Below, piece after piece: positions 1-64,000 of a DNA stretch of 64,000 bases (position 1 is the first letter of the stretch; the number at the start of each line of letters is the position of its first letter). The DNA lies in contig CAVZDU010000002.1 of NCBI GenBank assembly GCA_963774265.1, forward strand, positions 96,001 to 160,000, in the 5' to 3' direction. Source of the DNA: an uncultured Chloroflexia bacterium (GTDB lineage Bacteria; Chloroflexota; Anaerolineae; CG2-30-64-16). The position numbers and the translations under genes are program-made. Under the pieces are notes generated by a model. It saw nothing but the letters and a program-made list of their open reading frames with translations. It had not been told where the DNA came from and made no database searches.

Positions 1-621
1 AAGTGAGTACTTACATACTCGTCGTCATATGGTTCGTACTGACGGTTCCACGTCGCGACAATCCGTACTTTGAATACAAGAGCAACATGTCATGAACGGA
101 GGCACAGCGTCGCGGCTGCGTTCCCGTGTGCTGATGTGCGCTTCCAAACAATCTCATTTCGGAAGTTGACCGGGCCGAAAATGGTGTCGAGCACGATCTT
201 CAAATAGTGGCTGGCGGTCGGGTCACAGTGCAGGTAGAGGCTGCCGGTCGGCTTCAGCACCCGGTGCAGTTCCACCAGCCGCGCGGCCATCATCACGAGG
301 TACGCCATCATCTGGTTTTCCCCGATGAAGTCGCGCAGCGCGCGCAATCATCTTGCCTACATCGGTCGGGGCATCCGTAACCAGTTCGGCGTAGGTATCC
401 TCCGCTTGCTCCCCCCAATGCCAGGTATCGTCAAAGGCGACAAGCTGTGACTCTGACTGCTTCCCGCTTTCGTCCCTGAATAGCACGTTGTAAGAACGGT
501 TCGAGTTGAAAGGCGGGTCAAGATAGATCAGGTCAACGCTTTCGGTCGGGATGTGTTCGCGCAGGATCGGCAGGTTGTCACCGTAGAAAAGCGTGTTGCT
601 CGTGATCGGTTTTGGACTCAT
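1..621 (-). CDS. Site-specific DNA methyltransferase (N4/N6 family), 3' part runs off the window; frameshifted
   Basis: ATG at 621 gives MSPKPITSNTLFYGDNL...VDLIYLDPPFNS (DPPF catalytic motif). After a +1 shift near 348 it continues YLVMMAARLVELHRVLKPTGSLYLHCDPTASHYLK...FRNEIVWKR. Further indels near 60-115. Confidence 0.9.
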
Positions 622-693
622 GGCATACCCTACTATGCAACGGGTGAGGTTCACAAAGTATAGCACCTGGGCGAAAGACGTGCAACGAAGGGC

Positions 694-747
694 TTGACAG
701 TGGCCTCAAATGGCTGTATTGTACAAAACGTCAATACGTTCTGTACA
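694..747 (+). promoter_or_regulatory. Sigma70 promoter of the recombinase overlapped by a res-like palindrome
   Basis: TTGACA(694-699)-17 bp-TATTGT(717-722). Inverted repeat TGTACAAAACGT-CAAT-ACGTTCTGTACA at 720-747. Confidence 0.65.
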
Positions 748-768
748 CAGACCTAAGAGGGGGGCATC

Positions 769-1602
769 ATGGCGCGCCGCAAGGTCCCAAACGGGGTGAA
801 CGGACAGACAACAATACCGGAAGCATGTACCGGGGCTTATATCCGCGTCTTCACTGACAAGCAAGCCGACGAAGGCTTTTCCCTCGATGCCCAGCGCAAA
901 CGCGTTGCGGCCTATTGTGTGGCACAGGGTTGGACGCTATGTCCCGAACACGTCTATGTGGACGCTGGCTTATCCGGCAAGACCTCAGACCGTCCGCAGT
1001 TCCGGGCGATGCTGAGAGCGGCGCAAGAGGGACGAATACAACGTGTCGTGTCCGTCAAGCTGGATCGGCTCGCCCGCAACACGAAGGACTTTCTGGCGAC
1101 CGTTGACCTGCTGCAAGGGTTGGGTTGTGATCTCGTGCTTATCAAAGAGAGCTTTGACACGTCCACCCCACAGGGCAAGTTTGCACTCACCATGTTTGCG
1201 GCCCTGGCCGAGTTGGAAGTGCCCATGATTGCGGAGCGTACCATGTCGGGCCGGGTGCAGAAGGCGGCGCAGGGCGGGTACAATGGTGCACCTGTGCCTT
1301 TTGGGTATAACTACGACGGGAAGGCTTTTACGGCGAACGCCCATGCCGAGACGGTGCGGAGCATCTTCGCTGACTTCCTGGCAGGTAAGACCATGCGGCA
1401 GATTGCGGCAAGCCTTAACGCTAAGGGGACACCCACGGCAAGGGGGGGTAAGTGGTACGCGTCAACTGTGGCTTATGTCCTTCACAATGGCTTTTATGCT
1501 GGCTTCATTCAGTACAACGGCAGCGAAGTCATGGGAGAACACACCACACTTGTGAGCGTGGAAGATTACGAACGGGCAAACCAAGGCAGTTCGACACCAT
1601 GA
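769..1602 (+). CDS. Serine recombinase (resolvase + recombinase domain), catalytic Ser replaced by Phe
   Basis: Motifs YIRVFTDKQ (canonical YxRVSTxxQ), SGKTSDRPQF, KLDRLAR, DTSTPQGK, PFGY. No C-terminal zinc ribbon/coiled coil. Confidence 0.9.
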   Translation: MARRKVPNGVNGQTTIPEACTGAYIRVFTDKQADEGFSLDAQRKRVAAYCVAQGWTLCPEHVYVDAGLSGKTSDRPQFRAMLRAAQEGRIQRVVSVKLDRLARNTKDFLATVDLLQGLGCDLVLIKESFDTSTPQGKFALTMFAALAELEVPMIAERTMSGRVQKAAQGGYNGAPVPFGYNYDGKAFTANAHAETVRSIFADFLAGKTMRQIAASLNAKGTPTARGGKWYASTVAYVLHNGFYAGFIQYNGSEVMGEHTTLVSVEDYERANQGSSTP

Positions 1603-1701
1603 GTTGGACATGCAAGCATCAAAACCACCGAGCGTTATCTTGGCGTCACCCAGGACCTACAGGACGCACCTTGCGACCACTTGGGGTTGCGGCTGGAGTA
1701 A
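1603..1701 (+). pseudogene. C-terminal remnant of a tyrosine recombinase/integrase
   Basis: Translates VGHASIKTTERYLGVTQDLQDAPCDHLGLRLE*, the LGHxSIxTTxxY box II motif with the catalytic Tyr. Not in the ORF track. Confidence 0.8.
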
Positions 1702-1725
1702 CGAGGACACCCCGTAGGAGGAAAC

Positions 1726-2454
1726 GTGATTTATTCCAACGAACCGAATAATTAGCATGATTTGCAGGATAAGGTTTGTTCGATTCTCCAGGTCTGTGGT
1801 TTCCAGGCCGAGGTAGATAGAACTATCGACACCGTTCGAGGTCCCGTAGACATCGACGTTCACGCCATCGACGAGACATGAAACCCCGAGCAGGCATGCC
1901 TGTGTGAATGCAAGCACTGGAGCAGTGCTGTGCCCAAGACGGTCGTGCACGCCTTCCGAACCGTGGTGACGGATGACGGCGCCAACATCGGATTTATGAT
2001 TTCGCGCTCTGGCTTTCAAAAGGGGGCCTATGAGGCCGCGGAGAAGTCAAATGTCCACCTGGTCGATTGGTACGAATTCCAGGCGCTCTTTCTTGAGCGT
2101 TGGAAGGAGGGGCGCTACGCGGGGCTTCGCCCACTCTTTGAAGAGCACTTTGACTTCTACGACTTCCTCTCCAAACCCATCCTAAATGCCATTAGCGGGG
2201 ACGAAAGCGCAAGGGAGTATAACTTACTGAGGGAGCGGTGAGCTCCGCAGGCCGCTGGAAACCCTTGGATGCACATGGTCCATCCTCAGGACTTCCCGCC
2301 CACGCTGCCATGTTGCGCTACCGAAATCGACAATGACGGCAGCAGGAGAGATTTGGAGTTCGTCGACTATGCTTCGTACTTCGATTGGCAAGAAGTTCGT
2401 TTGCGGGCGGGCATCCGCGAGTTCGAGGAGTTTATTGAGCGAAGGTCAGTTTGA
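1726..2454 (+). pseudogene. Mrr-like/PD-(D/E)xK restriction endonuclease with three in-frame stops
   Basis: RBS AGGAGG then GTG 1726. A single frame reads MIYSNEPNN*HDLQDKVCSIL...VDIDVHA...T*NPE...LCECKHW...GFMISRSGFQKGAYEAA...ER*APQ. Stops: TAG 1753, TGA 1879, TGA 2239. Confidence 0.8.
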
Positions 2455-2479
2455 CAGCACCCGTGACTGGTGCTAATGT
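2451..2479 (+). promoter_or_regulatory. Sigma70 promoter (extended -10) with an inverted repeat in the spacer
   Basis: TTGACA(2451-2456)-17 bp-TAATGT(2474-2479) preceded by TGn. AGCACC...GGTGCT inverted repeat at 2456-2474. Confidence 0.6.
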
Positions 2480-2495
2480 GGGGCTAGAATTTGAC

Positions 2496-2616
2496 GCCCG
2501 ATGGATGCAGCGAACATCCACCGGGCTAGGCGCAAGTGTGGTAGCACGTTACACCCGGAGCGATTATAACGGACGCTCGTGCTAGGCCACAAACGGCAGC
2601 ACGGGCGTTTTTGTTT
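2496..2616 (+). ncRNA. Structured leader/attenuator-like RNA motif, copy 1
   Basis: Hairpin GCCCGATGGATG/CATCCACCGGGC, then AGGCGCAA, GTG-loop-CAC hairpin, GCGATTATA, and terminator GACGCTCGTGCT...AGCACGGGCGTT-TTTGTTT. Homologous to 4157-4273. Confidence 0.6.
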
Positions 2617-2699
2617 GACGAGAACGGTTAGGCAGGTGACAACGTGTGCGGCCTCCTACCGGTTATTCCTTAAAACCACTGTTTGGATAGTCACGAATA

Positions 2700-2746
2700 C
2701 TACAACTTGTAGTGGTTTGCGAGCGAACACCTACTACATGTCGTAC
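2700..2746. promoter_or_regulatory. Tandem NrdR-box-like palindromes, 31-bp period
   Basis: CTACAACTTGTAGTGG (2700-2715) and CTACTACATGTCGTAC (2731-2746) resemble the NrdR consensus acaCwAtATaTwGtgt. Confidence 0.5.
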
Positions 2747-2750
2747 CCAA

Positions 2751-2836
2751 GTCGTCCGGTGGCAGCCCCGGTCTTCAAAACCGGTGTGGGGCGGTAGGCC
2801 CGGCTCAGATGAGTTCGACTCTCATCCACTCCCGCC
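2751..2836 (+). tRNA. selC: tRNA-Sec (anticodon TCA) lacking its 5' acceptor strand
   Basis: D arm GTCGTC-CGGT-GGCAGC; anticodon arm CCGGT-CTTCAAA-ACCGG (TCA 2775-2777); long variable arm; T arm ATGAG-TTCGACT-CTCAT; acceptor 3' strand CCACTCCC-GCC. The expected 5' GGGAGTGG is replaced by TCGTACCC. Confidence 0.85.
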
Positions 2837-2914
2837 TACACGCCTATTTATGCCTGTAAGCGCCTGTATTTTATGGATAGACCGGTGTGGTCCTTGAACC
2901 TTCATCTTAGGGCC

Positions 2915-2948
2915 AGACGGGGGCCGCCACCGGATGACAACCACTCCC
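2915..2948 (-). tRNA. selC: 5' half of tRNA-Sec on the opposite strand (acceptor 5' strand + D arm + 5' anticodon stem)
   Basis: Minus strand reads GGGAGTGG-TT-GTCATC-CGGT-GGCGGC-CCCCGT-CT. GGGAGTGG is the exact complement of CCACTCCC at 2826-2833, and 21/24 nt match 2751-2774. Confidence 0.8.
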
Positions 2949-3243
2949 ACGAGTTGGTTGCCCTGAACCCGAACTTCCTTTGGCCTTCGAGACAACGATA
3001 ATTTTCTCAAGCGCTGCTTTTCCAGGTCATTCCACAATGTTGTACTGCTCAATATTGCACCATACAGGGCGCTGGTTGGCAAGGGTGCAAGATGTGCCGC
3101 AGCCTGCGTAATTATCCGCATCCTCATGCGTTGTGTATTGTGGCACTAGTGGCGATGGATAAATAGTGTTCCGTGCAAGACAAGACAATATAAACTACCA
3201 GAGAAGCCTGGAGGCTTCCGAGCAGGGAGGCAAAGAAGAACCA

Positions 3244-4065
3244 ATGATAGCGAGTGGATGGTTAAGTTGGCTGGCCGTCATGCTGGCGTTAGTCCTCAGC
3301 AGCGTTACAGCCGGGGGACCGGGAAAGGTATGGATGCCTTTGTTGGAGAGAGCCCCCGACCCTCCGAAGCTGGGGATCGCCGGTGCGACACCCGCACAAG
3401 TCAAGGCATTGGGCGGCAGTTGGTATCACAACTTTGGCTCGTCGCCTGAGAGCGCAGGGGGCGTCGAAGCGGTGCCGATGATATTTGGCAGGGATGTGCC
3501 ACAGAAGGTCGGCGGCAACTCGGCGTACCTGTTGGGGATGAACGAACCCGATAAGGGCGGGGGGGCAAACCTGACGCCAGAGGAGGGCGCACAAGTCTGG
3601 CGCAAGATCGAGCTTGCGTTCCCCGATAAGTTGCTGGTATCGCCACAGCCAAGCCATGAAGACCCGGAATGGTTAGTGCGCTTCCGGGAGGCGTACAGGG
3701 CCGCGTATGGGCGGTGGCCCAGGTTGGACGGCCTGGCGATGCACTGCTACATCCCGGAACCAGGGGGATGTATCGCCTTAGGGCAGAAGTATGTAGGATG
3801 GGCGCGAGCCTGGGGTGTGGGCCAAATCTGGGTGACCGAATTCTCTTATTTGCCGAAGTGGGCGCCAAATGCGGAGGCGCAGACGCGCGAGTTCGTCGCC
3901 TGGCTGGAGGCTGAACCGTTGGTGAAGCGGTACGCCCCGTGGACGTCCTACATTCGGGGCGGGGAGCCGTACTGGCCGCATACCGATCCGGGGACCAATC
4001 CGTCGCTGTTCACCGGACCGACAAGCACGGAGCTAACAGCAATGGGACGGTGGTACAAGCGGTAG
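3244..4065 (+). CDS. Secreted glycoside hydrolase, GH128/Glyco_hydro_cc-like (beta-1,3-glucanase-like)
   Basis: Signal peptide; motifs WYHNF, VPMIFG, LLGMNEPD (acid/base), AMHCY, IWVTEF (nucleophile), RYAPW. Confidence 0.8.
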   Translation: MIASGWLSWLAVMLALVLSSVTAGGPGKVWMPLLERAPDPPKLGIAGATPAQVKALGGSWYHNFGSSPESAGGVEAVPMIFGRDVPQKVGGNSAYLLGMNEPDKGGGANLTPEEGAQVWRKIELAFPDKLLVSPQPSHEDPEWLVRFREAYRAAYGRWPRLDGLAMHCYIPEPGGCIALGQKYVGWARAWGVGQIWVTEFSYLPKWAPNAEAQTREFVAWLEAEPLVKRYAPWTSYIRGGEPYWPHTDPGTNPSLFTGPTSTELTAMGRWYKR

Positions 4066-4104
4066 GACGCGCCAATCCTTGAAAGGCCAATTATGCGAAA
4101 TGAC

Positions 4105-4134
4105 TTGACAACGCGGCGCACCTCGTGATAGGGT
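4105..4134 (+). promoter_or_regulatory. Sigma70 promoter (extended -10)
   Basis: TTGACA(4105-4110)-18 bp-TAGGGT(4129-4134) with TGn upstream. Confidence 0.5.
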
Positions 4135-4156
4135 AGTGCCGAACTTCTAAAGAGAT

Positions 4157-4273
4157 GCCGGGGCAAGTGCGGAAACACTCACCCCGGCAGGCGCAACAGT
4201 GGTGTAAGCACTGAGAGCCAAGGGCGATTATACAAGGCGCTCGTGCTAGACCGCAAGGTTGCACGAGCGTTTC
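4157..4273 (+). ncRNA. Structured leader/attenuator-like RNA motif, copy 2
   Basis: Hairpin GCCGGGG..AGTG/CACT..CCCCGGC, then AGGCGCAA, CAGTG/CACTG hairpin, GCGATTATA, and GGCGCTCGTGCTAGACCGCAAGGTTGCACGAGCGTTT. Same order of elements as copy 1. Confidence 0.6.
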
Positions 4274-4316
4274 TCATCCCGCCTGTCCCCGTTGCGTGAA
4301 ACCCATAAGGATGCAA

Positions 4317-6095
4317 ATGAGCGCGATCACCGGCCCGCACATCATCAATGGCGCCGGCCCCTGGCTGGACAGGCTCAAACGGTTGCAGCCCAGTCTGGCC
4401 CTCTTCCTGGACCCCAACGTTGACGATGTACGCGCCTTTGGAAAGGCCTGCCCGAACACCGTCACCGTCGGCCGCATCTATGTACCGGATAGCGAAGTCG
4501 ACAGCCGAATCCGGGCCAACCCAGAGGAAGCCGCCCAATGGGCGCATAATCTTGTCATGGCCCACCCCGCGCGCAGCGTCATCGACTACTGGCAAGTCGC
4601 GAACGAGGTGCTTCAGTTCTCGGACGGCCTGCCACTCCTGAGCCGCTTTGAGCTGCGACGCATGCAACTCGCCGATGCCCCGGGCTACAAGTGCGGCATT
4701 CTGGCCTTCAGTGTGGGCCAACCCGATATGCCGGTTACTGATCGTATGGCACTCTGGCGCCAGGTCTACCCGGCGCTGGAGTACGCCGAGGCTCACAGCC
4801 ACATCCTGCTGCTCCACCAGTACGGGGCACCGGATCTGTGGGGGCCAGCCGCCAAGGGTGGGGCAGATTGGTTGATCGACCGCTACCAGAAGCAGGTTCT
4901 GCCCCGATTGCCGTTCTCACGCCTCAAGGCCGCTGTGGTCGAGACCGGCATCGACGGCCTACTGCTGGATGGCCTGGAGAGTAGTGCCCTTCAGGCTTTC
5001 GGTGAACCAGAAGAGTTCGGCGTTGGCGTCTGGACCCCACCCAAGGATCCCTACTTCAAAGTCGAGGAGGCTATGCCTGGAGAGCTGTCCCTGGCCGCCG
5101 GACCGGCCGGCTGGATGAAGTTCACCACGGCGACCGACTACGCCCAACAACTCATTAGCATCGGCCTTTACCACGAGCAGTGGGCCGACCGCATCATCGG
5201 CTACGCCGTGTTCACTCTCGGGCATAACTCGCCTTGGAGCACTTACGACATAGGCGAACAGGGCAACTCGAACGACGTTCTCGGCCTGTTGGCCGCCTAC
5301 TATGAACAGGCCGGCCCGGTGACTCCGGAGCCGCCCACTGGAGGAGCTGTGGAAACGAAAATCTTCGACAAGGACGGCACCGAACGCGACGCCAACTGGC
5401 TGAAAACGAACTACGGAACCGTTATCGTGCCGGCTGCAATGACCAGCGGTTTGAAGTTCATCCTGGCCAAAATCCAGGTCACCGAAGGCCCCGCCACGCT
5501 CATCGTGCGGGTGAATAACGCAGCCAATAACCAGCCGCTGGCCCAACAAGCTGTGGCCTTCTCCTGGCCGGACGCGCCCACCGATCTGACGACCGACGCG
5601 GCGTCCGTCTTCAAAACCCTTTTCAAGCCCCGCGCCAACGTCCAGTGGACTGACAGCAACGGCGTCACCGGCTTTGGTCTGGGGACCGGCAGCTATATCT
5701 ACGACGCCAACACGGGGGGTCCACACGCTGTCTGGTTGCTGCACAACCTATACCCGTCCGACGCACTAGATAAGCTCGGCATGTTGGCCGGCACAGAACA
5801 TCGCGGCCCACTGGACCTGACCTTCGTGCTGGCCAATGCCGAGATCGTTGTTCAACCGGCTGACCTGGAACAAACCATCCGCGACGCAACCTGGCAGAAG
5901 GTCGGTGTGCCCTTTAATCCGGACGCCGCGTTCCCTAAGTATGCCCGGGCGCACGGCCTGGGTTCACCCGTACCCGGCACCGGCGAGTTCGACATCCGCA
6001 TCAACGGTGTCGACTATCGCGTTCAGCCCTTCGTGGGCGGCATCGTCTATTGCGTGATCGGCGATTGGGGCAACGTCAAACACATGCAGTGGTAA
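4317..6095 (+). CDS. Multidomain protein with N-terminal GH-A-like TIM barrel and C-terminal cell-wall-associated-type domain
   Basis: RBS TAAGGA before ATG 4317. Motifs WQVANEV and VVETG resemble the two catalytic Glu of clan GH-A. Pro-rich linker; C-terminal NPDAAFPKYARAHGLG...GDWGNV domain. Confidence 0.6.
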   Translation: MSAITGPHIINGAGPWLDRLKRLQPSLALFLDPNVDDVRAFGKACPNTVTVGRIYVPDSEVDSRIRANPEEAAQWAHNLVMAHPARSVIDYWQVANEVLQFSDGLPLLSRFELRRMQLADAPGYKCGILAFSVGQPDMPVTDRMALWRQVYPALEYAEAHSHILLLHQYGAPDLWGPAAKGGADWLIDRYQKQVLPRLPFSRLKAAVVETGIDGLLLDGLESSALQAFGEPEEFGVGVWTPPKDPYFKVEEAMPGELSLAAGPAGWMKFTTATDYAQQLISIGLYHEQWADRIIGYAVFTLGHNSPWSTYDIGEQGNSNDVLGLLAAYYEQAGPVTPEPPTGGAVETKIFDKDGTERDANWLKTNYGTVIVPAAMTSGLKFILAKIQVTEGPATLIVRVNNAANNQPLAQQAVAFSWPDAPTDLTTDAASVFKTLFKPRANVQWTDSNGVTGFGLGTGSYIYDANTGGPHAVWLLHNLYPSDALDKLGMLAGTEHRGPLDLTFVLANAEIVVQPADLEQTIRDATWQKVGVPFNPDAAFPKYARAHGLGSPVPGTGEFDIRINGVDYRVQPFVGGIVYCVIGDWGNVKHMQW

Positions 6096-6099
6096 ACTC

Positions 6100-7992
6100 G
6101 TGGCCCTGCGGAGTGCATCGTTGAATTCATCAAACTCCTCTTCGCCCGGTCAGAAGCCATCGTCGCCGGCCAGCCGCCTGAGAACCCAGGTGCGGGAGTT
6201 CTGGGAGGCGCTGCGCAATACGCCGGAAGCGTTCCGCCTGGTGTGGTCGGCCAGCCGCCGCGCAGCCCTGGCGGGAATAGGACTGACGCTGATCGCGGCC
6301 GTCCTGCCCGCAGGGCAGGCGTGGGTAGGCAAGCTGATCGTCGATGCCATCGTCAGCGCGATCGGCCAGGGCATGGAGCCGGTCGCCGGGCTCCGCTTTG
6401 TCCTGCCTTACCTGGCGCTGGAGTTCGCCCTGCTGCTGATCAGCTCAATCACGAGCCAGGTGCGCAATCTTTTCGATCGCGTGCTCCAATCGCAGCTCAC
6501 CAACCACGTCAACAGCCTCATCATCAACAAGGCGATCGGCCTGGACCTGCAGTTCTTCGAAGACCCGATCTTCTACGATATGCTGCAGAATGCGCGGCGC
6601 CAGGCCGACACCAGCGCGCTCAGTATCGTCAACTCCACACTCCAGATGGCGCAACAGGTCATCACGCTGGTGTCGCTGGTCGCCCTTCTGGTGCGGTTCA
6701 GCCCGTGGCTCGCGGTCATCGTCTTCGTGTCCGCGATTCCGGCCTTCCTCTCACAATCCCAATACGCGGAGCGCGCGTTTCGCGCGGTCAGCCGCCGCGC
6801 GCCCGAATCCCGGCTTCTGAACTACCTGGAAATGCTACTGACAGGCAACGACACCGTGAAGGAGATCAAGCTCTTTGGACTGGGCAAACCGTTGCTCAAG
6901 CGCTACCAGGAGCTCTTCACGCAGTTCTACCTGGAGGACCTCGCCATCTCCCAGCGGCGCACGCTCGCGGGGTTGGTCTGGGGCCTGTTGTCCAACCTGG
7001 CCTACTACGGCAGCTATGCCTGGATTGTCCTGCGCACGGTCGCGGGCCGCATCACCCTGGGCGACATGACGATGTTCCTGGGCATCTTCCGGCAGTCCCA
7101 GAGCTCGATCCGTTCGCTGCTCGACAGCTTGAACCGCCTCTACGAGAGCAACCTGTACCTCGACAATTTGCTCGACTATCTGAAGCTGCAGCCGCTGCTG
7201 GTCGCGCCGGCGAACGGCCTCACCGTGCCCGCACCGATCCGCCAGGGAATCGAGTTCCGGAACGTCTCCTTCTGTTACCCCGGGTCCGACACCTTTGTAT
7301 TGCGAAATATCAACCTGCACATTCAGCCCAGCGAGCGCATCGCGTTGGTCGGCTTGAACGGCGCAGGCAAGACGACGCTGATCAAGCTACTCACGCGGCT
7401 CTATGACCCGACCGAGGGCCAAATTCTGCTCGATGGCGTGGACCTGCGCGAGTACGACCTGACGAGCCTCCACCAGTGCTTCGGCGTTATTTTCCAGGAC
7501 TTCGTGCGCTACCAGTTCACGGTGCGAGAGAACATCGGCTTCGGTCAGGTGGATGCGCTCGATGACCTCGATCGGATCAAGGATGCGGCGGACCGCGGGG
7601 GCGCCGACTCGATCGTCGAGAAGATGCCCAAGGGTTACGACACTATGCTGGGGCGGCGCTGGGAAAAGGGCCAGGAGCTGTCGGGCGGGCAGTGGCAGAA
7701 GATCGCGCTGGCTCGCGCGTTCATGCGGAAAGCCGAGGTGCTCGTATTAGACGAGCCGACTTCTGCCCTGGACGCAGAGGCGGAATATGAAGTATTCCGG
7801 CGCTTCGGCGAGCTGATGGAAGGCCGCATCGCCGTGCTGATTTCGCACCGCTTCTCGACCGTGCGCATGGCGGACCGGATCGTGGTGTTATCGGCAGGCA
7901 AAATCCTGGAGCTGGGCAGTCACGCGGCGTTAATGTCGCTGGACGGCGCGTATGCGCGGTTGTTTAATTTGCAGGCGGAAGGGTATCGATAG
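6100..7992 (+). CDS. ABC exporter, fused permease + ATPase
   Basis: N-terminal TM helices; Walker A GLNGAGKTT; signature LSGGQWQKIALAR; Walker B VLVLDEPT; H-loop ISHR. Confidence 0.95.
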   Translation: MALRSASLNSSNSSSPGQKPSSPASRLRTQVREFWEALRNTPEAFRLVWSASRRAALAGIGLTLIAAVLPAGQAWVGKLIVDAIVSAIGQGMEPVAGLRFVLPYLALEFALLLISSITSQVRNLFDRVLQSQLTNHVNSLIINKAIGLDLQFFEDPIFYDMLQNARRQADTSALSIVNSTLQMAQQVITLVSLVALLVRFSPWLAVIVFVSAIPAFLSQSQYAERAFRAVSRRAPESRLLNYLEMLLTGNDTVKEIKLFGLGKPLLKRYQELFTQFYLEDLAISQRRTLAGLVWGLLSNLAYYGSYAWIVLRTVAGRITLGDMTMFLGIFRQSQSSIRSLLDSLNRLYESNLYLDNLLDYLKLQPLLVAPANGLTVPAPIRQGIEFRNVSFCYPGSDTFVLRNINLHIQPSERIALVGLNGAGKTTLIKLLTRLYDPTEGQILLDGVDLREYDLTSLHQCFGVIFQDFVRYQFTVRENIGFGQVDALDDLDRIKDAADRGGADSIVEKMPKGYDTMLGRRWEKGQELSGGQWQKIALARAFMRKAEVLVLDEPTSALDAEAEYEVFRRFGELMEGRIAVLISHRFSTVRMADRIVVLSAGKILELGSHAALMSLDGAYARLFNLQAEGYR

Positions 7993-8082
7993 CGCGACTC
8001 TCTGCCTTCCTCGTTTGTGGTATACTTGCACTCCGCATGGCAGTGTGGCCTGCACCAACGTTATCCTGTACCGAGGTGGCAG

Positions 8083-10902
8083 GTGGGCACCACTCCCCCA
8101 TTCGTTGACCGTGACCTTGAGATGGCACGCCTCGATGCGTGGCTCGGCGAGGCATTGGCCGGACATGGCCTCGCCGGCTTCGTGGCCGGCGAGGCAGGCG
8201 CGGGCAAAACTGCGCTGATGGCCGAGTTCGCGCGGCGCGCCCAAGTGCGACACAGCACTTTATTGGTCGCCTCGGGTAGCTGCGACGCGCCCACCGGGGT
8301 GGGCGATGCATTCTTGCCCTTCCGTGAAGTCCTCGCTCTGCTCATCGGCGATGTGGATGCCGGGCTCGCGAGCGGAGCCATCAACGAGGCCAACGCCGAG
8401 CGCTTGCGCCGGGTCGTCGCTCGCTCCACCGAGATCCTCCTGGAGGTGGGTCTGGAGCTGGTCGGTGCATTCGTACCCATGGGAGGTCTCATCGCCGCGC
8501 TGGCCCGGCTGGCTAAGAAGTCCACTGGGCTCGATAAAAAACTCGCAGATTTGAGTGAACGCCAACGTCCCGGCAGCACTGCGCCCGCTGCCGCGCCGGA
8601 GCAGATTTTCGAGCAGTACCTGGCGTTCCTGCGCAAGTTGTCCGCCGAGCAGCCGCTCGTGATCCTATTTGACGATCTTCACTGGGGCGACAGTTCGTCG
8701 ATCAGTCTGCTTTTCCACATCGCCCGCCGCATCGAATCTTATCCGATTCTGCTCGTCGGTTCCTTCCGCCCAAGTGAGATCGAGCTTGGCAGGGGGGGCC
8801 AACGTCACCCGCTCGAAAAGATGTTGGCCGAGCTTAAGCGCTACACTGGTGAAACCACGATAGACCTGGACCAAACGGCTCGCTCGGGCGCGCGCACATT
8901 CGTGGATGCTTTTCTCGACTCCGAGATGAGCGGCTTAGGCTTCGACTTCCGGCGCATGCTCGCAGAACGAACCCGAGGTAATCCGCTCTTCGTCGTGGAA
9001 ATGCTGAGCACCCTGCGGGAGCGCGGCGCCGTCGCCCAGACGCCCGACGGCAGATGGACCGTCGACCCCACCCTTGATTGGGACGCACTGCCGACGCGCG
9101 TGGAGGGGGTTGTCGAGGAGCGCATCGGCCGGCTTACGACTGAACTGCGCAGGATCCTTACGGTGGCAAGCGTGGAGGGCGAGCAGTTCACCGCGGAGAT
9201 CCTGGCGCGGCTCCAACGTGTGGATGAACGCGACCTCGTGCGCCAACTGAGTGACGAGCTGGCGCGGCGGCACCGCCTGGTCGAGGCGACCGGCATGGAG
9301 CGTATCGGGGCTCAACGGCTCTCACTGTACCGCTTCACGCATCGTCCCGTGCAGACCTACCTGCACCGATCGCTAGACCGTATCGAGCGCGCCTATTTAC
9401 ACGAGGACGTCGCCCGGGTGCTCGAGGAGTTCTACGGCGACCGACTGGATGACATCGCCTTGCAGCTGGCGCATCACTACATGGAAGCGGGGTTGGTCAT
9501 CCAAGCCGCGCACTATCTTCGCAGTGCGGGCGAAGTAGCTGCCTCGCGCTACGCCCACGTAGAGGCGGCGGATCTATTCGGCCAGGCGCTCAGCCTTACA
9601 CCCAACGGCGACACAGCAAGCCAGTTCTCCCTGCTCCTGGTACTCGAAACCGCGCACCAGTGGCAGGGCAAGCGGCAGGAACAGGCCGAGGATCTGGCAG
9701 CCCTGGCCGCCCTGGCCGAGCGAATGGGTGATCCACGCGGCATAGCCGAGGTGCATCTACGTCGCGCGGAGCACGCCCGGCTGACCGGCCACTATCCCGA
9801 GGCACTGGATCAAGCGGAGCAAGCGGTGGCCGCAGCAGTGAAGGCAGCCGCGAAGGACCTGGAAGCACGCTCTTACGGGCTTTGGGGCCGTATACTACTT
9901 CAACAAGACAGCTACACAGAAGCGGAGGAATGGCTTCGGCTGGCGATTGAGATGGGGAAAGCCAATGGACAGCTCGAGGTGGCCGCGCGCGCACAATACG
10001 ATCTCGGCAATACTGCATTCTCGGTCAGCCACTTCATCGAAGCCCAGACTCGTTTCGCGACTGCCACGAACCTGTACCGCGATCTGGGCGACCGCCGCGG
10101 CCTGGTCGCTTGCCTTCAAATGTCCGGGGCAGTTAAGCGCAGGCTCGGCGATTATGTGGCCTCAATGAATGAACTAGAAGAAGCGCTTAGGATGTGCCGA
10201 GACCTCGGTTGGCGGCACCAGGAAGCCTACGCGTTAGGCGCGCTTGGCGACACCGCATTGGATTTGGGCCAGTACCCGACAGCCGCTCGTTGGCACGATC
10301 AATGCCTGGTCGTGTGTCGTGAGGTCGAGGATTGGGAGGGTGAGGCGATCAGTCTGTACACGCTCGGCTCGATTCTCCACCGACTGGGTCAGCCGATCGA
10401 AGCGGCAGCCCTGTTCAAGCAATCGCTGGAAGTCCTCGAGCGGATCCAATACCGCAGAGGCATAGGCTATGCAGTGACTTATCTAGGCCTGGCGCTGCTT
10501 GACGCAGGCCAACCCGCGGAAGCGCTGACCGCACTAGAGCGGGCGCTCGCTGTCCGGACAGAGCTAGATCCAGACAGCGGAACCCTGGCCGATACCTTTG
10601 GTGGCCTGGCCTCCGCGGCCCTTGCCCTGGGCGACAGGGCTGCGGCCCAGAGATATGCTCGGAACGCCCTGGCCGCACTCGAGGCGGCCGGGGAAGATGC
10701 AGTCGAATATCCCGCGCAAGTCTACTGGCAGTGCTATCAGGTGCTCCGCGCGGAGGATGTGGCCGACCCCGCGGCCAGACAAGCTCTCGAGCGCGGCCGA
10801 GCCTGGATCCAGAGACAAGCGGCGCGCATCCACGATGATACGCTGCGCGCCAGCTTCCTGCAGAATGTGCCCTTCAACGCGGCACTCCGAACCGCCAGGT
10901 GA
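8083..10902 (+). CDS. STAND-class AAA ATPase with TPR repeats
   Basis: FVDRDLE start motif, Walker A GEAGAGKT, Walker B ILFDDLHWGD, RTRGNPLFV, YRFTH, then TPRs and C-terminal LRASFLQNVP. GTG 8083 follows GAGG (the ORF track starts at 8017). Confidence 0.9.
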   Translation: MGTTPPFVDRDLEMARLDAWLGEALAGHGLAGFVAGEAGAGKTALMAEFARRAQVRHSTLLVASGSCDAPTGVGDAFLPFREVLALLIGDVDAGLASGAINEANAERLRRVVARSTEILLEVGLELVGAFVPMGGLIAALARLAKKSTGLDKKLADLSERQRPGSTAPAAAPEQIFEQYLAFLRKLSAEQPLVILFDDLHWGDSSSISLLFHIARRIESYPILLVGSFRPSEIELGRGGQRHPLEKMLAELKRYTGETTIDLDQTARSGARTFVDAFLDSEMSGLGFDFRRMLAERTRGNPLFVVEMLSTLRERGAVAQTPDGRWTVDPTLDWDALPTRVEGVVEERIGRLTTELRRILTVASVEGEQFTAEILARLQRVDERDLVRQLSDELARRHRLVEATGMERIGAQRLSLYRFTHRPVQTYLHRSLDRIERAYLHEDVARVLEEFYGDRLDDIALQLAHHYMEAGLVIQAAHYLRSAGEVAASRYAHVEAADLFGQALSLTPNGDTASQFSLLLVLETAHQWQGKRQEQAEDLAALAALAERMGDPRGIAEVHLRRAEHARLTGHYPEALDQAEQAVAAAVKAAAKDLEARSYGLWGRILLQQDSYTEAEEWLRLAIEMGKANGQLEVAARAQYDLGNTAFSVSHFIEAQTRFATATNLYRDLGDRRGLVACLQMSGAVKRRLGDYVASMNELEEALRMCRDLGWRHQEAYALGALGDTALDLGQYPTAARWHDQCLVVCREVEDWEGEAISLYTLGSILHRLGQPIEAAALFKQSLEVLERIQYRRGIGYAVTYLGLALLDAGQPAEALTALERALAVRTELDPDSGTLADTFGGLASAALALGDRAAAQRYARNALAALEAAGEDAVEYPAQVYWQCYQVLRAEDVADPAARQALERGRAWIQRQAARIHDDTLRASFLQNVPFNAALRTAR

Positions 10903-10920
10903 GCAAATTTCCACCCGGTT

Positions 10921-13900
10921 CTACCTGAGCGTCAAGTTATGCCGAATCGGACCGCGGTTATCCCATGATTGCCGATCGCCGATCTCAACCTTTCCCAGTG
11001 TGAAGACCACCTGTCTTCCCGGGCTGCCGCAATCGCTCTGCACGCCCGGCTCAGCGGCAGACACCTTCAGTACATAGCGGAGTTCCCCAGGGGCGTCACC
11101 GGCCATCACTGCCCCAATCCCACAGGTCACCCCATCGACCAGCGCGGTCACTTGCGCGCCTTCAGCCGTTCCTGCTGTCCCATCGATCGAGCCGTAATAC
11201 ACCGCGGGTGGGTTCCGCCGCCCGAACGCAACAACTGATCCTGGCTGGCTTGACGCCAATGCGCTCGATTGACCAGCCGTAAGCGGGATTCTCATACGGA
11301 GCACCAGCGGTTGATCCTGCGTCGGCTTCGCCGGCCCGACAATATTGATCCAGTATCCGCGGCCATATTCCAGCCTGGACAGGTCACTCACCCACGGAGG
11401 GGCGGCTGCATCAAAGACGGACCACGGGTCACCCGCATCATCGTTGTCATAGGCATAGATGGTCGTATAGTGCCCGATGATGGACTTCAGCGCCTCAGTC
11501 ACCGGACGGCTTTCGGGCAAGGGATAGGCGAAGAGATTCCAGCCGCTGGTGTAGAAGGGGAGATCGACGCTGGCCGCCAAGACGTATAAGCCGGATTCAG
11601 TCGCAGAGGCTGTGGCGGTGTTCTCTTCAGAATCCAGATCAGTCGCCAATGCCTGCCAAACTCGACCTTCGTCAGGTGAGAAATACAGCGTCAAGGCGTG
11701 TTCGTAACCTGGCGGGGCTTCGCGCTGCAGATAGTTGAAAGCAATACTACGAGGCACCTTGCTGTTTGCGATGAAGCGATAGCCGCGCCCGACCGGGGTT
11801 AGCCATTCCGGGAGGCCCGGAATGACCGCCAGCGCTTCCAGGGAAAGGGTGCCCGTGTCGTCGAGCACGTTGCTGCGGTTAAAGATGGTTACCTGGCCAT
11901 CGGACGAGCCCATCGGTGCGCCCAGAGCGCGCCGGTTGGCGCCCCAGGCGCGCGCATCCGCGCCCAAGCCGGGTCGACCTGATGCGCCCAAGCCGGGTCG
12001 ACCTGATGCACCCAGACCGGGTCGGCCTGATGCACCCAGACCGGGTCGGCCTGACGCACCCAGACCGGGTCGGCCTGATGCACCCAGACCGGGTCGGCCT
12101 GACGCACCCAGACCGGGTCGACCTGACGCACCGGACCCACTCTGCCAGGCAACGCCGAAGCCCGGTCTGTTCGTCGCCTGACCGCGTTCGAGCGTATCTT
12201 GGCCAGGTGGTTGTGCCTCTAACCAGGCGTCTGCAAGATCCCGGGCGACCCCAGTCCTCGGTCAGGAAGAACTGACTGACACTCTCTCGAAGGACCTGTG
12301 CTTCCGTGGTGCCCGGGACCCAGACGCGCACAAACCCGGATGGCACCCGTGCTTGCAGCGGAATCACACCTGAATAAACGAGGGGATTGGCAGGGTCTAC
12401 AAACGAGAGTTGACCGTAAACGGCTCCGGTTGGGTCGCCGCCTGCGGGATCAAACGCAGGGAGAACCTGGGCGTAGAGTTGCTGCGCCGATAGTAGCGGT
12501 TGCTCCAAGGTGACTGTGATTGCGATCCCAGGCTGGAACAGATCGACGGGACGCGCACTCTCCACCGTGGCCGTCACAGGCGAGCGAGCGCCGGCGGGGG
12601 GTGGCAACGGTTCGTTGGGGAGTGCCACCGGCGCAACTTGCAGGCTCGGCCGCCACCCTGACCATTGCCGCAGCGTCACACTTGCGCTCCACGGCCGGAT
12701 CTGCTCGCATCCCCAGAGCGGCGGCTGGTGGCTATCGTCGTAAGCACAAACACGGTCGCCCTCGCGCGCCCCTCGAACCCGAACGCGGTCACTCCGCACG
12801 ATGGGTCCCAGAGCCATGATGCGATCGTCCACCAACGAGTTCGTCCCGTAACGCTCGACGAGATATGCCTGGCCTTGTGACAGGCTCAGCCGGGCACCAT
12901 CGTCGCTGCGGAGATCGAAGTTGCGGGATGGCAGCACGCTGGACGGCGATGACGGGTCCATGAACAAGATGCGCGTGACGTCGATCGGCAAGGTGCTCGG
13001 TCCGGGGTTTTGGCGCGGGCTTAGCATGCCGTAGTACTGCGATATCGTCTGCCAATCGGATCTGCCGGTGAGACGGGCCGCGATGGAACGGGCACAGTCA
13101 GCCGAGGGCGACCATTCGGCGGCAGTAAGGAACTCGCTGTAGCTGTCTTCGTACGTATTGGTCATGAAACTGCCCTTGCAGTCTACGCCAACGATATAGC
13201 CGTTATCGTTATACCCCAGGTAGTTGTCGGGCAGAAACAAGAAGTGATGGCCATATTCATGGGCAAGCGCGCGCGACCAGTCACTTGTAAGGTCCGCTCG
13301 GCTTTCGCCAAACGGATCCCAAGCCGGCCCCATCCGAATTTGGCCAGGCCAGAAAGCGTTTGTGATGACCTGCGTCGCGCTGATTATGTCGTCGGTGGGT
13401 TGCGACACCACCCCACCCAACGTCGCGCGCGGCCTAATGCCGCTGCTGGCATAAATGACAGCATCTGCGTTAAGCCAGTCATCACCCGCCTGGAAAACAC
13501 GCACGTCGCCTAGCGCAATCTGGCCATCGCCAACATCGTACAGGGTCTCGGAGGAGCGGATGATCGCCTGTTCCAGGTCATCCAGGAAGGTCCCATCGTT
13601 GCGCGCATCCCATTCCAGCGAGACATCAAGATTGAAGAGCACCAGCGGGTTGGCCTTCGATACGACCAATCTTTGGATGCCGGGCCCCGCGACCTCGGCC
13701 ATCGACAGGCCTGTGCGATTCGGCGATGCGCTGGTATAGTAAAGCGTATAGCTGTATGTCTGTGTGACAGGCCAGAGCGCGACCAATCGGTCGCCAAGTC
13801 CGGTCTCCGCACGGCCCTGCAGGAAGCCAAGGGCATTGGTCAGCAGCGGCTCTCCTGCCTCATTGGCCAGCGGCTGGCCGCCTGAGGTTTCGCCGGCGCG

Positions 13901-16900
13901 GAGCCGGAAGACATACGCACCGGACAGAGGCTTACCCCCATCTTCAGGCTCGCCAACCACCTCGACCTGCGTACCAACCACGCGCAGCAGACCTACCGAT
14001 GAGGAAACATAGGGCCAAAGGCCCGCCTCCGGCAATCCATTGGGGGCCGGTTGGTGGCCCGGATAGGCCTTGAGGCGCAGCACGACGCGATCAGAGCGAT
14101 CAAACAGTTTGCTTGCGAAGGTATCCCATTCGAAAACGTGACTGCTCGATGAGGCCGCAGACGACGACGTTGTGGTAAGGGTTCTGGTCACCGTCCTTGG
14201 GGTCGGCAGCGCGGGCTCCCATTGGCGGCCGGCACCAGGCGAATAAGTCGCCTCGACCCGCCGCACGGCGCGACCACTCGAATCAAGCAAGCGATAGGCA
14301 ACGGGGATGACCGTGTCACGCAGGACCGTGCTCGTCGCATGCAGGCTCGCCGCACCAGAACCGTCGGGACGCGAGATGAACAAGGCAGCGGGCTGATTGG
14401 GGAGGCCATCCGACTGGCGCCAGCGATTTGGGGTCACAGTGACCGGTGAAGAACCGCCGGATATCAGGTCGGCATCGCCGTCGCTGTCGATGTCGGCGGC
14501 GACCAGGTACTTCCGGCCTACACCAGCCATTCCGAAGGTGCGGAGCGCTGGGAAGTTGGCGCGACCATCGTTTACATAGACGGCATCTTCTTCATTTCGC
14601 CTGGCAGCCGTTACGTCAAGATCGCCATCGCCATCCATATCAACCAACTGGATGCCATCGATCCTGACTGCGCTATTGCCGATGACACGTGGCGCCGCGA
14701 AACCGGCGCTGCCATCGTTGAGAAACACCGTGCATTCTCGACCCGCCGAGCCTCCATTACCTGCAGCGATGTCCAGATCGCCGTCCCCGTCCAAATCGCC
14801 CACAGCGATACTGTTGGTATTAGCCGCATCGCCCGGCAAAGGTCGCTCCGCGCCCTGCCAATCGAAGTTCCCGGTCCCATCGTTGAGATAGAGGGTGCTG
14901 CGTTCCGGCCAGCTGCTACCATTCCCTGCCACGACATCCAAATCCGAGTCACCGTCCAGATCACCAACCGCAATCGACGTGGTCGTGGAGGAGGAGCCAC
15001 CGAGTCGCCGCTGATTCTCCGGCAGACTGAAGTTTCCCTCGCCGTCGTTGAGGTAGGCCATATTGCCACCGAATCCATAACCCACGGTGACATCGAGGAA
15101 GGTGTCTCCGTTCAAATCGCCGAGCGCCAGCCCGCTCGCGGCCTGTCGCCCGAACGACTGCCCGGCTGTGAAATCCCCACGCTCCGGCTGATACAAGTAG
15201 ACTGATAGCGGCGCCGAAAAGGACCCCAAAATCAAATCCAAATAGCGGTCGCCGTTGAGATCCCCCAGCACCAGACTGCTCGGCCGGCCCGCAGCAATCG
15301 AAAGGGTTCCGCTAAAAACGCCTGACCCTATGTTCAGGTGGACGAGCACTCCCCGTCCACCCGGTTGGGCAGCCACCAGATCGAGATCGTTATCCAGATC
15401 GATGTCGCCGGCCGCCAAACCGACCACCGGCTGACCTCCTGCGACGTTTGTGGCCGCTGGGAAGGCGCCTGCGCCATCATTGAGATAAACCGCACTGCGT
15501 TCCTGCCAGTTGCCGACGGCAAGGTCGAGATCGCCGTCGTCGTCCAGATCGGCTGTGACCACTGCTGTCGTGGCATCGGCGCCGGTTCCGAAAGTCACTA
15601 CACGACGGTTTCCTCCTGCATCCCCCAGGGACACATCGTTTTGCCCGCCATATCGACCACGTACGACATCAAGACGGCCGTTACCGTCGAGATCCACCAG
15701 CACCAGACCACCCTCGACGAGCGCGGACGGCTGCGGCGGCCTGTCCGGTGATGGGCTCAAGTTTGCCTCCTCTTCGATGTTGCTAGAATCAGGCAACGTG
15801 GGTACTCGGGTCGTCGGTGGAACGAGATCTACGGGGTCCGCAAAGCCGCCCTGTGACAGCGAGAGAAAAACGCGATCCGGAGCAGCGCCAAAAGCTGCAA
15901 CGATGTCGAATCCTGCCTGGGCATCTATATCGCCTACAGCGACGTGCTGCCAGACCAGGCCAGGGGCTGCATTGCCAAGACACACCATTGCGGGTAGGCC
16001 GGGCGAATCATGAACAGAGCACGTTTCTGGCGCACCGACCGAAAAACGCCCTGACCCATCGTTGAGATACACAACGCCCTGCCCGCCCGCGCCGTCAGAT
16101 TGGTTGTAACCCACGATGATGTCCAGGCTGGGGCCAGCGTCAAGCGGCGCCAGCGCCATGGTGGCCGCCGTTGCGGTCATGTTGAGGCAGATCACCCCTG
16201 TGGGCGGTGTCGCGCAGTCGTCGATCGGTCCTTCGTGAAAAACACCCTCCCCCTGGTTCACCAGGACAAGGCTCAAGCCGATACCTCCGGCCACAATATC
16301 CAGACGCGCGTCGCCGTTTATGTCGCCAATCGCCAGGGTCCGGTAATGTGCCGCCGGTGGCCCAAATGGACGGCCGCGACCCAAGAAACCCCGACCATCG
16401 TTGAGGTAAATCCGCCCACCCAAGCCGTCTGTTACGGCAACGATGTCGGGTGCAGAGTCACCGTTCATATCACCGGCTGCCACGACGACAATGGGAGGTG
16501 CATCAGGCAGGCGTCCGGAGGCAATTTGCTCATCGGCTGCATCTGCTGCCCCGCCGAAGCACCTGAGAACGGACTCCAGCGTGGCGCAGTCGCCTGCGAC
16601 CCCGTCATGGAATCTGCCGCGCCCATCGTTCAAATAGACGGCACTCTGCTGACCGAAGTTGCCGACCGCTAAGTCCAGATCGCCGTCATCATCAATATCC
16701 ACCGCCACGATGCTCTGGGTTCGATCGAGACCGGAGCCAAACCGCTGCCTGTCGTCGAACGAGGGATCTCCTGCGAAGACTCCACCGGGCCAGAACACGA
16801 AGCAGACTGCAATGATGGACAAGCCGAGACAGACGTGCATGCGGGAGGGCTTTCGCAGCCAAAAGCGTGCTGCGGCGGCAAGGCTCAGAGCGGGTACAAA

Positions 16901-16912
16901 AACGGACATCAT
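10921..16912 (-). CDS. ~2,000-aa secreted FG-GAP/VCBS repeat protein with CLCA-like zinc metalloprotease domain and Gly-rich octapeptide repeats (one frameshift near 12240)
   Basis: Signal-like N-terminus; many GD(L/I)DGDGDLD repeats; AHEYGHHFLFLPDNY zincin motif. Removing one base near 12240 joins ORF 16912 to ORF 10921-11991 through (ASGRPGLG)7. Confidence 0.85.
11960..12132 (-). repeat. 24-bp tandem repeat x7 encoding ASGRPGLG
   Basis: Units GC(G/A)CCCA(AG/GA)CCGGGTCG(A/G)CCTGA(T/C) from 11960 to 12127 plus a partial unit. All unit differences are synonymous in the minus-strand ASGRPGLG frame. Confidence 0.95.
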
Positions 16913-17078
16913 CCCTCCATTGACTAACGCGGAGAGCTTCCCCGCGGCTGTGCATTCCCTAACGCCAGTTCCGTATCATGGGTCAAATGAGACTCTAATA
17001 TAATACAACATGTGCACAAGCAATGCAAACATTACGATGCAGCCAATCGCACACGTGGTAGCCTTGTTCTGTTCGGCT

Positions 17079-17107
17079 TTGACGCACTCCACAATTGGTG
17101 GTACGGT
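17079..17107 (+). promoter_or_regulatory. Sigma70 promoter of the DUF4432 gene
   Basis: TTGACG-17 bp-TACGGT with TGn extension. Confidence 0.45.
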
Positions 17108-17154
17108 CAGGTAGTGCATACCCCATGACCTTCGCCCTTTAGCTGGAGGACTTG

Positions 17155-18183
17155 ATGCCAACACTTTTTGGTCGCCGGTGGACACGCGCCGAGCTTCGCC
17201 AACACACCGGACGCATGGAACAACTTGCGGGCATCCGCGCGGTCGAGCATGTGGACGGGCGGGCACGCGGCTCACGCGGATTCGAGGTGTGGACAGGCTC
17301 CGGCCTGACGTTTCACGTGCTCGCAGATCGTGCACTCGATATCTCGACGTGCACGCTTAACGGAAAGTCGCTCGGATGGCTGTCCCCGGGCGATGAGGCG
17401 CACCCGGCGTTCAGTGAACCACAGGGGCTCGGGTGGCTGCGCAGCTTCGGGGGTGGCCTGCTGGTCACTTGCGGGCTGGATCACTTCGGTTCGCCATCGG
17501 AAGATGGCGAGTCGCTGGGAATTCACGGGCGAATCGGCAACCTCCCTGCTGAGCAGGTCAGCTATCGCACCTATTGGGAGGGCGACGAATACCGATTGGA
17601 GATCACCGGGCAGGTGCGTCAGTCACGGCCGTTCGGTGAGAACCTGCTGCTCCGTCGCCGGCTCAGCACCGCGCTCGGGGCGAGGGCGTTGACAATCGAG
17701 GACGAAGTGATCAACGATGGGCACGAACCCGTGCCACACATGATCCTCTATCACTTCAACCTGGGCTTTCCCCTCATCAGCCAGGCCACTGAACTTGATC
17801 TTCCCATGTCCAAGGTCACCCCACGGACCGAGCGCGCTGCGGCCGCGCTGGACCGGCATATGCAGCTCCAGCCGCCGACCCCAGGATTCCAGGAAGAAGT
17901 GTTCATCATCGAGGCAAAGGGCGACGCATCGGGACGGGCATCTGCGCGGATAACGAATCGAGAGACCGGAGTTGCTGGAGAGCTATCCTGGAGCACGGAC
18001 ACACTGCCCTACCTCATGCAGTGGAAGATGATGGGGCAGGGGATGTATGTGCTCGGGGTTGAGCCAGGCAACACAGGTACTCTCGAAGGCCGCGCGGAGG
18101 CGCGGCGGCTGGGAATGCTGACCGAATTGGCGCCAGGGGAGAGCCGGCGTTACTCGGTAACGTTTACGGCGTCAGAAGTGTAG
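17155..18183 (+). CDS. Aldose 1-epimerase family protein (DUF4432)
   Basis: GSGLTFHVLADRALDI, WLRSFGGGLLVTCGL, GIHGRI, LYHFNLGFP, YVLGVEP. Confidence 0.85.
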   Translation: MPTLFGRRWTRAELRQHTGRMEQLAGIRAVEHVDGRARGSRGFEVWTGSGLTFHVLADRALDISTCTLNGKSLGWLSPGDEAHPAFSEPQGLGWLRSFGGGLLVTCGLDHFGSPSEDGESLGIHGRIGNLPAEQVSYRTYWEGDEYRLEITGQVRQSRPFGENLLLRRRLSTALGARALTIEDEVINDGHEPVPHMILYHFNLGFPLISQATELDLPMSKVTPRTERAAAALDRHMQLQPPTPGFQEEVFIIEAKGDASGRASARITNRETGVAGELSWSTDTLPYLMQWKMMGQGMYVLGVEPGNTGTLEGRAEARRLGMLTELAPGESRRYSVTFTASEV

Positions 18184-18211
18184 GTAGGAGGTTCCAAGCC
18201 TGTAGGACGTA

Positions 18212-18874
18212 TCAGGGATCCAGGAAGATCAGGGCCAGACGCGTGATCCGTCGCGGGGCGGACTCGTGTCCCAACTCCGCCAGCAGTTCGTCCGGGCGGC
18301 CCGTGGCCCCTGGCTCTGCTCGCATCGTCACATCAAAGGAATGGCCATAAGACGTCCTCCCGCGATAGGCGAGCGCCCGCACGAGAGGACGCAGGTCGTA
18401 GCGCGAGACGTCTTTGCCCTTGCGGCGTTCGCGCCAGGCGTCCGGCCGTGACATGAAATCCGCCAATCGTGAAGCGAACTCGTCGTCCGCCTCATCGGTC
18501 TCAACCTCCACTGTGTAGTGTGCACCGGTTACCTGGGACTGAAGCGAGGGAAGCTCGCGGGTGACCGGCTGCGCCGAAACGGGACGAATTCCTCGCGGAA
18601 GCGCTTCGCTCAGCCGGTGGATGAATTCGGGTGACGACAATTCGTCATTCAGGAAGATATCCGCAACCTCAGCCTGGCCCGTGAAACCCACCGGCAGCGC
18701 CGCAGCAAACTGCAGGCGCGGCTGGGGATTAAAGCCCTGCGTGTAAGCCAGGGGCAACCGCGCGCGGCGGATCGCCCGCTCCCACGCGCGGTGCATGTCC
18801 AGATGCCCGACGTACTTAACCGTGTCGTCGGTCGAAAACCAGACCCGCATCCGTTGAACGTAAGTCTCTGCCAT
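18212..18874 (-). CDS. Radical SAM-associated protein (TIGR03936/DUF2344)
   Basis: KYVGHLD...WERAIRRARLPLAYTQGFNPQPRLQFAAALPVG; lies downstream of the radical SAM gene. Confidence 0.9.
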   Translation of the reverse strand: MAETYVQRMRVWFSTDDTVKYVGHLDMHRAWERAIRRARLPLAYTQGFNPQPRLQFAAALPVGFTGQAEVADIFLNDELSSPEFIHRLSEALPRGIRPVSAQPVTRELPSLQSQVTGAHYTVEVETDEADDEFASRLADFMSRPDAWRERRKGKDVSRYDLRPLVRALAYRGRTSYGHSFDVTMRAEPGATGRPDELLAELGHESAPRRITRLALIFLDP

Positions 18875-18881
18875 ACCTGTC

Positions 18882-20873
18882 CTAAACTTTATGTCGCTGC
18901 GGCACGCGCGGGCCGGCCGTACGTGCCAGCTGCGGGCTCATGTCCTCGTTGAAGTAAATCGGCACGGGACGCGCGTCTACGGGCTGACGATTCTTGCCTT
19001 TCCCCAAGGGAGGACAACCCCAAGCCGCATCAGCCGCGCTGCGCCGCTCCTCTTTGAACTGCCCAAGGATGCCGCAGGAATAGCAGTGTTCGCGGCAATC
19101 ATCGATCACGGCGCCCTTCAGCGCATGACCATATTCATCGGCCAGGAAATGCTTCGACACGCCTGCGCTGATGTGATCCCACGGTAACACTTCATCCGGT
19201 CCCCGCTCACGGCGCGCGTACCAATTGGGGTCGATGCCTGTCTCCGCAAAAGCCTGCATCCACGCGGCCTCTCGGAACTGATCACCCCACCCGTCAAAGG
19301 CCGCGCCCAGCTCCCACGCACGACGGATCGCAGGCGCCAGGCGCCGGTCGCCTCGACTGAGGGTTGCTTCAAGCAGCGTCTCCCTTGGATTGTTCCAACT
19401 GAACTCCAGGCCGGGCGCACGGAGCCGTCGATCGAGAACCCCAATCTGGGCGAGAATCGTAGGCTCGTCGGCCAACGCGGCCCACTGGAAGGGCGTATGC
19501 GGCTTGGGCACGAGGGTGCTGACGCCGATGCGGACAGTTGATTTCCGACCCAGCACCTGAAACCCGATTTTGCGCACGGCGTGAGCCAGAGCCGCGATGG
19601 CCTGCACATCCTCCAAAGTTTGGGTGGGATGGCCGATCATGAAGTACATTTTGATCGTAGTCCAACCGCGGCTGTACACTTCACGCGCAGTGTCGAGCAT
19701 CGCCTGCGTGCTGATAGGCTTGTTGATGACATCGCGCAGCCGATCGGTGGCAGCCTCAGGGGCGAAAGTGAATCCCGACCGCCGCCGTCCCTTCTCCAGC
19801 TTGTCCATCAGGTCAACGCTGAAGGACTCGATGCGGAGGCTGGGCAGGCCGATAGAGAGCTTATCGTTCCCGTGTCGAGCGACAACTTCGCTCACCAGCT
19901 CGCCGATCTTGCTGTAGTCAGAGGAGGAAAGGGAGAGAAAGGAAACCTCCTCAAAGCCTGTCTCGACAACCATCTGATCGACCGCCGCGACGATCTCGTC
20001 GACTGGCCGTTCGCGCACAGGACGAAAGATCATACCGGCCTGGCAGAAGCGGCAGCCGCGAGTACAGCCGCGCTGAATCTCGATGGCCGCGCGATTATGG
20101 ACGATGTCGATGAATGGCACGACAAAGCGAGTGACCGGAGGCGGCAGCACGGGAACGATGCGCTTCGTCACCACGGCAGGCACATCCCCGCGAATCGGGC
20201 GCGTCCCGGACAGGGTCCCATCTGCGCTGTAGATCGCCTCATAGAAGGCGGGAACGTAGACACCATCGATCTGGCTGAGGCGCGCCAGGGCCTGGGTGCG
20301 ATTTAGGCCCTCACGTCGGGCGTCGGTCCAGGTGCGAGTGATCTCCAAAATCGCATCTTCGCCCTCACCGATGAAGAAAGCATCGAAGAACGCGTGCATC
20401 GGCTCGGGATTGAGACAGGCCGAGCCGCCTGCCAGGACCAGTGGCTCATCCGTGCGCTCAGCCGCCAGCAGGGGCACGCCGGCCAGGTCGAGCGTGGTGA
20501 GCACGTTGGTATACAGTTGCTCGTATGCCAGCGAGAAGCCAAGCACGTCAAATTGCCCCAAAGGATGACGGCTTTCCAAGGAATACAGCGGAAGGTTGTT
20601 GCGCTTAAGCGCATCCTGCATGTCGACCCAAGGGGTGTACGCGCGCTCGGCCAACATTTCTGGCTGCCGATTCACCCGGTCATAAAGGATGGCCAGTCCC
20701 AGGTTGGACATGCCCAGATCGTAGACATCGGGGAAAATAAGGGCCAGCCGATAGGAAACAGCATCCCAGTCTTTGGTGACGGCGTTGTATTCGCCTCCAG
20801 TGTAGCGGGCTGGCTTCTGAACAAAAGGAAGAATGCGGTCAAGGCCGCGGGAAATCATTTCGGGGGTAACCAT
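18882..20873 (-). CDS. B12-binding radical SAM protein (TIGR03960 family)
   Basis: VQKPARYTGGEYN, FPDVYDLGMSNLG, CxxxCxxC motif RGCTRGCRFCQAG, FTFAPEAA. Confidence 0.93.
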   Translation of the reverse strand: MVTPEMISRGLDRILPFVQKPARYTGGEYNAVTKDWDAVSYRLALIFPDVYDLGMSNLGLAILYDRVNRQPEMLAERAYTPWVDMQDALKRNNLPLYSLESRHPLGQFDVLGFSLAYEQLYTNVLTTLDLAGVPLLAAERTDEPLVLAGGSACLNPEPMHAFFDAFFIGEGEDAILEITRTWTDARREGLNRTQALARLSQIDGVYVPAFYEAIYSADGTLSGTRPIRGDVPAVVTKRIVPVLPPPVTRFVVPFIDIVHNRAAIEIQRGCTRGCRFCQAGMIFRPVRERPVDEIVAAVDQMVVETGFEEVSFLSLSSSDYSKIGELVSEVVARHGNDKLSIGLPSLRIESFSVDLMDKLEKGRRRSGFTFAPEAATDRLRDVINKPISTQAMLDTAREVYSRGWTTIKMYFMIGHPTQTLEDVQAIAALAHAVRKIGFQVLGRKSTVRIGVSTLVPKPHTPFQWAALADEPTILAQIGVLDRRLRAPGLEFSWNNPRETLLEATLSRGDRRLAPAIRRAWELGAAFDGWGDQFREAAWMQAFAETGIDPNWYARRERGPDEVLPWDHISAGVSKHFLADEYGHALKGAVIDDCREHCYSCGILGQFKEERRSAADAAWGCPPLGKGKNRQPVDARPVPIYFNEDMSPQLARTAGPRVPQRHKV

Positions 20874-21031
20874 GCGCTATTCTCCTTGCACCCTGCCGCA
20901 CAAACGCGACGCGGGGCGGGATTCGAACCCGCTGGGATGGATTGGCTTACAGCCACAGCGACAGTATACCACGATGGCTCTCACACGCCGTTTTAAGCCT
21001 AAGCTTCATCGCCGAACTTATCGCCTCTCGT

Positions 21032-21074
21032 TTGACAACCCCACCTCTCCTGCCTATAATGGTAACGATTCCAT
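21032..21074 (+). promoter_or_regulatory. Consensus sigma70 promoter with a LacI/cre-type operator at the start site
   Basis: TTGACA(21032-37)-17 bp-TATAAT(21055-60), overlapped by the palindrome ATGGTAACGATTCCAT (21059-21074) with central CG. Confidence 0.75.
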
Positions 21075-21111
21075 GACACGCGTAACTTGAACCATCAAGG
21101 AGGATTCTTTC

Positions 21112-22833
21112 ATGGGCAAGGCGATTGCAATGTCGGATTCGGTGAATGAATTTAAGCGAAACGCGCCTGCGATCGGGGTTTTCGCACCCGGCGATCCCCG
21201 TGTCGATGCAGAGAGTCGGCAGCGGTGCCGCAACATCTGCCGAATGGTAGCCGACACATTGGCCGAGCGCGTCAAGCTGTCCGATGGCTCACCCGCAAAG
21301 GTCGTGTGGGCTCCGATCTTGGTCGACGGTGAGCCGGAGGCCGATATCGTCGCCAGGCAATTCCAGGATGCCGGCGTCAAAGTACTCGTGTGTGCGCCCG
21401 ACACCTGGGCGTTTCCCCAACTGACGGTGATCTCGCTCCTGCAGCAGTTCCCCAAGGATACTCCGATCAACTTCACCTGCGGCAACTCGGGACCCAAGCC
21501 GGGCGTGGTCTTCTCACACGCGGTCAACGGCGCGCTCGCACAGTACGGGCGTATGTCGCACCTCAACGTGGGTACGTGGCCTGACACCGGGTTGAATCCG
21601 GTGATGACAGAGGGCACCAGCCAAGCGTTGGTGGATTGGGCGCACGCCGCTCTGACCACCCAGGCGCTCAAGGGCCGGCGCGTCGTCATCTTCGGCCACG
21701 ACTCGATGGGCATGGAGACCGCGCTGGCGCACGTGATCGCCACGCGCCAGCAGTTCGGCATCGAGATCACCCGGCTGGATATGAAACTGCTGGCCGACAT
21801 GCTCAACAAGAAGGCCTACCACGCCGAAGAACTCAAGGCCCTGCGCGGGTTCATCAACGGGCAGTTGGGGCAGCGAGTGGAGCTGCGTGACCAGGGGGAT
21901 TCAGACCGATTCGACCAGAGCCTGGCGCTTTATCTCATCACCCGCGACCTGCTCAAGGACCTCCATGCGGTTGGGGGCGGTTTCATGAGCCAGCTCGAAT
22001 GGGGTTCCGACCGCCGCGGGCTGCCGCTGCCGGTGGCAGATGCAATGGAGTCATTCTTCAACTCCACCTTCGACCACACAGGCCGCAAGCAGGTTGTACC
22101 CTTCGCCACCGAGGCAGACGTGCAGGGGCTGCTGACAATGCTCTTCTTCTCGGGCCTCACCGCAGGACAACCGCCGCTCTTCATGGACTTTCGCAAGGTA
22201 TGGGAGCCTTGGGAGCTGGGCCAACTGGCAGAGCGCATCGGCTTCATCCTGCCGCGAGACGAAGCGTGGGCCACGAAGGGCCTGGTGGACGGCGACAACT
22301 CAGGCTCTGCGTCGTTTGATTGGGCGGCCAAGCCGGGCGCGAGCATCGAGCAGATCCTGGCGGGAGTGGGCATGCCGCTGGCAGATGACGCTTATTTCCC
22401 TGGCATGGGCAACTCGGTAACCTTCAAGTCACCGGGCGGGCTGGCAGGCATCGCAGGGCGCCTGGCCTACAGCTCGTTGAGCGGATTGTTCAGCATGAGC
22501 TGGGACGAGGCCGAGACTGCCGAAGTGCCGGAGCCGCTGGCCTCTGCCCTGGCAGACATGACCAGCAACACCTGGCCGCATTCGTTCGTCGTGCCGAAGT
22601 ATGCAACCATGGGCGAATATAAGCATCTGCCGCCCGCAAACCACTTCCATATGATCCAAGGTCTCAGTCCCGCACGATTGGAGTACTGGATGGATCTGAA
22701 CTGCGTGCTTTCGCAGGCGAACTGGGCTGCGCGGCCGGCCTACCTCGAGGGCGTGGATCGGCCGCTGCCGGTGCTATACGCGGCCAACGGCGACGAGAAC
22801 AACGCCAAGCTGATGTTGGGCAAGAAGCTTTAG
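21112..22833 (+). CDS. L-fucose/D-arabinose isomerase family protein
   Basis: GHDSMGM, GGGFMSQLEW, FATEADVQG, NSGSA, TWPH motifs resemble FucI; RBS AAGGAGG. Confidence 0.8.
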   Translation: MGKAIAMSDSVNEFKRNAPAIGVFAPGDPRVDAESRQRCRNICRMVADTLAERVKLSDGSPAKVVWAPILVDGEPEADIVARQFQDAGVKVLVCAPDTWAFPQLTVISLLQQFPKDTPINFTCGNSGPKPGVVFSHAVNGALAQYGRMSHLNVGTWPDTGLNPVMTEGTSQALVDWAHAALTTQALKGRRVVIFGHDSMGMETALAHVIATRQQFGIEITRLDMKLLADMLNKKAYHAEELKALRGFINGQLGQRVELRDQGDSDRFDQSLALYLITRDLLKDLHAVGGGFMSQLEWGSDRRGLPLPVADAMESFFNSTFDHTGRKQVVPFATEADVQGLLTMLFFSGLTAGQPPLFMDFRKVWEPWELGQLAERIGFILPRDEAWATKGLVDGDNSGSASFDWAAKPGASIEQILAGVGMPLADDAYFPGMGNSVTFKSPGGLAGIAGRLAYSSLSGLFSMSWDEAETAEVPEPLASALADMTSNTWPHSFVVPKYATMGEYKHLPPANHFHMIQGLSPARLEYWMDLNCVLSQANWAARPAYLEGVDRPLPVLYAANGDENNAKLMLGKKL

Positions 22834-22912
22834 GCCAGACGGACGCGCAACTTACTTGCCATGGATCGCCGCGTGCCCTTAAGCCGACGCGCGGCGATCG
22901 GGCAGTTCGACG

Positions 22913-24302
22913 ATGGGCGATGGACGCCGGAGGTCCACTATCAACGCAAGTATTGCGGGGCTTGAAGCCCGACTGAATAGCTTCGATTATCACGAACGAA
23001 CCGCGGCCCTTCACGAGCTGGCTGACCTGACCAGGCGTGGTGAAGTGCAGTTGACGCCCCAATTGGGCATCGTGAACATGCACTGCCACACCTTCTTCTC
23101 GTACAATGCATACGGCCACTCGCCTGTGTCCCTGGCGTGGTTGGCCAAGAAAAAGGGCTTCGCGGCCATCGGCATCGTCGACTTTGACGTTCTGGACGGA
23201 GTCGATGAGTTCCTCTCCGCATGCGAACTGCTGGGGGTGCGGGGCAGCGCCGGGATGGAGACACGCGTGTTCATTCCGGAATTTGCGACGCGAGAGATCA
23301 ACTCACCGGGCGAGCCTGGCATCTACTACCACATGGGCATCGGCTTTACGTCAAGCAAGCCACCTACGGAGGTGGCGCCAATCCTTGCGTCGATGCGGAC
23401 CGCGCGCAGCGCGGCGAAATCGTGGAATGCTCGGGCGCATTAACGCACACCTCGCGCCGCTGGAGATCGACTACGAGACTGATGTGCTGCCGCTGACGCC
23501 CGCGGGCAATGCGACTGAGCGGCACATGCTGGCGGCGATGATTCAAGGTTCAGAGCGTCGTTTCCCTGACCTGGACGCACGCGTCGAGTTCTGGGCTGAG
23601 AAAGCTGGCGTTGGGGACGGACAGATAGCGGCCGTCATCGGTGATTATGCCAAGTTTTCGAATCTTCTGCGCGCCAAGCTGATGAAGAAGGGCGGCGTCG
23701 GTTACGTGCAGCCCAGTCCGCAGTCCTTCCCCACGGTCGAGGAATTCCATCGGCTCATTGTCGCTTGCGGTGCGGTGCCATGTGCCACCTGGCTGGACGG
23801 GACGAGCGAAGGCGAGCATGCCATCGGCGAGTTGCTCGAATTGCTCATCGGGAAGGGTGCGGCCGCGCTAAACATTATTCCGGATCGCAACTGGAACGTC
23901 TCAGACCCTGAGATACGCTACGTCAAGATTAAGAATCTGCACGAGATCGTTAAGACCGCAGGGGAACTGGAGCTCCCGCTCAATGTGGGCACTGAAATGA
24001 ATAGCCCGGGCAATCGGCTGGTTGACGACTTCTCGGTCCCCGTCATCGCACCACTGACCGGTTCATTCATGGCGGGCGCGTACTTCATCTATGGTCACAC
24101 GGTGATGCAGAGCGTGCGGCGCATGGGCTATGCGAGCGACTGGGCGCGGACGCATCTTCCGACTCGGCGCGCTCGAAATGCGTTCTATGAGACGGTGGGC
24201 CGTCGCGCGGAGCCGGGAGAAGCTCGTGTTCGCCGGCTGTATGATCTACCGACTGCGGTCACGCCTGCCGCCGTGCTCGATGTGCTCGCGTACGATCGCT
24301 AG
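22913..24302 (+). CDS. PHP-domain (metal-dependent phosphoesterase-like) protein, frameshifted near 23400
   Basis: NMHCHTFFSYN, GIVDFD, GMETR. ORFs 22913-23443 and 23106-24302 join with a +1 shift. Confidence 0.7.
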
Positions 24303-24742
24303 CAGACGTTGCATTCCAGAGTTTGCGTTTGAGGGCGGGCGGCACCAGGATGCTCAGGACGAGAGGAGTGGCGCTCGGCAAGGCGCCATTCTCCATTCAC
24401 ATCCACCCAGATGTCGGTGAGCATGAACACAGCGGTGCGGTCTTCGCCGTGAAGGGTGGCCTTCTGGCGCCACAACATGACGGCAACCGCAACGTCGTCA
24501 TACATACGCACATGGATATGGTCGACGGAAGCCTCCGTGATGCTGTAGTCCGCCAACGCTTCAAGCCAGGCATCGCGCGGCACGACTTGCAGCGGCAGGC
24601 TTTCCACAGCGATGACCAGGGAGTAGCCGTCGGCCATCATTCTCTGGAGTGCGGACACATCCTTGCGCTGAAACGCGGCGGCCCATTGCCGCTCAAGGTT
24701 GGAAATCTGCGCTTCTACGGGAAGATCAAGAGGCTGATTCAC
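24299..24742 (-). CDS. NTF2-like/DUF4440 protein
   Basis: LERQWAAAFQRKDVSAL...VRMYDDVAVA...TDIWVDVNGEWRLAERHSS. Confidence 0.8.
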   Translation of the reverse strand: MNQPLDLPVEAQISNLERQWAAAFQRKDVSALQRMMADGYSLVIAVESLPLQVVPRDAWLEALADYSITEASVDHIHVRMYDDVAVAVMLWRQKATLHGEDRTAVFMLTDIWVDVNGEWRLAERHSSRPEHPGAARPQTQTLECNVC

Positions 24743-24822
24743 GACGGTGACTCCTTAATTGCAGGGCAAATTGGAGCCAGTGTAGCGCAAATCGGCCCAA
24801 AACACAAAGGAGCCAACGGAAG

Positions 24823-26064
24823 ATGGCCGAACACCTGCCCGTATATGTGGGCGCCGAGGCACCTGAACGCCTGGCCTGCTTCTGTCACGAACGCGACCTA
24901 AGTCGTCTGGTCATCGTTGCAGACGGCAACACCCATGCAGCGTTGGGACGACACGCCGAAAGCGTGCTCAGGGACGCGGGTTTGGACGTGCGCGCGGTTG
25001 TGCTGCAGGGCGATGACATCGGCGCGGACGCGGCATCGGTATACCAGGTGCTGCTGGGGCTGGATAAGGCCCCGCATACGTTCATTGCGATCGGCTCCGG
25101 CACGGTCACCGATGTAACCCGCTTCGTGAGCCACCGCTCGAACTCGGAGTTCATCTCCCTGCCCACGGCCGCGTCGGTCGATGGATACACATCCATCGGC
25201 GCGCCCATGATCATCGAGGGCGCCAAGGTGACGGTCAAGTGTCAGGGACCGATGGCCGTTTTCGGCGATCGACCCACACTGTGCGCGGCACCGAGGGCGC
25301 TCACTGCAGCCGGTTTCGGAGACCTGATCGCCAAGCTGACCTCTGTGGCAGATTGGGAGCTGGGCCACGTTCTGTGGGATGAACCGTTCGACGGGGAGAT
25401 CGCACGGCGAGCGCGACAAGCCGTGTGGGGCTGCGTGGGCGAGCTTGACTCCTTGGCGGCTGCAGAGCCTGACGGTGTAGAGGCCCTCTTCCTCGGGCTG
25501 ATCGAGTCGGGTTTCTGCATGTTGGACTTCGGCGAGACCCGGCCTGCGTCTGGGTACGAACACCATGTATCGCACTTTTGGGAGATGAAGCTGCTGCGCG
25601 AGGGGCGGCACTCGATCTTCCACGGTGCAAAGGTTGGGTTGGGTGTGCTCGCAAGTGCGGAGTTGTACGACACGGTGCGGCGGCTAAGCGCGGACGACGT
25701 GCGCGCCCGACTTGCTGCGCATCCCGTGCCATCGCGAGCGGCTGAGGAAGCCGCGATCCGCGAGGGTTACCGCGAACATGCTCAATTCGCTATCGAGGCA
25801 CAGCAGCCATTCCTCGGCATGACCTCGGAGCAGTACGATGCGCTGCGCACGCGCATCGTCGACCGGTGGAGCGAGGTTTTGCGCATTGCGGCCAACACGC
25901 CCTCTGCGGCAGAAATGGCTTCATGGCTGCGCCGGGTTGGCGGTGCGACGACGCCAGAGGAGATTGGCCTGAACGCTGAGGAATACAAGATGGGTCTCCG
26001 CGTCGGTCACTACTATCGACCACGCTTCACAGTCAAGAAGTTGACCCACCTGCTTGGCCTGTGA
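24823..26064 (+). CDS. sn-glycerol-1-phosphate dehydrogenase (AraM/EgsA family)
   Basis: IGSGTVTDVTRF, PTAASVDGYTS, AGFGDLIAK, RPASGYEHHVSH, HGAKVG. Confidence 0.9.
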   Translation: MAEHLPVYVGAEAPERLACFCHERDLSRLVIVADGNTHAALGRHAESVLRDAGLDVRAVVLQGDDIGADAASVYQVLLGLDKAPHTFIAIGSGTVTDVTRFVSHRSNSEFISLPTAASVDGYTSIGAPMIIEGAKVTVKCQGPMAVFGDRPTLCAAPRALTAAGFGDLIAKLTSVADWELGHVLWDEPFDGEIARRARQAVWGCVGELDSLAAAEPDGVEALFLGLIESGFCMLDFGETRPASGYEHHVSHFWEMKLLREGRHSIFHGAKVGLGVLASAELYDTVRRLSADDVRARLAAHPVPSRAAEEAAIREGYREHAQFAIEAQQPFLGMTSEQYDALRTRIVDRWSEVLRIAANTPSAAEMASWLRRVGGATTPEEIGLNAEEYKMGLRVGHYYRPRFTVKKLTHLLGL

Positions 26065-26129
26065 GGGCGCCCGCGCCAACGCCCGCCTGCGTGTCGCAGG
26101 CGAGGCCGTATTTTCTTGAGGAGAGCATC

Positions 26130-27896
26130 ATGTCGGACAAACTCGAAATCTACCGCCGCGGTGCACCACCGCAGGGCACAACGAACCGGCTCTGGCCGCT
26201 CTATGGCGCTGGGCTGGAAAACCTGGGGGTAAACGACACCTTCATCGACGTCCCAATGCCCGCTGTTGGCCCGGACGAGTTGTTGGTCCGCCACGATGCG
26301 TGCGGCCTGTGCTTCTCCGACATTAAAGTCATCCGGTTGGGTCAGCAGCATCCGCGCATCACCAAGGACATCGCCAAGGAGCCAGTTGTTCTGGGCCATG
26401 AAGTATCCCTCACCGTCGTCCAGGTAGGCAGCGCGCTGCGGGATCAGTACCGGTCCGGGGATCGCTTCATTGTTCAAGCGGAAATTTACAAAAACGGTAA
26501 AAACCTGGCCTACGGGTATATGCTCCAAGGCGGGCTGTCGGAGTACACGGCCATCACTCAGACAATCCTCAACGGCGACGACGGAAACTACCTTCTCCCG
26601 GTTCAGCCCGACACGGGATATGCCGAAAGCGCCTTGACCGAGCCGTGGGCCTGTGTCACCGCGGCATACGAGCTCAAGTACCGCACGGGGATCAAGACTG
26701 GCGGAGCGTTGTGGATTATCGGCGGACCTGTGCTCTTGGATCGCCCCTATACGATCGGACACGGCTTCGATGATATCTCACATCCCGCCCGGGTGTACGC
26801 GACACACCTTCCCCCCGCGTTTGAAGCATGGCTGCGCGAGCGCGCCGCAACGCTCGGCATCCCCTTTGCCTCCATTGAGGATCTCGCACATCCGACGACG
26901 GACGAAACCGGCCCGCGCACGCACTTCGACGGCAAGCCGGCGCCGAACCACTTCGATGACATCATTGTGCTCGATCCAACACCGGAGTTGCTCGAAACCG
27001 TAAGCCCACACTTAGCTGACTTCGGCGTGTGCGCGCTCGTGGGCGCGCAACCTTTAGCCCGGCCGGTGAGCGTCGATGTAGGACGCGTCCACTACAACCG
27101 GTGGGTGTTCGTCGGCAGCAGTAGCCCGGACCTGTCGGATGCTTATCGCCAGCCCGCGGTACGCTCTGCACTCAGGCCGCGGGGCCGGGCGTGGTTTGTG
27201 GGTGCGGGTGGGCCGATGGGCCGGATGCACCTGCAGCGCGCGATCCAGGTCCCGGATGGACCCTCGACCATCGTCTGCACGGATGTCAGCGATATGCGCC
27301 TGGAAGACCTGTACGAATCGTATCGAGTGGAGGCGGAGTCGCAGGGCGTCGAACTGATCTGCTTGAACCCGACCAACCACGAAGCCTACGAGGCCGGGAT
27401 GACCCGATTCAGGGATCAGGGATTCGATGACATCGTCGTGTTGGCGCCTGTTGCGCCTCTGATTGCCGATTCAGCCAGATGGCTAGCCAAGAACGGCGTG
27501 ATGAACGTTTTCGCTGGGGTGGGCCGCGGCACGTTGGCCGGCCTGGACCTGGGTGAGGCCTACACTCGCGGGACTCGCGTCATTGGGCACTCCGCATCCA
27601 GCATCGACGATCTCAAGCTGATGCTCCACTTCGCTGAGTCCGGCACGCTGTCGCCGAATCGTTCCGTAGCTGCGATCGGCTCGCTGGAAGCAGTCAAAGA
27701 CGGTCTCCGATCCGTGATGGACACGGTCTACCCGGGCAAGGTGGTCATATACCCGCACATCAAGCCGCTGCCGCTGACCGCGGTGCCTGACCTGAAGGAT
27801 GTGCTGCCGACGGTCTACGCCAAGCTCAAGGACGGACGCGAGTGGACCAACGAGGCTGAAGCCGAGTTGTTGCGGGTGATGTTGAAAGAAGAATAG
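26130..27896 (+). CDS. Zinc-binding dehydrogenase, L-sorbose-1-phosphate reductase-like, extended
   Basis: CGLCFSD, LGHE, LTEPWACV, VGAGGPMG; RBS GAGGAG before ATG 26130. Confidence 0.8.
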   Translation: MSDKLEIYRRGAPPQGTTNRLWPLYGAGLENLGVNDTFIDVPMPAVGPDELLVRHDACGLCFSDIKVIRLGQQHPRITKDIAKEPVVLGHEVSLTVVQVGSALRDQYRSGDRFIVQAEIYKNGKNLAYGYMLQGGLSEYTAITQTILNGDDGNYLLPVQPDTGYAESALTEPWACVTAAYELKYRTGIKTGGALWIIGGPVLLDRPYTIGHGFDDISHPARVYATHLPPAFEAWLRERAATLGIPFASIEDLAHPTTDETGPRTHFDGKPAPNHFDDIIVLDPTPELLETVSPHLADFGVCALVGAQPLARPVSVDVGRVHYNRWVFVGSSSPDLSDAYRQPAVRSALRPRGRAWFVGAGGPMGRMHLQRAIQVPDGPSTIVCTDVSDMRLEDLYESYRVEAESQGVELICLNPTNHEAYEAGMTRFRDQGFDDIVVLAPVAPLIADSARWLAKNGVMNVFAGVGRGTLAGLDLGEAYTRGTRVIGHSASSIDDLKLMLHFAESGTLSPNRSVAAIGSLEAVKDGLRSVMDTVYPGKVVIYPHIKPLPLTAVPDLKDVLPTVYAKLKDGREWTNEAEAELLRVMLKEE

Positions 27897-27924
27897 TGCA
27901 CAGATCTAGCTGTGAGGAAAGCAT

Positions 27925-28713
27925 ATGAGTGGATTACGTGATCGGATAGCATTGGTCACTGGCGGCGCGCAGGGGCTGGGGCAGGCCATCTGTCTGCGCC
28001 TGGCGCGCGAGGGGTGTCACGTCGTCGTTGCCGACATCAAGATCGAGCAGGCAGAGGCGACTGCAGCGCTCGTCCGCCAGGAAACCGGACGCCGCGCCCT
28101 TGCCCTACGGATGGACGTGACCGACGAGGCGTCCGTGGCCGAGGGCTTCGCGGCGTGCACGGCCGAGTTCGGCCGGCTCGATATCCTGGTTTCCAACGCC
28201 GGCATCCTCATCGCCGAAGAGGTGGTCGAATCCGACGCAGGCAGGTGGAGGGCCGTGATGATGGTCAACCTGTACGGCTACTACCTGACCGCACGTGCCG
28301 CAACCCGCATCATGAAGGAGCAGCGGAGCGGCGCGATTATCCAGATCAACTCGAAGTCGGGCAAGAAGGGCAGCTTCAAGAATTCGGCGTACGCCGCATC
28401 CAAGTTCGGCGGCATCGGATTCACCCAGAGCCTGGCGTTGGAACTGGCAGAGGCAGGGGTGCGGGTGAATTCAGTGTGTCCCGGCAACCTGCTCGACGGC
28501 ACACTTTGGCAACAGTCTCTGTTCGAGCAGTATGCGCGGAACCAGGGACTCACGCTCGAACAGGTGCGCCAGAAGTATATCGACCAGGTGCCCATGAAGC
28601 GCGGGTGCACTTATGACGACGTGTGCAATGTTGTCGTTTTCCTGGCGTCGGACCAGGCAAGTTATATGACCGGTCAGGCGATCAATGTGACGGGCGGCCA
28701 GGAGATGCGATAG
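27925..28713 (+). CDS. srlD: Sorbitol-6-phosphate 2-dehydrogenase-like SDR
   Basis: TGGAQGLG, IIQINSKSGKKGSFKNSAYAASKFGG, YIDQVPMKRGCTYDDV, TGQAINVTGG. Confidence 0.85.
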   Translation: MSGLRDRIALVTGGAQGLGQAICLRLAREGCHVVVADIKIEQAEATAALVRQETGRRALALRMDVTDEASVAEGFAACTAEFGRLDILVSNAGILIAEEVVESDAGRWRAVMMVNLYGYYLTARAATRIMKEQRSGAIIQINSKSGKKGSFKNSAYAASKFGGIGFTQSLALELAEAGVRVNSVCPGNLLDGTLWQQSLFEQYARNQGLTLEQVRQKYIDQVPMKRGCTYDDVCNVVVFLASDQASYMTGQAINVTGGQEMR

Positions 28714-28727
28714 TCACGCAATCGACG

Positions 28728-30092
28728 TCACAGCGCAGTGACCACGTCGCGCAGCCATCGCCCTGACCGCACGCGCCACATCCCAAGCAGGAACTTCGTG
28801 AGCTCGTCACCCAGCACCACCATCATCACAACGAAGTACACTGGCAGGTGGAGCACGAAGGCGCCCAGCAGGGCGAGGGGAATCCCGATGAGCCACATTG
28901 GGCCAGTGTCGATCGCCAGGCTGAATCGGGTGTCTCCGCCGCTGCGCAAGATACCAACGATAATCAACAGATTTGAGGCTTTCAACCAAAGGGCCAGCGC
29001 CATGACCGTCATGACGCCGCGCGAGTAGGCGGCCGCCTCTGGCGAAATGTTGTAAGCGCCCAGAATGAAACGCGAGGCTCCGTAAATAAGCGCGCCCAAT
29101 GCCAAGCCAATCGCAATCGCGAGCGCCAGGAATTTGCGCGAGTAGTCGCGTGCAAGATCGCTGTTGCCCCCGCCGATGGCATTCCCCAAGATGATGGCGC
29201 AGGCGTTGCCTATCCCAAACATGGGCACCAACGCCACGCCCTCGATTGTACTGGCAATGTTCACGGCGGCAACCGATTCGGTGCCAATTCTTGCGTAGAT
29301 TCCTGTGTAGACATTCGTCCCGAGCGCCCATATCAACTCGTTGAGGATCACCGGCACAGTCGTTGTGGCGAACGTCGCAATGAAGGCGCGATTGATCCCG
29401 TGCATGTCAGCCGGGACTAAAGCGGGTGGAAGATGCCAACGGTAGGTGAAGGTGAGCAGGACGATACACTCAATTACGCGCGCGATGACCGTGGCGACCG
29501 CGGCGCCAACGATGCCGAGCTCAGGCAACCCGAAACGGCCGAAGATCAACCCGTAGGCAAGGATCGTCTTAAACGATAAGGCTCCGGCGCTGACTGCAAC
29601 GGGCAGCTTGATATTTCGCGTGGTGCGCAGAGCGATACCGAAAACGGTGCTGAACGCAGTGAAGATGTACGACAGCGCCACAATACGCAAATACGGTGTG
29701 CCAAGCGCCACCACGATCGCGTCGGACGTGTAGAGACGGAGGACGCCGGATGGAATCAGCACTGCGGTTGTCGCGAAAAGCGTGCTGCCCACCACGCCGA
29801 CTATGAGTCCTATCCCGAATGTCTTGCGGAGATTTGGCACATCCTGACGACCCCAGAATTGCGCAGTGAAGATTGCAGTTCCGCTGCCCACGCCGAACAG
29901 GAAGAGGTTCATGAGGAACGTCCACTGATTCGATAATGCCACCGCCGCGACAGAAGTCTCACCCAGCTGACCGATCAGCAGGACGTCGACTGCGTTGAGC
30001 AGGTTGAAGACAAGCGATTGCGCGGCAATGGGCAATGCAACCTTGAGCATGACCGAGTAGAATTTCCGGTCGCCGAAGAATTCACGAAGCAT
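28728..30092 (-). CDS. MATE family efflux transporter
   Basis: ALPIAAQ...VDVLLIGQLGETSVAAV, LGIVGAAVATVIAR, LRSGGDT; many TM helices. Confidence 0.92.
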   Translation of the reverse strand: MLREFFGDRKFYSVMLKVALPIAAQSLVFNLLNAVDVLLIGQLGETSVAAVALSNQWTFLMNLFLFGVGSGTAIFTAQFWGRQDVPNLRKTFGIGLIVGVVGSTLFATTAVLIPSGVLRLYTSDAIVVALGTPYLRIVALSYIFTAFSTVFGIALRTTRNIKLPVAVSAGALSFKTILAYGLIFGRFGLPELGIVGAAVATVIARVIECIVLLTFTYRWHLPPALVPADMHGINRAFIATFATTTVPVILNELIWALGTNVYTGIYARIGTESVAAVNIASTIEGVALVPMFGIGNACAIILGNAIGGGNSDLARDYSRKFLALAIAIGLALGALIYGASRFILGAYNISPEAAAYSRGVMTVMALALWLKASNLLIIVGILRSGGDTRFSLAIDTGPMWLIGIPLALLGAFVLHLPVYFVVMMVVLGDELTKFLLGMWRVRSGRWLRDVVTAL

Positions 30093-30202
30093 AAGAATCG
30101 AGTTTACCACAAGCCGCATTGCCTCCAGAAACCTGGCTTGTGCTCACCCGCGCTTTCGGTTATAACTGGCGAAGCTGAATCGAACCCGGTTAAGGAACCC
30201 AC

Positions 30203-30688
30203 ATGCCGATTACTTCCGAAGCATTCCGTGACGCGCTGCGCCACTTCCCTGCAGGCGTGACCATTGTCACCATCAAGGCTGGCGACGAGGTGCATGGCCT
30301 CACCGTGTCCGCATTCGCCTCTGTCTCGCCTGAACCGCCGCTCATCTTGATCTGTATCGACCATCGGCATCATGCACACGGTCTGCTGAAGCAGGAAGGC
30401 GCCTCGTTCGCCGTGAACATCCTGCGGGAGGACCAGTCGGAGCTTTCGAATCGATTTGCTTATGTCAACGACGAAGACCGCTTCACCGTGGGTGACTGGC
30501 GGATCGCTGAGACCGGCGCTCCGGTGTTGGCGGATGCGCTGGCCTGGCTGGACTGCACGGTCTACTGCCGCAAGCGCGCGGGCACGCACACCATCTACGT
30601 CGGGCATGTGCAGGCATCAAGCGTACCGTCTCCCGACCAGCCCCCACTGGTATGGTGGAATCGCGCATACCACCCGCTCGAAACGTAG
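30203..30688 (+). CDS. Flavin reductase family protein
   Basis: FRDALRHFPAGVTIVT, HGLTVSAFASVSPEPPL, AGTHTIYVG. Confidence 0.92.
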   Translation: MPITSEAFRDALRHFPAGVTIVTIKAGDEVHGLTVSAFASVSPEPPLILICIDHRHHAHGLLKQEGASFAVNILREDQSELSNRFAYVNDEDRFTVGDWRIAETGAPVLADALAWLDCTVYCRKRAGTHTIYVGHVQASSVPSPDQPPLVWWNRAYHPLET

Positions 30689-30774
30689 CGTACCATTGGC
30701 ATTGCCCGCTTTGAATGTGCATCGATTCACAAGATAGTGATTAGCGCTCTGACGATAGGCGAAGGGAGCTTTCG

Positions 30775-31362
30775 GTGCGATCACAGTCAAGCATCTTTCT
30801 CCTGGTGCTCCTGGTGCTGCTCTTGGCAGCGTGCAGCAGCTATCAATTTCATGGCATCCCGTACGAACCGCCGACCCCTGCCCCATCCATCGAGGGAGCG
30901 AATTGGGATGGCTCGGCATTCAGCCTTGCATCCCTCCAAGGCAAGACAGCCCTCGTTTTCTTTGGATACACATCCTGCCCCGACGTGTGCCCGACCACCC
31001 TGGCCGAGATGCGCGTTCTGTTCGAAAACCTGGATGCACGCGCCAAAGATGTCGCGGTTGTGTTTGTGAGCGTAGACCCGGAGCGTGACACCACGCAACG
31101 CCTCGGCGAATATGTACCCATGTTTAGCAACGCGTTTTTTGGCGTCCACATCGAGCCGGACGCCCTGGAGACCGTCAAACAGGGGTACGGTGTCATCGCT
31201 CAGAAGGTTTTCTACAATCCCCAGGACTCGGCGGCGGGTTACTCGATCGATCACACGGCGCGCCTCTATCTCATCGACAAAACCGGCACGCTGGTCACCT
31301 CGTATCCGTATGGATCACCGGTGGAGAACATCCAGAAGGACGTTGAACATCTACTCAAGTAA
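30775..31362 (+). CDS. SCO family copper-binding lipoprotein
   Basis: Lipobox LAAC; FFGYTSCPDVCP (CxxxC); VSVDPERD; IDHTA. Confidence 0.93.
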   Translation: MRSQSSIFLLVLLVLLLAACSSYQFHGIPYEPPTPAPSIEGANWDGSAFSLASLQGKTALVFFGYTSCPDVCPTTLAEMRVLFENLDARAKDVAVVFVSVDPERDTTQRLGEYVPMFSNAFFGVHIEPDALETVKQGYGVIAQKVFYNPQDSAAGYSIDHTARLYLIDKTGTLVTSYPYGSPVENIQKDVEHLLK

Positions 31363-31372
31363 GGGAGAGCCC

Positions 31373-31819
31373 ATGAGGCTGTCGGTACCTTTCCGTAGCG
31401 TCGCAATGCTAGCTGTTGTTTTGCTTTGCGCCGGATGCGCGGCGCCGAGCGGTGGGAAGGCCATTGCGGTCGAGAACCCATTCGCCCGGCCATCTCCATC
31501 AGAAGGGGGAAACGGCGGCGCATTCATGACGATCATAAACTCCGGCGGGGCGGTCGATCGCCTGATCTCCGCGAAGAGTGCCGCGTCCAAATCAGTGGAG
31601 CTGCATGAAACGACCGAAGAAGGCGGCGTCATGAAGATGCGTCCCGTGCCCGGCGGCTTTGAGATCCCCGCGAACGACCGCCTGGAGCTCAAACCAGGCG
31701 GCAAGCACTTGATGCTCATCGATCTCACCGCGCCCCTGACCGTTGGGCAGCAGATCGAGATCATCCTCAATTTCGACAGAGCCGGCGCGATCACGCTGAA
31801 AGTCCCAGTTCAGGAGTAG
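31373..31819 (+). CDS. Copper chaperone PCu(A)C
   Basis: VELHET...MKMR...LKPGGKHLML motif; lipoprotein-type signal. Confidence 0.92.
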   Translation: MRLSVPFRSVAMLAVVLLCAGCAAPSGGKAIAVENPFARPSPSEGGNGGAFMTIINSGGAVDRLISAKSAASKSVELHETTEEGGVMKMRPVPGGFEIPANDRLELKPGGKHLMLIDLTAPLTVGQQIEIILNFDRAGAITLKVPVQE

Positions 31820-31892
31820 AATGCGGGACTGCCCGTCAATGCGGACCGGCAGTTCATTCGTGTCGCTCGGCTACGGCCAACGGTTCAATGCG

Positions 31893-32789
31893 CTATTCTT
31901 GGATCTCAAACCCCCAGAACCACGTGACCGGTTTGCCATTTTTCGACTGGATCACGATATCCACGGAGTGCTGTCCTGGCGTCAACTGGTTCCCATTGGG
32001 CCACTTGTTGTCGTGCTGCGAGAAGGTCCACAGGTCGCACCGGTTCGATCCGCCAAACACGCAGTACGGCTTCGATTGCTCCTTCTGCTCCCACACATTC
32101 CCAACGGGGTCCGTGATCCGGAAGGTGACGGTCGAGATGCCGTCCCCATCACGACGCCCCTCGTTCCGGTCGAAGACCTCCACCTGGAACACCAGACGGT
32201 CCCTGAAGACGACGTTGCCAGAGTCAACCATCCACACCACCCCGGGCAGAATGACGTTCCGGCCGTTATTGACCGGGCGATCGTTGCTGATACGCGGCGG
32301 GATGGCCGTGTCTTCGCTATCATTGCCGAACACCTTGACAAGAGCAAGCGGCGGCAACCGCGTGGGGGTTGGCGCCGGCGTGCGCGTGACCGTCGGCATT
32401 GACGGAATCCGCCCGACTGGCAACGCCGTGAACGGCTGATTACAGATCACAAATTGAGCTCCTGCGGCCACAAAACCGAAGGACCGGCCCGCTGTCTGTT
32501 CCACCCCGATCCATGTACCCGAAGGCGTACCGCGCGCTATGAATGAAACACCACGTAACCTCGTGTTCCTCGCCAGGCGTCCAATCACAGGAAAGGCCGT
32601 CCCGGGCCCTGCACGCACCAGCAATTGAGACGCTCGGACGATGCAGGTCGCCACGGTCGGCGTAACCGTTGCCTGAGCCAGGGGCGCGACCGCCGGAGCA
32701 TCCGCGGGGGATGCGACGACGCGAGCGCTGAAAACAGTCGTCGCTACCACAACCGCACACATACTGAGAATCATGCATATTCTACGCAT
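31893..32789 (-). CDS. Secreted SH3b-domain protein
   Basis: Signal peptide; LLVRAGPGTAFPVIGRL SH3-type motif; Pro/Thr linker; C-terminal YCVFGG domain. Start overlaps the CHAT gene stop (ATGA). Confidence 0.75.
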   Translation of the reverse strand: MRRICMILSMCAVVVATTVFSARVVASPADAPAVAPLAQATVTPTVATCIVRASQLLVRAGPGTAFPVIGRLARNTRLRGVSFIARGTPSGTWIGVEQTAGRSFGFVAAGAQFVICNQPFTALPVGRIPSMPTVTRTPAPTPTRLPPLALVKVFGNDSEDTAIPPRISNDRPVNNGRNVILPGVVWMVDSGNVVFRDRLVFQVEVFDRNEGRRDGDGISTVTFRITDPVGNVWEQKEQSKPYCVFGGSNRCDLWTFSQHDNKWPNGNQLTPGQHSVDIVIQSKNGKPVTWFWGFEIQE

Positions 32790-35242
32790 CAGCCACCTCC
32801 AATTTGGACAAGCGCTTGGCTCGCCTGTTGCTGTCCGGGCGTACACCCTTCCCCTATTATCTTGTCCCGTAAGGTGCCATCCTCGGGCAGCAGGTCCCCC
32901 TGCGCCACACAAGCCGCGAAATGCTCTCGGGCTTCCTCAAAGAGATCCGCCGCGCGCTCCGGATCCTGCATTTGTAACGCTAAGTTGCCCTGGTACAATC
33001 GCGCGGCGCCCATATACGACCGGCACTGCGCAATCATGCGATACTGTTTGCTCTGGCTCAACGAGTCAAGCAACGGCGACAAATCGCGCACCGCCTCATC
33101 AAACAGAATATCCGCTTCCGCGTCGGTTGCTTCACTCTCGCCCACCCTGTACAATGTCGCCCCGCGCGACACCTGCACGTGTGCGAGTGCTAACTGAGCG
33201 ACACCGTGAGTCGTGCTGCTCAGCGGTGCGTTCTCCAGCGCCGTACGATAGGCCGTCTCAGCACCATCGAAAAGTCCGCCCGGCGACAGTGCCTCCAGGG
33301 GATCAAGCGCCTCGGCCTGCCCCATCAGTGCGCCGCCCAAGATGATCGACGCGCGGACATCGCGTTCGTTGATCGCCAATGCCTTCCGCGCCGCGGCCTC
33401 CGCTTCTTCATTGCGACCGAGAAACAGCGCTTCACGACCGAGGAAAGCGTACAGCGTATCCAACCCGGACACCATCCCGGATTTCGCAACCAACTGGCTT
33501 TCTGGCAGGTCACGCAGGCCGAGGTCAGATTCGATGTCCAGCAGAAGGTCCAGCGCTGCCTGGTGCTTGCCCAGGACATCCTCCCGCAGCGCCAGCACAA
33601 TACGGTAAAGCAAGGCCGTACGGGCGGTGACCTGGGCCGCAACGCTCTCGCGGTTAAGCGCATCCTCAGAGAGATCCGGGCTAAGAGGAATCGGTTCGCC
33701 GAAGGCATACCTGCCAATGCTCTCGCTTGCCTCGGGAGCCAACCGCGAAAAAATAAAGAACTCCTGCACGAGTTGCCGGCGTCCACCTTCTTCATCAATG
33801 CGTCCTGAGATCACGACATCTGCGTTGATCGCCTTGGCCAGGGCTGCGGCCTCGACCTCTCGCTCTTCAGCATTTATCTTCATCAGCACCGGCAACCTGT
33901 TGCGCTTCTGCGTACGCGGCAGTCCATCGTGCCATACGTTCACACGTTCGCCGGCTTCCAGCGCCTGATTCTCCCGATTCAGTGCGGCAACCATCCAGGT
34001 GCGGATCAACTCACCGTCCACGGTTCGGACGGCGCCATCAGATGTGGTGACGTCGGCGGCGTCGGTCACCGCAATGTTCATCGTTGCGACCGGGTCCATG
34101 CGCACAGCACCGAGCTGAGACCAGATCAAAAGGCCGATCAGGGCGACTGCCAACACAGCACCCGCCGCTGCTAATACCCATGTCAGGCGTTTCCGCCGAG
34201 CCGCAGGATCTGGACGCCACAGGTGTCCATCGGCCGCGCGCATGTACAACACGGCCGTTCCCCACTCCTCAGCATGACCGCCCGTGTACAGCGCCTTACG
34301 AGCTTCGGCCAGCGCCTCATCCACTGCAGCGCCGTCCGCCAACGCCGTGTAGAAACTGCGTGCGAGCGCGATGGCGGCGGAGTCCGAAATCGCCTTGCGC
34401 ATGGCTATTACCGCAGGTACACCTCCCCGAACCAGCCGTTGCGCCACGCCGGAGTAGGGGTCTTGCTCCGAGCTGACCGCACCCCGACAGGCGTTGAGCA
34501 GCGCCAGCCGAAGGGAGCGCTGATCCCGGACCAACGCGCTGAAAGTCTCCCCGCTGACGGCTTCTCCCCGATTATCGGCGCCAGATAGAAGAAGTACGCT
34601 ATCGTCGGTCGCCTCGTCAAATTCGCCGTGACCAAGGAAGTGGAGGATATGATACTCGTGCCGCAAGAGCTGTCGTTGCAGGCCTTCAATCGTCGCCGGG
34701 TCAAGACGATCCACCGTCACCGTACCCCGTGACTCAAGCTCAGATAATGCCTCCTTCAGGTTCGCCCATTCGCGCTCTACGTCAAGCGCTGGGTAGTCTG
34801 ACGGACTGGCGATGACGGCCAGCACGCGCAGCCGAATCTCAGGCCGAATCGAGTCGGCTGGTTCCGGCAGATCGAGGTAACGGACCAGGGGCGTCTCACG
34901 CGAGAGTGCGAAGAATCTCGCACGCTGGCGGTCGTAGAGGAGTTCCCACGGCAAGTCAGCCAACTCAGGCACGTCCGCCAGGCGCAGACGGATTCGCAGG
35001 CCTTTCTCAGTTCGTTCTGCCACATCGAGGCTACGACGCAATCCGCTGAGCACCTCATCGCGGAAAACCGCATCAAAGAGGGCGCCCCCCTGCATCTCGG
35101 GCGAAGCACCTGGCTGCTCAGCCTCAATCGGCCCAACCGCCGCACGCGCCTCACCCGCCGGCGAACTCAGCACATGCGCACGGTACTCCCCGTTCGCCTT
35201 CTCTATTTCGATATCGAAGTTCAGATAAACCATGTCAGGCAT
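32789..35242 (-). CDS. CHAT (caspase-like) protease - TM helix - TPR-like protein
   Basis: LPWELL, catalytic HFLGHG and LNAC intact, TM segment LTWVLAAAGAVLAVALIGLLIW, helical repeats at the C-terminus. Confidence 0.88.
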   Translation of the reverse strand: MPDMVYLNFDIEIEKANGEYRAHVLSSPAGEARAAVGPIEAEQPGASPEMQGGALFDAVFRDEVLSGLRRSLDVAERTEKGLRIRLRLADVPELADLPWELLYDRQRARFFALSRETPLVRYLDLPEPADSIRPEIRLRVLAVIASPSDYPALDVEREWANLKEALSELESRGTVTVDRLDPATIEGLQRQLLRHEYHILHFLGHGEFDEATDDSVLLLSGADNRGEAVSGETFSALVRDQRSLRLALLNACRGAVSSEQDPYSGVAQRLVRGGVPAVIAMRKAISDSAAIALARSFYTALADGAAVDEALAEARKALYTGGHAEEWGTAVLYMRAADGHLWRPDPAARRKRLTWVLAAAGAVLAVALIGLLIWSQLGAVRMDPVATMNIAVTDAADVTTSDGAVRTVDGELIRTWMVAALNRENQALEAGERVNVWHDGLPRTQKRNRLPVLMKINAEEREVEAAALAKAINADVVISGRIDEEGGRRQLVQEFFIFSRLAPEASESIGRYAFGEPIPLSPDLSEDALNRESVAAQVTARTALLYRIVLALREDVLGKHQAALDLLLDIESDLGLRDLPESQLVAKSGMVSGLDTLYAFLGREALFLGRNEEAEAAARKALAINERDVRASIILGGALMGQAEALDPLEALSPGGLFDGAETAYRTALENAPLSSTTHGVAQLALAHVQVSRGATLYRVGESEATDAEADILFDEAVRDLSPLLDSLSQSKQYRMIAQCRSYMGAARLYQGNLALQMQDPERAADLFEEAREHFAACVAQGDLLPEDGTLRDKIIGEGCTPGQQQASQALVQIGGG

Positions 35243-35475
35243 ACTTGTCCGCTCCGTGAGCGGATTGTATCTCAAGTACAAATAATGCACAAAAGACGAA
35301 CTAAAGAGGACGAGGTAATGCGGCACTAAACTTGGGCAATGGACACACGCCCTGGGGTGAATGTCTAGCGTTTGGAACCAGTCAGCGCGACGAGCGATCG
35401 ATTTCCAGGCGATGGCGCTGGCCAGAAGAGTTTTCGGCGACCACCTGAGCCAACTCAACTCGCGGCCGCAGGCTG

Positions 35476-36690
35476 CTAATGCGGGCCTGCACCTCGCCTT
35501 TGCCGGCTATCAAGAGGTCGGGTGAGATCAATGGTCAGTTCCGGAAGGAGGGCGGCCAGACCACGCAGGAGCGCGTATGCATCGGCCCGGTCGTTGTAAG
35601 CCTGAAATGAGACGCGTATGAAATGCCGCCCGCCCCAACGAATCACGGGCACCTCGACGCGGTGCTCATCATACAAACGCACCTTCAGCACGTCCAGGTC
35701 GCATGGGGGCAGCTCTGCCGCGAACATCTGCCCGAACGCCACCTCATCGCAGACGGGAGACAGCCCAGCCAAAGAGACGATGCGTTCACGGGTTTCAACA
35801 GCCAGCGCATGGCATTGCCGCCGGACCCACGGCCAGTCATGTTGCTCCTGAAAACGGATGGCGTCTGGCACTGTCAAGAAGCTCGACACGTCACGGGTCC
35901 CCTGCCACTCATGCCAATCCACGAACAGGGATGTTCCGGGCTGCTCCCCTTCCCATCCCCAGCTCACTACCAGCGGCTCCAACCACGGCTGAACCTCGCG
36001 CCGCGCATGCAGAAAGGCCGCTCCCTTGGGTGCGCAGAGCCACTTATGACACGCGCCGACGTAGATATCCGCACCGACCGCACCTACGTCGAGCGGGATC
36101 TGCCCCGGTGCGTGCGCGCCATCAACAATCGTTAAGATCCCCTGCTCCCGCGCCCGGCGGCATATCTCACCGACAGGGAAGATCAAGGCGGTCGGACTGG
36201 TGATGTGAGAAATAAAAATCACCCGCGTCCGACCGTTTACACCTTCCCAGAAGTGCTCAACAAGGTCAGCTGACGCGGGCAAGGGCAACGGGATCGGATT
36301 GTGGACGACCTTCGCGCCGACCTGTCCACAAATGTAACGCCAGGTGCGATCCAGCGCGCCGTATTCGTGGTCCGTCGTGAGGACCTCGTCTCCTGCAGCC
36401 AGTCGGGGCGCCTTACCCACGCTGATCAGGCTGCGCGCGACCATGTTTACCGCAGTAGTCGGATTCGAAAAATAGACGACATCGTCGGTCTTCACGCGAA
36501 GAAACCCGGCAAGCACCGCTCGACTCTCAGCGAGCAGCGCGGTCACCTCGCGCCCCAGGAATGCCACAGGCTGGCGTTCCAACTCAGCCTGCCAACATTG
36601 ATACGCTTCAAACACCGGCTTTGGACACGCGCCGAACGAGCCGTGATTGAGAAAATGAATGGACGGATCAAGGTTAAAAAGATGCTTCAT
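35476..36690 (-). CDS. Class V PLP enzyme (isopenicillin-N epimerase/cysteine lyase-like)
   Basis: FLNHGSFGACP, SHITSPTA, VDGAHAPG, GACHKWLCAPKG, WQGTRD. Confidence 0.9.
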   Translation of the reverse strand: MKHLFNLDPSIHFLNHGSFGACPKPVFEAYQCWQAELERQPVAFLGREVTALLAESRAVLAGFLRVKTDDVVYFSNPTTAVNMVARSLISVGKAPRLAAGDEVLTTDHEYGALDRTWRYICGQVGAKVVHNPIPLPLPASADLVEHFWEGVNGRTRVIFISHITSPTALIFPVGEICRRAREQGILTIVDGAHAPGQIPLDVGAVGADIYVGACHKWLCAPKGAAFLHARREVQPWLEPLVVSWGWEGEQPGTSLFVDWHEWQGTRDVSSFLTVPDAIRFQEQHDWPWVRRQCHALAVETRERIVSLAGLSPVCDEVAFGQMFAAELPPCDLDVLKVRLYDEHRVEVPVIRWGGRHFIRVSFQAYNDRADAYALLRGLAALLPELTIDLTRPLDSRQRRGAGPH

Positions 36691-37126
36691 GCGTTGCTGT
36701 GGATTCCGACGCGCGCTGCGCTGAGACGAGCCGAGTGAAGAGCGAATCCAGTGCGGCCTGCGGATCGATGCACAGCCCCGGATGAACAGGTGAAGGTTGT
36801 ACAATCGTGTTTCGCGGGGATGCGAGCCAACGGAAACGCTCGCCCAGAGGCAACTCGCCGATCTGGCCGGCCGGCGGGCCGCCCTGCACAATGACTGGGA
36901 TCAGGTCGAGTTGCGCCTGGATTCCGGTGATGTCGGCCTCGGGATCGAGAGCCAACACGCGACTCACGTCAAGTGCTATGCGCGCGCCCAAGAAACGCAA
37001 CTGCTTACAGAACAAAAGCACGCCGGCATTGACGAACTCCTCCCGCTCAATAGAAGGAGCCACCCGGAGAACACTGTACTCAAACGACGCGCGCACGGGC
37101 ATTTTCGGCCTCATCGACGAAGACAT
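36674..37126 (-). CDS. DUF3037 domain protein
   Basis: FEYSVLRVAPSIEREEFVNAGV...ERFRWLASPRNTIVQPSPVHPGLC. Confidence 0.9.
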   Translation of the reverse strand: MSSSMRPKMPVRASFEYSVLRVAPSIEREEFVNAGVLLFCKQLRFLGARIALDVSRVLALDPEADITGIQAQLDLIPVIVQGGPPAGQIGELPLGERFRWLASPRNTIVQPSPVHPGLCIDPQAALDSLFTRLVSAQRASESTATHEASF

Positions 37127-37871
37127 GTGAAGCGGCCAACCGCTCGGTCAGCCAACGACTGTATGCGGCACGCATCACGGCAGGCGGAACTCCGTCCAGG
37201 AGCCAGCTATCAGGGAGAAGCTCGACAATGCCCGCTATCACTTCGGGATTCAGCAACGGTTTGAGCACTGCATCTGCCTCAGGCAGGGACCCGGCGAATG
37301 CGAGTAGAACGTGGTCCTTAATCAGGGCAAACGGCGTCATGGCTCGCTGAATCGCGGTGTCATCACCGTACCAGGCGGGGCTGTGGTGGAAGTACAGGGA
37401 CGCGCCATGGTCAATCAGCCAAAGCTGCCTGCGATGCAGCAGGATGTTGACGTTGCGAGGGGTGCGGTCGACGTTGGTCACAAACGCGTCAAACCAGACG
37501 ATGGCTGCAGCCTCATCCGGCGCAGGCGATGGCGCCAGCAGGGGATTGTACTCCAACGATTCCGGCAGAAATCGCAGCCCGAGGTTGAGCCCTGAGCTGG
37601 CATTCAGCATCTCACTGATCTCCTGGTGAGCCTCGCCCATGCCGAAGTTCGGCTCGACCTGGATAAATGCGAGATCGGGAACGCGCAGGCCGAGGGCGCG
37701 TCCAATTTCGCCGGCGAGCAACTCGGCGATAAGCGCGCGTCGACCTTGCGCGGCCGCGTGGAACTTAAGTACGTAGAGTTCGCCGTCATCCGCCTCAACG
37801 AGCGCCGGCACCGACCCGCCCTGTCGAAATGGCTGAATGTAGCGGGTCGCCGTTAGAGTACGATCAATCAT
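37080..37871 (-). CDS. HipA-like kinase
   Basis: RQGGSVP, YVLKF, IAEL, FVTNVDRTPRNVN, LIDHGA. Confidence 0.88.
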   Translation of the reverse strand: MIDRTLTATRYIQPFRQGGSVPALVEADDGELYVLKFHAAAQGRRALIAELLAGEIGRALGLRVPDLAFIQVEPNFGMGEAHQEISEMLNASSGLNLGLRFLPESLEYNPLLAPSPAPDEAAAIVWFDAFVTNVDRTPRNVNILLHRRQLWLIDHGASLYFHHSPAWYGDDTAIQRAMTPFALIKDHVLLAFAGSLPEADAVLKPLLNPEVIAGIVELLPDSWLLDGVPPAVMRAAYSRWLTERLAASHVFVDEAENARARVV

Positions 37872-37939
37872 GGCAAAAAATCGCTGGCTCGCTTTCAGAG
37901 AGTGGTTGATTAACCCGGCGACATTCTACCACAGACCCA

Positions 37940-39370
37940 TCACTGCTCAACCACCACCTGCTGCACCGTGCCACGTCCTAAATCGGCAACGTACACTTCG
38001 CCTGCGTCATCCTCACCGAACGAACTCAGGCTCGACCCGGTCTCAAGGAGCAGAAGAGGTGCGCCAGGATTTGCCGCGTCCAGGCCCCAAATCCGGCCGC
38101 TGCAGAAGTCACCGTAAAGGTAGACGCCGACCAGCCTTGGATGCTGCGCGCCGCGATACACGTAACCACCTGTGACCGAGCAGTCCCCTGCGCCGTGAGT
38201 GTAAGTGGCGACCGGTAGTTCGAGCCCAGCCCGGTCGCAGTTGGCCTGCTGGAAACAAGACCCGCCTTCCATGACCGGCCAGCCGAAGTTCAGCCCGCCT
38301 TTCGATCCCGAGCGCACGACATTTACTTCTTCGATCTGGTTCTGACCCACATCCGCGATCCACAGATCCCCTGTGGCGCGGTCGAAGCTGTAGCGCCATG
38401 GATTCCGCAGTCCCACCGCCCACACCTGATCGCGGACATCCTTGCCCGCCCAGGCCGCACGTACCCACGGATTATCCGCCGGGATCGCATACGGCTGCGC
38501 AAGATCGCTCGTTACGTCAAGCCGCAACATCTTACCCAGGAGCGTATCCGCGTTCTGGCCGTTGCCGTAACGGTCATTGGCCGCGCCTCCATCCCCGGTG
38601 CCAATCCACAGATAGCCATCTGGCCCGAATACGATATTGCCGCCATTATGGTTGGCCGCGGGTTGGTCGAGGCCGAGCACTTTGAACTCGCTTCGAGGAT
38701 CAGCAACATTCGGATCGTCGGTGACTCCGAAGCGTGCAATAACCGTATCCCCGTTCTTATCCGTATAATCGACGAAGAAGAATTTGCGCGTTGCGTAGTC
38801 GGGCGGAAAAACCAGGCCGAGCAAGCCCTGTTCGGAACCAGAACTGGTGATGCGATCAGCGATGTTCAGGAACGGCTGCTCCAGCAGCTGACCGTCAATG
38901 ACGAGGCGGATGGCTCCGGTTTTTTCGACAATGAACAATCGCCCGCTGCCATCGCCCGCGTGGGTGACCAAGAGCGGATTGGATAAACCCTGCGCCACCG
39001 GCGAGAGCCTCAAGCGCAATGCGTGCAGTTGGGGCGCAGGAGCCGGGGCAAGTGTCGCGGCGGCTGGTGGGAAAGGCGATGTGGCTGCTGCAGATGTAGC
39101 GACCGGTTGGGTTCCTTCAGCCGCAGATGGCGGCGCAGATGGCGAGGCAAGCGGGGAGACAAGCGCAGGCTCGGTTTTTGTCGGGCCGGCGATCGGCGAT
39201 ATCGGCCCAGTCGCGGCAGTGGCTACGCCTGTGACGACCTCTGCCCCGGACGTAACGGGTGTCGCGGTTGGTGCGCTTTGTTCTGAACAGGCTGCCATCA
39301 GCAGAGCAAGACCTGCGCACGCCAAAATCATCCGAAATAAGCGAATATGGGCTCGAGTCAGGTGTATCAT
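37940..39370 (-). CDS. PQQ-dependent sugar dehydrogenase (GSDH family) lipoprotein
   Basis: Lipobox MAAC; EQGLLG, NHNGG, FGPDGYLWIGTGDGG, GLRNPWR, ADVGQ, SSFGED. Confidence 0.92.
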   Translation of the reverse strand: MIHLTRAHIRLFRMILACAGLALLMAACSEQSAPTATPVTSGAEVVTGVATAATGPISPIAGPTKTEPALVSPLASPSAPPSAAEGTQPVATSAAATSPFPPAAATLAPAPAPQLHALRLRLSPVAQGLSNPLLVTHAGDGSGRLFIVEKTGAIRLVIDGQLLEQPFLNIADRITSSGSEQGLLGLVFPPDYATRKFFFVDYTDKNGDTVIARFGVTDDPNVADPRSEFKVLGLDQPAANHNGGNIVFGPDGYLWIGTGDGGAANDRYGNGQNADTLLGKMLRLDVTSDLAQPYAIPADNPWVRAAWAGKDVRDQVWAVGLRNPWRYSFDRATGDLWIADVGQNQIEEVNVVRSGSKGGLNFGWPVMEGGSCFQQANCDRAGLELPVATYTHGAGDCSVTGGYVYRGAQHPRLVGVYLYGDFCSGRIWGLDAANPGAPLLLLETGSSLSSFGEDDAGEVYVADLGRGTVQQVVVEQ

Positions 39371-39586
39371 CCGGATTTCTCGCTTTCTCAATCAACTCAC
39401 TCCTTGCGATAACACGCAGAATGTGGGAACCGAATCCCCCTTATGGCGTCTTACGTTTGTACGATATAGGACGGTCGCGTCCCTTGTCGGTGAAGCAGCA
39501 CACACTGCTTGCCAAAGCGGGCTTCTAAGGGTAACATTTTCACCATAGATATCATGAACCACTTCGCGAAAGGAGATCAACTTGTG

Positions 39587-42022
39587 ATGGCACTTCATGA
39601 ACGCTGTAGCCAGTCGGCCAAGGCGCGCCGACGGAATTCGCACTCTCGGACCATCCGGACGATGTCCGTGATCTTAATGCTACTGCTCACCTCTGTCGCA
39701 GGCCCAGTTGCGTTGGCCGAGGAGACTCCCTATCCAACACCCACGGCCGGCCCACTAAACCCGCTGGAACTCAAGCTACTCGAAGAATCGCGGTTGGACG
39801 TCGAGCCTACGGGCTACCCCTATTTCGAACGCGGCTATCCCAAGGATATCCCTGGATTCGCGCCAGGTGCATCTTCGGATGCAGACGCGGCCGCCATCGA
39901 CGCTCTTGGCAGTTGGAGCAACGAGCAGTTGTGCACCGGCAACGAGCAATGTCTTGTCGGCGACTTCAACGGGGACAATCGCGATGATGTAGCCGTGCTG
40001 TACCGCGACACCCGCGCCGAACCGGATCGCGGGGACGTCAAGGTCGCCCTCTCTGGCGGCGCTTACTTCTCGTCATCCAGCAAGTGGCTGGATGGGGTGT
40101 GCACGGGCAATCAGCTTTGCAAGGCTGGCGACGTGAATCGCGATGGCAAGGATGACTTGGTCATCTTCCATCGCGGCTATGGCGAGGCTGGAACCGGGAA
40201 CGTCCGTGTTGCTATCTCCACCGGCAGCAGCTTCGCAGCGCCCTCTCTCTGGCACTCCTATTTCTGCGTCGGTGATCAGGTCTGCGATGTCGGCAACTTC
40301 GACGGCGTCAACGGAGACGACATCATTCTCTTCGTCCGGAGTACAGCCGACGATCCGTACCGTGGCGATGTCCAAGTCGCACGTTCCAACGGTTTCAGTG
40401 GTTTCGGGACGCCGGAGACCTGGGCAGGTTTCTTCTGTATCAATCAGGAAGAGTGTCGCGTCGGCGACTTCAACGGCGATAGCCGGGACGACATAGCGTT
40501 CTTCGTGAAGTCCGGCGATGGCCAGGGCCGCTTTGGCGTTTCTCTCTCCACGGGAGGTAGCTTCGGCGGGGCAAATGACTGGGCTACCTATTTCTGCGTC
40601 AAGAACGAACAATGTGAGATCGGCGATTTCGACGGCGACGGCCGAGATGACGGCCTAGCCCTTCTGCGAGGCAGTGAAGACGACCTCTCTAAATATGGCA
40701 ACGCATACGTCGCACTCTCGACCGGTGGATCATTCTACAATTCGCAGCTCTGGAGCGACCTGCTCTGCGTGCCGGGTGAGGACTGTGGGGTTGGCGATTT
40801 CAACGGCGACGGCCGAGACGATGTCATCCGATTCGTCAAGCAGTCAGCGGACTCGACCAGAATCGGTCTGGTCCTGGTAGCCCTCGCGTCTGGAACGCCA
40901 ACCGGCTTCTTCCCGACCCCGAAAGGGTCCGGCGGCCTATGGTTGTCAAGCTTCTGTACAGGGGCACAAAGCTGTCTGACGGGCGACTTCAACGGCGACA
41001 ATCGCGATGACGTCGCATTTCTCGTCCGCAACACCCAAAGTAGCGGGGGAGAAGGCGATGTATTCGTTGCGCTATCCGACGGCACACAATTCGGGCCACC
41101 ATTTAAGTGGCACGATTACTTCTGTGTCGGCTCGGACGTATGCGAGGTCGGCGACTTCAACGGTGATGGCCGGGACGACCTCGTCTCGTTCAGCCGCGCA
41201 ACAGCCTCCTATGGCAACGTCTTCGTCACATTATCAGGCGGCGGGAGTTTCCAAACCACCCAGGTGTGGAATGGCTACTTCTGCGTAGGCTCAGAGTGGT
41301 GCGAGGTGGGTGACTTCAACGGTGATAGCCGGGACGATATCGCGCTATTCACTCGCACCGCTTACGGCGAGACGTCCCGCGCGGGCGATGTTGAGGTTGC
41401 AATCTCCACTGGCGACCTGACAAGCGGCCTGTTCGTGCACAGAGGCCTCTGGCATAACTTCTTCTGCATCAACCAGGAATCGTGCCAGACAGGCGACTTC
41501 AACGGCGATGGCTTGGATGACATCGCAACATTCACTAAGGGCGGCAGCGCCAACGTCTGGGTCGAACTCTCGAATGGTGCGAGTTTCGGCGATGGCAACG
41601 CGCCCGCCGAACTCTGGAGTGACCTCTTCTGTGCTGCCAACGAAGCCTGCGACACTGGTGATTTCGATGGTAATGGCCGTGATGACGTCATCACCTTCCT
41701 CCAGTCTGACTATGCCGGCAGCAATCCCGAGACGACCGGCGATGTGATCGTTGGAATCTCGGCTGGCTCGCTTGCAGCTGGGGGATTTGTCTCCCAGCCA
41801 AAGTGGGCCCACTACTTCTGCATCGGCACCGAAATCTGCGAAACGGGCGATTTCGATGGCGACGGAATCAAGGACATCGCGGCCTTCACCCGCGGAACAA
41901 CCGGCAATGTCTACGTAGCGCTGGCGAAGATCGGCACAGGTTACTTTTTCGCGGACACGCCTGGCGTTCCACCAGTACAGCATTGGGTCATGTCTCTGTT
42001 GATACGACACACTGCACAGTGA
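39587..42022 (+). CDS. Secreted FG-GAP/VCBS repeat protein with 12 Cys-paired repeats
   Basis: 12 x W..(F/L)C-x5-C.xGDF(N/D)GD..DD units; signal peptide; start chosen after RBS AAGGAG. Confidence 0.85.
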   Translation: MALHERCSQSAKARRRNSHSRTIRTMSVILMLLLTSVAGPVALAEETPYPTPTAGPLNPLELKLLEESRLDVEPTGYPYFERGYPKDIPGFAPGASSDADAAAIDALGSWSNEQLCTGNEQCLVGDFNGDNRDDVAVLYRDTRAEPDRGDVKVALSGGAYFSSSSKWLDGVCTGNQLCKAGDVNRDGKDDLVIFHRGYGEAGTGNVRVAISTGSSFAAPSLWHSYFCVGDQVCDVGNFDGVNGDDIILFVRSTADDPYRGDVQVARSNGFSGFGTPETWAGFFCINQEECRVGDFNGDSRDDIAFFVKSGDGQGRFGVSLSTGGSFGGANDWATYFCVKNEQCEIGDFDGDGRDDGLALLRGSEDDLSKYGNAYVALSTGGSFYNSQLWSDLLCVPGEDCGVGDFNGDGRDDVIRFVKQSADSTRIGLVLVALASGTPTGFFPTPKGSGGLWLSSFCTGAQSCLTGDFNGDNRDDVAFLVRNTQSSGGEGDVFVALSDGTQFGPPFKWHDYFCVGSDVCEVGDFNGDGRDDLVSFSRATASYGNVFVTLSGGGSFQTTQVWNGYFCVGSEWCEVGDFNGDSRDDIALFTRTAYGETSRAGDVEVAISTGDLTSGLFVHRGLWHNFFCINQESCQTGDFNGDGLDDIATFTKGGSANVWVELSNGASFGDGNAPAELWSDLFCAANEACDTGDFDGNGRDDVITFLQSDYAGSNPETTGDVIVGISAGSLAAGGFVSQPKWAHYFCIGTEICETGDFDGDGIKDIAAFTRGTTGNVYVALAKIGTGYFFADTPGVPPVQHWVMSLLIRHTAQ

Positions 42023-42492
42023 AAACGCTGGGGATGCGGGTGCTCGAGGCGCGGGACATCCCCTTTGAAGTGGTGACGTACGAGGTGATCGAGCACCTGT
42101 CGGCCGCGGAGGTGGCTGCTGCGTTGGGGCTAGACGCCGGTCAAACATTCAAAACCCTGGTCGCGCTGCCGGAACGCCCACACGCCAAACCCGTGCTGGT
42201 GCTTCTGCCCGGCGACAGCACGTTGGACCTAAAGAAACTGGCCACGGCGAGCGGAGAGAAGAAGATGCGGATGGCCTCCCACAAAGAGGCCGAGCACCTG
42301 ACCGGCCTGGAGAAAGGCGGCATCTCGCCATTGGCGCTGATGGAGAAGAACTGGCCTGTGTATGTCGACGAAACGGTCATCCTCTATGAGCGGATCGAGA
42401 TTAGCGCGGGCAAGGTGGGTGTAGGGGTGCTCGTCGCTGTCCAACCACTTCTTGACCTTCTGCAGGCAGTCCTGGCTGACCTGAAGGCCTAA
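42019..42492 (+). CDS. ybaK: YbaK/EbsC aminoacyl-tRNA deacylase
   Basis: GTG 42019 overlaps the upstream stop; QTFKTLV, LDLKKLA, TGLEKGGISPL, ISAGKVG. Confidence 0.85.
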   Translation: MKTLGMRVLEARDIPFEVVTYEVIEHLSAAEVAAALGLDAGQTFKTLVALPERPHAKPVLVLLPGDSTLDLKKLATASGEKKMRMASHKEAEHLTGLEKGGISPLALMEKNWPVYVDETVILYERIEISAGKVGVGVLVAVQPLLDLLQAVLADLKA

Positions 42493-42634
42493 GCGCTGGC
42501 CCGCTGAGATGCTCTATTTCAGCGGGCCAGCTCATCGTCGACGCACCAGATTGTCGCGATATGGGACTCTTTCTCACATCCAAGAGCATGTCAGCCTTCG
42601 TATCCTGTAACGCACACACTCAAGGAGGGTGCAC

Positions 42635-43072
42635 ATGAAACGACTGTTCATGCTCGTCGTGATCCTCGCCGTCGTAGGCGTCGTCGCGATCCAACTCATA
42701 CCGGTTGACCGCACAAACCCACCCGTCACTCGCGAGATCGCCTGGAACTCCCCCGAGACCCGCGCCCTGGCCCAGCGCGCATGCTTTGACTGCCACAGCA
42801 ACGAGACTAAGTGGCCCTTCTACGCCTACATCGCTCCCATGTCCTTGATGTTGGCCGATCATGTGACCGAAGGCCGCGACCGGCTGAATTTCTCCGAATG
42901 GGACAGGCAGAATGGAGACTTTGAGGCAATTGCGGAAGTAGTGACTGAGGGAGAGATGCCCCCGGCGAACTACCTGCTTCTCCACCCGGAAGCGCGACTC
43001 ACGGATCTCGAGAAGCAACAGCTACTTAATGGCCTTGAGGCGACCTACCAGCGGGACCCTGCTCGCTTGTAA
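42635..43072 (+). CDS. Haem-binding domain c-type cytochrome
   Basis: RACFDCHSNET (CxxCH), LNFSEW, GEMPP; N-terminal TM. Confidence 0.9.
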   Translation: MKRLFMLVVILAVVGVVAIQLIPVDRTNPPVTREIAWNSPETRALAQRACFDCHSNETKWPFYAYIAPMSLMLADHVTEGRDRLNFSEWDRQNGDFEAIAEVVTEGEMPPANYLLLHPEARLTDLEKQQLLNGLEATYQRDPARL

Positions 43073-43179
43073 GTCAGTTTAGTCCGATGTCTCGCAAATC
43101 GCAGCCCTCGAGGGACGCCTGACTCCGTCGAGGGCTGTTCGCCAGTGGAGACTTCAGCACATTCAGTGAATTGCGGCAC

Positions 43180-44799
43180 CAGCAATTCTAAATATGGCGG
43201 GGAGTGGTAGACTGGGAGGTGAGCCAGCGAATCCGGCGTGAGGTGGGGCGAGGCATGGGTGGGAAACAGGTAAGGTTCAGCGAGTTGCTGCGGTTTTTGC
43301 GGGCCAGCCTGGAACGGATTCCGGAGCACCGGCGGGGTGAGAACGGGCACTATGCGATTGCGGATGCCGGGCTAGCGGCTTTCTCGGTGTTCTTCATGCA
43401 GGAGCCCTCCTTTCTGGCCTACCAAACGAACCTGCAGGAGAACCACGGGCGCAATAACGCCAAGAGCCTGTTTGGCGTGGCGGAGATTCCCAGCGATGGG
43501 CAGACTCGCAATCTGCTCGATCCAGTCGATCCGGTCCTGCTGGGCGAACCCTTTTGGGCGAGCTACGAACTGCTGGCCCGGCGTGGGGCGCTGCGGGACT
43601 ATCACGGTGCGACTGGTAGTCAGTTGGTGTCGCTGGACGGCACGCAGTCCTTTGCATCCCAGAAGGTGCACTGTGACAACTGCCGGGTGACGGTACGCGA
43701 CGGACGTACCTATTATGCGCATCAAGTGTTGCTTGCAGTAGTGGGCGCGCCCGCGCAGCCGCACGTGGTCTGTCTGCCGCCGGAGTTCATCACGCCGCAG
43801 GACGGGGCAGACAAACAGGACTGCGAGCAGCGGGCCATCAAGCGCTGGGTCAAGCAGCATGCCGGGCGCTTTGCGCCTTGGAGTACGACCGTCTTGACCG
43901 ACGATCTGCATGCGCACCAGCCGGTCTGTCAATTACTCTTGGATCACCACCTGCACTTCATCCTCACCTGCAAACCCGACTCGCACCCGACGCTGTACGA
44001 AGAGTTGCAGCTTCTGGAGCGGGTCGAGGGGGCAGTGGGAAGCAAGCGCATCCGGCGCTGGAACGGCCGCCATCATGAGGTCTGGCAATATCGTTGGGCG
44101 AGTGAGTTGCCGATCCGCGAAGGGCAGGACGCACTCAAGGTCAACTGGTGTGAGTTGCGGCTGATCAACCAGGAGAGCGGCGAGCAGCTGTATCACAACG
44201 CCTGGCTCACCGACCACGCTTTGGACGAAACTTCAGTCGAGGCCGTCGCCCAGGATGGGCGGAGCCGCTGGAAGGTCGAAAACGAAGGCATCAACGTGCT
44301 CAAGCAGCGCGGCTACCATTTCGAGCACAACTACGGACATGGCGACCAGCACCTGGCCGCTGTGCTTTTGAGTTTGCTGCTGCTGGCCTTCCTGTTCCAC
44401 ACGGCGCTGGACCTGGCCTGCCTGATGTACCAGGCCATCCGCCAGAAGCTGCGCACCCGCCGCAAGTTCTTCGATGACCTGCGCGGCTTGACGACCTATC
44501 TCTACTGGCGCAGCTTCCAGCACCTGCTCAGCTTCATGTATCGCCAACTGGAGTTGGGTCCGCCAGCCCCAGCCTAATGCCCGATGGGCCTGACCGCCCA
44601 TTGATCCCGGCCCCGGTCGGAGGCTGTCGCCTGTCCAGCGCCAGCGCCCAGTGCCGCCAGCTCCACTCCCGGCCGCCCGACCCGCCTCTTTCCGGCCCTC
44701 AATCTGCCACCGCGGCTGTCCACCCGCACGCAGGCAGCCCCCGGCTACCTCCGACCTTGACTTCACCGGCTTGGAGCCATGCCAAATTCAGAATTGCTG
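43180..44799 (+). mobile_element. Complete insertion sequence (ISNCY-like DDE), 1,620 bp, 9-bp target duplication
   Basis: Terminal inverted repeats CAGCAATTCTAAATATGGC (43180-43198) and GCCAAATTCAGAATTGCTG (44781-44799). TTGCGGCAC is duplicated at 43171-43179 and 44800-44808. Confidence 0.95.
43255..44577 (+). CDS. DDE transposase (ISNCY-like)
   Basis: SLDGT, KQDCE, TDDL, GRSRWKVENE, GYHFEHNYGHG. Confidence 0.93.
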   Translation: MGGKQVRFSELLRFLRASLERIPEHRRGENGHYAIADAGLAAFSVFFMQEPSFLAYQTNLQENHGRNNAKSLFGVAEIPSDGQTRNLLDPVDPVLLGEPFWASYELLARRGALRDYHGATGSQLVSLDGTQSFASQKVHCDNCRVTVRDGRTYYAHQVLLAVVGAPAQPHVVCLPPEFITPQDGADKQDCEQRAIKRWVKQHAGRFAPWSTTVLTDDLHAHQPVCQLLLDHHLHFILTCKPDSHPTLYEELQLLERVEGAVGSKRIRRWNGRHHEVWQYRWASELPIREGQDALKVNWCELRLINQESGEQLYHNAWLTDHALDETSVEAVAQDGRSRWKVENEGINVLKQRGYHFEHNYGHGDQHLAAVLLSLLLLAFLFHTALDLACLMYQAIRQKLRTRRKFFDDLRGLTTYLYWRSFQHLLSFMYRQLELGPPAPA

Positions 44800-44816
44800 T
44801 TGCGGCACACCGTCGG

Positions 44817-44845
44817 TTGACATATGGAAAACCTTCATGTATATT
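44817..44845 (+). promoter_or_regulatory. Sigma70 promoter of the pgsA-like/ECF operon
   Basis: TTGACA(44817-22)-17 bp-TATATT(44840-45). Confidence 0.65.
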
Positions 44846-44886
44846 GTATATGTATTTAACGGTCATTTATACCCCGAGCGTGAAGC

Positions 44887-45471
44887 ATGGTTGCAAATCT
44901 TGCCAGAGCCTGGAGCGCGCGCATCATCGAACCCATTGCGCGGTTCTTGGGCTCTCTGGGGTTGTCACCAAACTCCGTGACGATCCTGGGTTTCATCCTC
45001 ACACTTGCAGTGGCTGGCGTGCTGGCCAGCGGTCGTCTTCTCCTCGCAGGTCTCCTACTTATAGTCACACTTGCGTTCGATGCGGTAGATGGTACTCTGG
45101 CCAGGCTCTTGGGCCAGACCACTCGTTTCGGCGCTTTCCTGGATTCAACACTGGACCGTTGGGCCGAGGTGGCCATGTTCGTGGCCATCGTTTGGGTCTA
45201 CTTGCAAGTTAATAACCCCCTGGGCGTGATTCTGGCAGTTCTCTCGCTAGCCATGTCGTTGTTGGTGAGTTACACACGAGCCAGGGCCGAAGGTATTGGA
45301 CTCGAGTGCAAGGAGGGCATTCTAACGCGCTTCGAACGGATGGTGATCCTGATTCTCGGCCTGATCGTCGGACAACTCATCTGGGCTCTGGCGATTATCG
45401 CCGCGCTGGCAGGCATCACCGCCGTCCAGCGCATCCTGGTCACCTGGCAGGGCGCCAAGGCGATCAGGTAG
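44887..45471 (+). CDS. CDP-alcohol phosphatidyltransferase
   Basis: PNSVT, DAVDGTLAR...GAFLDSTLDR, SYTRARAEG. Confidence 0.93.
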   Translation: MVANLARAWSARIIEPIARFLGSLGLSPNSVTILGFILTLAVAGVLASGRLLLAGLLLIVTLAFDAVDGTLARLLGQTTRFGAFLDSTLDRWAEVAMFVAIVWVYLQVNNPLGVILAVLSLAMSLLVSYTRARAEGIGLECKEGILTRFERMVILILGLIVGQLIWALAIIAALAGITAVQRILVTWQGAKAIR

Positions 45472-45499
45472 TGGACACTCCGGTGGCCACGAATTTGCG

Positions 45500-46120
45500 A
45501 TGAGTTTGCTAAACTGGCTCGTTTGGGCGTTATCTTTTGTCACCTTTGGCGTCTTCAAAGGTGATGGAACGCGCATTGAGCCGCCAGATGAGGAACAAGA
45601 TCTGCTGGAGAGGGCTATCCGCGCCGAACCGGCCGCTTTAGGGATGCTGTATGATCAGTATGTCGATAGGATATACGCCTACATCTACCATCGAGTTGGA
45701 CAGGCGGACCTGGCTGAGGATCTCACCGGCCAGGTGTTTATGCGGATGCTCGAGGCGGTGCGGACCGGCAGGGGCTGGCGCACATCCTTTTCCGGGTGGC
45801 TTTACCGGATCGCGCATAACCTGGTGATCGATCATTATCGACGTAAACACCGTGCGACCCTGGTCGATATTGACGAAGCAGAACCAGTGCAGGCGCAGAC
45901 CGGAGATCCGGTACGATCGGTGGAAAAACAGTATGAGCGCGAGCGGCTGCGAACAGCACTCGCGAAGCTGACGGAAGAGCAATCCCAGGTGATTTCATTG
46001 CGCTTCCTGGAGGACTTGAGCATCGCTGAATCTGCTGAGATCATGGAGAAGACCGAGGGCGCGGTCAAGGCGCTGCAGTATCGCGCAGTCCTGGCCCTGC
46101 GGCGGGTGATGCAACCATGA
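45500..46120 (+). CDS. ECF sigma factor
   Basis: AEDLTGQVF, FSGWLYRIAHN, LTEEQSQVISLRF, GAVKALQYRA. Confidence 0.93.
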   Translation: MSLLNWLVWALSFVTFGVFKGDGTRIEPPDEEQDLLERAIRAEPAALGMLYDQYVDRIYAYIYHRVGQADLAEDLTGQVFMRMLEAVRTGRGWRTSFSGWLYRIAHNLVIDHYRRKHRATLVDIDEAEPVQAQTGDPVRSVEKQYERERLRTALAKLTEEQSQVISLRFLEDLSIAESAEIMEKTEGAVKALQYRAVLALRRVMQP

Positions 46121-47976
46121 TACCCCGCGAAAACGACCACCTCAGCGCTTTGCTGGCTGAATGCGCCGATATGATTATGTCGGGGGCCAGCCTGGCTGCC
46201 TGCCTGGAGCGCTTCCCTGAGCAGGCCACTGAGCTCGAGCCGCTGCTGGCCACCGTCGCCGGCGTGCGCGAGCTCCGTCCCGTTCCCCAGCGGCCGGCCG
46301 ACAACGCCATAAGCTCCCGTACAGCCTTCATGACTGAAGTCTTCCGCATGCAAAAGCGGCGGTCAGCTATCAGCCCGTATGCCCCGTGGTGGCAACGACT
46401 CTTCGCAGCACCTCGTTCTGGCGCCCCCTACGCACGCCCTATGGGCCTTATCGCGATTTTGCTAATTGTAATTATTAGTGGTATAGTAATTTCTGGTAGC
46501 GTTACCCTGGCTGCAGACGCACTGCCTGGGGATTTGCTCTACGGCGTGAAGACCGCCTCCGAGAACGTACGCATATTCTTCACGCCAGACGGCGAGACCC
46601 GAGATGAGTTGCGCGCTGTATATCGCCAGCGCCGCATCGACGAAGCTGAGGCGGTTGTCGAAAGCAGGCGACCCGTTGACAACTTAAGACTGCAGGGACT
46701 CATCGAGTCGTTCGACACGACACAATGGGTGATTTCCGGGCTACGCGTGACGCTGGACGCGTCCTCGCAGGTTGAGGGCGAGCCCTTTGTGGGCGCCTCG
46801 GTGGAAGGCGTCGTGCGAGCTCCAGGAGACGGCAAGCTAGTGCTTGTCTATGCGGTGGTTCAACCGCTGCCGGACGGTGCGACGGCGCTGGCAATGCCAG
46901 ACGCCTCAGTCACTCCGACGACGGCGCCGACCCCTACGGCGACACCCACGGTCACGCCGTCACCGACGCTCACGCATGCGCCAGTGCCGCTGTCGCTCCC
47001 GGGAATGACGCCGTCGGAGCCAACCGATGCACCGACCTCGACCGCGACCGTCATGGCGTCGCCTACAGGCACGGCTACGTTGACGCCCACGCTCACCCGC
47101 ACGCAAACGCCGACAGTCACACGAACCCCCACGGCGACGTGGACGCTGCCGGCGCCACGCGAAAAGCCGGTCAAAAGCCGAGTTGTGGGCCGTCTGACGT
47201 CTATCAGCGGCAACGTCTGGACGGTAGGCGGGACTGCCATCGAAGTCAACTCGTCCACAAGCATCACCGGCTCGCCCGTGGTTGGCGCAGTGGTGGAGTG
47301 CGTGGTAGAACAACGATCCGACGCTTTGCCCCTGGCGCTCAGTTGCGTGGTCATCGCACCGCCCGAAGCGACGCCAGAGCCGTACGAATTCCAGGACTTT
47401 GTCCAGGCCATCGACGGTGAATGGTGGTCCATCGGAGGGCAGCGGGTCAAAGTGACCGGCGACACGACGCTGGTGGACAATCCGGTTGTCGGGGATCTGG
47501 TCAATGTCAAAACATTGCGTCAGTCGAACGGCGAATTGTGGGCGACGAGCATTAGCTTAGCCGGAGACGAAAGGCCGATCGATGGGACCATCGAGGCCTA
47601 CGCGGCAGGCAGCTCGATCACCGTCGATGGCTATACGATCGCTATCACGAGCAAAACGGTTATCAGAGGTGCACCGGAAGTGGGTCGTCGGGCACAGGTG
47701 CGAGCCCTGCAGAGGCCAGACGGAAGCCTGATCGCTCTGGAAATTGAAGTCGTCATCGAGACGACTCCGACAGAGACATCAGAGCCCGCTGCGTCGCCAA
47801 CGGTTGCGCCAACTGACACCGCGACGGTTGAACCGACAGCTACCGCGACGGTTGAACCGACAGCTACCGCGACGGTTGAGCCAACGGCCACTGATACAGT
47901 TGCGCCGACGGCCACCGACACGGTTGCACCGGCAGACACCGCCACTAGCGAGCCGACTGCGACGCCTACGCCATGA
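46117..47976 (+). CDS. Putative anti-sigma factor (TM + DUF5667/DUF5666 domains, Pro/Thr linkers)
   Basis: ACLERFPEQATELEPLL N-terminus, TM helix, ALPGDLLYGVKTASE, repeated OB-like W.(I/V).G modules; overlaps the sigma factor stop. Confidence 0.8.
   Translation: MIPRENDHLSALLAECADMIMSGASLAACLERFPEQATELEPLLATVAGVRELRPVPQRPADNAISSRTAFMTEVFRMQKRRSAISPYAPWWQRLFAAPRSGAPYARPMGLIAILLIVIISGIVISGSVTLAADALPGDLLYGVKTASENVRIFFTPDGETRDELRAVYRQRRIDEAEAVVESRRPVDNLRLQGLIESFDTTQWVISGLRVTLDASSQVEGEPFVGASVEGVVRAPGDGKLVLVYAVVQPLPDGATALAMPDASVTPTTAPTPTATPTVTPSPTLTHAPVPLSLPGMTPSEPTDAPTSTATVMASPTGTATLTPTLTRTQTPTVTRTPTATWTLPAPREKPVKSRVVGRLTSISGNVWTVGGTAIEVNSSTSITGSPVVGAVVECVVEQRSDALPLALSCVVIAPPEATPEPYEFQDFVQAIDGEWWSIGGQRVKVTGDTTLVDNPVVGDLVNVKTLRQSNGELWATSISLAGDERPIDGTIEAYAAGSSITVDGYTIAITSKTVIRGAPEVGRRAQVRALQRPDGSLIALEIEVVIETTPTETSEPAASPTVAPTDTATVEPTATATVEPTATATVEPTATDTVAPTATDTVAPADTATSEPTATPTP
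47818..47940 (+). repeat. 24-bp coding tandem repeat (TATVEPTA)
   Basis: ACCGCGACGGTTGAACCGACAGCT x2 exact, followed by degenerate copies. Confidence 0.85.
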
Positions 47977-47991
47977 AGGTTGGGAGCACTC

Positions 47992-50307
47992 GTGATCCCG
48001 CATCGTCGCTCACAAAGGCGCGGCCTGATTTGGACCGCGACCGTGTTGGTTACCGTGGTTATCGCATTTTCTGCGCTACCCGGTGCCGCTGCTCCTGTGG
48101 CAGATTCACCTCATTCTGTCGTCACTCCGACGCGACTTGAAGGTCAACTCAAAAGCGTCTCAGGCAATACCTGGCTGGTCGACCAGACCACGGTGGTGCT
48201 GGACGCGAACACGACCCTGATCCAACTGAACGGCCAGGCGCAGGTTGGCGCCTGGGTAGTGGTATGGGGCGACCGATTACCTGAGTATTTGCTCGCGGAA
48301 CTCATCCACGTGCTTCGCCCCGCAGGCTCCCCGACTCCGGTCATCCAGTTCACCGGTGTCTTACGCAAGGTTGCGCCGCCCTACTGGGTCATCGATGACA
48401 CCATTGTGATCGTTGATGCGAACACGAATGTGGTTGGTGAGCCGCGTCTTGGATCGCAGTTATCGGTGACTACACAACGAGTAGAGTGGGATCTCGTGGC
48501 CACGAACATCGCGGTGCTCGCGGTGGATGTCGCCAGCGTGCCGTTCGAAATCGAGGGAAAGCTCGAGCAGATCGTCGGTTTGACGTGGGTCGTCGATGGG
48601 ACACGGATCCGCGTCGGGCCGGGAGCTAACCCATCTGCGCGCGAAGGTGATTGGGTCGAAGTCAAGGCCCTGGCGGCCAAAGATGACACGATGGTTGCAC
48701 AGGACACGCGCGTCGTGGATCGCTCCCTTGAGGCACAGCTCGATGGCTACGTGACCGGCATCAGTGGCCTGGGTGACGTGAACCAAACATGGAGCGTCCT
48801 TGTCTTCGATGCCGGCCGACCTCAGACAAAGACCGTCCAAATTTCGGCCGATACTTACGTCGACGAAGATCGGGCCACTCTGGAGCCGGAGATTGAGGCC
48901 ATCGTCGAGGGCAGCAAGTTGGACGCGGCGGCAGTCAAGGCCGATATGATCAGGCTGGAACAGCCCACACCTGCACAAGTGGTGGGCGGGCTAACGGGGT
49001 CAGGCACCGATGGCCTGTGGGACGTAGGCGGACAGCAGGTTTGGTTCGAATCAGAAGCAATGGTAGCGCAGGCGTCCGCTGCGCAATCGGCGAGTGCGTT
49101 CGATGGAGGCGGGCTTCTTATCGTGAGAGGCGTCCGACTCCGCAACGGAGTACTCATTGCGAAGGAGATTACCCCTGGTAACGGTGAGAGCCTCAACGCA
49201 TTTGGGGCCAGCGTGGATGCAGCGCCCTGGTCCATGCCGACAGCAATCGTCCCCCACCTCACGGAAGCTTCTTTGCCCACCCTCTTGTTCGGTCCTGACG
49301 GAGCGGCGCATGTGATCTATGAGTCCGATGGCGCCATTTACCATGCGATGCAGCCGACGAACGGTCCCTGGGGCACTCCGCGAAAAATCGCCACCGGCAC
49401 CTCGCCGTCGGCAACCTTCGACAGTAAGGGCCAACTTCACGTCGCCTATGTCAACGAATTCATGGGCAATTTCGACATCTTTCACGTGCGTATTACCGAC
49501 GGCGCGAGGACGTTGCCCGTCAACATCTCGTCCACATCAGGCAGGTCAGCCGACCCATCTATCGCGACCGACGGCGCAGGCACCGTGTACGTGGCGTGGA
49601 TGGACACCAGCTCCGGACTATGGGCCATCCACACCGGCACGTGGAAAGGTGGCTATTGGACCAACTACCCGGTATCAAACGCGCGTGGACAGAGCCCGGC
49701 CCTGGCCGTGCTGCCTAATGGCGAGCTTTTTCTAGCGTGGCAAGACCGCCAGCCTACCTCGGAGGACACGTGGGGCACCTACGATATCTTCGCCAGTCAG
49801 CGCGAAGGTAATTACTGGACCCTGCCGGTTAATGTCTCCGACAATACCACGTACAGCCCCGGCTCGAACGCCATCGGCGTCAGCGTGGTCACAACCCGCG
49901 ACGGGATGGCGCACCTTGCATGGATCAACGATGGGCAACAAGTGCGCTATAATCCCGGTCGCGGACTGTACTGGCCGAAGCCTGTGAATGTTGGCGAGCG
50001 TCGTTCGTTGGCGCGCGGGCTGAACATGCGTCTCAGCCAGGATGGCATGCTTAATATGGCCTGGGATGAAGGAATGGTTGTCCGAATTGTCTCTGCACCT
50101 CCAACTGCCCAGGTTTGGCCCGAAGCCGAAGACGTGCCAATGCGCGACGGAGGACTATCTGATGTTTCCCTGACCGCTGCCGGGGGCGGCCTGGCGGTGG
50201 CTTGGGTTCACACTGATACCACTGGTGCGGTGGGAATCTATGAGAGCCGATACGATGTGGCGTTAGCCATGTTAAAGTGCTGGCTGCCGCTGATCATCAA
50301 TCCATAG
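47992..50307 (+). CDS. Secreted DUF5666-repeat protein with C-terminal beta-propeller-like region
   Basis: Signal peptide, repeated G.(L/I)..(V/I).G..W.VDG modules, repeated HVAY/YVAW/LAW strands; ends CWLPLIINP. Confidence 0.75.
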   Translation: MIPHRRSQRRGLIWTATVLVTVVIAFSALPGAAAPVADSPHSVVTPTRLEGQLKSVSGNTWLVDQTTVVLDANTTLIQLNGQAQVGAWVVVWGDRLPEYLLAELIHVLRPAGSPTPVIQFTGVLRKVAPPYWVIDDTIVIVDANTNVVGEPRLGSQLSVTTQRVEWDLVATNIAVLAVDVASVPFEIEGKLEQIVGLTWVVDGTRIRVGPGANPSAREGDWVEVKALAAKDDTMVAQDTRVVDRSLEAQLDGYVTGISGLGDVNQTWSVLVFDAGRPQTKTVQISADTYVDEDRATLEPEIEAIVEGSKLDAAAVKADMIRLEQPTPAQVVGGLTGSGTDGLWDVGGQQVWFESEAMVAQASAAQSASAFDGGGLLIVRGVRLRNGVLIAKEITPGNGESLNAFGASVDAAPWSMPTAIVPHLTEASLPTLLFGPDGAAHVIYESDGAIYHAMQPTNGPWGTPRKIATGTSPSATFDSKGQLHVAYVNEFMGNFDIFHVRITDGARTLPVNISSTSGRSADPSIATDGAGTVYVAWMDTSSGLWAIHTGTWKGGYWTNYPVSNARGQSPALAVLPNGELFLAWQDRQPTSEDTWGTYDIFASQREGNYWTLPVNVSDNTTYSPGSNAIGVSVVTTRDGMAHLAWINDGQQVRYNPGRGLYWPKPVNVGERRSLARGLNMRLSQDGMLNMAWDEGMVVRIVSAPPTAQVWPEAEDVPMRDGGLSDVSLTAAGGGLAVAWVHTDTTGAVGIYESRYDVALAMLKCWLPLIINP

Positions 50308-50366
50308 GCGGCTCGCATGTTGAGAGGGGGCGCCCGTCAGTGACCGGCACCCCGTTGGAAAGCCGG

Positions 50367-50831
50367 TCACTGCGACGCCGAAATCCAGCGCCGCTCGTCG
50401 AAAATCAGACCGCTCCGCAAAAGCTCCTGCCGGATTGTCTCGGCACTAACATCGTTCATGACGCCGCGCTCGATCAGCTGCGAACGCAGCCGCTGCAGCG
50501 ACCAGGCATCAAACTCCAACCCCAACACCCGCGGATCGGTGGTCGCCAAACCTACGATCGCATCGCGCTGTTGCTGACTGAACAGCCGGGGTCGACCAGG
50601 TGAGCGACGGGGGTATAAGCCTTTGAGGCCAAATCTGTTGAAGCGATGAATCCATTTACGGACATTGATCGGATGCAGACCGACGATCGAACTGATTTCG
50701 TGTACGCCACTTCGTTGGGCCGAAAGCAGCACGATTTGCACTCGTCGTGCCAGCTCTTCATCCGCGCCCTTGGCCAATTCCTCCAGCTTCGGCTTCTCGT
50801 CAGCCCTGAGTGACCGGGAATAGAGCGCCAT
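50367..50831 (-). CDS. Helix-turn-helix protein resembling an IS630 transposase N-terminus (no DDE domain)
   Basis: RRVQIVLLSA, NVRKWIHRFNRFGLKGL, SPGRP, WSLQRL, VSAETIRQ. Confidence 0.75.
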   Translation of the reverse strand: MALYSRSLRADEKPKLEELAKGADEELARRVQIVLLSAQRSGVHEISSIVGLHPINVRKWIHRFNRFGLKGLYPRRSPGRPRLFSQQQRDAIVGLATTDPRVLGLEFDAWSLQRLRSQLIERGVMNDVSAETIRQELLRSGLIFDERRWISASQ

Positions 50832-51153
50832 GCAACGCCTCCTACACACGAAGTGTGTTAATCTCAGAAATGTCTGGAGCAGCACGCCAAATACATAGGT
50901 TATGACGTAAAGTAGCTACAAAAAGACACGCTATTATTGGTTGGAAGCCGGACGAATCTGCAAATATTACATATTTTTAAGGTGTGCCTCGTGCATCCCC
51001 TCGCGCCGGACTTGACCGTCGCGGACCGGAGTGACGGGCGGTCGCGCGGATATGATAGATGTCATAGCGCGACGAGGGCACTTGCATGTATGCTTGTGCA
51101 CTGTGGCATTCTGACGGTTATCCCCCTCAAACATATCTGGAGGTTAGTGGAGC

Positions 51154-53026
51154 ATGAAACGCTTGACCCCCGTGCCGAGTGATCTGGATATCGCGGCAGG
51201 CAGCCGAACTGAGACCCATCCTCGAGGTTGCCCAAGATCTGGGCTTGACCATCGACGACCTGGAGCTCTTCGGTAAGTACAAGGCTAAGGTCCATCTCGA
51301 CGTCCGCGAGAAATTCGCCGACCGGCCGCAAGGTAAATACATCGACGTCACCGCCATCACTCCCACACCGTTGGGGGAGGGCAAAACAACAACGACCGTA
51401 GGCCTGACACAGGGACTCGGCGTGCTGGGCAAGAAGTCGGTGCTCTGCATTCGGCAGCCATCGCAAGGCCCGACCTTTGGCATTAAGGGCGGCGCGGCGG
51501 GCGGCGGCTATTCGCAGGTGATCCCCATGGAGGACTTCAACCTGCACCTGACCGGAGACATTCACGCCATTACCGCCGCGCACGATCTCATCGCGGCGGC
51601 TATCGATGCGCGCATGTTACACGAGACCGATGTTGACCCGCAGGTCATGTTCGACCGGCTGTGCCCGCCTGACAAGACCGGCAAGCGCGCCTTCGCGCCC
51701 ACCATGCTTCGCCGTCTCAAAAAACTAGGAATTGAGAAGACCGATCCCGCAGCTTTGACCCCCGAAGAGCGTGCCCGCTTCGCAATGCTCGATATCGACC
51801 CGGCCACAATCACCTGGAATCGCGTCATCGATATCAGCGACCGCTTCCTGCGCAAGATCGAGGTCGGCCTCGGGCCCGAGGAAAAGGGCAAAACGCGCAT
51901 CACGGGCTTTGACATCACCGTTGCATCCGAGATAATGGCGATCCTGGCACTGACCACCGACCTGGCAGACCTGCGCGAGCGAATTGGCCGCTGCGTCATC
52001 GGCACCAGCAAGTCGGGCGAGGCTGTTAGTGTAGAAGACCTGGGCGTGGCTGGTGCTGCCACCGTCCTGATGAAGGACGCGATCATGCCCAACCTGATGC
52101 AGACACTCGAAGGGCAACCGGCCTTCGTTCATGCAGGCCCCTTTGCCAACATCGCGCACGGCAACTCCTCCATTGTCGCCGATCAGATCGCGCTCAAGCT
52201 GGCCGATTACGTCATTACCGAGTCGGGCTTCGGGGCAGACATGGGCATGGAGAAGTTCATGGACATTAAGTGCCGCTACTCCGGACTCATCCCCAACTGC
52301 GTGGTGCTAGTTGCTACAGTGCGCGCCCTTAAGATGCATGGCGGCGGTCCCAAGGTCGTCGCGGGCAAGCCGCTTGATTTCGCCTACACCAGCGAGAATC
52401 TCCCGCTGCTCGATAAGGGCATCGCGAACCTGAAGGCGCACATCGAGAACATCAAGCGGCACAACGTGCCGGTCGTGGTGGCTATCAACCAGTTCAAGGA
52501 CGACACTCCGGCCGAGATCGCGCTGATCCGTGAGCGGGCTATTGCTGCTGGCGCTGAAGACGCGGTGCTTTGCGGCCACTGGGCGCATGGTGGCGATGGC
52601 GCCGTCGACCTGGCCAGGGCAGTCATGGTCGCGTGCGAGAAACCCGTTGACTTCCAGTTCCTCTATCCCCTGGACTGGAGCATTAAGGCCAAGATCGAGA
52701 AGATTGCCAAGGATATCTATGGCGCTGGCAGCGTAAGCTACACGCCGGAAGCCGAGGCGAAAATTGAGCTTTACACCCGCTTAGGGTTCGACAAGCTGCC
52801 GATCTGCATGGCGAAAACGCATCTCAGCCTGACGCACGATCCCAGCCTTAAGGGCCGGCCGACGGGGTACGTCTTCCCCGTTCGAGATGTTCGTGCAAGT
52901 GCTGGCGCCGGATTCCTCTATCCTTTGTGCGGAGAGATGCGGACCATGCCGGGTCTGCCGACTCGACCAGTGTTCTACGACGTCGACCTGGACCTGGAAA
53001 CAAATCGGGTCGTGGGGCTATTCTAG
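51154..53026 (+). CDS. fhs: Formate--tetrahydrofolate ligase (frameshift near 51195)
   Basis: [14 protein letters not shown] joins (+1) to ...[56 protein letters not shown]. Confidence 0.95.
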
Positions 53027-53047
53027 ACTCTTAGTCCCCGATTAGCA

Positions 53048-53080
53048 GCGTGCCAGACGTCTGCATGGCGTCTGGCACGT
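53048..53080 (+). terminator. Hairpin after fhs
   Basis: GCGTGCCAGACGTC/GGCGTCTGGCACGT stem; weak U tract. Confidence 0.55.
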
Positions 53081-53235
53081 TCGCGTCATAAACCCGAATC
53101 GTCCAGCGTTTGTCCGGGCCGGCCGTGCGTCATTTGTCAACGAGTGGCGGATGCGCTATACTACTTATAGGCCTCCGAAGGGCGAAAGTCTTCGGAGGTT
53201 TAGGCGTTTATTGGAAGGTTGCGCGAGGGTTTGCG

Positions 53236-53556
53236 ATGCCCACATATGTTTACGAATGCAAAGACTGCGGCGTCAGATTCGAACGGCTGCAGTCATATAG
53301 CGATCCATCACTCAAAGACTGCCCTGAATGCGGAGGGCATGTGCACCGTGTTATTCAGCCGGTGGGCGTCATCTTTAAGGGATCCGGCTTCTATGTGACA
53401 GACAACAAGGGAAAGTCCTCGACGGGCATCCCTGCAGGCAAGAAAGAAGACAGCACAAGCGCCGCGCCAGCCACGACCAGTACTGAAACAAAAACGGAGA
53501 GCTCCACGAGCACGCCACCTGCGAGCAGACGCGCCGGTGCCCGCAAAAAAAGATAG
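53236..53556 (+). CDS. FmdB family zinc-ribbon protein
   Basis: MPTYVYECKDCG...CPECGG...FKGSGFYVTD. Confidence 0.9.
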   Translation: MPTYVYECKDCGVRFERLQSYSDPSLKDCPECGGHVHRVIQPVGVIFKGSGFYVTDNKGKSSTGIPAGKKEDSTSAAPATTSTETKTESSTSTPPASRRAGARKKR

Positions 53557-53574
53557 CTAACTCGAAAGACACAA

Positions 53575-53619
53575 GACACGGAGGGCGCTGGATGAAGATA
53601 TCTCAGCGCCCTCCGTGTC
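53575..53619. terminator. 16-bp perfect stem-loop
   Basis: GACACGGAGGGCGCTG / CAGCGCCCTCCGTGTC. Confidence 0.6.
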
Positions 53620-53637
53620 CTAACACAGCCCCTCACT

Positions 53638-55669
<2,032 letters not shown>

Positions 55670-55678
55670 TCGAAGCTG

Positions 55679-56542
55679 GTGAAACGTGGAGGCTGCTTGA
55701 ACTGCCGTGCAACAGAGGGCGGGAAACCGGGCGCTCGAGAAGGCATGCTGTTTCTGCTGATTCTCTTTCTCATTCAGCTCCCCGCTTGCAGCGCCGGGCC
55801 GACGGTAACGCCCATGCCGGAGCGCCTGCGTATCGCCGGATCCACCAGCATGTCCCCTGCTCTTCGTGAACTGGCTGCCGCGTTCCAGGCGAAAAACCCG
55901 AACGTGCTTCTCGAGGTGCGGGGCGGCGGATCCACTGTCGGGTGGGATGATCTGCGCGCCGATCGAGTAGAGATGGCCGCGCTGTCGTGGTGGTATAACG
56001 GGCGGACCGCACCCTTGGGCTACCGGCTGACACCGGTCGGCCGCGATGCGGTAGCTGTGATCGTCCACGGCCAAAACCCAATCAGCAACGCAACCACCCT
56101 GCAGTTGCGCGCGCTCTTTGCTGGGGAGGTTCTCGAGTGGTCAGCGCTGGGCGGCATGGCCGGCGAGCCGGCCATCGTGAGCCGCGAGGATGGTTCCGGA
56201 ACACGAGCGGCGTTTGAAGCTCAGATTATGGGCGGACAACGGGTGACACTCAATGCCCTGGTCATGCCCACGACGGAAGCAATGGTGGACTACGTGGCAA
56301 CGCATCGGCTGGCCGTGGGCTACGTCACAACAAACGCCGCAGATGACCGGGTGAAGATCGTACCGGTGGAAGGGTTGCTCCCTTCGACCGAGGCTGTGCG
56401 CGCAGGCACTTACTATTTGACGCGAGTGCTTTACCTGGCGGTGCGTGAACCTCCCTCGCCAGCGGCTCAGGCTTTGTTAGATTTCGCGCGCGATCCGCTG
56501 GGACAATTAATCATCGGGAAACATCACGCGCCGATCCAATGA
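55679..56542 (+). CDS. Phosphate-binding (PstS-like) lipoprotein, no permease genes adjacent
   Basis: IAGSTSM, GGGSTVG, SREDGSGTR, YYLTRVLY; alternative start ATG 55745. Confidence 0.85.
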   Translation: MKRGGCLNCRATEGGKPGAREGMLFLLILFLIQLPACSAGPTVTPMPERLRIAGSTSMSPALRELAAAFQAKNPNVLLEVRGGGSTVGWDDLRADRVEMAALSWWYNGRTAPLGYRLTPVGRDAVAVIVHGQNPISNATTLQLRALFAGEVLEWSALGGMAGEPAIVSREDGSGTRAAFEAQIMGGQRVTLNALVMPTTEAMVDYVATHRLAVGYVTTNAADDRVKIVPVEGLLPSTEAVRAGTYYLTRVLYLAVREPPSPAAQALLDFARDPLGQLIIGKHHAPIQ

Positions 56543-56559
56543 AGGGTCAGGCGCAGAAC

Positions 56560-56649
56560 TTGACCCCCAGGCAACCTTATGCTATCCTGTGATCATTAGC
56601 TTCAGGCACTCTTCTGCGGAAAGTCGGGACCCCCCCGGCTTTCTTTGTT
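56560..56649 (+). promoter_or_regulatory. nusA operon promoter and leader terminator/attenuator
   Basis: TTGACC-17 bp-TATCCT with TGn; hairpin GAAAGTCGGG/CCCGGCTTTC + TTTGTT at 56619-56649. Confidence 0.65.
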
Positions 56650-56716
56650 GTAAGGGAGCAGAGAAGTAAGGGCCGGCTGTGCGCCGGGTGGCATCTTGCA
56701 GGAGTTATCAAAGGAA

Positions 56717-58484
56717 ATGAGCAAAGAGCTGATCATGGCTGTAAACCAGATTTGCGCGGAGAAGGAATTGCCGCGTGATGTGATCCTGGGAGCCATCGAA
56801 GAAGCATTGGTGCACGCGTATCGGCGCAATTATGCAAACACGACGGCGAACGTGCTGGTGACAATCGACCCGATCTCGGGGGATTTGCGCATCGCGTGCG
56901 AGAAAACAATCGTGGACGAAGTGCGCGACCCGGCCGTGGAGATTACTCTGCCCGACGCCGCGCAAGATCGATAAGACGGTTGAGTTGGGCGGGACCGTAT
57001 TCGATCAGCGCGAGCCGAATGATTTCGGCCGTATCGCAGCGCAGACGGCGAAGCAGGTGATCTTGCAGCGAATCCACGAAGCGGAACGTGATCAGCTGTA
57101 TGACTTCTATAAGCAGCGCGAGGGGGAGCTGATCAACGGCCAGGTGCAGTCGATAGATTACCGTTCCAATGCGGTGACTGTGACGCTGAGCAAAAAGGCT
57201 GAAGGTCAGATCGCTGCAGAGGATCAGTTGCCCAACGACCGGTATCGCGTGGGGATGAACGTGCGCACGCTGCTGGCCGAGGTCAATAAGGGGACACGCG
57301 GACCACAAATGCGGCTGTCTCGCACTCATCGCAACATGCTGCGCCGGCTGCTGGAACGGGAAATCCCGGAGATCTATAGCGGGACGGTGGAGATCAAGAG
57401 CATCGCGCGCGAGCCGGGCCAACGCTCGAAGGTAGCGGTTTCGGCAAGCCAGCCCGGGGTGGATCCGGTGGGCTCGTGCGTAGGCCTGCGCGGGACGCGC
57501 ATCCAGAATATCGTGGATGAGCTGAACGGGGAAAAGATCGACGTGGTGGAGTGGTCGGCGGATGTGCGCAGCTTTATCAGCAATGCGCTGAGTCCGGCGA
57601 AACCAACGGACACGGTGCTGATTGAAGAGGGTGAAATCCGCACGGCGATCGTGGTGGTGCCCGATCGTCAACTTTCACTGGCCATCGGGAAGGAAGGCCA
57701 AAATGCACGGCTGGCAGCCAAGCTGACGGGCTGGCGCATCGATATCAAGAGCGAGACTGAGGCCGCGACCGAAGGCCTGGCTGAGATTAAGCGTCAGCAG
57801 ATGCAGATGATCAGGGCCCGCACCCTGCACGATAAAGCGGCAGCTCTGCCCGCGACGGATGATTTGTTGAGCCGGGCGGAGTGGCTGTTGCGTGAACGGG
57901 ATAAGACGCAGGCAACGCTGGAGACAGCGGCGCGGCTGTTGGCCGACGCGGATCAAAACCGGACAGAGCTACCCATCATCGAAGCTTCGCAAGAGGGCCT
58001 CGCACAGAAGGACGAAGCTGCACCTACGTCCCCCAGGGCGACTACGCCAGCGGAAGCGGCGGCCGCGCAAGGGGTTGTCCGTCCGCCCGAAGACAAGGAA
58101 GGGGTGCTTGCTGCCGAGGACCACGGGCCGACTCCACCAGTGGTGGAGAGTCCTGAGTCGACGACTGAAGCTGCAACTGCAGTAGTTACGCCAGTGGCGG
58201 CGCCCGTTGAAGCCACGCCCACCGTCGCCCCGCAAACCGAGCAGGATGAAAAGGCCGGCGAGCCCAAGACAATGGGTGAGGCCGATGTGCAGGTATATGC
58301 GGACGCCGAGTTTGTCGACGAAGACGGCGAAGAGGTAGTTGAGGGCGACAAGAAGCCGGCGAAAAAGGGCAAGAAGACCGCTAAGAAACGCGAGCTGGTC
58401 TTCGATGAGAATCTCGGCCAGGTGGTGGCGCGGCGGAAACGTAAGCCGGGTCGCGGCGGCTGGGGCGATCTGGGAGACTACTAG
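56717..58484 (+). CDS. nusA: Transcription factor NusA (frameshift near 56960)
   Basis: N-terminal ORF joins (+1) to [52 protein letters not shown]. Confidence 0.96.
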
Positions 58485-58490
58485 ACCGCC

Positions 58491-58889
58491 ATGCCCAAAC
58501 CCAAGGGCCCTCGGCCAAAACACACACCGCAGCGGACCTGTGTGGTTTGCAGGTCGGAGCGCCCGAAGCGGGAGTTAGTGCGCATCGTGAGGTTGCCGGC
58601 GTCCCAGGGGGATGGTTCCCAATCCCAAAGGGAGGCTCCGCACATTCCAGGGGGAGACTCCGCACGAGCCCACGGGGAGGCTGCGCACACAATCCAGGTA
58701 GATTCAACCGGCAAGGTAGCTGGTCGCGGCGCCTACTTGTGCAAGACCGGTTCATGCTGGGACAACGCAGCGTTGACGCACAAGCTCAACGCTGCGTTGA
58801 AGATGACATTGACCGCCGAGGATCTGACGACGCTGCAGGCTTATCGAGCGACGCTGGCGGATGAAGGAAAACTGAAGGTTCTTCTTTAG
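58491..58889 (+). CDS. ylxR: YlxR/DUF448 RNA-binding protein
   Basis: PQRTCVVCR...KRELVRIVR...GRGAYLC; located between nusA and infB. Confidence 0.92.
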   Translation: MPKPKGPRPKHTPQRTCVVCRSERPKRELVRIVRLPASQGDGSQSQREAPHIPGGDSARAHGEAAHTIQVDSTGKVAGRGAYLCKTGSCWDNAALTHKLNAALKMTLTAEDLTTLQAYRATLADEGKLKVLL

Positions 58890-59166
58890 TCTGCAACCTT
58901 CAGTTCAAGGTGACCAGGAGATTTTGATGGTTGCGGCCACGCGACCGCTAACTCATATAAGACGGGCGCAGGACACGGGCGTCGCGAGGATGGGCTTATG
59001 GTAGGTTGATTCCCGCCGGCCCTCCCCTCCGTTTTCCTCAGTCCTGCCTCGTTGTTTGACCGAGATACTTTACCGGCCGGTCTTCAGGCCTGGTCTTCGT
59101 TGCCAGTCGCCTGCGACCGCGGTCGCTGCCTACGGGCTGGCTTGCCGGCACAGGAGGATAAACACG

Positions 59167-61813
59167 ATGGCAAACGACAATCCCATAACCGAGCAGGCCA
59201 ACCCAGGCTCGAATGACCGCTCCGACTCCGCGCAAGCGACAGATGACGCAACACCCGAGGAGCGCGTGCCCCGGACTCAACGCGCCGATATTACGGCCCC
59301 AGATCCATCCCACGCGGAGCGTGCACAATCTGGCGCCTCGGCGAACCGACCTGTCCAGGGTGCACCCCGCAACGATGCTGCGCGCCAGCCAAAGACGCCG
59401 TCAATTGCGAAGCCCGCGACCCCGGCACGGCCCGGCGTCAACTCCGGCGGACAGCGGTCCAGTCAGCCCGCCGGAGGCGCTAGCGGTGAGCAGCAGGGCG
59501 ATGCCAATGAGGTATTCAATCAGCGCGTGTTCGATCCGACCTCCGAGGATACGGTCGTGCCACGCGGGCGTCCATCCCCAGGCGCCGGCGGTCGACCCAT
59601 GGCCGGTGGACCACGACCGGGAGAGCGAAGTGGCGGGCAGCGTCCCGCGGGTTCCGGTGGTTTCGGCGGCTCCTCCCAGGGACGCGGACCGGCGCAGGGC
59701 CGGCCCGGGGGCGGCGGCCCAGATCGACCGCAGGGAGCGTTTGGTCCAACAGGGCGGCCTGGCGGCCAGTCGGGCCAACGAAGTCCTGTGGGTGGCACGG
59801 GACCAACAGAGCAACGCCGCCCCAACAGTGGAGGCGGCGCGCCCTCTCAAGGCGGTTTTCAAGGCAAGTCCGGTGCGAGCGGGCAGAAAAGGACTCAGTC
59901 CACAGGACGGCCTGGCGGCCAATCTGGGGGACGCTCGCGGACAGCGGGCGGCTCGCGCAGTGCGGGCACGGATCGGTTGGCGCCACCGCCACTGACCAGC
60001 GCCGCGCGGCCGTCCGCAACTGGCACAGCCGCCGCGGTGACCGAAATCATCATCCCGGAGATGATCACGGTGCGCGACCTGGCTGATAAGATGCACAAAA
60101 GCCCGATCGAGATCATCAAAACCCTGATGAACTACGGCATGATGATTCCGATCACCGAGTCGATCGATTTCGACACGGCAGCGCTCATCGGCGAAGAATT
60201 GGGGATCACGGTCAATCCTGAGCGTGCCCCCGAGCCTGAGATCGTTGCGGAGCCGGTAGAGGCACCTAAGACGCTGCGACAGCGCATCATGGCCCAACAA
60301 AAGGGCGAAGACCTCGAGATCCGGCCACCGGTTGTGGTCGTGCTCGGTCACGTGGACCACGGCAAGACGACCTTGTTGGATGCGATCCGCGAGGCACGCG
60401 TCGTGGAAGGCGAAGCCGGGGGCATCACCCAGCACATCGGCGCGTACCAGGTTGAGATCAACGGCCGGAAGATCACTTTCCTCGACACGCCCGGCCATGA
60501 AGCCTTCACTGCCATGCGCGCCCGCGGCGCCATGGTCACCGATATTGCCATCCTGGTGGTTGCGGCTGACGACGGCGTGATGCCCCAGACCAAGGAGGCC
60601 ATCGCGCACGTGAAGGCGGCGCAGGTGCCCATCATTGTGGCCATGAACAAGGTGGATAAGGCCCAGGCGAACCCTGACCGCGTCAAGCAGGAGTTGGCTG
60701 ACAACGGCGTGCTCATTGAGGAGTACGGCGGTGACGTGATGTGTGTGCCCGTATCGGCAAAGTTCCGCCGGGGCATCGGCGATTTACTGGAAAGCATCCT
60801 CCTGGCCGCAGATATCGACCCGCAAATGGCGAACCCGAAGGGCGACTGCGTCGGCACAGTAATCGAAAGCCGGTTGGATAAAACGCGCGGCCCGATGGCC
60901 ACGTTGCTGGTTCAGAATGGCACTTTGCACGTTACCGACAGTATCGTAAGCGGCGAAACTTACGCGAAAAATCCGCGCCATGTACGATGACACTGGTGAG
61001 CCGATCACCGAAGCCAGCCCGTCGAAGCCCGTTCAGATCCTGGGCTTCTCGGACGTGCCCGTAGCGGGTGAAACCTTCAAGGTTGTGGCGGACGACCGCA
61101 CGGCGCGCGGCCTGGCATCCGAACGGGTGGATGCCAAACGAGCGGCGGCCGGTCCGGCGCCTGTTCGCACGCTTGAAAGCATCTTCGCTGCGGCCGAAGC
61201 CGGCCAGGTGAAGGAGCTCAACCTGATCCTGAAAGCCGACGTGCAGGGGTCCATCGAGCCGATCGTCAACTCGTTGGATAAACTAAGCACCGATAAGCTC
61301 AAGGTAAAGATCCTGCACCAAGGGACGGGCAATATCACTGAATCAGACGTGATGCTGGCCATCGCGTCACACGCCATCATCTTGGGCTTCTCTGTGACCG
61401 CCGACAATGCGGCGCAGCGCATGGCTGAGGCTGACGGGATCGACATCCGAATCTACAACATCATCTACAACATCATTGAGGATGTGCAGAAGGCACTCAC
61501 CGGCCTGCTCGAGCCGGTCTACAAAGAAGTGGTGACCGGTCATGCTGAAATTCGCGCGGTTTTCAAAGTCTCTAAGGTAGGCACGGTGGCCGGATGTTAC
61601 ATCACGGATGGTGAAATCTTCCGCAACGCACCGGTACGTGTGAAACGGGGCGGTGAGATCGTCGCAGAGGATAAGATCGCTGCATTGAAACGATTCCAGG
61701 AGGACGTCGCCGAAGTCAAAACAGGCTTTGAGTGCGGCATCCATCTCCACAACTACCACAACTTCGAGGTGGGCGACATCCTGGAGAGCTACAAGAAGGA
61801 ACGGGTGCTCTAA
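59167..61813 (+). CDS. infB: Translation initiation factor IF-2 (frameshift at the A-run near 60970)
   Basis: [34 protein letters not shown]; joins (+1) to KIRAMYDD...GFECGI. Confidence 0.97.
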
Positions 61814-62220
61814 TGACGTCTCGCCGGCAAGAGCGTGTTGCCGAGGTGTTACTTGAGGAACTGGGTCTCCTCATTTCAAGCGAACTGACCGATCCACGGC
61901 TCGAGGACGCCATGGTGACGGTCACGGACGTGCAGGTGTCGCCGGATCTAGGCAACGTGCGGGTTTATGTCCAACATGCGTTGCCCGATGCGCAGTCGCG
62001 TCATGTGTTGAGCGCACTTCAGCACTCTGCGTCCTTTTTGCGGCACGCATTGGTGGAGAACCTCCACCTGCGCGTCGTGCCTGAGTTGCATTTCTCTGTG
62101 GATACAACGGAGAGGCGAGCGCAGCACATCGACGAAATTCTGGATCAGATCGCTGCGGAACGCGGGAGCACGGCACCTGAGGGCGGGGAACGCGAGGAGG
62201 CTTCGCACGAGACGCGGTAA
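61813..62220 (+). CDS. rbfA: Ribosome-binding factor A
   Basis: RRQERVAE, DPRL, VTVTDVQVSPDL, LRVVPELHF. Confidence 0.93.
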   Translation: MTSRRQERVAEVLLEELGLLISSELTDPRLEDAMVTVTDVQVSPDLGNVRVYVQHALPDAQSRHVLSALQHSASFLRHALVENLHLRVVPELHFSVDTTERRAQHIDEILDQIAAERGSTAPEGGEREEASHETR

Positions 62221-62224
62221 CACG

Positions 62225-63234
62225 GTGACGCGCGGACAGCAGGGCCACGCCGCCAGAGGCGCGACGCCTGGTGATCTTGTTGGACCCATCCTTGGGGCCA
62301 ATTGGATCCTGGCGATTTGCCATGTCAATCCTGATGGCGATGCAATAGGTGCGCTGCTTGGGCTGGGGTATGTTTTGGATGCTCTGCCTGGGCAGCGCGA
62401 GATCGTGCTCGCGTGCCAAGATGCGATACCGGAGGCGCTCCGTTTTCTCCCGGGGGCGGAGCGCGTTGTGACCGACCTGCCCTCGGCCTTCCGGCCTGAC
62501 GTTGTCATTTCGCTGGATGCGAGTGATCCCGCCAGACTGGGGAAGATCTTCGCTGATCTGCCGTTCACCCCGACCCTTCTTGTTGTTATTGACCACCACG
62601 TCACCAATCTCAATTTCGGCGACCTCAATTATGTGGCGCCGGAAGTGGCTTCGACCTCCCAATTGATCGTCCGCCTTGCGGATGCGCTGGGTGTCGCCCT
62701 GCCCCCGGCCGCGGCGACTCCGTTGCTCGTGGGCCTGGTCACGGATACGCTAGGGTTTCGCACGAGCAATGTCACGGCAGCCGAATTGCAGTGTGCGGAA
62801 CGGCTGATGGAGGCAGGGGCCGATCTGGCTGACATCAGCCAGCGCACACTGGCGACCCGGCCGTTGAAGTTCATGCGGCTGTGGGGGGTGGCGTTCGGCG
62901 GAGCGCGAGGCTGGATGGCGCGGTGCTGTGGGCAGAGGTGACGAAGGAGATGCGGCTGGCGGCGGGGATTGAGGACGACGACGATGGTGGACTGGTGAGC
63001 CAACTCATCCCTGCGGCCGAGGCTCGCGTAGCAGCGGTCTTCAACGAACTGTCTGACGGTCGGATCGAGGTGGACTTCCGCGCCCGGCCCGGGTACGATG
63101 TGGCCGCGGTGGCGTTGAGCCTGGGGGGAGGCGGGCATCCTCAGGCGTCTGGTTGTACGATGCCTGGACCGATGACTGATGTGCGGGCGCGCGTGCTTCC
63201 GCTGCTGCAAAGGGCCAGCAGGGGCGTACGCTGA
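62225..63234 (+). CDS. nrnA: DHH/DHHA1 phosphoesterase (NrnA-like), frameshift near 62905
   Basis: HVNPDGDAIG, VIDHH, TDTLGFR, then GGGGHPQASG in the shifted frame. Confidence 0.88.
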
Positions 63235-63244
63235 AGATTCATAG

Positions 63245-64000
63245 ATGGATACGAGCGTGGATGGCATCCTAAATATCGACAAACCGCAAGGCTGGACTTC
63301 ACACGATGTGGTAGCCTGGATTCGGAGCGTGTTGAAGATCAAGCGCGTAGGACATGCGGGGACGCTGGATCCGCTGGCCACCGGTGTACTGTTGGTGTGT
63401 GTCGGCCAAGCAACGCGCGTAAGCGAATACCTCATGGCGTCGGATAAGGTGTATCAGGCGAAAATCCAACTCGGTACGACGACCGATACGTATGATGTGG
63501 ATGGTGAGGTTGTGGCAACGCACCCGCTACCCCAAGGACTGGAACAGGGTGATCTGGAGACGGTTCTGGAAGGATTCGTCGGCGACATTATGCAGGCGCC
63601 CCCCGCGTACTCAGCCATCAAACAGGACGGCGTGGCGCTCCACCGTCGGGTGCGACGAGGGGAAGATGTGCGACCGACCACGCGGCCGGTAAGAATCCAC
63701 AGCATCGAGTTGATTGACTGGTCGTCGCCTTATCTTTCTGTGGCTGTCACCTGCGATCCGGGCACTTATATCCGCAGTCTCGCCCACGACCTGGGGCAGC
63801 AACTCGGATGTGGTGGAACGTTGGCCGGGCTGCGCCGGACCCGTAGTGGGCGCTTCCTGGCGGAAGACGCATTGAGCCCGCAGGGCGTGGCCGAGGCAAC
63901 CCGCGCCGGGGAGCTCAGCCGGCATCTGCATCCCATCAGTATGGCGCTGTCTCGACTGACGCCTGTCTCGGTCGGGGACGATGAAATTCGCAGGCTTCGC
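63245..64000 (+). CDS. truB: tRNA pseudouridine(55) synthase, runs off the window
   Basis: GILNIDKPQGWTSHDVV, VGHAGTLDPLATGVL, PPAYSAIK, GTYIRSLAHDLG; open to the window end. Confidence 0.96.
   Translation, partial: MDTSVDGILNIDKPQGWTSHDVVAWIRSVLKIKRVGHAGTLDPLATGVLLVCVGQATRVSEYLMASDKVYQAKIQLGTTTDTYDVDGEVVATHPLPQGLEQGDLETVLEGFVGDIMQAPPAYSAIKQDGVALHRRVRRGEDVRPTTRPVRIHSIELIDWSSPYLSVAVTCDPGTYIRSLAHDLGQQLGCGGTLAGLRRTRSGRFLAEDALSPQGVAEATRAGELSRHLHPISMALSRLTPVSVGDDEIRRLR

Follow-up and report, generated by a model that had tools for sequence, protein, structure and literature searches.

What kind of RNA, if any, is encoded by two similar leader-like segments in a 64-kb window (the whole stretch of 64,000 nucleotides analysed here) of the genome of a Chloroflexota bacterium? 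A preliminary description had taken them for copies of a structured RNA, either an antisense-controlled attenuator or a riboswitch-like leader. The segments are homologous and diverged, each consisting of a sense promoter, a hairpin (P1), a second hairpin (P2) and a terminator. Within the window, blastn aligned copy 1 with copy 2 (73.6% identity over 87 columns, E=1.6e-6) and found no third copy, and the local alignment score of the copies was reached by none of approximately 2000 random window segments, so the shared architecture described earlier is real and not due to chance. A covariance model (R1), built from the two sequences with their flanks and with an imperfect automatic structure, gave full matches only to the two copies in 139 kb searched. 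The motifs of the preliminary description all lie where it had placed them, and ATTATA is TATAAT on the minus strand of both copies:

TTGACA: 2451 in copy 1, 4105 in copy 2
AGGCGCAA: 2528 in copy 1, 4189 in copy 2
G(A/G)GCG: 2558 in copy 1, 4222 in copy 2
ATTATA: 2563 in copy 1, 4227 in copy 2
CGCTCGTGCT: 2574 in copy 1, 4238 in copy 2
Terminator 3' arm: 2599 in copy 1, 4261 in copy 2

The predicted sense promoters match TTGACA..TG.TA...T, a pattern with three sites in the window (two being the copies), and are followed by the hairpins and by three short antiterminator blocks:

2451..2479, plus strand: copy 1 sense promoter (TTGACA, 17 nt, TG-n-TAATGT with extended -10; predicted start near 2486)
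4105..4134, plus strand: copy 2 sense promoter (TTGACA, 18 nt, TG-n-TAGGGT; predicted start near 4141)
2496..2526, both strands: copy 1 P1 hairpin (11 bp, -17.3 kcal/mol on plus; 13 bp with two G-U, -24.0 on minus), a candidate for the hairpin at the 3' end of the antisense RNA
4157..4188, both strands: copy 2 P1 hairpin (11 bp, -19.7 on plus; 14 bp with three G-U, -25.9 on minus)
2528..2562, plus strand: copy 1 AGGCGCAA, P2 (2536-2547) and antiterminator blocks (GTGGT 2538-2542, AGCAC 2543-2547, GAGCG 2558-2562)
4189..4226, plus strand: copy 2 AGGCGCAA, P2 (4197-4213) and antiterminator blocks (GTGGT 4199-4203, AGCAC 4207-4211, GGGCG 4222-4226)

The internal mismatches of P1 on the plus strand are all of the A-C type (3/3) and turn into G-U pairs on the minus strand, and each terminator carries its G-U on the plus strand, opposite to P1. 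P1 thus folds better on the minus strand and the terminator on the plus strand, which is what synthesis of both RNAs would predict. The outer helix of P2 is the more stable on the minus strand in copy 1 (-11.5 vs -5.1) but not in copy 2 (-8.5 vs -9.7). The earlier observation that stems differ while pairing is kept applies to P1 (20 of 33 columns identical) and to the outer pairs of P2, but not to the main stem of the terminator, in which 8 of 9 pairs never vary.

The minus-strand TATAAT is one half of a putative antisense promoter, the other half of which sits inside the terminator loop:

2563..2592, minus strand: copy 1 antisense promoter (TTGTGG 2592-2587, 18 nt, TATAAT 2568-2563), the spacer being the terminator 5' arm
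4227..4256, minus strand: copy 2 antisense promoter (TTGCGG 4256-4251, 18 nt, TATAAT 4232-4227)
2490..2556, minus strand: copy 1 predicted antisense RNA (approximately 61-69 nt, two hairpins, -36.4 to -37.6 kcal/mol; ends deduced from the -10 box)
4148..4220, minus strand: copy 2 predicted antisense RNA (approximately 65-73 nt, two hairpins, U-rich tail)

The agreement of the -35 boxes with the consensus is limited to TTG, at 18 nt from TATAAT in both copies; the pattern TTG-N20/21-TATAAT occurs at three sites on both strands of the 64 kb, two of which are the copies, and the linker after the -10 box shares only one base of five. Thus convergent sense and antisense promoters, as pattern matches, flank an untranslated leader in both copies. 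Lacking a U-tract after P1, the copy 1 antisense RNA has an uncertain 3' end; P1 of copy 2 was called a minus-strand terminator by a simple terminator scan. Given the start site deduced from the -10 box, the predicted RNA overlaps both GTGGT and AGCAC but neither GRGCG nor the terminator, and an antisense RNA of 60-75 nt that covers two antiterminator blocks would favour termination by the logic of pT181 and Inc18.

The same scan did not flag either of the sense terminators, which fold as follows:

2574..2616, plus strand: copy 1 terminator (hairpin 2574-2607, -21.1 kcal/mol; T-tract 2608-2616)
4238..4277, plus strand: copy 2 terminator (hairpin 4238-4269, -20.6 kcal/mol; weak T-tract, TTTCTCAT)

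In computed folds of both copies, this intrinsic terminator is mutually exclusive with an antiterminator in which GTGGT, AGCAC and GRGCG pair with the terminator 5' arm and loop, with 15 of 15 pairs in the same columns; slid controls gave 23-43%, a comparison biased toward the antiterminator because the structure was derived from the same two sequences. Between the copies the antiterminator has three changes, all one-sided and all keeping the pairing; two-sided changes, counted on n=2 sequences, number zero in the antiterminator and one in the terminator; the upstream blocks are 14/15 identical, vs 3/15 in the two flanking unpaired stretches (counted on the alignment). The duplex of P2 with the terminator arm (-17.5 in copy 1 and -16.2 in copy 2) was equalled by 25 and 79 of 3000 random segments, and the GRGCG/CGCTC helix alone (-8.9 and -7.8 kcal/mol) by 202 and 298 of 3000. 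The GRGCG/CGCTC helix that the preliminary description named is the weakest of three in a larger predicted structure, and the main antiterminator, as modelled, is P2 itself.

When the leader was folded stepwise, the antiterminator kept a pair probability of at least 0.8 until the last 3 nt of the terminator 3' arm had been made; with the antisense-covered region masked, the terminator began to form several nt earlier and the masked folds gave the terminator. A pT181 positive control, folded identically, also held its antiterminator until the terminator was almost complete. At equilibrium the full leader favours the terminator (-50.3 vs -41.3 in copy 1; -60.1 vs -45.8 in copy 2), as do hand-built structures (antiterminator vs terminator, -35.4 vs -40.9 in copy 1 and -37.8 vs -42.9 in copy 2), and read-through would therefore have to be kinetic.

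These properties make it reasonably probable that each copy forms a complete transcription attenuator under the control of antisense RNA, derived from a mobile element of some Chloroflexota bacterium. A leader of approximately 130 nt would be transcribed from the sense promoter; without antisense RNA, P2 would open while the terminator 5' arm emerges, GUGGU and AGCAC, aided by GRGCG, would pair with the terminator arm and loop, and the terminator would be unable to nucleate in time, letting the polymerase read on. The opposite-strand promoter, embedded in the terminator DNA, would yield a two-hairpin RNA of 60-75 nt complementary to P1 and P2, which on the nascent leader would sequester P2, so that the terminator folds and transcription stops. 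Recognition would presumably occur between loops; since the two copies do not share their P1 and P2 loops, each sense/antisense pair should have a specificity of its own.

Attenuators of this kind have precedents. The order of parts is that of pT181 and pAMbeta1. In pT181 (ctRNA, RF00242; layout on NC_001393) there are likewise a two-hairpin sense leader, an antisense promoter between target and terminator, and a two-hairpin antisense RNA, and an upstream strand, the pre-emptor, pairs with the terminator 5' arm (PMC5703833), as is predicted for the module described here. However, the pT181 leader measures approximately 190 nt (approximately 130 nt here) and has no sequence match to the module; 18 nt separate its antisense -35 (4224-4229) from the terminator (4248), whereas here spacer and -35 are the terminator arm and loop; its first hairpin supplies the antiterminator as a single long helix, whereas here three 5-bp blocks come from the second hairpin and start-site region; and the module lies on no plasmid replicon and has no rep gene. 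Our own reading of pAMbeta1 (Inc18), a region without an Rfam match, reveals convergent promoters, a sense ATTATA (748) after the hairpin region, a -35-like box (772), a terminator with a T-tract (807-837) and then a gene (ATG 871). In the accounts of Inc18 plasmids consulted (pIP501, pAMbeta1), RNAIII/RNAII comprises a 329-bp leader, a 136-nt antisense RNA and the CopR repressor (PMC4981023); the module, with its leader of approximately 130 nt, has no cop or rep gene. Before non-rep genes, antisense RNA promotes premature termination in pCF10 (Anti-Q/prgQ) and Shigella (RnaG/icsA), according to the portions of the literature consulted (PMC3181467, PMC2879508), RnaG being given as 450 nt (PMC3185424). 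Those RNAs differ from the module in being longer, tied to protein regulators and from other phyla, their sequence relation having been compared only through the plasmid blastn. The C4 (P1/P7) and CI (P4) phage RNAs (RF01695) are also small structured RNAs of mobile elements with two recognition loops. They are released by cleavage from RNA of the strand that also carries their targets and have a second target site downstream, whereas the module's RNA would be a true countertranscript, with no Rfam match and no significant second target; the C4 family is listed in PMC2864571. The proposal of an antisense-controlled attenuator is partly supported, and it gains support from the fixed TTG-18-TATAAT, the G-U strand switch, the larger antiterminator beneath the antisense RNA, and the part order of pT181 and pAMbeta1.

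The surroundings bear on whether the module still works. To the left of copy 1 the genes are broken (a restriction-endonuclease ORF with three in-frame stops, a split methylase and an integrase tail), and the chromosomal island that carries the module is decayed; no replication gene follows the module. Three features lie downstream of or between the copies:

2749..2837, plus strand: tRNA-Sec fragment that aligns to positions 10-82 of the 91 in the model and lies approximately 135 nt beyond copy 1
3244..4065, plus strand: Glyco_hydro_cc (PF11790) gene, whose end lies 40 nt to the left of copy 2
4317..6095, plus strand: the gene that copy 2 would control, encoding a 592-aa modular protein with a glycoside-hydrolase fold

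Copy 1 faces tRNA-Sec, as had been noted, although the piece is a fragment that scores 42.4 bits (gathering score, 47), lacks the 5' acceptor strand and was not called as a whole tRNA; it is probably an attachment-site remnant. Pfam, PHROG and other searches yielded no recognisable gene behind copy 1, where a 53-aa ORF has no homologue of similar length. An 8-mer of the copy 1 P1 loop is found again at 2722. The glycoside-hydrolase-like gene reported behind copy 2 is borne out by the fold of the 592-aa protein, which has no Pfam, PHROG or tblastn match and many of whose relatives have M23 peptidase or amidase domains.

Relatives of the module were sought in several ways. Rfam gave no match in the whole window at gathering level and three at E up to 10 in 2300-4400, none over either copy. 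An exact pattern of the -10 box and terminator 5' arm, which would miss diverged members, was scanned against one representative genome each of 185,579 species and hit nine loci, none with P1, P2 or the terminator 3' arm and two being coding sequence of Ktedonobacteria; these loci do not include the window's own genome, and close relatives may therefore be absent from the collection. Against phages and plasmids, blastn of each copy yielded at most short matches, with E no lower than 0.6, and blastn of an 851-nt region matched only tRNA-Sec sequence. R1 found no third copy in the window and loci L001-L009. Its 62 matches on Promineifilum plasmid III, which is phage-like, were all weak and all without the architecture; the best reached 14.6 bits, compared with 222 bits for the copies. 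No homologue outside the window was thus found by the one narrow genome scan and the phage and plasmid blastn.

The decay to the left, this want of relatives with the pattern used, the one weak terminator tail in each copy (the sense T-tract of copy 2, the antisense end of copy 1) and the terminator stems with similar letters in the Promineifilum element are what would be expected of a non-functional relic or of a small MITE/REP-like dispersed repeat, both copies having come from a single promoter-terminator segment and resembling each other by descent only. That explanation is rather unlikely, given that only two copies exist in 64 kb, with neither a terminal inverted repeat nor a shared flanking duplication, and that conservation tracks promoter boxes and pairings blockwise, unlike neutral drift. 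Such conservation indicates that the module was functional, from which present function does not follow, and copy 1, if not both copies, may be a relic.

Less probable is that the functional product is the minus-strand small RNA, acting in trans (in immunity or antitoxin-like) against a related incoming element, with the sense leader a constitutively terminated counter-transcript. The better z-scores of the minus-strand two-hairpin fold (P1-P2 part, -6.4 in copy 1 and -5.6 in copy 2; plus strand, -2.7 and -5.1) would suit it, as would the equilibrium preference for the terminator and the lack of a real gene behind copy 1, but it leaves unexplained the 15-bp complementarity of the three upstream blocks to the terminator arm; a second target for the antisense loops was not significant (37, 100, 142 and 203 of 300 random regions were equal), and an ORF comparison found no small or leader ORF common to the copies.

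Least probable of the three is an attenuator that senses a ligand or protein (a T-box-like element, a riboswitch or an antiterminator-protein site), in which case TATAAT on the minus strand would be incidental. It could claim the leader-terminator layout with exclusive folds, the position of copy 2 ahead of a carbohydrate-hydrolase-fold gene, and AGGCGCAA, kept 8/8 and mostly unpaired on the sense strand; in copy 1, however, AGGCGCAA is accounted for by an 8-bp minus-strand helix in the fold, and the fixed TATAAT and TTG beside a scarcely shared linker, the stronger opposite-strand pairing of P1, the differing P1 loops and the absence of an Rfam family at E up to 10 all oppose it. The riboswitch-like alternative of the preliminary description is unsupported because there is no Rfam match and pairing and promoter boxes explain the conserved blocks. 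Other classes did not fit: MITE/REP-like repeats (no terminal inverted repeats, target duplication or many copies within the window), known riboswitches or T-boxes (no match to curated Rfam aptamer or T-box models), C4/CI RNAs (no Rfam match or significant separate same-strand target), type I toxin-antitoxin loci (no common ORF; no homologue of similar length for the 53-aa ORF), pT181/Inc18 membership (the ctRNA model detects pT181 itself and nothing here; no replication initiator gene downstream), and T-box, c-di-GMP-I and antiterminator-protein sites, presumed candidates by resemblance (no Rfam match, wrong helix order).

Antisense RNA-induced attenuation switches are known mainly from plasmids. 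In the parts of the literature consulted, they are described for plasmids of Bacillota and one Shigella gene (PMC4981023, PMC5703833, PMC2879508, PMC3181467), and a literature search, within the parts of sources consulted, met no report of such an RNA in Chloroflexota. The mechanism is a known one, here possibly a relic; judged from sequence, what appears new relative to pT181 and Inc18 is the shorter leader, the antisense promoter embedded in the terminator and the lack of a rep gene, and the weight of the claim is limited by there being only two copies in a decayed region. It is a speculative and on the whole unlikely extension of the attenuator reading that Chloroflexota phages or integrative elements carry a family of very compact attenuators, with the antisense promoter within terminator DNA and variable loops as immunity groups, gating not rep but a cell-wall-hydrolase (lysis-type) gene or transcription that crosses the attachment site and enters the excised circle at its far end, and that retained chromosomal copies could silence cognate incoming elements in trans. 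Orthogonal attenuators are in short supply for synthetic circuits, as indicated in the part of one source consulted (PMC3753616), and the module, if working, would offer two natural sense/antisense pairs of approximately 130 nt with different loops. If working, it would also extend antisense RNA-induced attenuation to another phylum and to non-replication cargo.

Two diverged copies of one short DNA module, each with a predicted sense promoter, two hairpins (P1 and P2) and a terminator, were found where the preliminary description had placed them, at approximately 2451-2616 (copy 1) and 4105-4277 (copy 2). They are 73.6% identical over 87 columns (E=1.6e-6 in a comparison inside the window), an alignment score attained by none of approximately 2000 random window segments. 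Identity is blockwise and amounts to 30 of 53 columns in the promoter region, 20 of 33 in P1, 23 of 35 in the junction and P2, and 27 of 34 in the terminator; the flanks match at 25/55 and 26/54 columns, with many gaps. Self-comparison and a covariance model built from the two copies found no third copy in the window, and the proposed Rfam check gave no family over either copy, neither at gathering level nor at E values up to 10. The module is a genuine feature.

Both copies carry predicted promoters on both strands. On the plus strand, TTGACA is followed by TG-n-TAnnnT, a pattern present three times in the window. The minus-strand TATAAT of the preliminary description is present in both copies, each with a TTG box 18 nt upstream that corresponds to the conserved CAA of the terminator loop, to which no role had been given. 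TTG-N20/21-TATAAT occurs at three sites in 64 kb, both strands counted, and two of these are the module copies. A simple promoter scan did not flag the minus-strand promoters of either copy, because their -35 boxes match in three bases only. The sense-promoter spacers (2456-2475 and 4115-4140) share a GCACC-CGTGA-like motif, offset by approximately 7 nt relative to TTGACA and forming an inverted repeat in copy 1, which is a possible operator.

The internal mismatches of P1 on the plus strand (one in copy 1, two in copy 2) are all of A-C type and become G-U pairs on the minus strand, giving stems of 13 and 14 bp that are 6-7 kcal/mol more stable, whereas each terminator has one G-U pair on the plus strand. 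Such a switch of strand preference within one element, small as the numbers are, is the pattern to be expected where an antisense RNA overlaps a sense leader. From approximately 7 nt past the -10 box, the minus strand is predicted to fold into two hairpins (61-73 nt); the P1 of copy 2 was scored as a terminator on this strand, and that of copy 1 has no U-tract there. The predicted antisense RNAs pair much better with their own leaders (-149 and -163) than with the other copy's leader (-68 and -65) because the copies have diverged, so that this comparison is no test of specificity.

The mutually exclusive fold proposed earlier, GRGCG with CGCTC of the terminator 5' arm, exists as one of three blocks, but is weak by itself (202 and 298 of 3000 random segments do as well), and its probability in simulated elongation is at most 0.24 and 0.40. 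P2 is the stronger partner of the terminator arm (-17.5 and -16.2 kcal/mol, values reached in 25 and 79 of 3000 random segments and in 13 and 30 of 3000 shuffles). Together, GTGGT, AGCAC and GRGCG complement the entire terminator 5' arm and most of its loop (15/15 pairs in both copies); 12 of the 15 pairs are invariant between copies, three have one-sided changes that keep pairing, and none has two-sided changes. The blocks are identical at 14 of 15 positions against 3 of 15 in two unpaired stretches alongside, a count for blocks picked after inspection, part of which also form P2. When successive 3' ends were folded, the antiterminator had a probability of at least 0.8 up to 2604 (copy 1) and of 1.0 up to 4266 (copy 2), after which the terminator prevailed; pT181, folded identically, shows the same late flip. 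Because the 3'-terminal 9-14 nt of a nascent transcript are buried in RNA polymerase, the antiterminator would still hold as the enzyme reaches the T-tract. At equilibrium the terminator is favoured by 9 and 14 kcal/mol, so the ON state would be kinetic. When the region covered by the antisense RNA was kept from pairing, the terminator top formed by 2600 (copy 1) and 4262 (copy 2). Without antisense RNA, the three blocks would pair with the terminator 5' arm and loop, permitting read-through past the T-tract; antisense RNA bound to the leader would make the antiterminator region unavailable, and the terminator would form earlier.

With its two predicted convergent promoters, strand switch and three-block antiterminator, the module is probably best explained as an antisense-controlled attenuator, as first suggested; selection for a sense/antisense pair has very probably shaped it. 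A relic or repeat is improbable, a trans-acting small RNA encoded by the module slightly more so, and a ligand or protein sensor the least likely.

Relatives of this putative antisense-controlled attenuator were not found by blastn against phages and plasmids, nor by the covariance model on loci L001-L009, outside the window, and on a phage-like Promineifilum plasmid; an exact-pattern scan of GTDB representatives gave nine loci, none with the module architecture. The motif is absent from the available portions of the main text of PMC5737381, PMC2864571, PMC7430163 and PMC3753616, and the accessible parts of the literature yielded no report of an antisense attenuator RNA of this sort in Chloroflexota. 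The terminase, capsid and head genes of Promineifilum breve plasmid III (L012; NZ_LN890657.1, 1-40759) suggest that it is a phage or phage-plasmid; short inverted and direct repeats are clustered across the start of its record.

The region to the left of copy 1 is, judging from its sequence, a decayed island:

90-666 (-), frameshifted (split) DNA methylase
694-1602 (+), serine recombinase of 277 aa with Resolvase and Recombinase domains
1603-1701 (+), C-terminal end (32 residues) of an integrase-like gene, abutting the serine recombinase stop
1726-2454, Mrr-like restriction-endonuclease ORF, its single frame interrupted by three stops

A promoter-like site was noted with the serine recombinase, the integrase-like tail has a motif that we take to be that of a tyrosine integrase, and the final stop of the restriction-endonuclease ORF overlaps the TTGACA of copy 1. 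Copy 1 had been said to point into a tRNA-Sec junction; tRNA-Sec sequence does lie approximately 135 nt past it (2749-2837, +), but as a fragment without the 5' acceptor strand. Elements that integrate at tRNA genes leave attachment-site remnants there, and the fragment, truncated as such a remnant should be, is probably one. The 53-aa ORF between copy 1 and the fragment had no homologue of similar length. A second piece (2914-2948, -), comprising the 5' acceptor strand, D arm and start of the anticodon stem, faces the first; the two have 24 nt in common (88% alike, inverted, 140 nt apart), and 10 nt of the anticodon/variable arm recur at 2881-2890. The arrangement suggests that an attachment site was rearranged or that an inversion split a tRNA gene, or may be an assembly error. 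Directly before the fragment (2698-2745), a 14-nt sequence occurs twice in direct orientation at a distance of 34 nt, and its first occurrence is itself an inverted repeat around a 3-nt centre; these are possible repressor or integrase arm sites. The P1 loop of copy 1 is repeated at 2722-2734 (11/13; the exact 8-mer is present three times in the window), and was rejected as an antisense target since 37 of 300 random regions do equally well. Elsewhere, ORFs at 11889-12152 with a repeated 7-residue unit suggest a tandem repeat of approximately 21 nt at a gene junction.

Copy 2 is located 40 nt past a Glyco_hydro_cc gene and approximately 45 nt ahead of a gene encoding a 592-aa protein, which has no Pfam or PHROG match. 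Its description as glycoside-hydrolase-like agrees with its predicted structure (mean pLDDT 86), which matches glycoside hydrolases (E about 2e-6, 10-17% identity). Chloroflexota and viral clusters are among the Atlas neighbours of its N-terminal 330 residues; among its 81 relatives, those named are from Chloroflexi, Litorilinea and Caldilineaceae, which makes a Caldilineaceae-like member of the Chloroflexota the probable host, and many have PF01551, a few PF01510 or PF11860 (presumably M23 peptidase, amidase and muramidase domains, respectively). The protein may plausibly be a cell-wall hydrolase derived from a phage.

According to the available portions of the respective reports, the 87-nt countertranscript of pT181 brings about termination at a stem-loop, the 5' arm of which is otherwise engaged by a pre-emptor lying upstream (PMC5703833), pIP501 combines a 136-nt RNA, a 329-bp leader and CopR (PMC4981023), and Anti-Q (PMC3181467) and RnaG (PMC2879508) apply antisense attenuation to non-rep genes. 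The module resembles these systems in every computable feature, and the plasmid records of pT181 and pAMbeta1 have the order hairpins, antisense -10, antisense -35, terminator, gene. It matches no family model and has no rep gene, which places it outside the pT181/Inc18 families. It differs from these systems in being shorter, in having its predicted antisense promoter within terminator DNA, and in building its antiterminator as three blocks from the second hairpin.
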